Source: Malacoraja senta (Eukaryota). From it: a DNA stretch of 64,000 nt. The stretch is from positions 69,316,001 through 69,380,000 of the forward strand of contig CM075981.1 in NCBI GenBank assembly GCA_038087875.1, read 5' to 3'. Both the position numbers and the translations under genes were made by a program. Under the pieces are notes generated by a model. That model made no database searches and was not told where the DNA came from. It worked only from the letters and a program-made list of their open reading frames with translations. Shown piece by piece: positions 1 to 64,000 of this stretch (positions within the stretch are counted from its first letter, which is position 1; every line of letters begins with the position of its first letter).

Positions 1-475
1 TAAAAATATAATGGGTAAATGAAAATCATCATCTTTGAATTTTTACTGTGAGAGTTAAGGTAGAGTTCCAAGGTTTATGAGTTTTTACATAAATGCCATT
101 TGAAAGGATTCCCATATCATTGCAAGCTTGAGCATTCACAGGCAAAGGCTTGAGCATTCAAAATTGAAACACATCCCTGTTCAGATTAATGGAGACACAA
201 GGAATGCAGATGCTGGTTTACAAAAAAGACTCAAAGTGCTGGAGTAACTCAGTGGGTCAAGCAACATCTCTGGAGAACATGGATAGGTGACGTTTCAGGT
301 CAGGACCATGTTCTCCAGAGATGCTGTATGACCCGCTGATTTACCCCAACATTTTGTGTCCTGTCAAATTAGTCTTAGGGCTTGAAATTATTGGTTTTAA
401 CTGATCCATTATTTTTTTAAATTGTAAAAATCATGTTTTCGACTACAGATAATATTCCATACTACCAATAAATGT

Positions 476-1060
476 CAATACAATACAATACAATACAATA
501 CAATACCATTTATTGTCATTTGAACCTCAAATGAGGTTCAAACAAAATTTGGTTTCTGCAGCTATACAAACAAGTAAAAAGAACCAAGACACAACACAAT
601 TTACACAAACATCCATCACAGCGAATCTCCTCCTCGCTGTGATGGAAGGCAAAGTCTTATCTCTCCCCTGCACTCCCCATTCTCCTCCCGATGTCAGAGT
701 CAGAGCCCCCGGCGGGCGATGGAAAATAAGTCCCGCGGCCATTAAAGCCGCGCCGGGCGATGCAAGGCCGCCCTCCGGGTCTGGATGTTGGAGCCTCCGG
801 TAGCGCTAGCAAGTCCATCGGCCATTTAAAGCCGCGCCGGGCGATGTAAGACCCTGCTCCAGGTCATCTTCAACCCCGCAACTCGGGCGGGAGAAGTTGC
901 CGTTGCGGGAGCCCCGAAAAGCAGTCTCCCACCAGGGACCCGCGAGCTCCCGATGTTACCGTCCACCAGACCTGCGGCTGGAGCCTCCAATCTCCGGGGT
1001 CGGGTCACAGCCGCGCGTCACCGCAGCTCTCCACGCTCCGAACTCGACCAATCACATGGA
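476..1060 (-). mobile_element. GC-rich non-coding retroelement with (TATTG)n tail
   Basis: (CAATA)n at ~476-505 adjoining TTTATTGTCA (TGACAATAAA on the minus strand); CpG-rich body; shares CTGTG..GGAAGGCAA..GT with the 26858 and 36375 elements. Confidence 0.65.
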
Positions 1061-1528
1061 ATTTAAATTTTCTTTCAAAATTCTACAATTGGCTTTCAAA
1101 TAGTATATTTTGATTTATTGATGCTGATTGTGGCAAAAAAGGCAAAAGTGTAGCATAAAAGAGATTTACAAGATTACACGATGGAAAATGAAAATCATGT
1201 CGGAGAAATAATGAAGAGGATATCTGAATTAGCTCATTGGTAGCACAGAAATATCCTCTCTATCGTTATCTCCAATACAACGTGTAGGATTTCATAGCAC
1301 CTTCACACTGTATTGTCCATAAAATGTAAAATCCAGTTTCCACTTGTGAAGAAATGCCGAGGTCACATATCAGGAGTGAAACTAAAATTATTGAACATGA
1401 GGAAGAGGACGATGTTGGTCATAATTATGAGATTGGGAACCTGAATGTAGATCAGCCAGAGGAAGGAAAGCCTCTTACAGCACCTTCTTTACCCATAGTA
1501 TGGGTAGCGCTACTACAACATGATACTT

Positions 1529-1582
1529 GGGGTGGAAAATTGCAACCTTCACGTGGTCCGCCCTGTTTTGACGAATGCAATC
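1529..1582 (+). ncRNA. Minimal HDV-like ribozyme (copy A)
   Basis: P1 GGGGUGG(1529-35)/CCGCCCU(1558-64) with G1-U wobble; P2 AUUGCA(1539-44)/UGCAAU(1576-81); P3 ACC/GGU; L3 UUCACGU; G1565 available for P1.1; vestigial P4; J4/2 C1572-GAA. Confidence 0.85.
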
Positions 1583-1669
1583 AACCCGTCATGCACAATC
1601 AAATAAGATCAAGTAGAACAAGTTGTCCTACAACTTTAGGCTGTGCACGCCATACACAAGAAGAAGAAG
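1529..1669 (+). mobile_element. Short non-autonomous retroelement (ribozyme-headed SINE/SIDE-like), copy A
   Basis: Flanked by AACATGATACTT (1517-1528) and AACGTGATACTT (1670-1681); ends in (GAA)n; near-identical inverted copy at 4042-4186. Confidence 0.9.
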
Positions 1670-4041
1670 AACGTGATACTTGCGTTCCTAAAGAACCTTG
1701 TATTATAGAAAACCATGTTCTGAAGACAATTGTGTCAATGGGGACCTGTGTCAGATTCGTTATATCAGTTATTTTTTGTGCAAGAGTTTCAAGTTCAGAT
1801 TTGTTACTGCAAGCCTAAAATACTGTGGGTTGTTTGTTACATTGTTTAAAAGAGTATCATTGCACAAGCATCAATAGAAGCGATAGCTTGTCTATTTAAA
1901 TGACCTTCTGCGGTGAAACTAGCAACTGTGTTCTTCAGAGACAATGGTGTCTGATTGCTGAAGGGAGGTTACATGTAAAACGGTTTCTTCCAACACTGAA
2001 TTTTTTTTCCAAGACAGCTTTTTTTTTGTTTGTCAATCTCCAAAGTAACTTATAAATAGTTCTCTGACTACTGATCAAAATCACATTGCAATCAATTCAA
2101 CCCAAAGAAAATAAATAGTGTTCCCTAGTTCATCGATCACATTATATCTAATTCATATTATGGAAACGCACATAATAGCAGAACCGCAGGTTTTTCCATT
2201 CATTAATTTTCCTGCATTAATTATACCTTAGATCAAATTTCAAAGGCAAAAGGTGCTATGCTTTAAATCTCTGGATTATTTCATCATGTGTTGCCTGAGC
2301 AAGGTCAGAATCAACATTGTATTCAGCTGCTTTGGCGATGAAAACAGGTTTCTGTGCAATTTCCAGACTGTTAAGTACAGCATCAGTGGAAGTGAAAGGA
2401 ATTCCAACACAGCATACTGTCAGGTTACACATGGTATTTTCAAGGTGCAGTTGCACAGTAACCACAGGTTTTAAAAGTTACTGTTACCATGTGCAGTAAA
2501 CAGTACCTGATTTATGTTGTCTGGGTTTAATTTGGACCACAGGATACAGGAGTCAGTTTACATGCCAATATCTTTGCTATGCCAATGAATCTTAAGTAAT
2601 CAAGAATGCAGATGGCTGAATCCACTTTCTTGGCACATTTAAATAATTTCTGGGTCTGTTTAAAACATGTCCATGAAAGACATCTTCTAGACCCTCTCAG
2701 ATTATAAAATAAAACATTCACACCCACCACAGTCTACAAACCATGTAGCAATACATTAAACAGGGAGCGACTCAGAATTCCACTGACCTCGGGTTACAAT
2801 CCTCAATAACCGAGGATTGATATCCAATTTACAGCGCCCCAATCAAGATTCACAACAATGTAAATGTCACACAATTATCCTCGACAAATTAATTACAGAG
2901 CTTGTACATGTAGAACAGCAGCATATGAAGAAAGAGTCTGGGAGCTTTCTCAATATTTTTCATTTAATATAACATAATACAAAAAAGTCTGGCAGTAGCG
3001 CTACAATTCAGAATCTTGCAGTTATCTTGCAACCAGTTTTCACTGTGATCAAGAATAATTCAATTGGCAGTGTGTAAAAATGTCTTTGGACACTAAAACC
3101 TAAAATGCAAGCTATGAGCATCATCCATAACATCCGTTTTACAACAAAACGCACTGTCATTTCACAGCAATTTTTCAAGTAAACTCGGCAGTTTTCAAGA
3201 TGCAAAAGTTTGTACTGCCATCTGGCAAAAAGCACTGAAGGATCAATGTGATACAAACATAAAAATACATGACAATTACATCTCCCAATTAAGAACCGAT
3301 CATCAAACTCTTGTCAGTCATGCTTTTCAAAATATGTTTTGTGCATTTGTGTATCAATTCTTTGCTAGACAACTGATCAATTCTCAGGATTTAGATCACA
3401 TTGTTTTTTAAAAAGGTGAACAGGGCAAAATTGCTTCCAAATTCACAAGAGTATAGAATGGCTCTGAACGCACTCAAATATGTTTGAATGCAAACTTTTG
3501 AGTTCCTGAAATTGCATAATGATACACAATTTGGTAGTAATGCCTTATAAATTTAAAATCTGCATAAATTCAAAAACTGCGAATAGCTGAAGACGATTGT
3601 AACTAAATATGCTGTATTAAACACTGACACTATTGTACCTATGGACTCAGGTTAAGTATAAAGTGATGCTTCACATTGTTCATGTCCATGAAATGGTGAG
3701 ATATTCCTGATTCTGTATTAAGTCGCAGCATGATGGCTCTGATGGTGCACCTGGCCACGTTCTTAAAACCTGCGTGAACCAACTGGGTGGAGATTTTGCG
3801 GACATCTTCAACCTCTAGTTACTAATGTCCGAGTTTCTCACCGTGCCCATGAAGAGCAAGGTGGTATGCCTCAATGACTATCAATCGGTGTGCTTATTTC
3901 CATAGTAATGAAGTGCTTTGAGAGGTTGGTTATGGCTCATATCAACTCTTACCTTGGCAAGGATCTGGACCCACTACAATTTGCTCACCTCCACAACAGA
4001 TCAACCAACGATACCATCTCACTGGCTCTCCACTCTGCGCT

Positions 4042-4186
4042 TCTTTTTCTTCTTCTTGTGTATGGCGTGCACAGCCTAAAGTTGTAGGACAACTTGTTCT
4101 ATTTGATCTTACTTGATTGTGCACGCCAGGTTGATTGCATTCGTCGAAACAGGGCGGACCACGTGAAGGTTGCAATCTCCCACCCC
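4042..4186 (-). mobile_element. Short non-autonomous retroelement (ribozyme-headed SINE/SIDE-like), copy B, inserted in a Rex1/Babar RT
   Basis: Flanked by CACTCTGCGCT (4031-4041) and CAGTCTGCGCT (4187-4197); (GAA)n tail on the minus strand; interrupts the ...LALHSAL|DHLDN... RT sequence. Confidence 0.9.
4133..4186 (-). ncRNA. Minimal HDV-like ribozyme (copy B, sense to LMF1 transcription)
   Basis: Minus strand reads GGGGUGG GA GAUUGCA ACC UUCACGU GGU CCGCCCU G UUUCGA C GAA UGCAAUC, giving P1 7 bp, P2 7 bp, P3 3 bp, L3, minimal P4 with UUCG loop and a catalytic-C-type CGAA. Confidence 0.87.
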
Positions 4187-7100
4187 CAGTCTGCGCTGGA
4201 CCACTTGGACAATAGGGACATGTGCGTCAGCCTGTTTGTTGTTCGACTACAATTCAACATCATCATCCCCTCCAGATTTGTTATCAAATTCACGGATTTC
4301 TACTTATCCCTGTGCACTGTATCGTTGACTTCCTCACTGGCAGACCACAAACAGTACAAATTGGCAACAACACATCCTCCTTTATAACCATCAGCACAGG
4401 TGTATCTCCAGGCTATATGCTCAATCACTTGCTCTACTCACTCAATGCTCATTACTGTGTAGCCAGACACCATTCCAATGCCATCATTACCCTGAAGATG
4501 CCACCACTGTTTGAATGAATATTGGGTAATGATAAGCCAGAGTTTAGGAGGGAGATGGAAAATCTGATTGAATGGCAAGGAGTGCCTTTGGTTGAACTAA
4601 AGACTACGGGTCATTGCACTAGTATTGTTACTATCAGTTCTTTTTTTTTGTTCATTACATATATTCTCTGTGTTTATTGGATTTACTGACCGCTTACATT
4701 GCCTCAAGTAATTTCATTCCTCTGTTCCTGGTACATATGACAATTAAACACCCTTTACTCTTGACACTCAACGTCACAACGGGACACCATTACAAGCAGC
4801 CAGTAACAACTCCTGAAACGAAGCTAAAGAGGACTGATGATTTACTTCAAGGTAGAATTGCCAAATAATTCAAAATACTGTCTAAATGTGTTATCAGTGA
4901 CAAACAAGGCCAGAGGAGTTGCTGCACAGTTCAAGGTTTCTTCTTCAGGAGCAAAAGAATTGTCATTCAATACCTTGATCTGAAGAAAGGTCCAGACCCA
5001 AAACATCACCTATCCATGTTCTCCAGGGTTGCTGAGTGACCCATTGAGTTACTTCAGCTTTGTTTTTGTCTTGCCATTCAATACATCGGCTCAGATTTAT
5101 AAAAGTGACTCTGCAAATGGAGCATCAAACAGGCCATTTAATTTAAGCAGAAACTTCTGTATTTACTCAGAAGACCAAATAGAGGCCAAAAGAGCCTACA
5201 AGATCACTGCTTATGCAGTGTTTGAATTTATCCCAATCAACTTTGTCTCACCCTTTCAATGTATTCCTCTTGCTTTATCCCTCATGGGGTTACTTAGCTT
5301 CTCTTAAAACACATCCACGCTACGCAACTCAATGATTCCTTTTTAGATTGAGTTTGAAATGAATTCCAAGTTAACCGTAGTATGAAAATTAGAAGTGTAC
5401 ACAACAAATTAACGAGTACAGGCCAAAATTGATATTCTATCTCATTCCCAATCCTCTTAGCACCCAACCGTTCTCTGTGATCCTCTCTCTAGCCCATTGC
5501 CCTGTCCCAATTCTCCAACTCTGATTGATGACAATCAGGGCAAAACTCCAAACCCAACCAAGTTGCATTTATAGTTTTGAAATAGCATTTTCTACTTTTA
5601 AAAATGGATGGCAAAACAAACCACGATAAAAGTAATCAATAAATGTAAAAAGTCTCAATTTTACAAAGTGATGTCATCTGCAATTGCCTCCATCAACCCA
5701 ATAATCCATTTTGTTCAGATTATCTTTAGAACTGAGTATAAAAAGTCTCAAATTTGTTGTTGAAAAGAAATCATAGGCAGCATACAACAAACTTTGAGAC
5801 CAAGGCTTCCATTTTTCCTGCTTCTGCAAATCCACTGAAGCAAAATATAAAATCCCATTATTCATTCAATAAACTGGCATCAAACCCACTTATTATTTTA
5901 CGGAGTAATGAATTAAATACTCTGCTCAGCTTGTTGCATTTGTGCCACCAGCGCATAATCGTGATTCTAGATTTCAAAGAAAGCACAATACTAGAATGTG
6001 CAATTTGCTTGATCTAGTGACTCGGAGATCGAGAACTGCACACATCTATGTAAATCTCTTTATTTAAAAAAAGAATGTAACCAATGTCAAAAATAAACTC
6101 AACCAAAAACTATTTATTGGCCCAGATTCACCTGGCTATCCTTCATTGAGGAATTTGGCAGTGATGAGTCACTTACGATCACAGCTCACCTCCTTGGATG
6201 TTTTTTATAGATCACACTGCTGCTGGACTACTCAAAATGAGGTGGTAATTTCTCACAGATCCCCAACACTTTTGATGGGAAATCAGCTGGATGAAGTTAA
6301 AATAGAGCCAAAATAGAGAGGGAGAAAGAACGGCTTCACAAGCTATCAAAACCTGCTACTCGCCTTCTTTGTTCCGCTCCATTTTCACAATACACTGCCT
6401 TGGACCACATCGATGAAAATGAAGTTAGCTTCAGCAAGAAAATTCCCATTAGGAAATCAAATCAAATCGACTTCCTAGATTGCTCTGTGGAAATTGCTTT
6501 GGTTGACAGTGCTGCATTACGGATACTATGCCAGTGGAAGTTGTAGCTATGGTAACTATAATATCCACTTCCCTGCAATTGGACCTAGCCTAGTGCACTA
6601 CCGTTTGCAGATGTAATACAGATACAATACAGAAATAATTCCAAACAATTGCCTTCTTTCTTTGTGAGTAAGCTTTAAAATTAAGGCATAGGTCCACACA
6701 GCAAAAATACTAACACAATAAAAAGAAAACATAAGAGAAAATGAGGCAATTTTAGGAAAGTCCAAATCATGATTTTCAAAGGCATGTAGACTGAAGTAAG
6801 AATGAAGGCTGTGGAACCACACCGACTGAGGGCATTCAACAAGAGCAATAGAAGTGTTATCAGTACCATTTAGTAACCACTAATCTGTTATGGCCAAACT
6901 CTAATTATTTCTATAATTGTTAGAATTACTGATCACACTTTAAGTTTGTTTATGTTTTTCTATCTGTAAGCCACAAAATCCCATACAGTTTAAGACAATC
7001 ATTCTTAGTTTGTGTAGGAAGGAACTGCAAATGCTGGTTTAAACCGAAGATAGACGCAAAATGCTGTAGTAACTCAGCGGGACAGGCAGCATCTCAGCAT

Positions 7101-7290
7101 CCAGAGATGCTGCCTGTCCCACTGACGGATTCCAGCATTTTATCCAGAGATGCTGCCTGTCCCACTGAGTTACTCTAGCATTTTGTGTCTATCTTAGTTG
7201 TTCTCCTCGGGTTGTTTATTGGCACAACCTCAATGATTAAACAGAAACTGGAAGTTTCATGGACAGTATCCTCAGCCAGGTGGCTTACTA

Positions 7291-7610
7291 TTAGTTTAGT
7301 TTACTTTACTTTAGTTTAGAGATACAGCGCGAAAACAGGCTCTTCGGCCCACCGAGTCCACGGCGACTATCGATCTCCGCACACTAACACTATCGGATAC
7401 ACGCAGGGGACAATTTACATTTATACCAAGCCAATTAGCCTACAACCCTATACGTCTTTGGATTGTGGGAGGAAACTGGATCTTCCCAGAGAAAACCCCA
7501 CGCAGGTCACAGGGAGAATGTACAAACTCCGTACAGACAGTACCCATAGTCAGGATCGAACCGGTTCTCTGGCGCTGTAAGGCAGTAACTCACCACTGTG
7601 CTACCATGCC
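7291..7610 (-). mobile_element. tRNA-derived V-SINE (HE1-like)
   Basis: Minus strand shows a tRNA-like head (GGTAGCACAGTGG..GGTTCGATCC), V-domain GGAGTTTGTACATTCTCCCTGTGACCTGCGTGGG..GTTTCCTCCCACA, and a (CTAAA)n tail. Confidence 0.85.
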
Positions 7611-9178
7611 TGGATGACTGTGGCTAAAGGGATCAGGGGGTATGAAGAGAAGGCAGGTACAGTATACTGAGTTGGATGATCAGCCATGATCATATTGAAT
7701 GGCGGTGCAGGCTCGAAGGGCCGAATGGCCTACTCCTGCACCTATTTTCTATGTTTCTATGCCGCCCCCAATTGTATCCTGTGTCCTACAAATGCAGTGA
7801 ACAACTGTGTCCCAAATAGAACAAATAGGATCTACTGACCCAATGTGCATCACACCACCAACCCATCCCCATCATCCATCCCACACCAACCATTCAATTT
7901 CCAAATTCACCAACACTGGGTCAATTTGTTCCATCCTTGCTTTGTGTATTGTTTTAGAATTGAAGGACAAATGAACAAGCATTGGTTTCTGAGTGAACAA
8001 AAAATATTAGAGGATATAATCAATGCAATCAAGCAATTAACTCCAATCATATATTCATGTTCAAAGAAACATCAACCGATGTGAATCAACTAATCCAGGT
8101 TGCTGCTGTGTGAATTGGCATAAAATCCAGCCAATTGTTTGACTGTGTGGTTTCAATTCTCTATTTTACATGTTTTAAATAGATGTGGAATGAATGATGA
8201 AGCGATTATGTTTGACTTTAGTTTCAGTATATTTGTGAAAGTAGGAGTGAACAGAAGTCACTGTCCATTTCCTGCTTTTTGTTGGAATCAATCATATTAG
8301 TGGAAAATAAATTTATTTTGTTCATTACTGTAAGGACAACGGGCATCATAGCCAATATGTTTTTCCCTATAACCACCCTGCCGTAAATAGGGCCTGGACT
8401 CAGCAGTTAACAGTGAACTAACAATGGACTACACTCTATCACCAAAAATTATAATGCTCAAAGACAGAGCTCTTAACCTAGTCACTGAAGGCTGAAATGG
8501 CAAGATTACAGTGGACCTGGATCCGAGTGAAAATGTTTGATAAAATATCCAATCTGAGTAACTGCATTTTTCAACGCCACATGACTGGAAATGTATATTT
8601 GGAATGGGTTGAGATACTGTTTGTTACCAGTTATTTTAATCACCCTGGAAATTAGACCATGTACTTTCAGTCTTGAAGCAACAAGCATTCACCAGTTTAT
8701 CATGTATAATTCAACATCAGCCTTCGAGTACCAATCATTTAGTGAGCTGCCAGGAGAAAGTGGGTCACATCGTTCCGATTCAGATTTGTCATTCCAAGAA
8801 AAAACACAATTTTTCAGCACGGCAATCTTTGAACCTGTGCAATATTATGTGCTGTCACAAATTTTAATAGATCTCAGTGGTTTGTTGCAAAACACTCTGA
8901 GGCTGGCTTCTGAACCCACTCCTTCTGACCAGTGACTTGGTGAGACGCACTGTCATTCACAAATGTAAATCGCCTTCCAATAATTTATTCTGTGGTAATT
9001 CTACTGGGCGCTGGATGAACTGGATGACTGTATAGGCATGAGAGCAAAGATCTTATGGTCTTTGCCTGAGAGGCAGGGTCAATTAGTCAGGAGCTCCAAG
9101 GAAGGAGCCAAAAGAGCTTACAAAAAGTATAGAAAAAGGCAAACTTCCTATAATTGGAGCCATTGGCACGGATACAAA

Positions 9179-9515
9179 AAGATAGACACAAAATGCTGGA
9201 GTAACTCAACGGGACAGGCAGCATCTCTGGAGCGAATGAATGGGTGATGTTTTGGGTTGAGACTCTTCTTCAGACTGAGAGTCAGGGGAGAAGGACTCTA
9301 GAGATTATGGAAGGATAAAACGACAGATGAAAGCCGATGCTGATAAGGAAATGTAGAATGGTTCATTGTTAGCTGAGGGGAAGGTGACAACGAGGCATAC
9401 AATCAGTAATATCAAATCAGGAGGACAGTAGAACTAGACGAAGACCTAGCATGGGGAAGGGACGGAGAGGGAAAGGAGGGGTTACTTGAAGTTAGATAAA
9501 TCAATATTCATACCG
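9179..9515 (-). mobile_element. Penelope-like element 3' end/pLTR (hammerhead core decayed)
   Basis: Reverse complement of 61445-61800. Confidence 0.75.
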
Positions 9516-9657
9516 TACATACAAATTCTGATCTGCAACTCCTTGAATTATGGCCTGATTTTAGTATTCTAGCAGTTAGATAAATCAATATTCATACCGT
9601 ACATACAAATTCTGATCTGCAACTCCTTGAATTATGTCCTGATTTTAGTATTCTAGC
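9490..9657 (+). repeat. 84-bp tandem duplication
   Basis: 9490-9573 and 9574-9657 are identical except for one substitution (GGCC/GTCC). Confidence 0.95.
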
Positions 9658-9849
9658 ATAGCATTAATCCATGTAAATGAACCAATCATCTAATTGAACT
9701 GCTCCGAGACATTATACCCTGCTCAAAAACGTTGGAGATCTATGTTTTAGATTGCTTCTTCAAACAAAGTGGACCATAGCTACAGAGCCATTGATGTTCT
9801 TCATGCACGTTTAATATTGCAAATGATCTTCGCAATGCAGATCACAGAC

Positions 9850-12480
9850 AGAACTGAAGCAACAGGGTTGTCATACTGAGTGACTTTAACATCTTCAATT
9901 TTGACTGGGGCTTCCTTCATACAAGACAGGACAGCATGTGTCCGTGATATCTAGGAGGGTTACTTGAAAGAGTATGTGGATAGTCCTATAAAAGGAGAGA
10001 CCATATTGGACCTTGTATTGGGAAACGAGCCTGGTCAGTTGACTAACGTTTTAATGGAAGAGCATTTTGGGAACAGTGATCACAACTCCTGAAGTTTTAA
10101 AATAGTTATGATTAGGATAGGTCTGGACTTTGGAGAACGTACTAAATTGGGGGAGGGAAAATTACAACACTATTAGGCGGGAGCTCGGATGAGTAAATTG
10201 GGAGCAGCTGTTATTGGGTAAGTACGCATCTGACATGTGTGATTCATTTAAAGACCAGCTGATCTTGTTCCAGTAAGGAGGTGGGACATACAAATGGCAC
10301 GGTAAGGGAACTTTGGATGAAAATCCAATTTGATCAAAAAGGAAAAGAAGCATATGTAAGGTTTAGGAAGAGAAAAAAAGACAGGGCCTTTGAGGAATAT
10401 AAAGAAAGCAAGAAAGAACAAGCAGGGAATAAGAAGGACAAAGGGGACCGTGAAATGTCCTTTGCAATTAGGGCTAAAGAACCATTTTATACAAACAAGA
10501 GGGTAATTAATGAGAGGGTAGGACCACTCAAGAATGAAGGAGGGATGCTTGGAATGAGAGGATGTGGGCAAGGTATTAAACGTGTACTTTGCACTGGTGT
10601 TCACCAAGGAGAATGACATGGAGGAGATTGAGATCAGTATATTATTATGCTAGGGCATTTTGCGATCAAAATGAGGTGGGGTTGGGTTTCTTGAAGAGTT
10701 TCAATGTGGATAAGACCCTAGTGCAAGTTATGCCTTGCAAACTTAATTGAGATTCTTTTGAGGAGCTGACAAAAGTGATTAATGAAGGTAGGGACATGGA
10801 CGTTGCCTACATGGACTTTAGTAAATGATTCGACAAGTTCCCCCTTGATAGACTGATCCAGAAGATTGTCATTCTGGTTGGTGGTCTGTGACCAGTGGTG
10901 TTCTACAGGGATCAGTGCTGGGACTTCCGTAGTTTGTGATATATCTTTTCATATATATATATGTCCATGCCTCACAATGAAACCCAATGTTCCATTAGAT
11001 AGACACAAACAACTAGAATAACTCAGCTTGTCAGGCAGCATCACTGGAGAAAAAGGATGGATGACATTTCGGGACCCTTCTTCAGAATGATGCTGCCAGA
11101 CGTTTTCTCCAGAGATGCTGCCTGACCCCAAGTTACTCCAGTACTTTGTGTCTATCTTTTGTACAAACCAGCATCTGCAGTTCCTTGTTTCTACATTGTT
11201 CCATTACGCTTTCCTGCTGCTTGCTGAGTTTTCACAGCAATTCTCGTTTCATGTACGAGGACTCCAGATCACTCTACATTACAACATTTTGTAGCCTCAG
11301 TCCATGCAAACATGGCATTTATTTTCCTCCCCAGGTGGATGACGTCATATGTTCCCTCATTATTTTCCATATAAAGGGCTGCACTGTGGGATTGAAGATG
11401 CAGAGGAGCTCCCAGGAAACACAGACTAAGCAAGTCATGGATATGGCAAATGGAGCATAATGTAAAAAAATTTGAGTTTATCCACTTTGGTAGTAAAAGC
11501 AGTAAACCAAGGTGTTTGGTTCTAATAGTGAGAGTTTAAAAGGTGTTGGTTGTTAGGAGGACTTGTGTATCCTTCTGCAGTAAAGCTCTGTTAATCTGGC
11601 ATGTTTGGGTTATTGATGGTGACAGACTGAAAAATTCTCTGGATTATTGTATGTTATTCCTATTAATATTTGAACACACTTTAAATTAGATTTACACAGG
11701 AGAATAAATATTTCAGAGAATCTGGTAAGTTTAAGGGGAGCTCATGAATCCTGGATCCCAATGCGTTGAAAGGAACACAAGCATCAGCATCTCGTGAGCT
11801 GCCAAACCATCTGGATTTCCAAACAATCGGATAGCAGATTATTAAAGTTTTTACTGTCCATGAATTGCCAAAAGTGAATGTGCAGTTATAGCATGCAATT
11901 AGGAAGGCAAACCATACATTGCCCTTTCTTGTAAGAGAATTTAAGTACAGCAATCTCACTGCATTTATAAGGGCCTTGTTCAAACCGCACTTCGAATATC
12001 GTGCATAGGTCTAGTGTTCCTTTCTAAGAAATGACATGTTTGTGACAAAATAGTTTATCAAATTGATTCTTAGGATTGAACAAGTTGTTTCTTTGAGGAG
12101 AGGTTAAGTACAGTGGGCCAATATTCCCATAGTTAAGAAGAATGAGAGAAAATCTCAAGGATGTTGTATATTTCGTTATGGAGCCTGGCAGGATTATGTA
12201 GGGGTGGCATTTCCCCTTGCTGGAATGTTTAAATCTAAGGATCACAATCTCAAAATAAATGGCTGGCCACTCAGAACTGAGATGAGGAAAATTTCTTCAT
12301 GGATCCTTGGTTATTTGGAGACCCATATATTCAAGTCTGGGACATAGATTTTGGATTCTAAGATAACTAAGGAATATGGGTAGTACAGGAAAGCGGCACA
12401 GAGGTAAAATATTAACCATGCTCTTAATGAATGGTAGAGCCCACTGAATGAGTTTCTCCAAATTCTATTTCTTATGCTCT
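9850..12480 (+). mobile_element. Cluster of decayed CR1-clade LINE fragments (interrupted by a Penelope-derived hairpin at ~10998-11195)
   Basis: Endonuclease-like (GDFN, LDLVL, SDH) and RT-like remnants; CR1-type 3' end near 12410-12480. Confidence 0.7.
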
Positions 12481-12879
12481 TTGGTCATCCCAAGACTCTA
12501 CTGCAAGCCATCTTCAGGGATTAAATATATTTTTCATGGCACTGTTTTTTGAGTGGTCGCAGATGAATATCTCAATGTTTTAACATGGACAAAGTGTATT
12601 GTGCCCATATGTACAATATCCAATGAAACTAATTTAACTAATCGAAAATTAAGGCTAATTTCTTTTCCCTTTTCACATTGGTAAAAAGCAGTCATCACAT
12701 TACATTATTGCAGATCACAGCCAGGTGAAAGACAATTTTTTTGTGTAGACAGGGTTTGGGAGCGTGATGACAAGAAATGTTACAAATCTCTAGAACTGCA
12801 TGCAGCCTTTCGTTTTTCATCAAACTTTAGGGAGGAGCCCTCTGGCTGGGCTAAGAAGCCAATATATTTATGTACTGGA

Positions 12880-13094
12880 CACAAAAACCTGGAGTAACTC
12901 AGCGGGACAGGCAGCATCTCTGGAGAGAAGGAATGGGTGACGTTACAGGTCGAGACCCTTTTTCAGACTGAAGAAGGGTCTCGACCCGAAACGTCACCAT
13001 TCCTTCTCTCCAGAGATGCTGCCTGTCCCGCTGAGTTACTCCAGCTTTTTGTGTCTATCTTCGGTTCAAACCAGCATCTGTCGTTCCTTCCTAC
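12880..13094. mobile_element. Palindromic Penelope-derived mini-element with hammerhead core (intact on + at 12968-12995)
   Basis: ~88-bp inverted arms centred on TTCAG-A-CTGAA (12962-12972); 16-bp TSD ATATTTATGTACTGGA at 12864-12879 and 13095-13110. Confidence 0.88.
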
Positions 13095-13396
13095 ATATTT
13101 ATGTACTGGAGATGTGCCCTCAATTGTAGTCTCAGCTTGAATACAAACTAGATGTAATAGACTGAACAAACTGAAGGATATAATTAAATTAGATTATCCC
13201 ATGCAGGAGTTCTCATGAAGCTTTCTATCCAAGTCACGTCAAACCTCAACACCAAATTTTGAATCCTACTGCTATCTGGCTTTTAAACATGGCAGCATTT
13301 CTTCATGCAACAGAAAGTAGTAATTAACTAATTAGAAAGAGAAACAAACAAAAAAATCCCACTAGGCCTGTACGATAAAGTAGTCGCATCACTCAC

Positions 13397-13706
13397 CAAA
13401 TCTGACCGATGTTCACCAACGAATGATACAGGATCCATAAGATGAACATGATAATCATATTGGCACATCCAGTGACCAATACAAACACCGATAGTCCCAT
13501 TCCCAACAAAGCAATATTGTTTAGATGTACGTCCATGTCAGACCAATCCAGGAACCACAGAATTGTTGGTGCATAACTGAAAGCTTCAATGCCAACTTTA
13601 CCCCCAGCATATTGTTGAACCTTCCGTAAATACAGATGGCTTGGTAGCAATCCTTCCTTTCCCAGTAACTGCCTGTTTTGGTGGTAAGCAACAGAAAAGG
13701 CCATGA
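13397..13706 (-). CDS. LMF1: Lipase maturation factor 1, coding exon 2 (310 bp)
   Basis: Translates (F)MAFSVAYHQNRQLLGKEGLLPSHLYL...SYAPTILWFLDWSDMD...GCANMIIMFILWILYHSLVNIGQI(W), matching LMF1 (AFHQNKQLIGDRGLLP...DWSDM...GCANM...SLVNVGHVW). Polypyrimidine tract plus CAG acceptor (13709-13707) and GTGAGT donor at 13396. Phase is compatible with exon 1. Confidence 0.97.
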
Positions 13707-15007
13707 CTGAAAAAAAAAGATAATTATTAGTGAATAACATTGAATGAAGCACAACAAAAATCCCACGTAAATTTATCTTAACCTCTTGGAACACTGACAC
13801 ACTTGACATTATATAAGACGGATGGTGATAACAAATGCTCAACACTTAGGTCAAAATTAAAATTATCTTGCCAAAAATGTCTGTTCTAGTACTAATGCCA
13901 GATTTGAAATTGTGTTCTTAGATTGGGTTTTCGTTTAAGAAACAAATATCAAGAATTACAACACTACACAAATCACTTCCAATTGAAAATAAATCCACTA
14001 CAAAAGGAACGTATGAAACTTTCTACGAGTTGCACAAAGTCAACATTTTTTATACCGGTTTCATCATGTCTTACACACCAATACAGGGATTAGCCAGACA
14101 TGCAGTACAATGGGCACATGGAGAACACATGCATGGTCCACAAAGGCAAGGGCCACTGATGTTGAAGCAAGCCTTGACAATGTTTGTCAAGCTCACTTTG
14201 TTGTAACTTAAAGGAATCCCTTCAGGGAACCCCGGAAACTCTTGTCCCTATTCCACCTCCAGTACATAGTTAAATCTTTAAGTGAAAGAAACATACATGC
14301 CCAACATGGGGATTTTCTTTCCTAATGTCATTCCTTTCTTTATTTTTTTTACAGGTGTAATTTAGCTTCCAAACCTCCCTGCTTCATTTGGTCATCCATA
14401 AATTAAAAAGACAAACTGGTTAGAGCAAACTTTTACCTCTTCCAAAACTAAATCCAAATTTAAATCGCCTGTAACATGGGCATTACTATGAATATAATTT
14501 CACGTACTTAAATTAAAGCTAGGTAAATTCTAAACTGATCTCAATTCATCGATTGAAACTTCTGGATAAATTAAAGCAGTTTAGAGTCATACCAGAAGCA
14601 TGAAAACCATGTCAATCCTGGGCTGGGTGAGCTAAACTGGGACTAAGAAACAAATTTTAGTGGATGCAACACTCTTACAAAAATTTAAAAACTGTAGATG
14701 GTGTAAATCTGAAATAAAGACACAATATGCTAGAAACACTCAGCAAGCCAGACACATTTCCAGTAGGAGAAACAGATTTAATATCGGGGAGTCAAGTCGA
14801 ACATCCATTGCAAATACCTTCTCTTGTCTTTGGCTTTTCACAAAAATACTTTTTTTCTGAAACTATGCAATCACACTAAAAAGTGAATCACAACCTAGTT
14901 AAAGATTAATTTAGTACATTGCATGTATCAGAAATATTTAAACATTTTTTTCCCTCAATGGCAACATTTCTGAAGAAATAATTGAGTAAAAGCTACAAAA
15001 TGGGGAG

Positions 15008-15585
15008 TTCAGTTTAGTTTAATGTCATGTGTACCGAGGTACATTGAGAAGCTTTTGGTGCATGCTATCCAGTCAACAGAAAGATGATTACATGATTACA
15101 ATCGAGCCATTTACAGTGTACAGATACATGATAAGGGAATAACGTTTAGTGCAAGATTAAGCCAGCAAAGTCCAATCAATGATAGTCCGAGGGTTACCAA
15201 CGAAGTAGATAGTAGTTCAGCACAGCTCTCTGGTTGTGGTAGAATGATTCTGTTGCCTGATAACAGCTGGGAAGAAACCGTCCCTGAATCTGGTGGTGTG
15301 CGTTTACACACTTCTATACCTTTTGCCTGATGGGAGAGGGGAGAAGCGGAAGTGGCCAGGGTGCAACTCATCCTTGATTATGCTGCTGGCCATGTCAAGG
15401 CAGCATGAGGTATAAATAGAATCAATAAAAGGAAGGTTGGTTTGTGTGATGGTCTGGGCTGCGTCCACAATTCGCTGCAACTTCTTGCGGTCTTGGATGG
15501 AGCTGTTCACAAACCAAGCTGTAATGCATCCTGATAAAATGCTTTCTATGGTGCATCTGTATAAGTTGGTGAGAATTGTGAAACT
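15008..15585 (-). mobile_element. Rex1/Babar LINE 3' end
   Basis: LTNLYRCTIESILSGCITAWF..DRKKLQRIV..IIKDELHPGHFRFSPLPSGKRYR; (CTAAA)n-like tail; the same 3' UTR occurs on + at ~19572-19843. Confidence 0.85.
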
Positions 15586-16204
15586 TAACATTATTGCATA
15601 GTGAAGCAGTCAGTTAGACCACCCTTTGCAACAGTACACAAATCACTTCCAATTGTAAATAAATAAGTCACAAAAGGAAAGTAGGAGACTTACTGTGTGT
15701 TTCACAAAGTCAACAATTTTCATTCAAGTTTCTCCCTGAGTGCAAGGAGGGAAGGTGTGCAGCCAGAGCTGGGAGTATGGAGTGCTGCCAGGGCTCTGGT
15801 CTGGAACACGAGGGGTTGAGAATGTAAGTAGGTTTGTGCTAAGAGCCAGGTACTAAGTACCTGTACATTTCCTGTTCTCCTTAGTCACTGGGTCACTGAA
15901 AAATGTATTATATTACTACTTTGTAATGTGTAAAAATAATAATGAAATAAAAGTGCATTTTGATATTGATAGTAACATCCAATAATCTTAAAAGATCTAT
16001 GGCTCAGGCACCTAAGTCCCAAAACTGCAGGATTACAGGAGTTTTACTGTAATTCCCTACCTCATCAAAAACGTAACACCAGGGCAAGTACAGGCACTCC
16101 CTGACTTACGTAACATCTGACATACACAAGAGCCCCCGGGACGTAACCCTTACATGAATCTTGAAGCGTCTGTATCTTCTGCTTGGGAAAGTAAAAATAG
16201 TCCT

Positions 16205-16400
16205 TTATTTCCATTTGACCATCACTTTAATTCTCCATCTCATTCCCACTCTGACACCTCTGTGGCTTCCTGTACTGTTATAACAAGGCTTATCGCAAGC
16301 TGCAGGAACCGTGCCTATCCTCCATGTGGGCATGCAGCGGTGTTCCAAACTCAATATCAAATTGAACATCTTCAGCTCACTGACTTTCTCCGCTCCCTCT
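16205..16400 (+). mobile_element. Old Penelope-like GIY-YIG fragment
   Basis: HHFNSPSHSHSD motif typical of the PLE endonuclease region. Another PLE-like remnant (IILHNFHHL..TRHT) lies at ~33135-33230. Confidence 0.5.
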
Positions 16401-19400
16401 CATTGATATTCCTCCTCTTCTCTTGGCCCTGTTAATGGAATACTTCTTGCATCTCCTACTGTAGGAATATATTCAAAGTAGTTGTTCAGTGTTTCAACCA
16501 CTTCCATATTCCTATAAATTTGCCTATATCTTCCAGCAAGGAACCAAAATGTATTTTAACTCTTCTTTACCTTTTTATAGATTCACCGAAGATCTTACTG
16601 TCTGTTTTTATAATTCTTTCAAACTTATTCTTAACCTATCTCCTCCCTTCCCTCTTAGCAGGTTTCTACAATCAGATTTTCCCAATCAGTCCCGCCACCT
16701 AATCTCTAACTTCAGAAGCCGAGGATGTATCATTGTCTGCATTTAATTTATTTCTCAATAAAATATATATTTCTTAAGATTTATTAAATATTCCCCTTAA
16801 TGTATCATCTTAAGATTTTCGAATCTACCTTAGCCATTACTACCTTTATACTTGTCTGATTGCCTTATTTGTATTTCAGACATTTGTTTCAAACTCTAGC
16901 TTCTCACTCTGAATTTGAAATTCTATCATATCATCACTCTTCCTCAGAGGATCCTTCACTATCTGATCATTAATTAATCCTATTCCCTGCTTGGTTCCAC
17001 AACCTATTGCTCTAAGAAAGCATCCTAAATATATTCCATGAACTCATCCTCAAAATCACCCTTCGCAAATTAAATTTATCCAATCTTTTGATGATTATAG
17101 CTGCCCATGATGATTGAAGTACCTTTCTTACACGACCCATTACTTTCAGGTTTATAATCTGTAACTATAAAGCGGATTACAGACAACTCACACCAGTGAT
17201 TTATTTCTCTTGAAATCTCTTACATTTGCCGAGGGGGCCACTGAGCACAAACGAGCTGCTGAATTAATTTACAATGTAAAAAGTGACTATGCTGTTCATT
17301 TCATATGTTGCTGTATTTGCAATCGCTTTATCAATGGAATGTATCCAGAAAAGAAACACTAGCAGGCAAAATATACATTTTCTGGACACTCCATATGTGA
17401 ACATACAGGAACATAAGAAGTCGCTGTAGGCATTATAAGGGTTCACTGAAACAGGTGGGACCAGGTTAGAGACTCCAGTGATACAAACCATAGCGACAGT
17501 AGAACAACTTGTGTAACTTCAACAAGCCTGAGGTGGACAAGGACAGAATGCCAATGTGCCAAATACCTAAACCCTTGCAAGTGTAAAAACTTGTAAAACC
17601 TGAAGAGATCTAAATAGCGAATGACAAGACAAATTACTCCGGGCTTGGCAGATACTGCACATTCAAAAGCGTTGCAGTAAATTTACAAGGTAGTAATTTA
17701 ACATAAGAGAGAGAAAAGGAACTTAGAACGATCAAGGCTGAATCCATTCTGCTGTCTTTCTATGACATTAGTTAGAGATCAGTTTGGTTATTAAATGATC
17801 TGGTGGATTAAATCTATAATCTTCAACATTTAAGTTTTGTTAAGGGTCAACAACATTTAAGTTTTGTACATCGATTTTAATAACCATCCTACACCTTTAG
17901 TTACTAAGACACTGGATGCAAATTCCTGAAATAACTGTGTGCATAATACTAACCCTCTGCATTCTCTCACTACATCTCAGAAAATATTAGGACTGAAACA
18001 TGCCAGTTTACAATAAAAACAATTGCAGGGATTTTAAATACAATCTATATACTTGTTGTAAGCATATCTTATTGATTAATCACAACCATTTCAATTAAAA
18101 CATTTCTTACCCAGCTGGAAATAATTTTATTTTCCAATAAGTTCTCTTCTTCAACATCTCTACTTTCATTATAAACCAAATGTATAATCGGTCCTTTTTA
18201 TTGACAATTACACTCCTCCCGTTTGCAGATATTTTCAAACCCACCCGTGGATCTCCAATATGAGCAATCAGTTCCATCGACTGTTCCTGCCACTTTCACC
18301 TTTCCACAAACCTGCTTTCTTTTTATTCAGAACCTTTTTTTACAGCCCCTTTTGTTAACGTGCGAAAGAGACACAAAAGGGAGTCAAGAAAAAAAGATTT
18401 TTATCTGCAGTGACCAACCCTACACAAAGAGGTGTCAGTCATTAATAGGATCCATGAACTTACACGGAAGATCAGTAAACAACTCCTGTTTTGTATCTGT
18501 TCTTTTGAACTGGGAGGACCATTCAATAAAAAGTACAGTAGTAAAACTAGCTTATTACGTATCGTGTGCAGTATGTGTAGTGCTATTGTTCTTTCAGCTG
18601 ATATAAAATGCAGCGAGATAATTGCGTGGTTGATAACTCAAACGTTTTTCCTATGTAACGAATCCAAGTGCAAGATTACAGAGGCTACAGTTTCAAATTA
18701 AACAGCACAACCTCTTCCAGCTGCAGTATACAAGAGGGAAGAAAGGAAACCTACATATTCTGCAAAATATTCAATTCGATGTATGTCAGGCACAAAATAC
18801 AATAGGTTGTGTGTGAGGCTTGCTTTTAATAAAAGATTTGAATAAATTGATTCATAACTACCTTACTGAAACGTGTGGAAAAACCTAACTCTGAGCACAA
18901 TCTATCTTCATATTTCCTCACTACTCAAAGCGTTTATGCAACCTACAATTATACATTTTTTTAAGAGTGGTGTATGCATTTAAAATCCAGCTAAAATCAT
19001 AAGTTATGCACCAGAGTATGTTTATTTTTCAAAGCAACTGCCTGAGCATTTATTTCATTGAAACAGAACATGCGATAACAGACAGCTGGTCAGGCTGCAT
19101 CAATGGAATCCAGGCGATAATGTTTAGAGTTGATATTTGGTCAGAACTGAGGAACATTTGAAAGACACTGAATGAGACCAAGAGAAGGGAGAAGAGAACC
19201 AAAGGGAAAATCTGTGATAGGATGGGACAAGAGAGAAAGTGAGAAAAGGGATAATAATGCAAGGTGATAAAAAATGGTAAACGATGAGTGAGTAGCAATT
19301 AATTGGTTAGGAGGAGGTGCAAGTGGAAGAAGAAGGAGCAGAGGCAGAGAAACTGGGACAACAGAATGTAATCCTTGTAAGACGTAAGGTGGAAAAAATG

Positions 19401-19571
19401 GTCCAAGTAGCTAAAGGTATTATTAGGTTTTCAGAAGATACTAATCACTAATCCAGCTTCTCAAATTGAGATTGCGAGGTTGAGAATGGGAAAGAAGAAG
19501 CTAGAGCATATGACGGTGAGAGCAAGGAGGAAAGTGGCAACAAAGGTAATAAAAGTTTCCAATTCAATGTG

Positions 19572-19843
19572 AAAACGCACAGCTCCAGATTCAGGGACAG
19601 TTTTATCCTAGCTGTAATCAGGCAACTGAACCATCCTACCACAACTAGAGAGCAGTCCTGAACTACTATCTACCTCAATAGAGACCCTCAGACTATCTTT
19701 GATCGATCTTTACTGGCTTTATCTGGCAGTAAATGTTATTCATGTTATTCCCTTTATCATGTATCTTTACACTGTGGATGGCTTGATTGTAATCATGTAT
19801 TGTCTTTCCGCTGATTGGTTAGCACGCAACAAAAGCTTTTCAA
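19572..19843 (+). mobile_element. Rex1/Babar 3' UTR fragment
   Basis: Reverse-complement similarity to 15050-15305. Confidence 0.75.
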
Positions 19844-21619
19844 TTAAGGGAATATCTTTGAACTATTAATATTTACTACATTAGCATTCTCCCTGCAACA
19901 ATTGGGGTCTGTATAACAATTATTGGTTACCTAGCTCATACAACATTTATACAGAACAACTCATTTTGCCATTTTATTAAGCAAAGGTCTGCCATGCTGC
20001 CACTTGAATGAATATGATCATGGCTGATCATCCACAATCAATGAATCAAACTGCATTTCTCCATTTTATTCTATTCTACAACCCCATTTACATGTGTTTG
20101 GTCCATATCCCTCTAAATCATTCCTTCCCATGTAGCTGTCTAATTATCATTTAGATGTCACCATTGTACTCACCTCTATCAGTCCCTCTGGCAGCTCATG
20201 CCATGCACACACCACCTTTTATGAGAAGAAATTGCCCCTCAAGTCTCTTTTAAATCTTTCCCCTGTCATCTTAGACCTATGCCCTCTTGTTCTGGATTGC
20301 TCTATCCTGGGGAAAAAGACTGTGACCATGCATGTTATCTATGCCTCACATGATTTTGTATAATGCCATCCCTGAGCCCCATACGCACCAGAGAAAAAAA
20401 TCCAGCTTATCCACCCTCTCCCTATAACTTGTCAACTTTCATTTTTTTAAATTTTATCTAACCAGGTGTTAATGCGAAACCAGAATGAGTGCTGGCACAA
20501 TGATAACAACTATTCTTGCAACCTTTTGGCTATCACAGTGTGGCCACGTACCAAGACGATTTTCAGGATTTGTTTTAGAGAAAAACAAAGAACAATTCAG
20601 GTGCTCATGTTAATTGATAGCTCAAGGGAAAGTCTGTTTCCAGCAGAGAGAAAACCCAACATCATCAACTGAATCACTCAGAAAGAAAGGAATATACCCA
20701 TGGTAAAAATGGCCAACCTATAAATTCTGAAGAGAACCTCTGTACGTCTTACACTCTTTGTGAGGTGATGCCTGTTCACATTATTGCAAATCACCCGACA
20801 TGCTCCCATAGCCGTTTCCCAAGACCCTGTCAAGATCATTCTTTACCCCGTTTGCTGTAGAATCCTGTGAATTCCTCATCACATTTTCTCGTCTTCCTCC
20901 CTGCGGGTGAATGTTTAGCTTCCACTTCCTGAAACCAAAACCGGCCCGTCTCAGCCAGTCAGGAAAAGTAAAGCGCTAAGACACTCAGCAGGTCAGGAAC
21001 CATCTGTCACAAGAACATGTCAACTTCACAGATATTCAACAAATCCTCAGAATTAGGAAGGATTCAAAATTCAAAGCATCAGCGTGGTCTCCCAGTGGAT
21101 GCTCCACAACCTTCTGAATGCCTCTACTGTTTCTTGACTTTGCCTCAGATTTCTAACCAGGCAGGTTTCCTGACCTATTAAAAGTCACCTGCCAATTATT
21201 GCACAGGATAGGAAGTGCCTCGACTTTCTCTAAACATTCATACCCACTCCTGGCAGGTGATCTGAAAGCACTTTTCACAACTGTGTATTACCCCAAAGCA
21301 CTTTAGGAACTGTGAAGTACTTTAAAAAAATAGTCACTATGGTAAGGTACGGGACATGGCAAAGGAAACCTCCTCCCAATAAATGGTAGGAATTAAACAA
21401 CTTGGCTGCAGATATGACCTTCAATTAAATAGACGTGGTGGTGGATTCAGGTGAGAGATATGTATAGCACCAGGTAATAAGCAGATGTAATAGGTAATGA
21501 TAATACCAGGAGCAATATAAATAATTTAAATGTAACATGAAGAGACAGTGTACACAACAATAATAGTGTGGCAGCAAATACATCAAAGACCAAATGATAA
21601 AAATGTCAAAATTGAATAC

Positions 21620-23395
21620 TGTTCATCTAAATCCATAAAGCATTTGGAACAAGATTGATGAATGACTGACACAAACACAGATCTGAGCTAACAGCCATTG
21701 GAAGAACATGGTGACAAACGGATTGAGGCAAGCAAATTAAAATTCCAAGGTGTTTGACATTTAAGGAAAAAGGCAGAATGAAAAATGAGATTGGAAGGTG
21801 ATGAGCGAGGTAGCTTTGATTAAAAACATGGCAGTAGTGAGAAGGACCATGGCTCAAAGATCAGAAGAACAAGAAGGTACAAGGAGAAGTAAGAACTAAT
21901 GGATCTGATATGTAACACTCATCGCAGATGCTATATTGTAGGACTATCAATCAAGAAACAATGGGGTTTAACGTGGCAATGCAAATAATTAAGCACTTTA
22001 CTGCTGAGGATTTGTGAATGTCCAAAACTAGAGCCTTAAGCTTAATGAAAATAATTACACAAGTACAGAGAGCAAGTTTGCTAGATTGAGAAATTAATTG
22101 AAAAGTATAACAGTAAAAGCATACACCGAGAAATATTTACCGTACTTCTGAATGAATAGGTATTCCACTGAAAAATGTACATATGACCAGGAACATGATT
22201 GTTCACAGTTTATGAATCCATTATATTGAAATTAATGAACAATTTGCTAAGAATAAAAGTAGGCCTGAACATAAGGTGAATTTTAGAAACCAGCAACAGA
22301 TAATTAAAATTGATAAGGGCAGAGTAAATGGAACATGAGAATGAGGTAGGAAGAAATACAAAGAAAAAGATGTGTGAAGGAGTATAAAAATGTCCACATT
22401 GGTGCCTTAAAACTACAAGAGAGTAGGTAATAATGCAGGATATGGAAATGGTGCAGACTTTAAACAAATATTTTGTATCCGTCTTCACAGTAGAAGATAA
22501 TAACAGCATACCAAAAACAGTAGGTAACCAAGGGGCCACAGTGAGGACTTGAAACAATATCACTGAAGAAAAATACTTGTCAAATTAATATGACTGTGTC
22601 TGGCGAATCCTTTGCCACTGATAACTGTGCCCCAAGGTCTAAATGAGGTGGCTACAGAGATATTGGATGAATTGGATTGTTTTTTTCCAAAATTAACTAG
22701 ATTCTTTAAAAGTCTTACAAATTGGTAAAGTAGATGTAAATGTTCAAAAGAAGACAAAAATACAGGGAACTAATGGCCAGTTAACCTAACATCTGTGGTT
22801 GGGTAAAATGCTGGAAACCATTACAAAGGAAGTGATAAAGAACACTTCAAGGGCATAACATGATTAAGCAGAGTAAACATGTATAACAGAGTATAACAGG
22901 AAAATTGTGATTAATATACATTAGAATTCTAGGAAGATGTGACCAGCAGAGTGGTTAAAAAAAAGACCACAGCTACAGTGCATTTGGATTTTCCAGAGCA
23001 TTCGATAAGATGCTACATAAATATTACTGCACAAGATAACAGCTTGTGGGCTTATATGCATTGTTCAGAAGGATGAGAGGTAATCTAATTAAAACATACA
23101 TGATTCTGAAATGGCCTGACAGTACAATTGCAGTGAAAATGTTGCTTCTCGGAGTCCAGAACTAAGGAGCATTGTTCCAGAATGAAGGTTACTCGTTTAA
23201 GACAATACTGGAATAATTCCTTCTCTCAAAGGTTTGTTGTTTGAATTCTCCATTTCAGAAACCTATGGCGACTGAATCATTGAATATATATTCAACAGTG
23301 AGACAGATGCTTGATGAGTCAAGAGAAACATAAACAGGCAAGAAAGTGGGTCTGAAACTGTGATCAGGTCAATCATAATTTTATTCAATTATGAT
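21620..23395 (+). mobile_element. Old decayed CR1-clade LINE
   Basis: Degenerate matches to the young CR1 (TCTGTCTTCAC, GAGGTGGCTACAGAGAT, CCAGTTAACCTAACATCTGTGGT, TGGATTTTCCAGAGCATTCGATAAG). Confidence 0.75.
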
Positions 23396-23409
23396 AAGTT
23401 TTAATTCGC

Positions 23410-25410
23410 AATTTGAGAGGGAGAAGGTAAAATCGGAAGGGTGAGTATTACAGTTGAACTATGGGGACTATGGAGGCATGAGGGAGGAGCCGGCCAAAGT
23501 TGACTGGAAAGGGACCCAAGCAGGGATGACGGTGGAACAGCAATGGCAGGTATTTCTGGGAATAATCCAGAAGATGCAGGATCATTTAATTCCAAAGAGG
23601 AAGAAAGATTCTAAGGGGAGTAAGAGGCGACCGTGGCTGACAAGGGAAGTCAAGGACAGTATAAAAATAAAAGAGAAGACGTATAACATAACAAAGATGA
23701 GCGGGAAGCCAGAAGATTGGGAAACTTAAACATCTACAGAAGGCAACTAAAAAGGCAATATTGGGAGAAAAGATGAAGTACGAAGGTAAGCTAGCCAAGA
23801 AGATAAAGGAGGATAGTAAAAGCTTCTTTAGGTATGTGAAGAGGAAAAAATTAGTTAAGACAAATGTGGGTCCCCTGAAGACAGAAACAGGCAAATTTAT
23901 TATCGGGAACAAGGAAATGGCAGACGAGTTGAACAGGTACTTTGGTTCTGTCTTCACTAAGGAAGACACAAACAATCTCCCATATGTACTAGTGGCCAGA
24001 GGACCTTGGGTGACAGAGGAACTGAAGGAAATTCACATTAGGCAGGAAATGGTGTTGGGTAGACTGATGGGACTGAAGGCTGATAAATCCCCAGAGCCTG
24101 ATGGTCTGCATCCCAGGGTACTCAAGGAGGTGGCTCTAGAAATCGTGGACGCATTCGTGATCATTTTCCAATGTTCAAGAGACTCTGGATCAGTTCCTGT
24201 GGATTGGAGGGTAGCTAATGTTATCCCACGTTTTAAGAAAGGAGGGAGAGAGAAATCAGGGAATTATAGACCAGTTAGCCTGACATCGGTGGTGGGGAAG
24301 ATACTGGAGTCGATTATTAAAGATGTAATAGCGGCACATTTGGATAGCAGTAACAGGATCAGTCAGCATGGATTTACGAAGGGGAAATCATGCTTGACTA
24401 ATCTTCTGGAATTTCTTGAGGATGCAACAAGTAAAATGGATAAGGGAGAGCAAGCGGATGTAGCGTACCTGGACTTTCAGAAAGCCTTTGATAAGGTCCC
24501 ACATAGGAGATTCGTGGGCAAAATTAGAGCACATGTTATTGGGGGTAGGGTACTGACATGGATAGAAAATTGGTTGGCAGACAGGAAACAAAGTGTAGTG
24601 ATTAACGGGTCCCTTTCAGAATGGCAGGCAGTAACTAGTGGGGTGCTGCAAGGCTCGGTGCTGGGACTGCAGCTATTTACAACATACATTAATGATTTAG
24701 ATGAAGGAATTAAAAATAACATTAGCAAATTTGCAGATGACACAAAGCTGGGTGGCAGTGTAAACTGTGAAGAGGATGCTATGATGCAGGATGACTTGGA
24801 CAGGTTGGGTGAGTGGGCAGATGCAGTATAATGTGGATAAATGTGAGGTTATCCACTTTGGTGGCAAGAACAGGAAGGCAGATTATCTGAATGGTGTCAG
24901 GTTAGGAAAAGGGGAAGTACGAGACCTGGGTGTCCTTGTACATCAGTCACTGAATGTAAGCATGCAGGTACAGCAGGCAATGAAGAAAGCTAAAGGCATG
25001 TTGGAATTTAGAAGAATGAGAGGGGATCTTATAGAAAGAAAAAAAATATTAAGGGATTGCACAAGCTAGATGCAGGAAACATGTTCCCGATGTTGGGGGA
25101 GTCCAGAACCAGGGGCCACAGTTTAAGAATAAGGGAACTTAAAGAATTTAGAACTGAGATGAGGAAAAACCTTTTCACCCAGAGAGTTGTGAATTTGTGG
25201 AATTCTCTGCCTCAGAAGGTAGTGGAGGGCGATTCACTGGATGCCTTCAAAAGAGTTAGATAGAGCTCTTAGGGCTCACGGAATCAAGGGATGTGGGGAG
25301 AAGGCAGGAACGAGGTACTGATTGTGGATGATCAGCCATGATCACATTGAATGACGGTGCTGGCTCAAAGGGCCAAATGGCCTACTCCTGCACCTATTGT
25401 CTATGTATCT
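23410..25410 (+). mobile_element. Young 5'-truncated CR1-clade (HER1-like) LINE with 356-aa RT ORF remnant
   Basis: ORF 23761-24831 has KSPEPDGLHPRVLKE, NYRPVSLTSVVGK, QHGF, DFQKAFDKVPH, QGSVLG and FADDTK motifs; frameshifts and an internal deletion near 25003; typical GATCAGCCATGAT..GGCCTACTCCTGCACCTAT 3' end. Confidence 0.95.
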
Positions 25411-26857
25411 ATCTGTGTGTCTACTGTATGTATCAATTCTGAGCAGACTTGTGCAGGCATAGCCTATTCCTACTACTCCTCTTCATAATCTTCTGCGGCA
25501 AAGGGTGATAGAATATCATGCATAGAGAAGTGGTTAAAAGACAAAAAATAACAGATAAGAAATAAGCATGTTATTAACAGGTTGACAAGGTATAACTGGA
25601 TCAGTGCTAACAACTCAGTAAACACCAACCCTTATGAACGAAGTAAATACGTTGTACGCCGTCTCTTTATGCAGGTTTGCTGAACATAGATAGAGTCACA
25701 GACTGTAGAAAGAGAACCATCAAGTAGAAAGATGCCAATCATCAAGTAGCTATTTTGAACTAACCCCATTTTATTTTCCCCACATTCTCCAGATGCTACC
25801 ACTCACCCACACACTAGGGGTAATTTTACAATGGCCAACAAACTTCATATCCCACACATCTTTGGGATGTTGTAGAAAATTAGAGCACCCCAATCAAATA
25901 CACTCACTCACATACTTTAATTAACAACAGATTTTCACACCCTTTATGTTCGTCTGTAAATGTTAATTAAATTGGCATAATGTATCACTTCAATTTAATG
26001 AAATCGGCTATTTAAAAAATAGAAACAATCAAAACCTCATGAGTTTTCAGCACTGCCCGCACAATAGAACTACATCCAAACCAGTTGCACTTTGTATGTC
26101 TATATGCGTTTTCAACTTAACTTGAGCAACATCAAGAGTATAGAAGCAATGCATGACTGCATATAATTGAAGTCCTATGGGGTTATTTTTGCTGAACAAA
26201 TTCTATTCCTGGAAATTCAGATGGCAGAAATGTGGAATGATTTTGTTCAGACAACTATTATGATTTCATGCTTTCAACTTAGTTTACCTTATTAGATTGT
26301 GCTGATTTAGCTAAAGGTTATATTCTCAAAGTAAGGGATAGTCGATATAACATAAAAATTAGGAGAAATTTCTTCACACAGTGCGTGGTGACATTTTGTA
26401 ATTCTCGACCCAAGAAGGCTGTAGAAGCTTGTACTTAACACTTAAGTTAATACTTGTGTTCAGAACAAAGTGATATATTTATGAATATTCAAGGAACCAA
26501 AGAATATAGTAGGAAAATGCTGTGATGGGTCAACAAAGCTCTTGTGGAATTACCTTACAGCCTTTACTTCTGTACTTACTTCTTTGTTAAGCCTATGTGA
26601 TGAAAGTTACATGGGATACTTTGCGAACAAAGTTTGAATCTTTTGCCTATTGCAGAAGTTTGTGATATGAAAACATTCGCAGATTGACCAGACTACAAAA
26701 ATTGAGATTTGGTGGGGGAGGAGCAAAAAAAAAAACACTTGCCTAAAAATAGAAGTTCTCTGACAAACTGGGAAGGCAAATTGACAAAGTAAATACAGTA
26801 CAGTGATAGTTCAATTAAAGTGACAAATATATAAGCATACCTAAAAATTGGAAATAG

Positions 26858-27643
26858 TTCAAGTTCATTTATTGTCACATACACCAATTGGTGCAGTGAA
26901 ATTTGAGTTACCATGCAGCGACATAAATTACATAAACACAACACTATAGAATTTAGGCAACGTTTCCCACTGTGAGGGAAGGCAACAAAGTTCAGTCATC
27001 TTCCTCTTGTTCACCCGTGGTCGGGACCTATTGAGGCCTCCACAGTCGCCGCAATGACGGTGTTTCAGGCCCTCTCGCCGGCGTCGGGAGAACACTCTCA
27101 GCGGCCTGGAGTTCCGAATTGGCTGCTTCCTACCGGAGACCGCGGCTTCCGAAGTCCACAGGCCGAGCTGGGCAGAGCTCCAACGCTGGCGATCCTCGGT
27201 GAAAGATCCCAGGCCTCCGCGATGTTAAAGTCAGCTCCGCCCGCGGCTGAAAGCTCCGCAAACCACAACTCCACGGTGTTAAAGTCGGCAGACCCTCCGG
27301 AGCTCCAACACGGCGATCCCCGGTAAGGCATCGCCCGCTCCGCGATGGTAATTCAGTGCTGCACCACTGCTGAAGCTCTGGCCGGTAGGAAAGGCCGCGC
27401 CAATCCAGATGGTAGGCCGCGAGGGGGGGGAGGGGCGAAGATGTGGCTCGGAGAATAGACGCATCCTCGAACAGGAAGTGACTGAGAAGACGGTTTCCCC
27501 CTTCCCCCCCCATCCCCCACATAAAAAAGACTAAAAGACCTCCAAAAACAAACTTTTAGACAGACTAAAAATAACAAAAACGATGAAAGAACGGACAGCT
27601 GCTGGCGAGGCTGCCACACTCGATGGCGCCACCACTCGGAGGC
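26858..27643 (-). mobile_element. Apparently full-length GC-rich non-coding retroelement
   Basis: GAAATAG direct repeat at 26851-26857 and 27644-27650; TGACAATAAA plus (TGAACT)n-like tail; homologous to 36375-36765. Confidence 0.75.
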
Positions 27644-28554
27644 GAAATAGAGAAGAAATACGAGGTTTCTTAGAAGACAGCTGAGGTAAAATGCCTCTAA
27701 TTTCTACACTATCTGAAAACTACCGAAAATGAGTCTCCAAATGATCACACTAACAGTTAGGGTTTATGCATTATGTACAGAGAATTAAGAAAATTGTTTG
27801 TTTCCTGGATTATATGCATCAACCCACAGCCACACAGAGAGAGCTCACTTACAAGTGGGACTAGTGTAGATGGGACATGTAGGCCGGTGTGGGCAAGTTG
27901 GGCAGAAGGATCTGTTTCCACACTGTATGACTCTCTGACTCCAATAGTAAATGTGTGGCCTTCCGAGAGGCCAGGAATAGAAACATAGAAACATAGAAAA
28001 TAGGTACAGGAGGAGGCCATTCGGCCCTTCGAGCCAGAACCGCCATTCATGGTGATCATGGCTGATTGTCCCCAATCAATAACCCGTACCTGCCTTCTCC
28101 CCATATCCCTTGTAACCATTAAGTCCAGGAATCTTCAGTGTGTGTGCCACTCACTAATAGTTCCTTCATCGCTGAGTCTAAAGCATGTAATCCTGTCCAA
28201 TAGTATCATAGTGGTGCCTTCACTAGAAGGCCCACAGCAGCTCAAGAAAGTATCTCTACTGATAACTCTACTGAATGGCAATGATGAATGGCAAATAAAC
28301 ACTGGCTCTGTCAGCAATGCCCAAATCCTGAAAAGTGAATTAATAAAAAAACTATCAGAGACTGATGCAAGCCTGAAGGATTTCGATCTGTAACGTGGCT
28401 TCATGGGATAAGGAAGAGGAACAAAGGTTTGAAATGCAGTAGTTGTAGGAATCCTAAAAGTAGGGTGTCAGATCCATGTTTAAATCAATGCACAACTTGA
28501 GACACTGTGCAGAATAGAGGGTCCTCGATGGAATGGGAGCTCTGTTCTGGTTTA

Positions 28555-28925
28555 GCAGGCTGCACTACAGCAGCACCAGAGTCAACACTTGGGGCAGTTG
28601 GTTGATCTTGTCCTTGGATGCTGTCAGTGTGAAGTTTGCACGTTTTCCCTGTAAGTGCATAGGTTTCCTCCGGGTAATCCGGTTTCCTCCCATATCCCAA
28701 AGCGAGGATCCAAGGAAGAACTCTTTTTCTTTAACCAAGTGTGGTTGTGATCTGGAACACACTGCCTGAAGTGGTGGAGGAGGCAGATGCTGTCGCTGCA
28801 TTTAATAACACTTGCTTTGTCAAGGCATTAAAAGCTATGGATTAAAAGTGGGATTAGTGCAGATGGGCAATTGATTGTTGGCATAGACATGGTTGGCAAT
28901 TCGGCCTGTTTCTGTATTATATGAC
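28555..28925 (+). mobile_element. Degenerate V-SINE plus LINE 3' fragment
   Basis: GTGAAGTTTGCACGTTTTCCCTGT..GGTTTCCTCCGGGT..CCGGTTTCCTCC V-domain, followed by a CR1/L2-like 3' end. Confidence 0.6.
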
Positions 28926-28964
28926 GAGGAAATGTAGTAAAGACATTGACAATCAATTGTTTCA

Positions 28965-29706
28965 AGTAAAATGCACAGTGCTGGATAAACTCAACAGGTC
29001 ATGCAATCTCTGTGGAAATGGGCAGGTGACATTTTGGGACAGGACCATTCTTCAGACTGATAGTGTAGCGGGATGAAAGATAGAAAAAGAGGCAAGACAA
29101 TGCCTGGCAAGTGATAGGTGGATACACCTCTTCTCGCCCTACCTCTTGCAAGGACATCATCCCTTACTCTCAATTTCTCTGTCCCCGTCGCATCTGCTCC
29201 AAAATGAGACTTTCCAATATGTCCTCTTACTTCAGTAAACATGGTTTCCCCCACTGTTGTGGATAACAAAAGGATATATGGATACGAACAGTGGAACAGA
29301 CACTTCGACTAGGGTGGAGGAGGGGCGGAGAGGGAGGATATGCAAAGGGTATTTGAAATTAGAGAAATCAATATTCATACTGCTGGGTATTCAAGCAACC
29401 CAGTGGTATGAATATTGGTTTCTAATTTCAAGCAACCCTGCAGTATGAATATTGATTCACCTCTTCCACAGCCAACAATGGACCAGTGTGGGCTCCACCT
29501 TTCCTTAGTCATCGGTGCCAGCTCTGATTTGTTTTGAACCTTTTCATACCTCTAGTTGCCCTCTCCCCTGACTCAGTCTGAAGAAGTGTTTCGACCCAAA
29601 ACGTCACCTATTCCTTTTCTCCATAGATGCTGCCTGACCCACTGAGTTACTGCAGCATTTTGTGTCCAACTTTGGTGTAAACCAGCATCTGCAGTTCCTT
29701 CCTACA
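28965..29706. mobile_element. Rearranged Penelope-like element with inverted termini
   Basis: Minus-strand terminus 28965-29120; plus-strand SCKDIIPYSQFLCPRRICS (PLE IPYSQFLRLRRICS-type linker) at ~29144-29200; inversion junction ~29360-29455; plus-strand terminus to 29706. Confidence 0.75.
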
Positions 29707-30674
29707 TCAGACATCATTGGATCTAGTCTTGAGAAGCACAGTCAGCCAATTGTCAATGGAGGAACATTCGGGGTAAAACTAACTTCGATGGGACAAGAGA
29801 CCTGACTGCAAAGAGCAAACCATGGATTAGAAGGTTTTCTTTTCAGAACAAGGGAAGACCGTTTAAGAATAGATGTTTGAGGTACAGCGTCAATTGTGGT
29901 AATCATGAGAAAATTAGTCAGGGTGAAATGGAAATTATAATGTAATAGTCATAGCCCACACAAACTGTTATGATGAAACATCATTGATTTGAAACATTAT
30001 TCTTTTTCGATGGATGCTGATGAGCCCACAGAGTGTTGGTAGCATTTTTCTCTTTTTATTCCAAAATCAGTAGCAACATACTTAAAACTGTATATTCAGG
30101 ATCACTGTAAACCCATTTAACCACATGGGGTGCAGAGAACAGGAGGCTCTGACAGAGGAGTGTGGGGGTCTGGAGACGGTGACAGTACACCATGGGCGCA
30201 GGAGGAATGTAGGGGGGGGGGGGATTGTGGAAAAATGTGGGGATATAGGTTTGGTGGGTGGTGCAGTCTGGGCGAATGTGCAGTCTGGGGTTTCGATGGG
30301 TGCATTTGGGGGTTTGGTGCAGTCTAAGGGCTGTTCTGGAAGGTTGTGATTAGTGCATTTGGGGAGTTTTGATGGGTTATGGGGGGTGCATTTGTGGGTT
30401 CGGTGGGGGGGGGGCTGTGGGGATGTGCAGGCTGGAAGGTTGTGAAAGATGCATTTGGATAGTTGGGCATTTTGGGTGCAGTGTGAGTGGGAGGATTGTG
30501 AAGAAGTGTGGGGAGGGTGGAGGACTATGGGGATGATGCGACCTGGTGTAGTGCAGTCCGGGGTGGAGTTGGTGCAACCTGAAGTGTGGGTGGTGTCATC
30601 AGAAGTGTGGGGGGGTCACCCTCGCCTGGCTCCCATTCTCTCATTCACCCTCCCTCCACCATCATTTCACTCAC

Positions 30675-30874
30675 AGTAAATGAACGCTATGGAGCGCAGC
30701 AGAACTATCCTGGTGAGCCAGAAGGTTCCCGGCTGCAGCCCGGCGCACTCGGGGCATGCCGTGACCCTGCCGCTGGCCGTCTTTGCCGGGTTGCAGCGCC
30801 CCATCTGCCCCATCAGCCGCCCCCGTGTCCCCAGCAACCCGCCGCACTCGCAGCCCCACCACGGGCGCCGCCAT
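30675..30874 (-). CDS. LMF1: Lipase maturation factor 1, coding exon 1 (contains an apparent 1-nt frameshift)
   Basis: ATG at 30874 in strong context (GCCAAG ATG G) gives MAAPVVGLRVRR, like the MAAP..LRRR N-terminus of vertebrate LMF1. A different frame gives GLQPGTFWLTRIVLLRSIAFIY (LMF1 GTFWLTRIVLL motif) ending at a phase-1 GTGAGT donor at 30674. In-frame ATGs for that frame are at 30813 and 30804. Confidence 0.9.
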
Positions 30875-30965
30875 CTTGGCCCCGCGCATGCGCGCTATGC
30901 CGCTGCCCCGGGACCTGCTCCGGGCTCCCACGTCTGTCGGGCAGCGAGTGAACGAACTCTCGTCA
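30700..30965 (-). promoter_or_regulatory. LMF1 CpG island with NRF1 and YY1 motifs
   Basis: Short GC/CpG-rich island. Palindromic GCGCATGCGC (NRF1 consensus) at 30884-30893. CAAGATGGCGGC (YY1 consensus) overlaps the start codon (30867-30878). Confidence 0.7.
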
Positions 30966-31116
30966 GGAAAATGCACCAACATTTTTCATTATTAACCCCG
31001 CAATCATTGCACACAGAATGACAATGTTGGAGATTGCACAAGACTGGAGAGCAGAATTGTGTTAAGTTTGCACAATTTTCTAAAATGCATAAAGTGCAGG
31101 AGTAACTCAAAAGCTC

Positions 31117-31530
31117 TGAAGGGTCAAAACTCAAAAGGGTCTGAAGAAGGGTTTCGGCCCGAAACGTTGCCTATTTCCTTCGCTCCATAGATGCTGCTGC
31201 ACCCGCTGAGTTTCTCCAGCTTTTTTGTGTACACTCAAAAGCTCATGATCTGCACAAAAATGCTGGAATAACTCAACTGCTCAGGCAGCATCTCTTCATT
31301 TTCTCCAGAGATGCTGCAGGACCAGCGGAGTTACTCCAGCATGTTGTGTCTTTTTCATGTGTAAACTAGCATCTGCGGTTCCTTCCAATATGTAACTTTG
31401 CAGAACATGGATAGGCGACTTTTCGCAGAGTGAAGGGTCCCGACCTGAAACCTCGCCTACCTATGTTCTCCAAGGATGCTGCCTGACCCACTGAATTACT
31501 CCAGTTCCTCTGAAGTTCCTTGTGTCAGCA
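31117..31530. mobile_element. Cluster of Penelope-derived termini upstream of LMF1; intact hammerhead core at 31141-31168 (+)
   Basis: CTGAAGAAGGGTTTCGGCCCGAAACGTT; ACTCAAAAGCTC repeat at 31105-31116 and 31233-31244. Confidence 0.75.
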
Positions 31531-31543
31531 TCCGAAAAACATA

Positions 31544-33095
31544 CAGTGCCCTCCATAATATTTGGGACAAAGACCCATCATTTATTTACTTGCCTCTCCA
31601 CATTTGAGATTTGTAATAGAAAAGAATCACATGTGGTTAAAGTGCACATTGTCAGATTTTAATAAAGGCTATTTGTATACATTTTGGTTTCACCATGTAG
31701 AAATCACAGCAGTGTTTATACATAGTCCCCCCCATTTCAGGCTACCATAATGATTGGGACACAGCAATGTCATGTAAATGAAAGGTCATGTTTAGTATTT
31801 TGTTGCATGAAATGACTGCTTGAAGTCTGCGATTCATGGACATCACCAGTTTGCTGGGTGTCTTCTCTGGTGATGCTCTGCAGGCCTGCATTGCAGCCAT
31901 CTTTAGCTTATGCTTGTTTTGGGGGCTAGCCCCCTTCAGTTTTCTCTTCAGCGTATAAAAGGCATACTCAAATGGGTTCAGATCAGGTGATTGACTTGGC
32001 CATTCAAGAATTGACTATTTTATAGCTTTGAAAAACTCCTTTGTTGCTTTAGCAGTATGTTTGGATCATTGTCTTGCTGTAGAATGAACCGGCAGCCAAT
32101 AAGTTTAGAGGCATTTTGTTTGAATTTGAGCAGATAGGATGTGTCTGTACACTTCAGAATTAATTATGCTACTACCATCAGCAGTTGTATCATCATGAAG
32201 ATAAGTGAGCCAGTACCTCAGCAGTCATACTTGCCAGGCCATAACACCCCCACCAACCATGTTTCACAGATGAGGTGCTATGATTTGGATCTTGGGCAGT
32301 TCCTTCTCTCCTCCATACTTTGCTCTTGCCAAACACTCTGATATAAGTTCATCTTCGTCTCATCTGTCCACAAGCCCTTTTTACAGAACTGTGGTTGCTC
32401 TTTTAAGTACTTCTTGGCAAACTGTAACCTGGCCATGCTATTTTTGCTGCTAACCAGTGGTTTGCATCTTGCAGTGTAGCCTCTGTATTTCTGTTCATGA
32501 AGTCTTCTGCGGACAGTGGTCATTGACAAATCCACACCTGACTCCTGAAGAGTGATTCTGATCTGCCAGACAGGTGTTTGGGGATTTTTCTTTATTATTG
32601 AAAGAATTCTTCTGTCATCAGCTGTGGTGGTCTTCCTTGGCTGATGTCTCTGTCTGTTTTATTCTTGTTTCTCAGTCTCATAATGGCTTATTTGACTTTC
32701 ATTGGCACAACTTTGGTCCTCATGTTGATAAACAGCAATAAAAGTTTCCAAAGGTGATGGAAAGGCCAGAGGAAAGACTAGGGCTGAGAGATCTCTTATA
32801 CATGCATTAAGGAGGCATTTAAACACACCTGATGCAATTACAAACACCTGTGATGCCATGTGTACCAAACATTATGGTGCCCTGAAATTGGGGGGGGGGT
32901 TGGGGGGCTATGTATAAACACTGCTGTAATTTCTACATGGTGAAACCAAAATGTGTAAAAATACCCTTTAATAAATCTGACAGTGTGCACTTTAGCCGCA
33001 TGTGATTTTTTTTCTATTTCAAATTTCAAATTGTGGAATACAGAGACAAACAAATAAATTACGGGTTTTTGTCCCAAACATTATGGAGGGCACTG
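31544..33095 (-). mobile_element. Tc1-family DNA transposon (DD34E), defective, with IR/DR-type long TIRs
   Basis: TA at 31542-43 and 33096-97; termini CAGTGCCCTCCATAAT / ATTATGGAGGGCACTG; ~220-bp TIRs; minus-strand WTDETK (32353-70), QQDND (32066-80) and WPSQSPDLNPFE (31967-32002); 101 nt between second D and E equals 34 codons minus a 1-nt deletion. Confidence 0.95.
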
Positions 33096-35571
33096 TAGTT
33101 CCCCAGGATCTCTTCATGCCACCAGTTCCACATTCATTGATCATTCTCCATAATTTCCACCACCTTTTAATAGACTTCGCTACCAGGCACACTTCTTCTC
33201 TCCTTTCCACTTTCTGAAAATTGGTTCCCTTAACCTAAGATCATTTTTCTCATGTCAGCCCCAGTCTAAACAGAGGGCAGATGATTTATTCAGTATTTAT
33301 CATTGATGTTATGTCTTTAAAACATATTTAGGCAGACCACACCCCTTGCCAATTGTTGATGGTTTCCTATGCAATCTATTTACTGAACCAACCCAATTTT
33401 AATGCATTTAATATAGGTATATAGCAACAAACAGCAATTGTTTTTGCCCGGTATATTTCTATATATCAAAGAAAACTAATTCTCAAATCTGTCCAGATGG
33501 GCAATAGAGAAGTATCTATCCCAATACAGGATAGATCCCAGCACAGGAATGCAACTTTCCAATAGTTAGTTCAGTCATTTGATTTCACACAACTTCAATG
33601 TATGTACACTCTACTGTGAAACTTATCTGGATGTTTTATTGGAAAGATGGATATTAACACCGAGCAGAAAGGGAGCAATTTGTCAAAATACAATGATTCT
33701 CCAAGTTCCATGTTATCCTGGTTTTGACTATTACTACTGTGTAATCGTAATAAAGTTAGCAAATACTCTATCCAATCCCATCATGTGAGTAATGGAAGAA
33801 AGGAACTGTAAGTGCTGGTTTACAAAGCACTTTGTACCATCATGTAAGCACCTTCTTTAAGGTCTCTGCAGGCCAATAAAACACAGGAAATACATTTTGA
33901 AAACTAAATGGTTAATAATTCAACATTTATTGGATTACAGGATTCAATGGAGATTATAGAGAATATTTCTGTTATCGTATTTAGTAACTCCTAGAATGAA
34001 AGAGATGGGCGATAATCAATTTAAATGACTTTATTAAGGGGATCACCATAATGAAACTGATACATTTGTATAATTTTGAGCAGTTTAGAAAGATATCATC
34101 TCTTAAAGAGAAAGCAATTGCACACAGTACTTTCAGAAAAACATCTGCATTAAAATAAAAACACTCCAAAATGCTGTAAAATTCAATAAAATATTAAGCA
34201 ACTTTTATTGAGATTCCACGTTCTAATCTTCTTTCCATCACATCCACCTCTCCACCCAGAACCAAAACAAATTTTTCAAACAGTACACCTCCATTTTGAT
34301 ATGATCTATGGAAAATGTAGACAAAATTTATTCTAATGCCATTGTTTTCAGATGCAAATTTAGTTTTGCCTTTCCCTAACGTTTTGTCCATGCGACTGAA
34401 AACATGTTTGTTCTGAATTCTAGTTACACACAGGACCCTGTCATTATGGGCACCACCGTCAGTGAAGATTTACAAAACTGGCCCTGAGCCAGCTTCTGTT
34501 TTGTAATAATAAAATATATATGTTACTGCAGAGCAGAGTGGATTATAAAATCTATTTGCTTTTCAAAGGAAAACCAACAGACAAAACACTTACTGTTAAA
34601 TTATTAACATAATGACCTATATTTTTTAAATACCCTGCATTCTAAATTTGTTCTGCCAAATCACCTGTTGCTGAAGTATCAAAATTATACCGATAATCTT
34701 TAGTATGCAAAAGTTTATTTCTTTCATTTCTCTTCCCCAAAGTGTAGCTTCAGTATAGAACTGGCTACCACATGCAGACCAGAAGAAAATTGCTTTTGCC
34801 TATTTAACTGCTGGCATCTTTAAAAGTAAATGTGTCACCAGACCAGGATGCTGAGAGGAAATAACGTCTGCTACAATTATTTTCCTTTTCTTTTTGGCTG
34901 CAAGCATGGTGTCAGAGAATTGCTAATGTTGTTTTAAAAGGGAGAATAGAACAGATTGAATAGATGCAGACCAGTCTGTATAAAATCAGTGAATGAGGAA
35001 TTAAATAATTATAATTTAGAAAGGCACTTAATAATGAGGAAAATTCAGCAAAGATCTGTTGAGGGAAGATTGTATTGGATAATTGTTTGATAAAGTTTTT
35101 TGAGGAAGTGCCAAGGTGGGTTCATGAGAGTACAACAGTTAATCGTGACTACATGGATTGCAACAAGGCTTTTGAAAAGTTTCCACACACAAAACAGTAC
35201 CAGCCCATGTGTTCAAGGGAACAGGGATCCAAAATTGGCTTATTGCCAAAGCAAAGGGTAATAATCAACAAGTGTTTTAGTGTCTGGTATACAGGTTTGT
35301 ATTGGGGGCTTTGAAGGACAGTTCTGGGTTCCTTGCTTCTTGTTGGATATTTCAGTGGATTGGGTTTTAATTGCGAGGCATTGTTAAGAAATTTGCTGAT
35401 GGTACCAGAATTAGCCAGACGCTTCAAAGTGAGGATGAAAGATACAGATTGCACAAATATGTCAATGGTTGAGTGGCTGAGCAGTAAAGCAACCAAGTTT
35501 CAAGCTGGAGAAATGTGAACAAATGATTTTAAAGATGATACGCAATAAGAGGGATGTACAAGACATGGTAA

Positions 35572-35890
35572 GGCAATAGACAATAGACAATAGACAATAG
35601 ACAATAGGTGCGGGAGTAGGCCATTTGGCCCTTCGAGCCAGCACCACCATTCAATGTGATCATGGCTGATCATCCACAAGCAGTTCCTGCCTTCTCCCCA
35701 TATCCCCTGACTCCGCTATTTTTAAGAGCCCTATCCAGCTCTCTCTTGAAAGCATCCTGAGAACCCACCTCCACTGCCCTCTGAGGCAGAGAATTCCACA
35801 GACTCACCACTCTCTTGTGAGAAAAAGTGTTTCCTCGTCTCCGTTCTAAATGGCGTACTCCTTATTCTTAAACTGTGGCCCCTGGTTCTG
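35572..35890 (-). mobile_element. CR1/HER1-like 3' end with (TATTGTC)n tail
   Basis: Reverse complement of 25100-25400-type sequence. Similar 3' fragments at 7611-7760(+), 27977-28110(-) and 57050-57285(+). Confidence 0.85.
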
Positions 35891-36374
35891 GAATAGAAGG
35901 CACAGAGAAGAATGGCTAAACAGACTACTGGCAGTGCAAACCCATAAATCCTTGAAGTTAGAAGGGAAGAGAGATGATACTGGCCTGTTTTTGATAAGAT
36001 ATAGAACATAAGAGCAGAGAGCTCATACTGGAACTGTAAAAAGCACTGGTTAGGCATTGGCTAGATTTCTATGTACATTTCTGGTCACTATGCTACAGTA
36101 ATTATGGGATAGCACTGGAGAACGTGCAGAGGAGAGTCATGGAAAATTTAGTTATGGGAACAGATTGGCCTGGCTAAGATTATCTTCTTTGGAATAGAGA
36201 AGGCCAAAGGGAGATTTAATCAGAATGTGTACATTTGTGAGACATCCAGGGAGAACAGATAAAAAGTTTGTTTTCCTGAGAAGAAAGGACAATATCTAGG
36301 CAACATAAAAATATTGAAGAAAGAATGGAACAGGAGTTGAGGTAAAGGTTTGAGACTGTTGGGATCTGGGACAA

Positions 36375-36765
36375 GTTCAATTTCAAATGTATTTGTCACA
36401 TGCACCATAAGGTGCAGTGAAATGTAATTTACAATGCAGCGTTACAATTAAACAAGGACACAATACACAACATAATTCAACACAGACATCCACCACAGCA
36501 TTCTTCACTGTGGTGGAAGGCAATACAGTTCAGACAGTCCTCCTCCTCCTCCCTTGTTCACCCATGGCCGGGGCCCTGACCCTCCGTAGTCGCTGCTATG
36601 GACGGACCGGTGTTCAATCCCTCTGGTCGGGATGGTCGGAAGGCCGACGTCGGGACAGGTCAAGCACACCCCCGCGGCCCGGAGCTCCCAAATCGGCCAC
36701 CTCCTTACCGGAGACCGCAGCTTCAAGACATTGTAGGCTGCAGGCCGGCGGTCGGAGCTCTTCTT
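36375..36765 (-). mobile_element. Truncated copy of the GC-rich retroelement family
   Basis: Shares GGTGCAGTGAAAT, GGAAGGCAA, TTGTTCACCC and TACCGGAGACCGC blocks with 26858-27643. Confidence 0.7.
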
Positions 36766-39700
36766 GAACACAAGGGTTGAAAGAGTGGTGAAGGGTGAGC
36801 TGTTCATCACATTCAAAATAATACAGAGAAGAACTCTTGAGATGGATTTAATCTAAATAGCTCATTTTTGGCCACTGACATACATGTCCCCCTTCTGTAC
36901 TGTAAAGTCCCATTAACGTGTGAACACCGTGGATGTATTTAAGGTGAATCTAGCTGCAAGATAAGAAATTAGTGATATGGTATTGGAGTCAGATTAATTT
37001 GGGTAGAAAGCTCATCCACATAGTTCAATGAGCCTGGTGCCCTGTTTCCATGCTGTAAATCATACTTAAACATCAAATATGCATGTTAATTATAACCCAT
37101 CCCTTATGAGTGGTGATTAACCTTTTGAATTACAAGTTTTTGAGTTGAACTGAGATTGAATTAATGTGCAATTATTGGAAGCATTCTGGGTACATGTAAC
37201 CCTCTTTTCTCAGGCTGTGTGTGGTGACAAGGCCTACAGTTACTACTCATACTTTGAGAAGGTGGCAGTGGGATCTTCAGATCATTAGAGTCCATCTGAT
37301 TAATGGATTCTTACTGTGAAATTAGGATGACAATTCCAGTACTTAGATCCAATACTTCCAAGCCAGGATAGTATGTGACTTGGAGGGGAATTTGGAGAAG
37401 GTTACATACCCATGAACTGGCAACCCAAATGTCATCTCCAAACATTTCAATCCTGGTCAGTACTTAGATGAGAGATCAACCTGGATGCAGCAGATGCAAC
37501 CAGATGCAACTGTCGAGGGGAAATAATTCAACCAGCAGACTGAATTGTGAAATGATCCGTCAAATTGCATTGCACATGGTACACAAAAGCACTTTGATCT
37601 ACTGACTTTGTGGCTACCTATTTATTATGCTTTAATGTGAGGAGCTCTTTGCACATTAAAGTTCTGGAGTAACTCAGTTGGTCAGGTAGAATCTATGGAG
37701 AACACAGTTGACATTTTGGGTCGGGACCCTTGTTCAGAATGATTGGAGGGAGAGGAAGAATTCTGGGAGAGAGGAGAAGCAGGACAAAGTGAGGTAGGTG
37801 GGGCACAGGGCAGGGGAGGGGTGGGGTGGGGAGAAACGGGGTGGTGGGTGTGGTGGATAGAGAGGAGGGGGGGGAGGGGCGGTTGTTGTTAACCTAACAT
37901 TGGAGAATTGAATGTTCTGCCTGTTGGGTTGTAAGCTACCGAACCTTTGTACATTGTTGGCTGTGTATTAATTTCAAACTGGCTCTCAATGTCTGTGCCA
38001 GAGTCCTGGTAACATCACGGACTATCTGGATGCAATGCCATTGTGCTAGAAACTGCAAGCACCCGGGGAGAACATCTAAATTACAAGAGGAAATAACAAG
38101 TTTTATTTTAATGGAAGAGTTAATAGCCAGACAATAATATAACAGTTTTAAAGGAATCCAACAGCCAGACACTCCCTTCAATGCGTTTCCCACTTTTTCT
38201 CTGGCTATGTTTTTTTCAATTATTTGCTCACTGGGCTAAAGAGAACACTGTGTCCAGACTCACTGAGGTCACGATATCTAATTATCGCATCTTCCCCTGC
38301 CAGTCAGGTATGAACTGTACCGGCGGAAAAGTTAAATACTGTACAGTGAATATTCCAAATCTGTCAATTCAAATCCCTTTTTATTTGTCAGAATTATATT
38401 GTTTCCCGAAACGTAAATAAAATGGATGAGACGAGATTTCAGCGGCGTTAAAACTTATAGAGTGAGATTGCATCAAGTGTAGCCTGTCCCCTGTTAGCCG
38501 AGAGTAATGCAGGAAATGTTTGGTAAACGGGACGTTTCCTTTCAGCGTGTTTGAGATTGTAATACGTTTGATACAGTGTGCTTTATATAAACGAAAGCGG
38601 CTATGCCCCTATTTGTGCTTAAATGTTTCAGGGCGTGATACATATATCCAACGACACCTTTAAAGTATCTAAACTAACACAAACCTGAAGAAGGGTCTCA
38701 ACCCGAAATATTGCCCATTCCTTCTCTCCAGAGATGCTGCCTGTCCCGCTCAGCTACTCCAGCAAGTTCTGTCTCTCGCCGGTGTAAACCAGCATCTGCA
38801 GTTCCTTCCTACACCTCTCAGGAAATTTGTTGGGTTGCTTTCGACACCTGAAAAAAGACACCGACTGGGTTTCTGTTGACTAACCCATGCTCGATTCTGT
38901 TTTTAATGGTCTAATGAACAGAGGCGCGCTTATCAACTGACTTCAGCGGGCTAGTCAGCGAGCTATGTTACAAAACTAGCAGCTCTTCGTGGGTAGGAGC
39001 GAATGTGATGGCTTGGATAACGAGAGCATTGGTCTACATTATATACACATCTTATTGTAAAATCAAAATACTACGGGGGCTAGAAAAAATGATGTTGAAA
39101 TGCTCGGCGGGCATTGGATAGAGAAGCAGTCTTGACGCTTTAGGTGGACGAGCAGAAATGGAAGAAGATAGACACAAAAAGCTGGAGTAACTCAGCGGGC
39201 CAGGCAGCATCTCTGGAGAGAAGGAATGGATGACGTTTCGGGTCGGTCTAACATTTCATAAACCCACACAGAGTCTATTCAATCGTACAAGGTGTTGGTA
39301 TGTTATATGCACCCCTGTGTCGAACATTCGTCAACGGGAAGCATTGGTTCACTCAAATTAATTATCTAGATTTCCTTGCAATGCCTATATAGTGTGTTGT
39401 ATTAATTATGCTAATACTAATGTAATCCATTTCAACCCTATCCCGCGGATCCTCGTTCGAACAGTGCAGATATATGGTTCAACTCTGACAATTTCTCTTC
39501 TCCGCTCAAAGATAACCTACTTCAACAAAACATAATTCTATTTTGATTCTACAGTGAGCTAGGACGAATCGAAGGGCCGAAAGGTTTCCTCCTGTACCTC
39601 AACGGTCGCATGGTGTGGGAACGATGAGCTGACTGTTTTCTCTGGGGCTGGTTGAATTTAAGTTTTTGAAGCCTCCTGTTTAAATTTTGTGTCCCCAATA

Positions 39701-40345
39701 CAACATTTCTATCTCTGTGTGTTAGTCCTGTCTGGTTTAATATTACCACAGTCGCCGAATTGATGAGGCCCTGCGTTCGCTCTTTTGCCAACACTGGGTG
39801 TTTCTACTGCATTTGGGCAAACGGTTTTAACTACAAGGCGCCAGCATCGAGTACAGTTTACCGTCTCTCTGAAAGGATGTAATTAGCAGAGATCATGTTA
39901 AGGCGAGTAGGCGGGAGAATGTAGCAGGGAAGGGGAGGGGGGAGGTAGTTGGGGGGAACAAACGACTCAGAGCAAAGCAGGAATGACAACCCTTCAAACG
40001 TATCTGAGCTGACAGTTACTCGCCCGGTAATGTAAGATGATATTTGAGAGGATAGACTCGCCTGCTTTGTTTAGGGCGGACTGAATTACATAATTTAAAC
40101 TTCAACAGCATAGGCTTAAGGTGAGAGGGGAAGATTTAAATGGGTCCCAGGGGGGCAACTGTTTCATCACCAGGTCGTGCATGTATGAAACCAGCTGCCA
40201 GAGGAAGTGGCAGAGGCAGGTACAATTACAACATTTAAAAGACACTTGGACAGGTACATGGGAAGGTTTGGAAGGGTATGGGTCAGGCGCTGGCAAATGA
40301 GAGTAGCTTGGTTAGGTCAGCATGGACGAATCGGACGAAACTATT

Positions 40346-40511
40346 TGTGTAAGAAGGAACTGCAGATGCTGATTTAAATCGTAGATAGACACAAAAAGCT
40401 GGAGTAACTCAGCGGATCAGACAGCTTCTCTGGAGCAAAGGAATAGGTGACGTTTCGGGTCGAGACTCGAAACGTCACAATTTCCTTTTCTCCAGAGATA
40501 GTGTCTATCTT
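40346..40511. mobile_element. Centre-deleted palindromic Penelope-derived mini-element inserted in a LINE tail
   Basis: 13-bp TSD GGACGAAACTATT at 40333-40345 and 40512-40524. Confidence 0.82.
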
Positions 40512-41184
40512 GGACGAAACTATTCCAGTGCTCTAAAACACGACGAGTCCGTGATTAGAACTGTCAATTTACACGCATTCATGCAAACCCGTACTCAACA
40601 TTTGCAACATTTTTTTCCATATTTTTGGGATTGAATGGTATGAACCTTTAGAAAGAAATACACGACTTCAACGCCGAAATTGACCGAAATGGACATTAAT
40701 TGTCCTGGCCACTTCTAAAGTTAAGAACGAAAAGATTTGTGCATCCGTATCCCTAGAAATGTAATACAGTAATTACAGCGGCCAGTGAGCTGGCCTGTTC
40801 TGTTGCCCCCTAGTTTGTTTCATTTGATTGCCTTCAAGTCCAAATGATTAATGGGCCAAAATTAGTCAATCTGTCCCGGTCACCAATAGGTGAGATGACC
40901 CGACTAGTATTAATTATTATCGTATCAAACATCAAATCTACGGTATCTTATATATTATAACTGCGTGGGAATGTAGCGAGTCGGTCGGTCAGTCAATGAG
41001 ATTTTGCAATTATCTGGCATCCAAATACTACAAGAGGTGAAAAACAACTAAGAGTCCGCATGCATGTCGTGCAGTTCAATCGCTGTGTAAAGACATTTTT
41101 AAAAATGAATTCATCGAAGGCTCTCCCTGCAACAAAAATCTAAGTACTTTTGATCGAAAGATAGGCAAGGTTACATATAACTGG

Positions 41185-41540
41185 TGGCGGTGCAGGAAGG
41201 GACTGCGGATGCTGGTTTTCACCGAAGATAGACACGGAATGCTGGAGTAACTCAGTGGGGACAGGCAGCATCTCTGGATAGAAGGAATGGGTGACGTTTC
41301 GGGTCGAGACCCTTCTTCAGAGGAGAACTTCTTCAAAGTAGGCATACGTTGAGGAGATTTCACGGTGGGGCAGACGAAATGTGTAGGGAGGAACTGCCGA
41401 TGTTGGTTTACACCGAAGGTGGACACAAAATGCTGGAACTCTTCAGTCTGAAGAAGGGTCTCGACCCGAAACGTCACCCATTCCTTCTATCCAGAGATGC
41501 TGCCTGTCCCGCTGAGTTACTCTATCATTTTGTGTCTGTC
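41185..41540. mobile_element. Composite palindromic Penelope-derived element with two intact hammerhead cores (41293-41320 minus; 41448-41475 plus)
   Basis: 14-bp TSD TTACATATAACTGG at 41171-41184 and 41541-41554. Confidence 0.85.
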
Positions 41541-42747
41541 TTACATATAACTGGCCTGTGTAAGTTAGGTACAGAACGACGTGGCGTTCATTGCCCATGT
41601 TTATAATTTTATGAGAATTTAAGCCAGTCATTTATTGTGTACTTTTAGTCTTTTGTGTTGTTTTATGCTGTTTTAATAGGTTTAAATCGCGTTCAATTCC
41701 GATACTAGCGAAAATATTGATAATCTGGAAAAGGTCTGGATACTTATGAATAAACACGTCTGTTGCTGACAAAATTGTATTATTTTATGTCTTTCATTCG
41801 GAAAGGAATGATTTCTGAAACTATTTCAGTAAATACGTAAGCAGTACTTGATTCATTCCAGATAGTGGGCAGCTATCGATACCCGACATATCCAAGTCAA
41901 TCATATCGGGAACTAGAATGGAATCAACTGGTGGCTACTATTGGGGGTATGGGTTGCAAGGAGCCGTGAATGCGTCGTGCAAAATGTAGTTCTTTCAAAA
42001 AGTGACTATCGTTCAAAACGAAATATCAGCAATTCATCGCGAGCAGTTGAAGGGGCCTGACAACTGGCGCATCCATGTCCATCCGAATGTCCATCACAAC
42101 AGACCCGCATTCTATGGTTGGGAGGTTAAGAATTACATTTAAATCTGCAACGTAAAATAATTTTTAATGGGAAATTTGCAGCCGGCGGATATTTTTTTGT
42201 TGAAATGCCAGCGTCTTTTATAAAACCGATGTGAATTTATTCATGGGTATCTTAGCCAACATTTAGTCGCACAATATTCGCAGGGCGACACGTGAACTCT
42301 CAACTCTGATTTTTGTATATTTTCTCCTCCAGTTAGAGAAATTAAACCTTTAAAATATGCGTCCCAAATTTAGAAACAATGAGGAAAATTGCTTGCATTC
42401 AGTTTGTAACGTGGATCGTTGTTACTCTAACAACGTTCTTTGGAGAATATAATTTCGTTACCAACATAAAGAATGAACTAGCAGGCAGGCATCCCCCGTT
42501 CTTTTCACATGGGTGGCTTATTTATTTATAAAATGCAAAAATAATACATTGCAGTAATTTTTTTTAATGTTTAGCAAAATGCACAGTGCGTGCCTAGTGA
42601 TTGTTAGTTAACTTTATTATACAATTAATCAATTCTAACAGAAGTGGGACTTTGATTAACTGATTGATTATCTGCAGAAACTACTCCAAAATATCAAAAT
42701 AAAATATCAAGAGCACGGCCGTATAAAACCTGATGTATAAAACAAAG

Positions 42748-42855
42748 TTCAGTCTGAAGAAGGGTTTCGACCCGAAACGTTGCCTATTTCCTTCGCTCCA
42801 TAGATGCTGCCTCACCCGCTGAGTTTCACCAACATTTTTGTCTACCTTTGATTTC
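42748..42855 (+). mobile_element. Penelope-derived terminus with intact hammerhead core (42754-42781)
   Basis: CTGAAGAAGGGTTTCGACCCGAAACGTT; same subfamily as 31141. Confidence 0.75.
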
Positions 42856-45629
42856 CTTTAAAGAGCTTTGACCTGGTCCGATGTTACTCAGTGCAAGAGA
42901 GGAGAAGATGAACGAACTGTGTGCAGTCGATGCGCTCTGATATTTCGCGTGCTGGGTGGAAGAACTGGCGGAAATTCTGCCTGGAACCTGATCAGAAGAA
43001 TAACATTGCATTAGTTTCTATTAATCCATAACTGCCTTTTTGTTTGCTAATTTGTATGCACTAATCCAAATTTCTTCCACATAACCGCAGAATTGACAAA
43101 ATAGCACGTTTGTGTATTTCTGTTAAACTGTAGACCTCCCTATGCTTTTTAACTGACACGAGATCTTAAGCACTTCTGCCGGCGCAAAGGTATATAATTA
43201 GACGTGTATGCAGATCAAAACATTGCACGGGCCTCTTCAGACGTTCCAGCTAGTGTGCAGCCGAGAGAACACACTCGCCGTGTGATCAGACAACGCGAAC
43301 TTCCGTATGTCTAGTCAGTGCATGGGGAAACAGACCTGCAGCGTACCTGAGTTTTGTTGACAAGATTGTTAACTAGACCATCCTAAATTATCACCATTCC
43401 CCGTTAATAACAGAGCAGCAGAAAGCGCAGCGAAAGATAACCGTGAAAGGTAACCTGCCCACAGTTGAACACTGGACAATTCTTTCACCTAGAAGCAGGA
43501 AATGTACGATTCGCATCTGGGTGTTCAGGCCCCACTCACTCCCCGATTAAAACTAAACTCTCTGCCTCCCAATTCTCTGCCGTGAACCTTCATGTTTTGT
43601 GATAAAGTGCCTCAGACCCATACAGAATCAATTAAGACCACTTCGATATTTTTGTTTGGCTGAACAGCCGCCTGGGATTCGTTAAGGATCCCGCAGACAA
43701 TCAGATCCCAGTTGGAAAAAATATCAAAATAATTCCACCCTTCATCCCAGCAGCAACATCGTTCCTGGTCTTTGGTTTTCTCTCACCCACTCCGAATACC
43801 CACAGGGCTAGCCTTTGATCGATAGTCTACCCAAGTCCATCTTGTGAAAACATTAACAATCAAAATAATATATATATACTTGGCAAACTAAGACAACGAC
43901 ATCCGCCTGGACCTTCTGCACTCTTGTTATCTTTCGTAATTAATCTTGTTTCACTTTAACAAAACCCTGACAACATTCAGTATCAGTCCAGATCAAACGC
44001 CAATCCTCGCAGAAAGCTACTGTATATCCGAAGAAAGTCCCCAAGGTCGTTTCGCCTTGGTGTTAATTTGGTTCATAATTCATTTCGGGAAAAAGCAGCA
44101 CCCGGTCACCATCGTTTAGAAAAAAAACGGTGCCGACGGATTCTGGTGTCTTTTAAAGAAGTTTTGTCGATTTTGCCATTTTTTCTTAAACATAGCACCA
44201 AAGCCAAGGCAACACACTTATATTAGAATGCATTTGGGCAGTTGTCATCAAGGTCCGTCAAACATCACCTCACCAAAAGAGCCGGACACCAATCGATCAT
44301 CATCTGATTGTCATTTTCACCCCTGAACAAAGCAGTTAGCCGGGACCTATGGACGTTCATATTTTCTCACATTTTATCGCTATTTTTTAAAGGACTTCTT
44401 ACCGCCTTCCATCTCAGGTAACGAGAGGGAGTGTAATTTTTTGATAATGTTATCATAAAATGCCCCAATAGTTTAGTCCATATATTTTTCGAGGTGTTTA
44501 TAAGGAGATGCATAGCCTCTGCATTAAACATATTTAATGTGGAGATCAACATTATAAGCCGCACCATTAAGTCGAGTTTCGTTTACACGCTTGTAAACAG
44601 CTCAGCAATTAATACCATTCAAGTTACCCCCAAGGTCCTCTGAGTTTGTGTTAAACAGCGCAAGATTTCTAAGCCACATAGCAGACGCTCCCGCTCCAGA
44701 CTATAACAACAACAAAAACAGAATGTAAGTATTGTGGAAAGTGGCAAAATAATGTGCAAACGCGTCTTCGATGCAATCTCTTGGAGTTTTACTCGAATTA
44801 TATGACAGGTGGCAAGAGGAAAAAATGACCCCAAAGGAAACCTCAAAGATATTCTGAAAAATTAATTCCTATACAGTTTGGATGGCCCCAAGCTATTTAT
44901 AACCTTTGGTCAAAAGTTGTAGCAAGTAATGAATTTGGATAGACACAAAAAGCTGGAGTAACTCAGCGGGACAGGCAGCATCTCTGGAGAGAAGGAATGG
45001 GTGACCTTCCGGGTCGAGACACTTTTTGGATTCACCAGCAATGTTTCTGGATGTAACCTTCCACAGATGGATATGGCGAGACCCATATCACAGAAGGGAC
45101 AGAGGATAAGAAAAGCGAACTGTAATGGGAAGGGAGAAATCCATCAATACTCTCTGAAATCAATTCTTTGGAAATTAACGTGAAATAATAAACATCAAAC
45201 GTAATAAAATTATCATGTCTACTACTTATCTGGCAAAACTCTTTTTTATATTCGCTTCATAAAGACTCCAGTCTAGAAAACAATCCATGTATTAAAGCGT
45301 TCTTACCAAACCGAATGCGTACTGAAAACATAAATAATAACCTGTCCACATTCAGACTATAGAGCGTTAATAATTTTGCAACAGTAGACCAAATCACTAA
45401 GCTGCTTTGTCGTCAGGGAGAGGTTACACATCAGCTCCTCCGCTATATAATAACCCAGCTTCAAGCTTTGGGAAACATTGCCTGGTGTTTGGTAAACGAG
45501 TGGGAGCAGGGGAGAGGGATTCGGCGATAACATACTGAGCCAACCCTCGCAACGGGTAACACCAACACTCACAAAGGTTCCCTGACTACCCCGGGGAAAC
45601 ACTTAATGCAGGTTTAAATGCTGCAGTGG

Positions 45630-45924
45630 NNNNNNNNNNNNNNNNNNNNNNNNNNNNNNNNNNNNNNNNNNNNNNNNNNNNNNNNNNNNNNNNNNNNNNN
45701 NNNNNNNNNNNNNNNNNNNNNNNNNNNNNNNNNNNNNNNNNNNNNNNNNNNNNNNNNNNNNNNNNNNNNNNNNNNNNNNNNNNNNNNNNNNNNNNNNNNN
45801 NNNNNNNNNNNNNNNNNNNNNNNNNNNNNNNNNNNNNNNNNNNNNNNNNNNNNNNNNNNNNNNNNNNNNNNNNNNNNNNNNNNNNNNNNNNNNNNNNNNN
45901 NNNNNNNNNNNNNNNNNNNNNNNN
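45630..45924. other. Assembly gap (295 N)
   Basis: Run of N about 1 kb upstream of the SOX8 ATG. Confidence 1.
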
Positions 45925-46499
45925 AGTGAGAGCGGGAGAGAGAAATTGAGCTCTTACGCGTGTAAGTTACTTACCATGTTAAGAAGCAAAGAAGCAATCG
46001 ATATGGTCGAAAGTTTAGTGGGTTCCCGTTTAATTCAATTTAAAGATGAAATATCCACTTTAGCAAGCACATCACGACTGTCCGGTCTACACATCGAATG
46101 ATAAATAATTCGCCATTCATTTCTGAAGGGTCTGATTTATAAACGACACCTTCGGTGTGTTCACTCGCTTTAAAGGTCGGGCAACAGGATAAGCGAGCCA
46201 CATAGCGTGGAAAATGCACACTGCAACTAAACGATTTGTTTAAAAAGTAATGCATGTCTCCGAACATACACAAATATCCACACCGCTGAGATTTCAGCTA
46301 TCGTTTCTGTTCGCAGAGAAATAAGAGCTAATTGAGGTAGCACATGCACTGAAATGTTTCGTGAATCGACTTTGCAAGATGAAAATATCTTCCATCTTGC
46401 CAGAAGATTCTTGGTGAGGGCGGCCGTTTAATATTTAAATAGTTTTTTAAAAAAGTGACTGCGGGGCGTTGGGACTTTAAAAAAACGGGTCGCTCATTC

Positions 46500-46670
46500 A
46501 AGAGACTACCTCCTCTCTTTAGCGAGTGGAGCCAATCCCAGAGACGTGGGTACACTCGGGCCAATCAGGGATTCGTAGCCCGGGACTGATATAGCAGCCG
46601 TAAACAAACTTCTGACAAAAGTTTCTTTTCCCAAGTTTTCCTGAGCAGCCGCCCGGCGCGTATAGAAGGC
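46500..46670 (+). promoter_or_regulatory. Probable SOX8 proximal promoter
   Basis: Two CCAAT boxes (46532-46536, 46561-46565), TATA-like GATATAG (~46588) and TATAGAA (46661), forkhead-like GTAAACA (46600-46606), start of CpG-rich sequence ~400 bp before the ATG. TSS not determinable from sequence. Confidence 0.6.
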
Positions 46671-46956
46671 GACTTGACACTGAGCCTGTCCACAGCAGCC
46701 TCCTTATCTCCATGCTCAGCGAAATCTTTCTCCAGCATTGTCTCATTTAAACCTCCCCACCCCCCCTCCCCCCCGAATCGAAGCACGTGGCTTTAATGTG
46801 GAGAGATCGAGTTTGAAACGGCAGAGTTGAACATTAATCTTATCGCTTCTTAATTTGCCCTTTTTGGAGAGTCGAGTCGAGTTGCGTCGCGAGTTCGGGT
46901 TTCTCGCGAAGTTAAATGCACCCCTGGCGGCAGCGGTGAACCGGTTTGCCAAGTCG

Positions 46957-47378
46957 ATGCTGAATATGACGGAGGAAGGCGGGCAGGCAGCGGCCGACAC
47001 GGGCTGCAGCCCCGGGTGTAGCGGCTCCGACAGCGAGTCGGTGGGGTCGCCGGGCTCGGTGTCTGAAGGCGAGACCCAGGCGGAGGACGGCTGCCGCTCG
47101 CTGCCCGCCGCCGTGGCCGTCAAGAAGTTGGACGGCGAGGAGGACGAGCGATTCCCCGCCTGCATCCGAGAGGCGGTCAGCCAAGTGCTGAAGGGCTACG
47201 ACTGGACTCTGGTGCCGATGCCGGTGCGGATAAACGGCACGTCGAAGAACAAGCCCCACGTCAAGAGACCCATGAACGCCTTCATGGTGTGGGCGCAAGC
47301 TGCTCGCCGCAAACTCGCCGACCAGTACCCGCACCTTCACAACGCCGAACTCAGCAAAACCCTGGGCAAACTCTGGCG
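46957..47378 (+). CDS. SOX8: SOX8 coding exon 1 (N-terminus, SoxE dimerization domain, first part of HMG box)
   Basis: MLNMTEE start; [28 protein letters not shown] dimerization domain; [45 protein letters not shown] box; CG|GTAAG donor at 47379. Confidence 0.97.
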
Positions 47379-47969
47379 GTAAGGGTCGCGCCCGGCTTGT
47401 GCCGCGCTGCGTGCTTGCGGTTTGCACGACGGTCTGAGACATCCACGCGGATTCTCCACCCTCCCCCGGGGAATCGGGGAGACCTGGGGGCGAGTGAACA
47501 TGGTCCGCGGGAGCTCGCCGGCTCCTGATCCCGACCCAGGAGTAACGCCTGCCTTCCCCGCCTCCACAACGGCCCGGTGTGGCATTCTCTCCCCCCCACC
47601 ACCCACCATCCCCTCCTCTCCTTCCCCATCCACGGGCTCAGCTAAGTAACCTTTAAAAAAAAAATGGGAACATTTCTCTGCCGTATTAAAATATATTAGA
47701 ACCACTACACCCTAATTTTGAAGACAACGTTTGTTTATTTTTGTTTCATGCCTTTGCCGGTGGCAATCTCTCTCGCCCAGGGACCGCCCTCCGCCAGGCT
47801 GAATCCGCTGGGATAACGAGCCAAGATTGCCCCGAGCTGGGTCAAGCCCCTCCGGCTCTGTGACTTGCTTTGATTCGATCCCAACCCCACTCCGAGTACA
47901 ATCCGAGCGCATTACGCAGCGCTCCAATATGGGTCCGTCTTGAGATTGGTGGGCGAGAAGGCTTCAGCC

Positions 47970-48051
47970 AGTCTGAAGAAGGGTCTCGACCCGAAACGTC
48001 ACCCAGAGATGCTGCCTGTCCCGCTGAGTTATTCCAGCATTTTGTGTCTAT
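47970..48051 (+). mobile_element. Penelope-derived terminus in SOX8 intron 1 with intact hammerhead core (47973-48000)
   Basis: CTGAAGAAGGGTCTCGACCCGAAACGTC; CTTCAGCC direct repeat at 47962-47969 and 48052-48059. Inverted family member at 48436-48556. Confidence 0.8.
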
Positions 48052-48673
48052 CTTCAGCCTATTGAGCTGGTTGGTGACCCCCCCACCCCCCCCCCCTCTT
48101 CCCTCTCCCTCTCCCCAAATATTGAGCAGGTTTTAGCGGGCGGAGCGGCCGTCGAACCCTCTAACCCCTTTGCACGGCTTGCAAAGACCTGCGAGCCGAG
48201 AGATGCAGCGAGCGGGAAGCTAACGTGCTCAGCATGTAAACACTGCAACTGGAGATTCGCAACGGGGACCTTTGTGGAAGGAAGATAGGCGTTTCTATTG
48301 AAACCTCTTTGGACGCTGATATAGATCATACAAGTTTTATGTGGGAGGAACGATTGTCCGGTCTGAAATCCCCAATCCGTTCATTATTAGTCTTCGTTCT
48401 CGGTCAAGGTGCCGGGTGGACGTGAGGTGGAGTTATGTGTAGGAAGGAACTGCAGGCGCTGTTTTACATTGAAGATAGACACAAAATGCTGGAGTAACTC
48501 AGTGGGTCAGGCAGCATCGTTGGGGAGAAGGAATGGGCGACGTTTCGGGTCGAGATTTCAAAGGTAGATTATCCCAGGGGGGTGGGGGAAAGAGCGGGCT
48601 AGAGAGTGGGTTCTGCTGGCCGGGGTTTCTGCCAAGCCGCGACTGACCCACTGCCCTTGCCTTCCTTCCATAG

Positions 48674-48915
48674 CTTGCTGAGCGAGAGCGAGAAGCGTCC
48701 CTTTGTGGAAGAGGCGGAGCGCTTGCGGGTGCAACACAAGAAGGACCATCCCGACTACAAGTACCAGCCCCGCCGCAGGAAGAGCGTGAAGAACGGCCCG
48801 GCCGACGCGGAGCAGGGCGCCGATCAGAACCACCTGGCCGTCGGGCAGATGTACAAGGAGGGCCTGACGGCGGCGAGGGTGACCTCCGACAGCCAACACC
48901 CGCCCGAGCACGCAG
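48674..48915 (+). CDS. SOX8: SOX8 coding exon 2 (second part of HMG box)
   Basis: Pyrimidine tract plus TAG acceptor (48671-48673); [36 protein letters not shown]; G|GTGAG donor at 48916; phases 2/1 fit the neighbouring exons. Confidence 0.97.
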
Positions 48916-49847
48916 GTGAGCAGCCGAGAGTTGGAGGGCTGGGGTCTTGCGAGCGGTGTGGTGGGGGTTGGAGGGGTGCGCTACTCCAGTGACAAAGCCA
49001 AGAAAGCGAGCGAGGATAACAGAGCAGGTCCGAGGACAATAATCGACTAACTGGTCGTTTAACCATTTAACGCCCTGGTCACTTTGCCTAAGCATCTTGC
49101 ACCGAAGAGTTTATCAGAATGCAACTTAGCCTGGTCTCAAATTTAACAGTGCCCAGTCTTTATTCAGGAGAAACCACAATGATTGGTTTGGGTTAAGGAG
49201 TTTCTGGCCCGGTTGCGCTGTCCATTGAGAGACAAAAAAAATTGACTCCATTTGCAATTAAAACAGAAAATGCTGGGACTACTCAGCGGGTCAGGCCGCG
49301 TCTGTTGGAAGAGAGACAGCGTTGACGTTTCAGGTGGAAGATTCTTCGCTTTTCTGAAATTTGTTCTCCATCTACCGGGGTCAAAAGGTCTACTTCCCTT
49401 CCCGAATACTGTCACCTGTACACGTTTCCGATTCACCACGGATTTGGCCCTCGGGACAAAAGGCTAGGAGTTAACGAAAGAGACAGTTTGGACCCTCTAA
49501 CTTACATCAACCCCGTGTACAAAACGAATTGATGGGACTTTTCATTTATTTGCGCTTTCAATACACTTTTCGCATAATTGCGAAAATATTCCAACTGGTG
49601 GCATAAAGTTCTGCGGGAAGATGAGAGAACCCGATGTTGTCTTCCTACCAGCAGAGATGGTTAAAGGGGAGGGTCAATAGTATGGGTGATGAAGTGAATG
49701 GTTTCGGTTGGCAGGGAGGGGATGAGGAGACGAGTGTTTCCCCGACAGTTCGGTGCAGCTTGGCTTACTACAAGAGACGGCAGAAAATAGATTCAGCAGC
49801 AGTCTCGGGGCGCTGAGGGCCGTAGTCCTCTTTCGTATTGTTTGTGA

Positions 49848-50150
49848 AATGTGTGCGTGTACATTTATTATATACACACATATATGTGTATACATTTTAT
49901 ATTTCATATCATATATATATATTTATATTATAAAGATATATTCATTCCATAAAATCTATATAATATATATGTATATGTGTATTCATAATATATATGGGTA
50001 TGTGTGTATATACACACACTGAACTTTTTTTCTCATTTATTATATTGTTTACAGTGTACTATATTTACATTTTCTATTGTGCTACTGCAAGTAAGAATTT
50101 AATTGTTCTATCAGGGACATATGACAATAAAACACTCTTGACTCTCTTGA
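49848..50150 (+). repeat. (TA)n/(CA)n-rich low-complexity tract followed by a Rex-like 3' tail in SOX8 intron 2
   Basis: Direct inspection; tail ATGACAATAAAACACTCTTGACTCTCTTGA. Confidence 0.8.
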
Positions 50151-50417
50151 AAATGTGTTCAGTGGTGACTTTTGAAGGGTATTTGAGATACATTGGAAAG
50201 GGTAGTGGGGTTGGGGGAGGATTGTGGGGCCAGGGTGAAAGAGCATGAAGAAGTGACTGGTTGGATAACTCTTGCACAGTTTCAATAGCCCAGGGACCTC
50301 TTAATGCTTTGTGTGATTTTTTTTAAAGTGTTAACACCACTCCCCGTGGCTGTCGTGTAATTGTTTGCTCTATTTCTGACTTCTGTAGTAAAGGCCTGTC
50401 CTTTTGTTCTTAATCAG

Positions 50418-51145
50418 GCCACGCACAAGGGCCCCCAACTCCGCCCACCACTCCCAAAACTGACCTCCACGTGGGCAAGCATGAGCTGAAGAGGGAGGGG
50501 CGCTCCATGCCGGAGAACGGCCGCCAGAACATTGACTTCAGCAACGTGGACATCAGCGAGCTGAGCAGTGAGGTCATCAACAACATAGAGACCTTCGACG
50601 TCCACGAGTTTGACCAATACCTACCACTGAATGGCCATGCTGTGCCTCTCCCCTCCGACCACAGCCACGGACCGAACATGAGCGGCTCCTACAGTGCTTC
50701 CTATCTAACCAGCAGCAGCACCGCCCAAGCCATCTGGAACCATAAGAGCATCTCGTCCTCCTCCTCCTCCTCATCGGTCTCCAGCGAACCAAGCCAGCAA
50801 AGGCTGCACATTAAGACCGAACAACTGAGCCCAACTCACTACAACGACCAACATCACGGCTCATCGCCACAAACCGATTATAGTTCCTATAGCAGCCAGG
50901 GATGCAGTCCTATCAGTGCCAGTGCTGCTGCCTTCCCTGGCTCCCAATGTGACTATTCTGATGTCCAAGGCCCCAATTACTACAACCCTTACTCTGGATA
51001 CCCTTCAACCATCTACCAGTACCCTTATTTTCATTCATCTCGCCGTCCTTATGCATCACCCCTTCTGAATAGCCTCTCCATACCTCCAGCCCACAGCCCG
51101 ACTAACTGGGACCAACCTGTCTACACAACCCTGACTAGGCCATAG
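50418..51145 (+). CDS. SOX8: SOX8 coding exon 3 (K2/TAM and C-terminal transactivation domains)
   Basis: CAG acceptor (50415-50417); GPPTPPTTPKTD, IDFSNVDISELSSEVINNIETFDVHEFDQYLP, IKTE SUMO-type motif, C-terminus WDQPVYTTLTRP-stop (SOX8-type rather than SOX9 WEQPVYTQLTRP or SOX10 WEQPVYTTLSRP). Joined CDS is 422+242+728=1392 nt, 463 aa. Head-to-head LMF1 neighbour matches SOX8 synteny. Confidence 0.96.
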
Positions 51146-52010
51146 GAAGTGGTAATTTCCCAGGATACATATTGGGAGGGAGGGAGGGATGGGGGAGGGG
51201 GGGGGGGGAATGCAGGTTTAGGAGATGCATGATCTCAAGAACCCTTGAGTCTTAATCAGTCTTCCATGGCATTATGCACTAATGAAGACTGAATGAGTGG
51301 AGCACTGTACCATTCCATTTTAAGTGCCTGCTGATCCAAATGATGCCAATTCTGACCAGTGACAACCATCAGTGACTTAGTTTTTTGTTTGAAAAAGGAA
51401 AAAACTTTGGTCTGAAGTGATTACCAGCACGAAGACGGAGAGAAATGAAAACCTCTGAGATCCTCTGTGAGGACAAACTACATTTGAATGAAATAGGTCA
51501 GACTCCGCAAATCTTTATTCTTTCCCTAGTTTGATTTATTTTCTAAGTTTATGAAAAGAGGTTATGTAAGCGTTGAGGATATCTAAATTTTTGAAACGTG
51601 TTGTTTCTGAACTGTAGTTGTTGAAGTGTGTATTTATCTTATGTATTTTTACCTTTTTTACTTGGAACAATTCAAGCAAAAAAAAATTAGTCTTTTTCTT
51701 GTGCGATCAAGAATTCATGTGATAATGGAAAGGGTGTCTTGAAGGAAAATGAATCAGTTGACTTATTTCCCATGGGTTTGGGAGGTAGTTTTTTGAATGC
51801 CATGCCAATTTTTTTTTTCTAAATCAGAGTGAAAACCGTATTTTACTAAACATATTACACGCTTTGAAATCATGTCTTTGTCACAGTTTCTGGATAAAAT
51901 GGTAAATTTTTCCAAAAGAGAAGTTTCAAAAGTTTGTTCCTTGGCAACTTGGACTATTGGGGACCATATATTTTAGCCAACAAGCTGTGAATCTTTTAAT
52001 TCTCCACCAC

Positions 52011-52400
52011 AATAAAACCGAACCCATATTAACAAATGCTGTCGATGAATAGGGTAGTCTAATACTGTCTTTTGTTCTCCAGTTTCAATTGTATGCTGAG
52101 CATATAAACTTGTTTTCCATTTAAATGCTAATTTGTGCCTTAATGTTTGCAAGAGTAAAAAGATTTATGTTAATTTTTACTTCTATTTTTGGAAAAAAAT
52201 GTTTGTTTTGAAAAAGATATTCTTGGCAAATCCTTTTTGCAAACTGTTTACTGTATAAAATTTGAGAAATCAATTGTAACTTAACCATTCTGTTTGTACT
52301 AGAGTCCTCTCTTAGAGGAATGCAGAATAATTTCTGATTAAGCAATGTTAACTTTTGTACAGATAAAATGTCAAGATTAAAAACAAAGCTTTTTACTGTA
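52011..52400 (+). terminator. Candidate SOX8 polyadenylation signals
   Basis: AATAAA at 52011-52016 and ATTAAA at 52376-52381 followed by a U/GU-rich tract, at the end of a repeat-free AU-rich 3' UTR-like region; repeats resume at ~52460. Confidence 0.45.
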
Positions 52401-54499
52401 TGTTGGGGCATCTAATTTTAAGAAAAATAATTAGTTCATGGATTAGACAATGAAATGTTAAGACACAGACATGCAGCACAGACACAGCCCCTTTGGCCCC
52501 AATATCTACACTGACCAGCAAGTACCTATCTACAAAAAGCTAAGAAGTTTACTTAGCCTGTAAGCTTATTTGCCTTGGTGATTCAAGTGCTCGTCTAACT
52601 ATGTTTTAAATAATTGCAACCACTCTCAGGGTGAAAAAAATCTTCCTCAGATCCTTTCTAATCCATTTATCCCATATTCTAAACCTATGCCCTGGAATGA
52701 GGGAATAGGACTGAACATTTAAGCTAAACATTGTTTTTTGCATTGATTAAATACACAGTTTACGATTTAAAGACAAAGGGAGTTACGTTTGATGGACCCC
52801 TGTTGGATCATTTCTACTTTGGAAAGGATCATGTCGATTGCATTGAGGTTCAGAAACATCTTCCAAAAACACAAAATTTATTAGCAATGGTTTGACATAT
52901 TTTATTCAATAACAATGTTTTTTATTTTTGAAGAGCTAGGGAAAATAATCAAGAAAACTTGTTCATCTTTGCTGTGGATAAAAAAAGACAGGGTTCTCAT
53001 CAACAAAGTACCCTTCACAACCTTCATTAACATTCCAACACTCACTAGAAAAAGAATAGGACTTTTTCTAAAGTTACTAAGTTTGAGCAAGTAAAAATCA
53101 ACCCTCTAAAAATATATATGTACACTCGGTGATTACTCAGAGATGTTTAATTGAATGGAAAGCAAACTCTGACATCTTGAGTTTTCATAATTTTTTTTGG
53201 AGGCTGAATTTTTAACATCTATGTTGGCTAAATCTCATCAGACACGCAGCTGATGTATACAATACTGGAGATTCTCACAATTGCTCATTGCGAATTACCG
53301 GCTGCTAATATTTTGCAACGAATGTCATGTTATTCGCAAAGACCTTATTGAGAACATGTTGCAGGAACTGTGTGTGATTGTCACACATGCTATCTTCGAG
53401 TATGTAATCCGAAGTAAGTTGAAAGATGCATTTTATATCATCTGTCATGATCTCAGAGTAACCCAAACATTCACAGTACGCAAGATCTTTTGGAGCAATT
53501 ACTATTTAAATGTTGGAAACACACAAGGCCAAATTTGCATCCAGAAAGATTTTACAAAGAATGATAAAACATCATGATTCTTAGTCATGTTGGCTGAATA
53601 TTAAATATTGACGAGGATACTGAGAATTCCCTGCTATGCTTTCAATTAGTACCTCGTACATTTTATGTTCATCTGACAGGGCCGAAAATGCTCGAGTTTA
53701 TTAACTGGAAAGAACCGTCATGGAAATTTGTGGATTTACATAAATATCTGCATCTAGTGAGCCAAAAAATGTAGCTTCCATCATTAATTACTACTGGCTT
53801 TATCGAACTAAACAAAAGCTCTCAATATTTATACAAATTGCCATTCAATATAACATTAGCTATTTATTCTTTTAGTCAGAAACAGTGAACCAGCAACACT
53901 GCGTATTACCAGATTTACCAATGCTTCTCAGGCCAAAATAAAATCCAATTAATTTGACTGCAAACTATTATAAATGTACAAAAGAATGCTCTTTTTTTAG
54001 CAGCGGAAGTTCATTCAGGATGTGTATTGCTAAAACCAACAATTTCATTAGATATTCATTTAAACTTTCCTCTTTTTCCAAATATTGCCCTATTTTATGT
54101 CACCAACGTTTAAAGTGGTCTTGGGAATGATAGTTATTTGTGCATTTTCAGGATTTTATCCAACTGAGAAGTGATATAACTTCTTTAATTACAACCACTG
54201 ATATAATTACATTCTTTTTCGTTAACAAACTATGGTCTTCAATCACCTTCCCCTGCCCTCTGCAATAAAAACATGATCCCACCACCACTCTCACAAATAA
54301 CCCTCTATGAAGCTTTCCTACCCTATCCAAGGCCTATTTCCCTTGCTTGTGAAAACACAGTTTTGAATGCTTGCCTTTTGTCCCATTTGCTTCCTCCAAA
54401 TCATAACATTGGCATTTTAATCCCCTAACCTTCCTATTTCTTCCCCATGGAACCCATTTTTATTCCGCCCACATAAACATCACCCCCATGGTTCATCGA

Positions 54500-54700
54500 T
54501 CTATTAGGGGCAATTTACAGTGGGCAATTAATCTACCAAACTGCACACTTATAGGAGGCAGGAGGAAACCAGAGTGCCTACAGGAGACACATGGTCACAG
54601 GGCAAAAGTGCAAATTCTACACGCTAACGGCTGACATCCGAGGTCAGGATTGAACCTGGGTCTCTGGAGCTGTGAGGCAATGACTCCTCTTGCTGCATTT
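54500..54700 (-). mobile_element. Older V-SINE copy
   Basis: Degenerate B box (GGTTCAATCC) and V-domain similarity. Confidence 0.65.
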
Positions 54701-57700
54701 TATCTGTTGGCACGTTTTAGATTTCATTCGCACACCCAGCTTTTCTGTTGCCTCTCTGTCAGCTGCCTATTAAAACCAACCATTTCCTGAATCACGGCTT
54801 TTGTCAATTTAACAGTGGAATAAAATAAACAACCTTATCTGTTTTCTGCTAGAGGTTTTGAATTCTTGCCCAAAAATCTTGTGTTGGCATAAGCCTCTCA
54901 TATATTATTGCGCAAAGTTTTGTTCCCTTGAGCCACATAAGATGTTCAGGCAGCTGACATAAATCATGGTTGAAGAGAAGAGAGAGAGGGGGGGGGTCTA
55001 GAAAGGTTTGGGGGTGGGGTTGTGAAGAGAATGCTGTGAATGGTGGACAAATGGAATTCACTGTGTAATGGAAGAGGCCAGAATTGCAAAAAGCCAAGAG
55101 ATCTCACAGGATTATAGATAGGAGAAGACCTCATGGAGAGTGAGAGGGCCAGCTTTAATGGGATTTGAAAGCCATCATTATATCTTGAAATGAATGGAGA
55201 GAACATTCTCAAACCAGCTTGGCATGCATGGGGTAGAACTTCAGTGTGGCATCCAACTGAAATGCCCGAGGTTTGTCCATCTGCAACCAATTTAATTGCG
55301 GGGACAATGTAAATGCGGTCTCCCGGACTCTCAATATATATATAAAATTTAACCACAGAGACAGAGACAATGTGCTACTTAAACGGACTTGTATAATTAG
55401 GTTTGCCAACCCTCCCAGATAGTAGGGGGGAATTAAATAAATCTCCAGGAGTCTGCAGGGAGCAACCCAGGAGATGACTTTCTGTCAGCATGAGGAGATT
55501 GTTCACAGTCATTGCACAGACTGAGCCAGCCCAGAGGATGCCAGTGTAGGGAATAAACTAGCAATGTTCACAGTGGGATCAGACGTTCCAGTCTGAAGCA
55601 AGGAGCAGAGCAGCTGTTAGGATGTGGCAATAACCTTCCTTCTAACCCGGAGTGGGCTGAAACATAGAGGAACGAGAGAGATAAATTAAGAGATAATCCC
55701 CCACCACCGGCAAGGTCTGAAATCAAGGCGTGAAGCCGGTGACACACTCAAATTAAAGGCTGTGTTGGGAACCCCCAGCTGTTTGTGACCCTCTTCCACA
55801 GAGGAGCCCTTCCCACATGGGATCCCTTCACCCTCTCTGCATGGGTCCCCCTACAACTCAGGATCCTTCTTACATGGGACTTCCATCTGCCCAGGTACTG
55901 CTCTGAACATGCTATCCTCCCATATGGCTCTTGGATGGAGATTAGTCATTAATGTGGTCTCACTCAGTGATGTGACAACGTTTGCTTCAAAGCAGTATGT
56001 CATAGGATAAAGCCTCCCATAATAGATCCAGACAGACTTGGTAACCCTCTACATAGTGCACATCACCATCTCAGTACGCCCCAAAGTGTTTAATAGTCCA
56101 TGAAGTGCCGTCATAAAGTCATAGAGTCGTTCAGCATGGAAACAAACCCTTTGACCCAACTAGTTCATGTTGATTGTGTCCATTTAAGCTAGTCCCAGTT
56201 TCCTGCATTTGATCCTTATCCATCAAAATCCTTTCCATCCATGTTCAAATGTCTTTTAAATGTTGTTATGATACCTGCCTCCACCACTTCCTCTGGCATC
56301 TTGTTCCATATACCCACTACTTTCTGTGTGAAAAGTTGCCCCTTAGGTTCCTATTATATTGTTCCCCTCTCACCTTAAACATATGTCGTCTAGTTCTTTA
56401 TTCCTCTATGCTAGGAAAATACTGTGTGCTTTCATTCTATCTCTGCCACATGATTTTATATACCTCTATACATTCAGTTGTGTTAGACTGATGAACTCTG
56501 GTTGCCAGTCTGAATCCACCAAGGTCTCACAGACAACTCCAACGAATTATTTTAGGAATATTGGGTGAGGGATAAATATTGGTCTGAAAATCATTGGCCT
56601 CTTTTAAATCAATCCATGAGATCTTTGCATCTAAGTCTTGGGGTAACTCCTTCTTTGAAAGATGATAAACCTCTGACAGTGCCACATTCCTTCATTCATG
56701 ACTGAATTACTAACACATGACATAAGATGAGAAAGGTGGATTGCTTCAATCATTATTGGTGTTAATTGCTGGAAGAAGACCAAGCAAAGTTATTTTAAGG
56801 AGCGCTATTCAATATGTGTAGTGTTTTTACTTTGATGTTTTACTTGCAAGCAATTAACTGTTTGCATTCAATGATTAAGAGGTCACCATAATAGTTGTGC
56901 CTTGCTTTATTAAGTAAGACAGCACATGTATCAGACACAGGCTGAATTGTGTTAATAAATCTAACGAATATTGAACATTGCAGAAGGAGTCAAGGTGAAA
57001 GTGTCAACGTTTGTTATATTATATTAAATGTTGTTGGAGAAAGCTTGATATGGTGGAGGATCTGTGGAATTCATTGCCACAGACAGCTGTGGAGGCCAAG
57101 TCAATGATATTTTTAAGTGGGGGATTTGCAGATTCCTGATTAGTAAGGATGTCAGCGGTTATGGGGAGAAGGCAGGAGAATGGGGTTGAGAGGGAATCGG
57201 GTTGAGAGGGGGAAAGATAAATCAGCCATGATTGAATGGCCGAGTAGACTTGATGGTCTAATTCTGCTCCTATTACTTATGACATATATATACTTTTGTT
57301 GAACGTTTTCATTCATATAACACGTATCCAAAGTGCTTCACAGTGACTGAAATTCTCTTCAAGTGAGTCCACCACTGTTAATAGCCTCCTCTTTCATCCA
57401 ATAGTGACTTGCTACGTATCATTTCCAACAGAAAACACAACAAGCTGCTATCAGTCTCAAGTATCTCTCCTTTCTTTGTTCCTTCTCAGATAGCCAGTGG
57501 CCTGAAGGCAATAATGGTCTCTTATTACACTCGTCCCATTTCATATATTCATTTTCTAATTTTCATTTACAAAGCTACAGTACCTCTCCCCTGCGACAGC
57601 TCAAAGGGTGTGTTTCTCCACACCTTTCCCAATTTCAGGAATTTTCGAAGGTCTTTTCAGCTATTGAGATACTTTTCAAGTGGTAGACATTTTTAATTAC

Positions 57701-58105
57701 ATCAGGAAGGTCACTTGTAGAAACAAGGAACTGCGGACGCTGGTTTACACAAAAGGACACAAAAAGTTGGAGTAACTCAGCGGGTCAGGTAGCATCTCTG
57801 GAGAACATGGAAGGTTTAGCATGGTGAACTTAAGACAGCACCATAAAAGGAAAGCAACTTCATTGAAATCAGCTGACTCGGGACATATTTTGCAGGAGAA
57901 TAATTTAATGATATTAAATGTTACTGGTTGAAAGCCTCAACAAAGTAAGGCACTCCATCTAGTGGTACAGCTTGGGAATTACATACAGCAGCAGCAGAAT
58001 GAATGAAAACAGCAGCAGCACCCCCACATTAATCCACATTTAGTACCTGCAGTGGTTTACAGTGCAACTGCCTCTGTTGCAGCTGCAACTTCTGGATTTG
58101 ATTAT

Positions 58106-58370
58106 TGGAATGGGATGGAATGGAATACTTTATTGTCACATGTGACAAGGCACAGTTTGCTTGCTTATCCAAAGTATACAAATAGCGGCCATCTACGCCG
58201 CTGACAAAATTACAGAGTTAGCCGGCTCCTCCTTTCTTCTCCCCCCCCCCCTCCCCCACAGTGGATCGCTGGGTCCACATTGTCCATTGTTCTTCCCCCC
58301 TCCGTCCCCATTGTCCATTGTTCTCCCCCCACCCTCACAGCGGTCCCCTCACGCCGGGTCCTCCATCTGA
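58106..58370 (-). mobile_element. Short retroelement 3' fragment with (TTCCA)n tail
   Basis: (TGGAA)n next to TTTATTGTCACA; C-rich body. Confidence 0.5.
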
Positions 58371-59329
58371 TCTGATCTGACTATTATTGCCTGTCTCCAC
58401 TGGAAGGCTGTCACTCTTCATAAAGTTGAGCTCACTCAAACTGCAGGCCCTATCCCCACCCTGATGATTTTCTTTTACGCTAAATTGTACTTCCCTCCCT
58501 GAAGCCTCCTCCGTCCCCGACACTGTTCAATGTGAGGCTCATCCCCACACATGGATCAACGACTGGCTTGAGCTCATTCTCGAAGCACATACAGAAGCAG
58601 GCGTCATCTGCACACTGCAGCTAGATTACTGACTGAAGCTGGGGAGACATAGGTTCTGGAGTGGAGCTATCTTCGATTGAACAGTTTCCCACATGTGCTG
58701 CGGATTAACTGCACTCCAATAGAAAGTGGCGAGAGAGATTGAAAAATGTGTTGAGTCAATGACACAGCCTTGCTCGACATACTCTGCAGTGAGGTTGGCT
58801 CCCTTGCATCCTAGGTGGTTAACACCACATCTTGCATCCCATCACAAAACAGACAGAACCTCCAGTTCCCTCCCCTCTACTTTCAGTCTGAAGAAGGGTC
58901 CCTACCCAAAATGTCACCCATCCTTTTTCTACAGAGAAAACCCCCTGAGTTGCTCCCAAGCTTTGTGTCTATCTCTAGAAGATGAAGATAATCTGCTGAA
59001 ACCAGTCAAACTTGAGGAGGGTACTATACAGGATATTCTTCTTTGAGTAGATACTTTGACATCATGTTTAGTGATTGATGCTGCTCCTTGCACTTCTCTT
59101 GGGGTTATTGATTAGTGAATATGATGTCCAATGTGCGCTTAGATGGACAGAATCCACCCTGTGTTTCAGGAAACCGCTAATGAGATGAGAAAGCAAGAGA
59201 AACATTGGATGCAACATATGGGCAGTAAAGCATTTGCAACCACATTTGGCTGGAAGTGTTGAATTGATGATCCATCTCACTTCCTCCTCAGATCTCCATC
59301 ACCACAGAAGTTGGACACCAGACAATTAA

Positions 59330-60450
59330 AGTTATTTCCATGTGATATCAAGAAATGGGTCAGATCACAGGCTGCAAAGGATGCGGGACCAGACCACATC
59401 CCGTTTATAGCTCTGAGGACCTGCACTCTAGAATGAGCTCTTTCTTGGGTGCTCTGGTACCGTAACAACACTGGCATCTTCCTGAAAAAGAAGGATGTTG
59501 CCCAGATATGCCTGTTCACAAAAACAGGATAATCCATTCTAACCAACTACCACCGAGTCTATCATCTATTGTTAGCAAAGTAATAGAAGGTATGAGTGAC
59601 AGTGTTTTAAAGTGCATAACTGATAGTTTATTGTTTATTGTCTTTTTTGGGTTATGTTGTTGTGTTAATGTGCTTCTAGAGTTGCAGCAAGTATGAATTT
59701 AACAGTGCATTCCTGCTGTATATGACAATCAATCACTATTGACTCTTGACTTGACCCTTGAAAGTGGCACTTGACTTTAGACTTTAAAGATACAGCGTGG
59801 AAACAGGCCCTTCGGCCCACCGAGGCCGTGCCGACCAGCAATCGCCCCGTACACTAGCTCTATCCTACACACTAGAGCCAATTTACAATTTACCAAAGCT
59901 AATTAACCTACAAACTTGTACGTCTCTGGAATTTGGCACCTGAAAAAACCCCACATGGTCACAGGGAGAATGTACAAACTCCAGACGGACAGCACCCATA
60001 GTCATGATCGAACCAAGGTCCCTGGCGCTGTAAGGCAGTAACTCTACCGTTGCGCCACTCTGCCGCCCAATTCATTATTAATAGCTTGCTCACAGAAGGC
60101 TGGGTTGGATTTCACTGAGAATACTTGGATTTGGATATCATCGGTACAGTTTTGGTCCAAATATGGATCAAAATATTGGACTACAGAGGTGAGGTGTGAA
60201 TGACTGCCCTTGACATCAAGGCAGTGTTTGACCAAATGTACCGATATGGATCCCTGGTAAAACTAGTCAATGGACATCAAATAATCAAAACACTCCAGGA
60301 GCTGCAGACATACCTTACACAAAGTAAGTTGTTTGCATTTTTTGAAGGTCAATCATCCTAGCGCCAGAATATCACTGAAGCAATTGATTTGACTCAACAG
60401 CTTCAGCTGCTTCTTCAATTACTTTTCATCGGTAACAATTCTACTTGTAA
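59330..60450 (+). mobile_element. Old LINE RT fragment split by a Rex-like tail and a V-SINE
   Basis: AGPDHIP..LRTC and CPVHK-like remnants, and a LDIKAVFD-like motif near 60205-60235. Confidence 0.55.
59773..60068 (-). mobile_element. tRNA-derived V-SINE (HE1-like)
   Basis: Homologous to 7291-7610; B box GGTTCGATCA; (CTAAAGT)n tail. Confidence 0.85.
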
Positions 60451-61409
60451 CTCCCCAACCAATGCAGCATCTCATGCTTGTCTGTGGTAAGTCAAAGACA
60501 ACACAGATAGAAGTGCCAGGAAACAATCATGTCACAAAATTGTCCAGCAAGATCATTTCTAACATGAAAAAAATGTAACTACCTATTCTTGATTTCTAAT
60601 GGCATTTTCATTGCCCTGGCCCCACTCCATTCTCTCTTCCTCCCCCTTTACTACGATATATTGTCCAGAAATGATTAAAAATGTATATACAACACAAAGC
60701 TCAGAAACAGACAATTCAGAAAATTGTTGACTCACACGAGCTTCCTCCCACCTCTTAACCTCCTAGATATTCGGCTTTTTCCTTTCTCCCCAATGTTTTT
60801 TTTAGTTTTCCTTCAATGCATCAATTGAAATAGACTCAACAACTCTTATTAGTTATAAGTTCCAATTTCTATCCTCTCTGGGTAAAGAATATTTTCCCTG
60901 ATCTAACAACTGAATTAATGAATGGCCATCTGGATTTCACGCAAATGGAAACATAATTTCTACAATGTAACATTTGCGAAAACTCCCCCAACTCTTTTGT
61001 ATTCATTTAGTCATCCATCAGCTACCCTCAATCTCTGTCTTTTCCAAAACCGGTCTAAGGCTGATGAGGGTCAGCACCCTTCCAGACTGAACAAAGGTCG
61101 CAACCCGAAACGTCATCTATCCATGTTGTCCAGAGATGCTGCCTGACCCGCTGAGTTACTCCAGCACTTTGTGACTTTTTCCCAAAGGCTGATGACAACT
61201 GTACTGCACAACATCCTTCAGACCTGAGCCACAGCACAGTCTCAAGTGTGTTCTTTGCTGAGCCTCAAATGCAAAAAAAGGTCACCTTTTAGAGAGAGCC
61301 AACTGCCCTGTGGCTGCATGCCAATGTCCAAAGCAAAGTTTAAGATACAATAGCAGGGTTGTTTGATCATTGTGATCTAAAATGTTGATATATAATGCTA
61401 CGTTCTTCA

Positions 61410-61800
61410 AACCCCATATTTTGCTTGAGCAGCTTACAACCCAACAGTATGACTATTGATTTATCTAACTTCAAGCAATCCTTGCATCCTCTCTACTCCA
61501 TCCCTCCCCCATCCCTCCCCCACCCAAGTCACACTAGCTTCAAAGTTGTCTTGTCGAGTCTCATTGTCTGTAACTCGTTTTTACCTAGCCAACAGCTAAC
61601 AATGGCCTGTTTCCTTTATCATCGTTACTTGTTTGCATATCTTTCATTCATATGTTCCAAATCTCTCTATATCTCTCATTTCCCTTTCTACTGACTCTCA
61701 GTCTGAAGAAGGGTCTCGACCCGAAACGTCACCAATTCCTTTTCTCCAGAGATGATGTCTGACCCGCTGAGTTACTCCAGCTTTTTGGGTCTACCTTCAG
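61410..61800 (+). mobile_element. Penelope-like element 3' end/pLTR with intact hammerhead core at 61703-61730
   Basis: IFCLSSLQPNSMTIDLSNFK resembles the PLE GIY-YIG C-terminal L..LxPxGxN motif; followed by CTGAAGAAGGGTCTCGACCCGAAACGTC. Homologous minus-strand copy at ~9179-9515. Confidence 0.8.
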
Positions 61801-64000
61801 AATATGTAATTGGATAACAATATATCTTGAAATCAAATGGAATAAAGCCCATTTCCAGGTCTTTTCACGTCCGTTCTGAAAATCAAAGGGCAATTTCTGG
61901 GATGGTCCACTCTCATATTCCCCAAATGACTCTGAGATGTCAGTTCTCCTGCACCACCATTCTCATTGGTATGGGTGAAGTTCAGTACATTACTCAAATT
62001 ACTCCAGTCAGTAGTCACTCTCAGTCCTGCGCATTTCCAGAGCACTGATAACTCTATAGCTGTGCGGACGTTCCGATCCGCAATCTCTGCGGTCTGTAGG
62101 CGTTGCTGGAAGCCTTTGGAACTGGAGAACAGGCATTGACAAGGCAGCAGTAATGATGGAAATGTGAGCCTTCAGCGGTTTTTGAGGCCTGTACCAGCAT
62201 AAGTTGCACTAGTGAATCACACCCTTGTTTTGGAGCAAATAAATCTCTAGGCCAGTGTTTTTAAGCATGAACCCATCCAAAATCTTTTTTCCCATATCCC
62301 AACCAAATTCCACTCTTCCATCACCTCTTTCTCTCTCACTAGACTACGCAGGCTCTTTATGGTAAGAAATCCTTTATATGTGATGTGCAATTTCACTTTT
62401 AAAAGTTGCCTTGCAAAGGTTGCAAACTACATGAGGAATCGAATGGGAGCATTAGTCATGAAATTGCTGATAAAATGATGGGACATCCTGCTCCTTTTGG
62501 ATATTTAATAATGGGAAAATGATAAACAAAAATGCATATTCATACTTTTCATGCTAACAGTGTTTTCCCTTTTTGGTTCCAGCTGTTCTTTTGTAGCCGA
62601 AACCCAGGGTGTTTGAGAAAAGCAAAACAAAGGTATATCCCAGGAAATGGCACCATTTGCTCTGCTGGAGTAAGCCAGATTTTAAATCCTGTTCTGCACA
62701 GGGCTAAACGGACAGTGTTGTTTTGGTAAGAAACCAAGGGCACACTAAAAAGGAATGTGCTGAATTTTAATGATTAGTTATTGTGAGCAAACAGCTCTTT
62801 GTCTTTTGTTTAATCCAGAACACAATGAAAGAATTAATTGAACAGAAAATGACAGGGCATATAACTGACAAGTCATTAATGCCTTCTGTATAGCTGATTG
62901 GATGCACATGTGGGCAGAATTTCAATTGCATTCTCTCCCCTCCTGTCCCCAGTACGGACTGTGGGTTGTGAAGGAAGGTGGACCAGAACATTACAAAACT
63001 ACCACATGCATCTACATGCTACCATTGTGTTATTTCTTACTTTTAATCCATGGCCTTCTAACATTAATTAAACAGAAAAAATGAGGTTCTTTATCATTTG
63101 GACCACATTTCTTTTGCTGGAATTGTCAGTGGCCGGTTTTCTGAATCTTGTGAAGAAATCACAAGATGTTTAGCTTTGCAGTTTCATCTTCTCCTTCAGT
63201 TCGGAGATGGTGAAAGAGCTTAAATCATAACTGCTGTGAATTATTTTGAATGCAAGTACAGTATATGTGGGTGGTATGGGAGGAGTTCCGAAAGGAGGGA
63301 TGTTAATCCACTATTCGGGGTTGGATTGAAACCAAGTCCACTGGGGTGAAAGGACACAGTTGTGACATTTGTGCCACCCAGCTCTGCAAGCTAAGTTAGA
63401 GCAATGACTTCATATCTCAATCTGCAGTTAATGAATCATTTCATACCCTCATTAATTGGAAAGTATTAATTCAGTTTAAATAAGGGCGTAGACATAAAGG
63501 GGTGTGTTAAATTCATAATGTACAAGGATCTCTCATCAGCCTTGTGCAAAGCTCTTTGCAGAAATCTCCCACTGTGCACAAAAGACCTAAGACCTTTTGA
63601 AATTGAACTCGCCTCATATACCAAAAGCAAGGGGAAGAATTCAGGTAGGCTGTGGATCATAGGGTCAAGGTTGACTTGCGACTCGTAATGAGGAGAGAAC
63701 TTGAGAGGTGCTGACGTTGGATACGGTATTGGGCTCAGACTGAGGAAGAGGAGAGCTCTAAGGGGTACGGGGGAGCTGAGATGCCAACAGATTGGGGATG
63801 AATATTGAGTTATGTTGGGGTAGTGTGAGAGGGACAGCAGGAAAAATAGGTCTTTGCTAGAAGATGGGTCTTGGACGCTACGGCAGTGGACCAGGTATGA
63901 GTGGTCCTTTGATTAATGCTGAAACAAATCATACCTCCTCTAATTGATGGCCTTGACTTTATACATGTGTTTCACACCAAAACAAGCAGTTAAGCCATTT

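What the first reader, a model, noticed from the sequence alone, without database searches (positions are those of the whole stretch)
4133..4186. Intact HDV-like ribozyme sense to the LMF1 pre-mRNA (CPEB3-like arrangement)
Seen: copy B is on the minus strand ~9 kb downstream of LMF1 exon 2, so it is inside the LMF1 transcript in sense orientation, and it is the better-paired copy (7-bp P2, UUCG loop). Established: the mammalian CPEB3 intronic HDV-like ribozyme cleaves pre-mRNA in competition with splicing. Inference: this copy could cut LMF1 pre-mRNA co-transcriptionally and release an element RNA. Two potential dampers are visible: the -1 nucleotide is G (4187), which extends the G run and allows a P1 register shift, and copy A lies antisense 2.4 kb further along the transcript and could pair with it.
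Basis: partly seen in the sequence, partly recalled or inferred. Interest (0 to 1): 0.75.

Follow-up and report, generated by a model that had tools for sequence, protein, structure and literature searches.

The report
Ribozyme-headed mini-retroposon in LMF1 intron
A 146-base jumping element in an intron of a cartilaginous fish's LMF1 gene starts exactly at the predicted cut site of a very small hepatitis-delta-type self-cutting RNA and points the same way as the gene, so it may nick the gene's pre-mRNA. It is one of tens of thousands of such copies, not a device of the gene, and cutting has not been shown.

Summary
Window 4133-4186 (minus strand) fits every core part of an HDV/CPEB3-type double pseudoknot. 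It lies 9.2 kb past the donor of LMF1 exon 2 on the same strand. The -1 base is G (4187), and a 93% identical inverted copy A lies 2.4 kb further along the transcript.

The "ribozyme" is the head of a 146-nt SINE-like retroposon (4041-4186). It has a (GAA)n-type tail and a 10-nt target-site duplication, and it sits inside an older repeat. The family reaches about 50-60 thousand times single-copy depth in three organisms, and hundreds of contigs end exactly at 4186. This scan has found the family many times already, including sense copies in other introns (PFDN4, SLTM, CAVIN1, AHCYL1).

- **P4:** there is effectively none, and the "UUCG loop" adds no stability.
- **Rfam:** the HDV-family models align end to end but below threshold.
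- **Register-shift damper:** not supported (-5.2 against -11.7 kcal/mol).
- **Antisense damper:** real in principle (-262 kcal/mol), but the partner is made about 2.5 kb later.
- **RNA test:** none was possible, because the runs I laid were DNA.

Verdict: a new member of a known kind, a promoter-less retroposon freed from host transcripts by a 5' HDV-like ribozyme. Cleavage of LMF1 pre-mRNA is plausible but untested, and a regulatory role is unlikely.

The parts
4133..4186 (-). 54-nt minimal (P4-less) HDV/CPEB3-type ribozyme fold of copy B; predicted cut between 4187 and 4186. P1 4186-4180/4157-4151; P2 4177-4171/4139-4133; P3 4170-4168/4160-4158; L3 4167-4161; G37 4150; linker 4149-4144; catalytic C44 4143 in J4/2 4143-4140.
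   Evidence: pairings. RF00622 19.8 bits (gathering 35) aligned with G1 at 4186; RF02682 14.4 bits on exactly 4133-4186; descriptor against shuffles and catalytic-C controls.
4041..4186 (-). Whole retroposon copy B (146 nt): ribozyme head, 3' domain hairpin (11-bp stem 4128-4118 / 4073-4063 around the inner hairpin GUUGU-CCU-ACAAC), and purine tail GAAGAAGAAAAAGAA (4055-4041).
   Evidence: summed contig depth about 60,000 times single copy, and 169/162/315/301 contigs in four runs stop matching exactly at 4186.
4187..4196 (-). Upstream target-site duplication GCGCAGACTG; its last base is the -1 G.
   Evidence: The reading frame of the surrounding old repeat runs on across the insertion.
4031..4040 (-). 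Downstream target-site duplication GCGCAGAGTG (9 of 10 identical to the upstream copy).
1529..1671 (+). Copy A of the same retroposon, antisense to LMF1. Ribozyme part 1529-1582 (P2 6 bp; C41U). TSD TGATACTT at 1521-1528 and 1674-1681. Absent from the orthologous contigs of two related organisms.
   Evidence: records 17 and 24 jump from 1516 to 1670.
13397..13706 (-). LMF1 exon 2 (AG acceptor at 13708-13707, GTGAGT donor from 13396).
   Evidence: The best full-length relatives carry Pfam LMF1 PF06762 and are named lipase maturation factor 1 by their sources.
30676..30795 (-). Upstream LMF1 coding exon (aligns to residues about 22-57 of LMF1 proteins).
3896..4400 (+). Older high-copy repeat, with a decayed reverse-transcriptase-like reading frame on the plus strand, into which copy B inserted.
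   Evidence: frame ...LALHSA|LDHLDN... continuous apart from the duplicated TSD; depth of thousands, and paralogues that join about 4035-4038 to 4190-4197 without the insert. Pfam did not recognise the short pieces; the RT reading rests on my own knowledge of the motif.

Best explanation
Window 4041-4186 (minus strand) is a little-decayed copy of a very abundant, promoter-less, SINE-like non-LTR retroposon. Its first 54 nt form a minimal, P4-less HDV-type self-cleaving ribozyme.

The copy landed by target-primed reverse transcription (10-nt TSD) in an older repeat inside the intron after LMF1 exon 2, in the same orientation as the gene.

Proposed mechanism for the family:
1. Pol II read-through of a host transcript makes the element RNA.
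2. The ribozyme cuts immediately 5' of G1 and so defines the element's 5' end.
3. The reverse transcriptase of a partner LINE recognises the 3' hairpin and (GAA)n tail and copies the RNA into new sites.

For this copy, some LMF1 pre-mRNA molecules are probably cut between 4187 and 4186. That would leave a 2',3'-cyclic phosphate on the exon 1-exon 2-intron piece and a 5'-OH on an RNA that begins with the element. This would be a by-product of transposon biology. Any effect on LMF1 output is likely small and is not a CPEB3-like adaptation of the host.

Shown: the anatomy, the insertion, the abundance, the exact 5' end and the orientation. Inferred: catalysis, transcription through the site in this organism, and the partner LINE.
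For: - Fold: all core HDV features are present. L3 (UUCACGU), J1/4 (GU) and J4/2 (CGAA) are identical to the CPEB3 consensus, column for column. The CPEB3 core features were checked in PMC4836649.
- Rfam: two HDV-family models align end to end on exactly these coordinates.
- Chance: only these two loci in the window fit a generic descriptor, against 0.03 per shuffle.
- 5' end: the TSDs abut G1 in both copies, and hundreds of contigs in four runs stop matching at 4186.
- Mobility: copy A is missing from the orthologous site in two related organisms, so the family moved recently.
- State of copy B: where it differs from copy A it keeps the CpGs, the G10-C54 pair and the perfect 11-bp 3' stem, so it is probably close to the master sequence.
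- Host gene: LMF1 exons are on the same strand and no later exon lies in 1-13396. RNA runs of related species hold exon 2.
- Precedent: RTE and baggins elements and some SINEs use HDV-like ribozymes to leave intronic co-transcripts (PMC6765202). Minimal drzs without P4 self-cleave in vitro (bioRxiv 10.1101/2023.06.13.544163).
Against: - No cleavage assay and no RNA data. The runs laid have flat depth across unique intron sequence, so they are DNA.
- Rfam scores are below gathering (19.8 against 35; 14.4 against 44), and nothing was found in the blind 64-kb and 9-kb searches.
- No covariation could be tested, with only two near-identical copies in reach.
- With 20-120 nt of native upstream flank, the nested MFE prefers alternative pairings by 0.9-4.7 kcal/mol over a fold constrained to P1+P3. 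P2 and tertiary contacts are not counted in that comparison.
- The next LMF1 exon lies outside the window, so 'intron' rests on the gene needing its later domains.
- The partner LINE was not found in the window.
Confidence: 0.62

Rival explanations
1. The fold is there, but this copy is silent in its context. Misfolding with the native flank, slow chemistry of a P4-less core with a weak one-pair P1.1, or pairing with antisense copy A would keep LMF1 pre-mRNA essentially uncut. The copy would be just neutral intronic transposon debris.
For: - Alternative nested folds with the upstream flank are 0.9-4.7 kcal/mol better than P1+P3 alone.
- An upstream 12-bp decoy for the P4/J4/2/P2 3' strand (4254-4241) scores -10.5 kcal/mol against -7.4 for P2.
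- P1.1 has one G-C pair plus a U-U, which in CPEB3 is described as flexible (PMC4836649).
- The B x antisense-A duplex scores -262 kcal/mol.
- Tens of thousands of copies, many sense in introns, are tolerated.
Against: - The decoy energy is ordinary: 31% of shuffled flanks do as well.
- The native fold gains P2 and tertiary contacts that the comparison does not count.
- The same weak P1.1 core works in CPEB3, with a co-transcriptional half-life of 2-3 min (PMC10919898).
- Copy A's complementary part is made about 2.5 kb after copy B.
Confidence: 0.28
2. A host-adapted, CPEB3-like regulatory ribozyme: LMF1 has kept this sense ribozyme to tune its own splicing or mRNA output.
For: - Same geometry as CPEB3: a sense ribozyme in a long second intron, kilobases from both exons.
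- The core is identical to CPEB3 in L3, J1/4 and J4/2.
Against: - It is a TSD-flanked copy of a repeat present at about 50-60 thousand times single-copy depth.
- Sister copies sit in sense in unrelated genes.
- The neighbouring copy A is a lineage-specific insertion.
- There is no sign of conservation beyond that of a young repeat.
Confidence: 0.04
3. The sharp 5' end comes from transcription initiation (for example a Pol III internal promoter as in ordinary SINEs), and the HDV-like fold is coincidental.
For: - Weak A-box-like (element position 5) and B-box-like (position 37) strings with typical spacing, each with 3 mismatches in 9 specified bases.
- One chance hit of the control descriptor in the window shows that such folds can arise by chance.
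Against: - No A or B box at 2 mismatches or fewer.
- All seven independent core features are present and the core is identical to CPEB3.
- The descriptor hits 0.03 loci per shuffle.
- Two HDV-family covariance models align full-length.
Confidence: 0.05

Closest known systems
HDV-like ribozymes at the 5' end of promoter-less non-LTR retrotransposons and their short derivatives (R2 and its SIDEs, RTE, baggins, L1Tc/NARTc)
   Same: - The ribozyme is the first nucleotides of the element.
- The cleavage site is the element's 5' end.
- The flanks differ between copies.
- The element depends on read-through host transcription, often from introns.
- Non-autonomous short versions exist (PMC6765202, PMC3414825, PMC3185411).
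   Different: - Vertebrate (cartilaginous fish) host.
- Extremely short element (146 nt) at very high copy number.
- The ribozyme lacks P4.
- Dispersed insertion with 8-11-nt TSDs rather than the rDNA-specific insertion of R2.
- The partner LINE was not identified here.
Mammalian CPEB3 intronic ribozyme (Rfam RF00622)
   Same: - Sense orientation in a long second intron.
- Positions 1-38 can be numbered identically: P1 with G1.U36, 3-bp P3, L3 UUCACGU, P1.1 of C22-G37 plus U21-U38, and a 4-nt J4/2 CGAA with the catalytic C.
- The known consequence is competition between cleavage and co-transcriptional splicing (PMC10919898).
   Different: - CPEB3 is single-copy and conserved across mammals, has a full P4, and has shown effects on its mRNA.
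- This is a young multicopy transposon insertion, scores 19.8 bits against a gathering score of 35, has no P4, and has no functional data.
Minimal (P4-less) HDV-like ribozymes: drz-Mtgn-1 and the theta ribozymes of gut phages
   Same: About 50-60 nt double pseudoknot with the P4 domain missing. Shown to self-cleave in vitro (bioRxiv 10.1101/2023.06.13.544163).
   Different: Those were reported only from bacteriophage genomes and metagenomes, next to tRNAs. This one heads a eukaryotic retroposon.

Membership tests
HDV-like (delta-like) self-cleaving ribozymes | Nested double pseudoknot: P1 and P2 plus P3 and P1.1 | tested here: met
   P1 7 bp, P2 7 bp, P3 3 bp, P1.1 C22-G37. The MFE of the 54-mer reproduces P1+P3 (-12.4 kcal/mol). 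In silico only.
HDV-like (delta-like) self-cleaving ribozymes | G.U wobble closing P1 at the cleavage site, and a catalytic cytosine first in J4/2 | tested here: met
   G1.U36 and C44 in CGAA, aligned to the CPEB3 model's GCGAA. Descriptor controls with C replaced by A, G or U give 0, 1 and 0 hits in the window.
HDV-like (delta-like) self-cleaving ribozymes | P4 helix | tested here: not met
   Only U38-A43 around UUCG: +5.3 kcal/mol, or +1.7 with G37-C44. P4 is absent from the accepted minimal drzs, so it is not required for membership.
HDV-like (delta-like) self-cleaving ribozymes | Site-specific self-scission giving 2',3'-cyclic phosphate and 5'-OH ends | not testable with these tools
   No RNA data could be laid; the runs used were DNA.
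HDV-like (delta-like) self-cleaving ribozymes | Curated covariance-model threshold (Rfam) | tested here: not met
   RF00622 19.8 bits against 35; RF02682 14.4 against 44. Nothing in the 64-kb or 9-kb searches. The models do not encode P2 and they penalise the missing P4.
HDV-like (delta-like) self-cleaving ribozymes | Covariation supporting the helices across diverged members | not tested
   Only two copies, 93% alike, were in reach. The one P2 difference (G10 to A10) breaks a pair rather than compensating.
Mammalian CPEB3 ribozyme family (RF00622) | Orthologous, conserved single-copy element in the CPEB3 intron of mammals | tested here: not met
   The host gene is LMF1. The element is multicopy and TSD-flanked, and its score is below gathering.
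Ribozyme-headed non-LTR retroposons (R2-SIDE / NARTc / RTE-type) | Element 5' end coincides with the ribozyme cleavage site, with unrelated upstream flanks | tested here: met
   TSDs abut G1 in both copies. In four runs 169-315 contigs per run end their match at 4186, followed by unlike sequence (agreement about 0.35).
Ribozyme-headed non-LTR retroposons (R2-SIDE / NARTc / RTE-type) | Retroposition hallmarks: TSD, 3' simple-repeat or A-rich tail, empty orthologous sites | tested here: met
   TSDs of 10 nt (copy B) and 8-11 nt (copy A); (GAA)n tails. Empty site for copy A in organisms B and C.
Ribozyme-headed non-LTR retroposons (R2-SIDE / NARTc / RTE-type) | An autonomous LINE partner sharing the 5' ribozyme and/or the 3' end | not tested
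No such element in this window.

The most novel reading that the evidence does not exclude
This skate-like genome carries tens of thousands of catalytically competent minimal HDV-type ribozymes, many of them sense in introns such as LMF1 intron 2. Co-transcriptional pre-mRNA self-cleavage would then be a genome-wide layer that host genes must tolerate or exploit. At this locus the inverted pair of copy B and copy A would act as a natural kinetic switch: cut if fast, masked as a 147-bp dsRNA (and perhaps edited) if slow.
Probability: 0.2. Interest if true: 0.65.

Novelty: new member of a known kind. Interest (0 to 1): 0.38.

Why it matters
If the head is active, every sense intronic copy is a natural experiment on how self-cleavage inside an intron competes with splicing. 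So far that question has been addressed in vivo essentially only for the single mammalian CPEB3 ribozyme (PMC10919898). The family would also be a eukaryotic example of the P4-less minimal HDV-like ribozymes that the work I read reports only from phage genomes. The LMF1 copy itself is not special: it is one of many such copies, and nothing suggests that the gene depends on it.

Tried and rejected
- Rfam at gathering on the whole window, and at E<=10 on 9 kb: no ribozyme hit. Hits appeared only in 101-nt searches, so their E-values (0.002; 4e-5) are post hoc. Scaled to the whole window they are near 1.
- RNA evidence: the first run search, asked for RNA, returned runs of unknown kind. After laying them, flat depth across unique intron sequence and contig sets of about 1.2-2.1 Gb showed they are DNA. 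That used the single read-laying run.
- Is copy B present in related organisms? Unresolved. Record 21 departs at 4196, and the joint 4041->4252 is ambiguous.
- Metagenome scan for the 23-nt core: 0 hits.
- Search for more copies or a partner LINE in the window: none.
- Pfam on the LMF1 exon peptide and on the two flanking repeat pieces: nothing. LMF1 identity came instead from full-length relatives.
- Register shift by G(-1): rejected on energy.
- Upstream 'decoy' helix 4254-4241: rejected as special, since 31% of shuffled flanks do as well.
- Pol III A and B boxes: only 3-mismatch strings.
- Literature search for HDV-like ribozymes in sharks: no report of this element in the held library.

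Full report
**1. What is at the coordinates**

On the minus strand, 4186-4133 reads GGGGUGG-GA-GAUUGCA-ACC-UUCACGU-GGU-CCGCCCU-G-UUUCGA-CGAA-UGCAAUC. It fits the HDV-type nested double pseudoknot:
- P1: 7 bp, closed by G1.U36.
- P2: 7 bp.
- P3: 3 bp.
- L3: 7 nt.
- P1.1: C22-G37.
- J4/2: 4 nt, beginning with C44.

The unconstrained MFE of the 54-mer is exactly P1+P3 (-12.4 kcal/mol).

U38-A43 alone costs +5.3 kcal/mol, and with G37-C44 +1.7 kcal/mol. This is a P4-less, minimal form. Minimal HDV-like ribozymes without P4 are an accepted subgroup that cleaves in vitro (bioRxiv 10.1101/2023.06.13.544163).

**2. Is it more than chance?**

Rfam gave nothing at gathering on the whole window, and nothing for this site at E<=10 on 9 kb.
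- On a 101-nt stretch around copy B, CPEB3_ribozyme (RF00622) aligns full-length at 19.8 bits (gathering 35), with the model's G1 on 4186. HDV-F-prausnitzii (RF02682) aligns at 14.4 bits on exactly 4133-4186.
- Copy A gives 25.0 and 17.3 bits.
- These E-values are post hoc. The value of the hits lies in the register of the alignments and in the identity of L3 (UUCACGU), J1/4 (GU) and J4/2 (CGAA) to the CPEB3 consensus.
- The NMR paper on CPEB3 describes the same core: the U20.G25 wobble, a P1.1 of one G-C pair plus a U-U, and a 4-nt J4/2 with the catalytic C (PMC4836649).

A generic descriptor that I wrote requires P1 of 7 bp with G.U, P2 of at least 6 bp, P3 of 3 bp, L3 of 6-8 nt with a C, a G for P1.1, and CNRA before the P2 3' strand.
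- It hits only 1529 (+) and 4186 (-) in both strands of the window.
- It hits 0.03 loci per composition-preserving shuffle, with bases shuffled within 200-nt blocks.
- With the catalytic C changed to A, G or U it hits 0, 1 and 0 times.

**3. What it belongs to**

The 54 nt are the head of a 146-nt element (4186-4041). The element has three parts:
- the ribozyme head;
- a separate 3' domain, with an 11-bp stem at 4128-4118 / 4073-4063 around a small hairpin;
- a GAAGAAGAAAAAGAA tail.

It is flanked by a 10-nt target-site duplication, GCGCAGACTG at 4196-4187 and GCGCAGAGTG at 4040-4031. The -1 G (4187) is therefore simply the last base of the duplicated target.

The element interrupts an older high-copy repeat on the plus strand. 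That repeat's reading frame (...LALHSA|LDHLDN...) runs on across the insertion. Pfam did not recognise these short pieces, so the reverse-transcriptase reading is my own recollection of the motif.

Copy A (1529-1671, plus strand) is the same element, with TSD TGATACTT. The two arms are 147 nt long, 93% complementary and 2372 nt apart.

**4. The family**

I laid contigs of four runs on 1001-7000.
- The runs are DNA. Depth is flat across unique intron sequence: 27, 3.5, 12 and 9.6.
- The element bins sum to about 50-60 thousand times single-copy depth in three organisms. This is a rough figure and not a copy number.
- In the four runs, 169, 162, 315 and 301 contigs stop matching exactly at 4186 and go on with unrelated sequence. 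The family's 5' end is therefore the predicted cleavage site.
- In organisms B and C the orthologous contigs jump from 1516 to 1670. That is an empty site for copy A, so the family was mobile after these lineages split (about 3-4% divergence).
- Whether copy B is shared by these organisms stayed unresolved.

Earlier notes of this scan describe the same family many times in this genome. They include sense copies in introns of PFDN4, SLTM, CAVIN1 and AHCYL1, and none of them shows cleavage. The scan has therefore found this before on other DNA.

**5. The host gene**

- The ORF piece at 13397-13706 (minus strand) finds LMF1 proteins at 56-64% identity.
- Full-length relatives carry Pfam LMF1 PF06762 from about residue 158, that is, after this exon. 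Their sources name them lipase maturation factor 1.
- tblastn places one earlier exon at about 30676-30795 and no later exon in 1-13396.
- The exon has an AG acceptor and a GTGAGT donor.
- The cleavage site therefore lies 9210 nt into the next intron, in sense, with at least 4.2 kb of intron still to come.
- RNA runs of related species hold exon 2. No RNA run of this organism was offered.

**6.

*Register shift.* G(-1) extends the G run, but the shifted register scores -5.2 against -11.7 kcal/mol. The U5.G32 wobble fixes the register. I reject this damper. From my own memory of HDV work, G at -1 is the least favoured base, with a modest effect. I did not check this in a paper.

*Native flank.* With 20-120 nt of upstream sequence, nested MFE folds beat a fold constrained to P1+P3 by 0.9-4.7 kcal/mol. 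P2 (about -7.4) and tertiary contacts are not counted in that comparison.

*Upstream decoy.* Segment 4254-4241 can pair with the 3' third of the ribozyme, C44 included, at -10.5 kcal/mol. However, 31% of shuffled flanks do as well. Flank effects are known for CPEB3 (Chadalavada 2010, as cited in PMC4836649), so they remain an open risk here but not a special feature.

*Antisense copy A.* The duplex would be very stable at -262 kcal/mol. The part complementary to the ribozyme is transcribed about 2.5 kb after copy B. At the 3.5-4.1 knt/min quoted for mammals and the 2-3 min half-life of Cpeb3 (PMC10919898), the two processes would be of similar speed. The damper is therefore real only for a slow ribozyme.

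**7. Which copy is closer to the source?**

Where the two copies differ, copy B keeps:
- the CpGs (C41-G42 and GGCGUG);
- the G10-C54 pair;
- the perfect 3' stem.

Copy A has TpG or CpA and mismatches at those places. Copy B is probably close to the master sequence, and 'intact' is fair.

By the Rfam models, which ignore P2, copy A scores higher than copy B. 'Better copy' therefore rests on one P2 pair.

**8. Mechanism and comparison**

The best reading is the established one for promoter-less non-LTR elements. RTE and baggins elements, and some LINEs and SINEs, are transcribed because they sit in introns, and they free themselves with a 5' HDV-like ribozyme (review PMC6765202). R2 SIDEs and NARTc are short derivatives of this type (PMC3414825, PMC3185411).

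A Pol III start as the origin of the sharp 5' end is unlikely, because A and B boxes appear only at 3 mismatches each.

The 'CPEB3-like arrangement' is a likeness of geometry and of core sequence, not membership in that family. This is a young, TSD-flanked, multicopy insertion.

I give about 0.5 to measurable cleavage of LMF1 pre-mRNA at this copy, and about 0.1 to a meaningful effect on LMF1 output.

**9. Verdict**

- This is a new member of a known kind. At family level the P4-less head in a vertebrate retroposon is a modest variant.
- Nothing here singles out LMF1.
- The decisive data, an in vitro assay and RNA ends, are missing.

Noticed in passing
window 1517-1669 (copy A site): Orthologous contigs of two related organisms (runs X3 and X5) jump from 1516 to 1670. 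They lack copy A and one TSD copy, so this is an empty site and the insertion is lineage-specific.
   Followed up: partly
window 222-360, 4989-5068, 7047-7195: High-copy palindromic repeat units (arms 38-70 nt, 83-89% complementary). They draw spurious sub-threshold hits to miRNA and Plastid-psbJ models. Summed contig depth at 5001-5200 is about 18,000 times single copy. Another note of the scan calls similar units at 12864-13110 hammerhead palindromes.
   Followed up: no
window 4115-4107 (minus strand): The sense element carries a 5' splice-site-like CAA|GUAAGA, a possible cryptic donor inside the LMF1 intron. Copy A has A in place of the G of the GU.
   Followed up: no
window 4196 and 4041-4252: The orthologous contig of organism B stops matching exactly at the outer edge of copy B's TSD and continues with 19 unlike letters. 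A joint 4041->4252 appears at single-copy-like depth in two relatives but also in the window's own organism. The state of copy B in relatives is unresolved.
   Followed up: partly
window 742-781 and 826-865: Two 40-nt GC-rich direct repeats, 85% alike and 84 nt apart.
   Followed up: no
window 45630-45924: Run of N (assembly gap or masked), left untouched.
   Followed up: no
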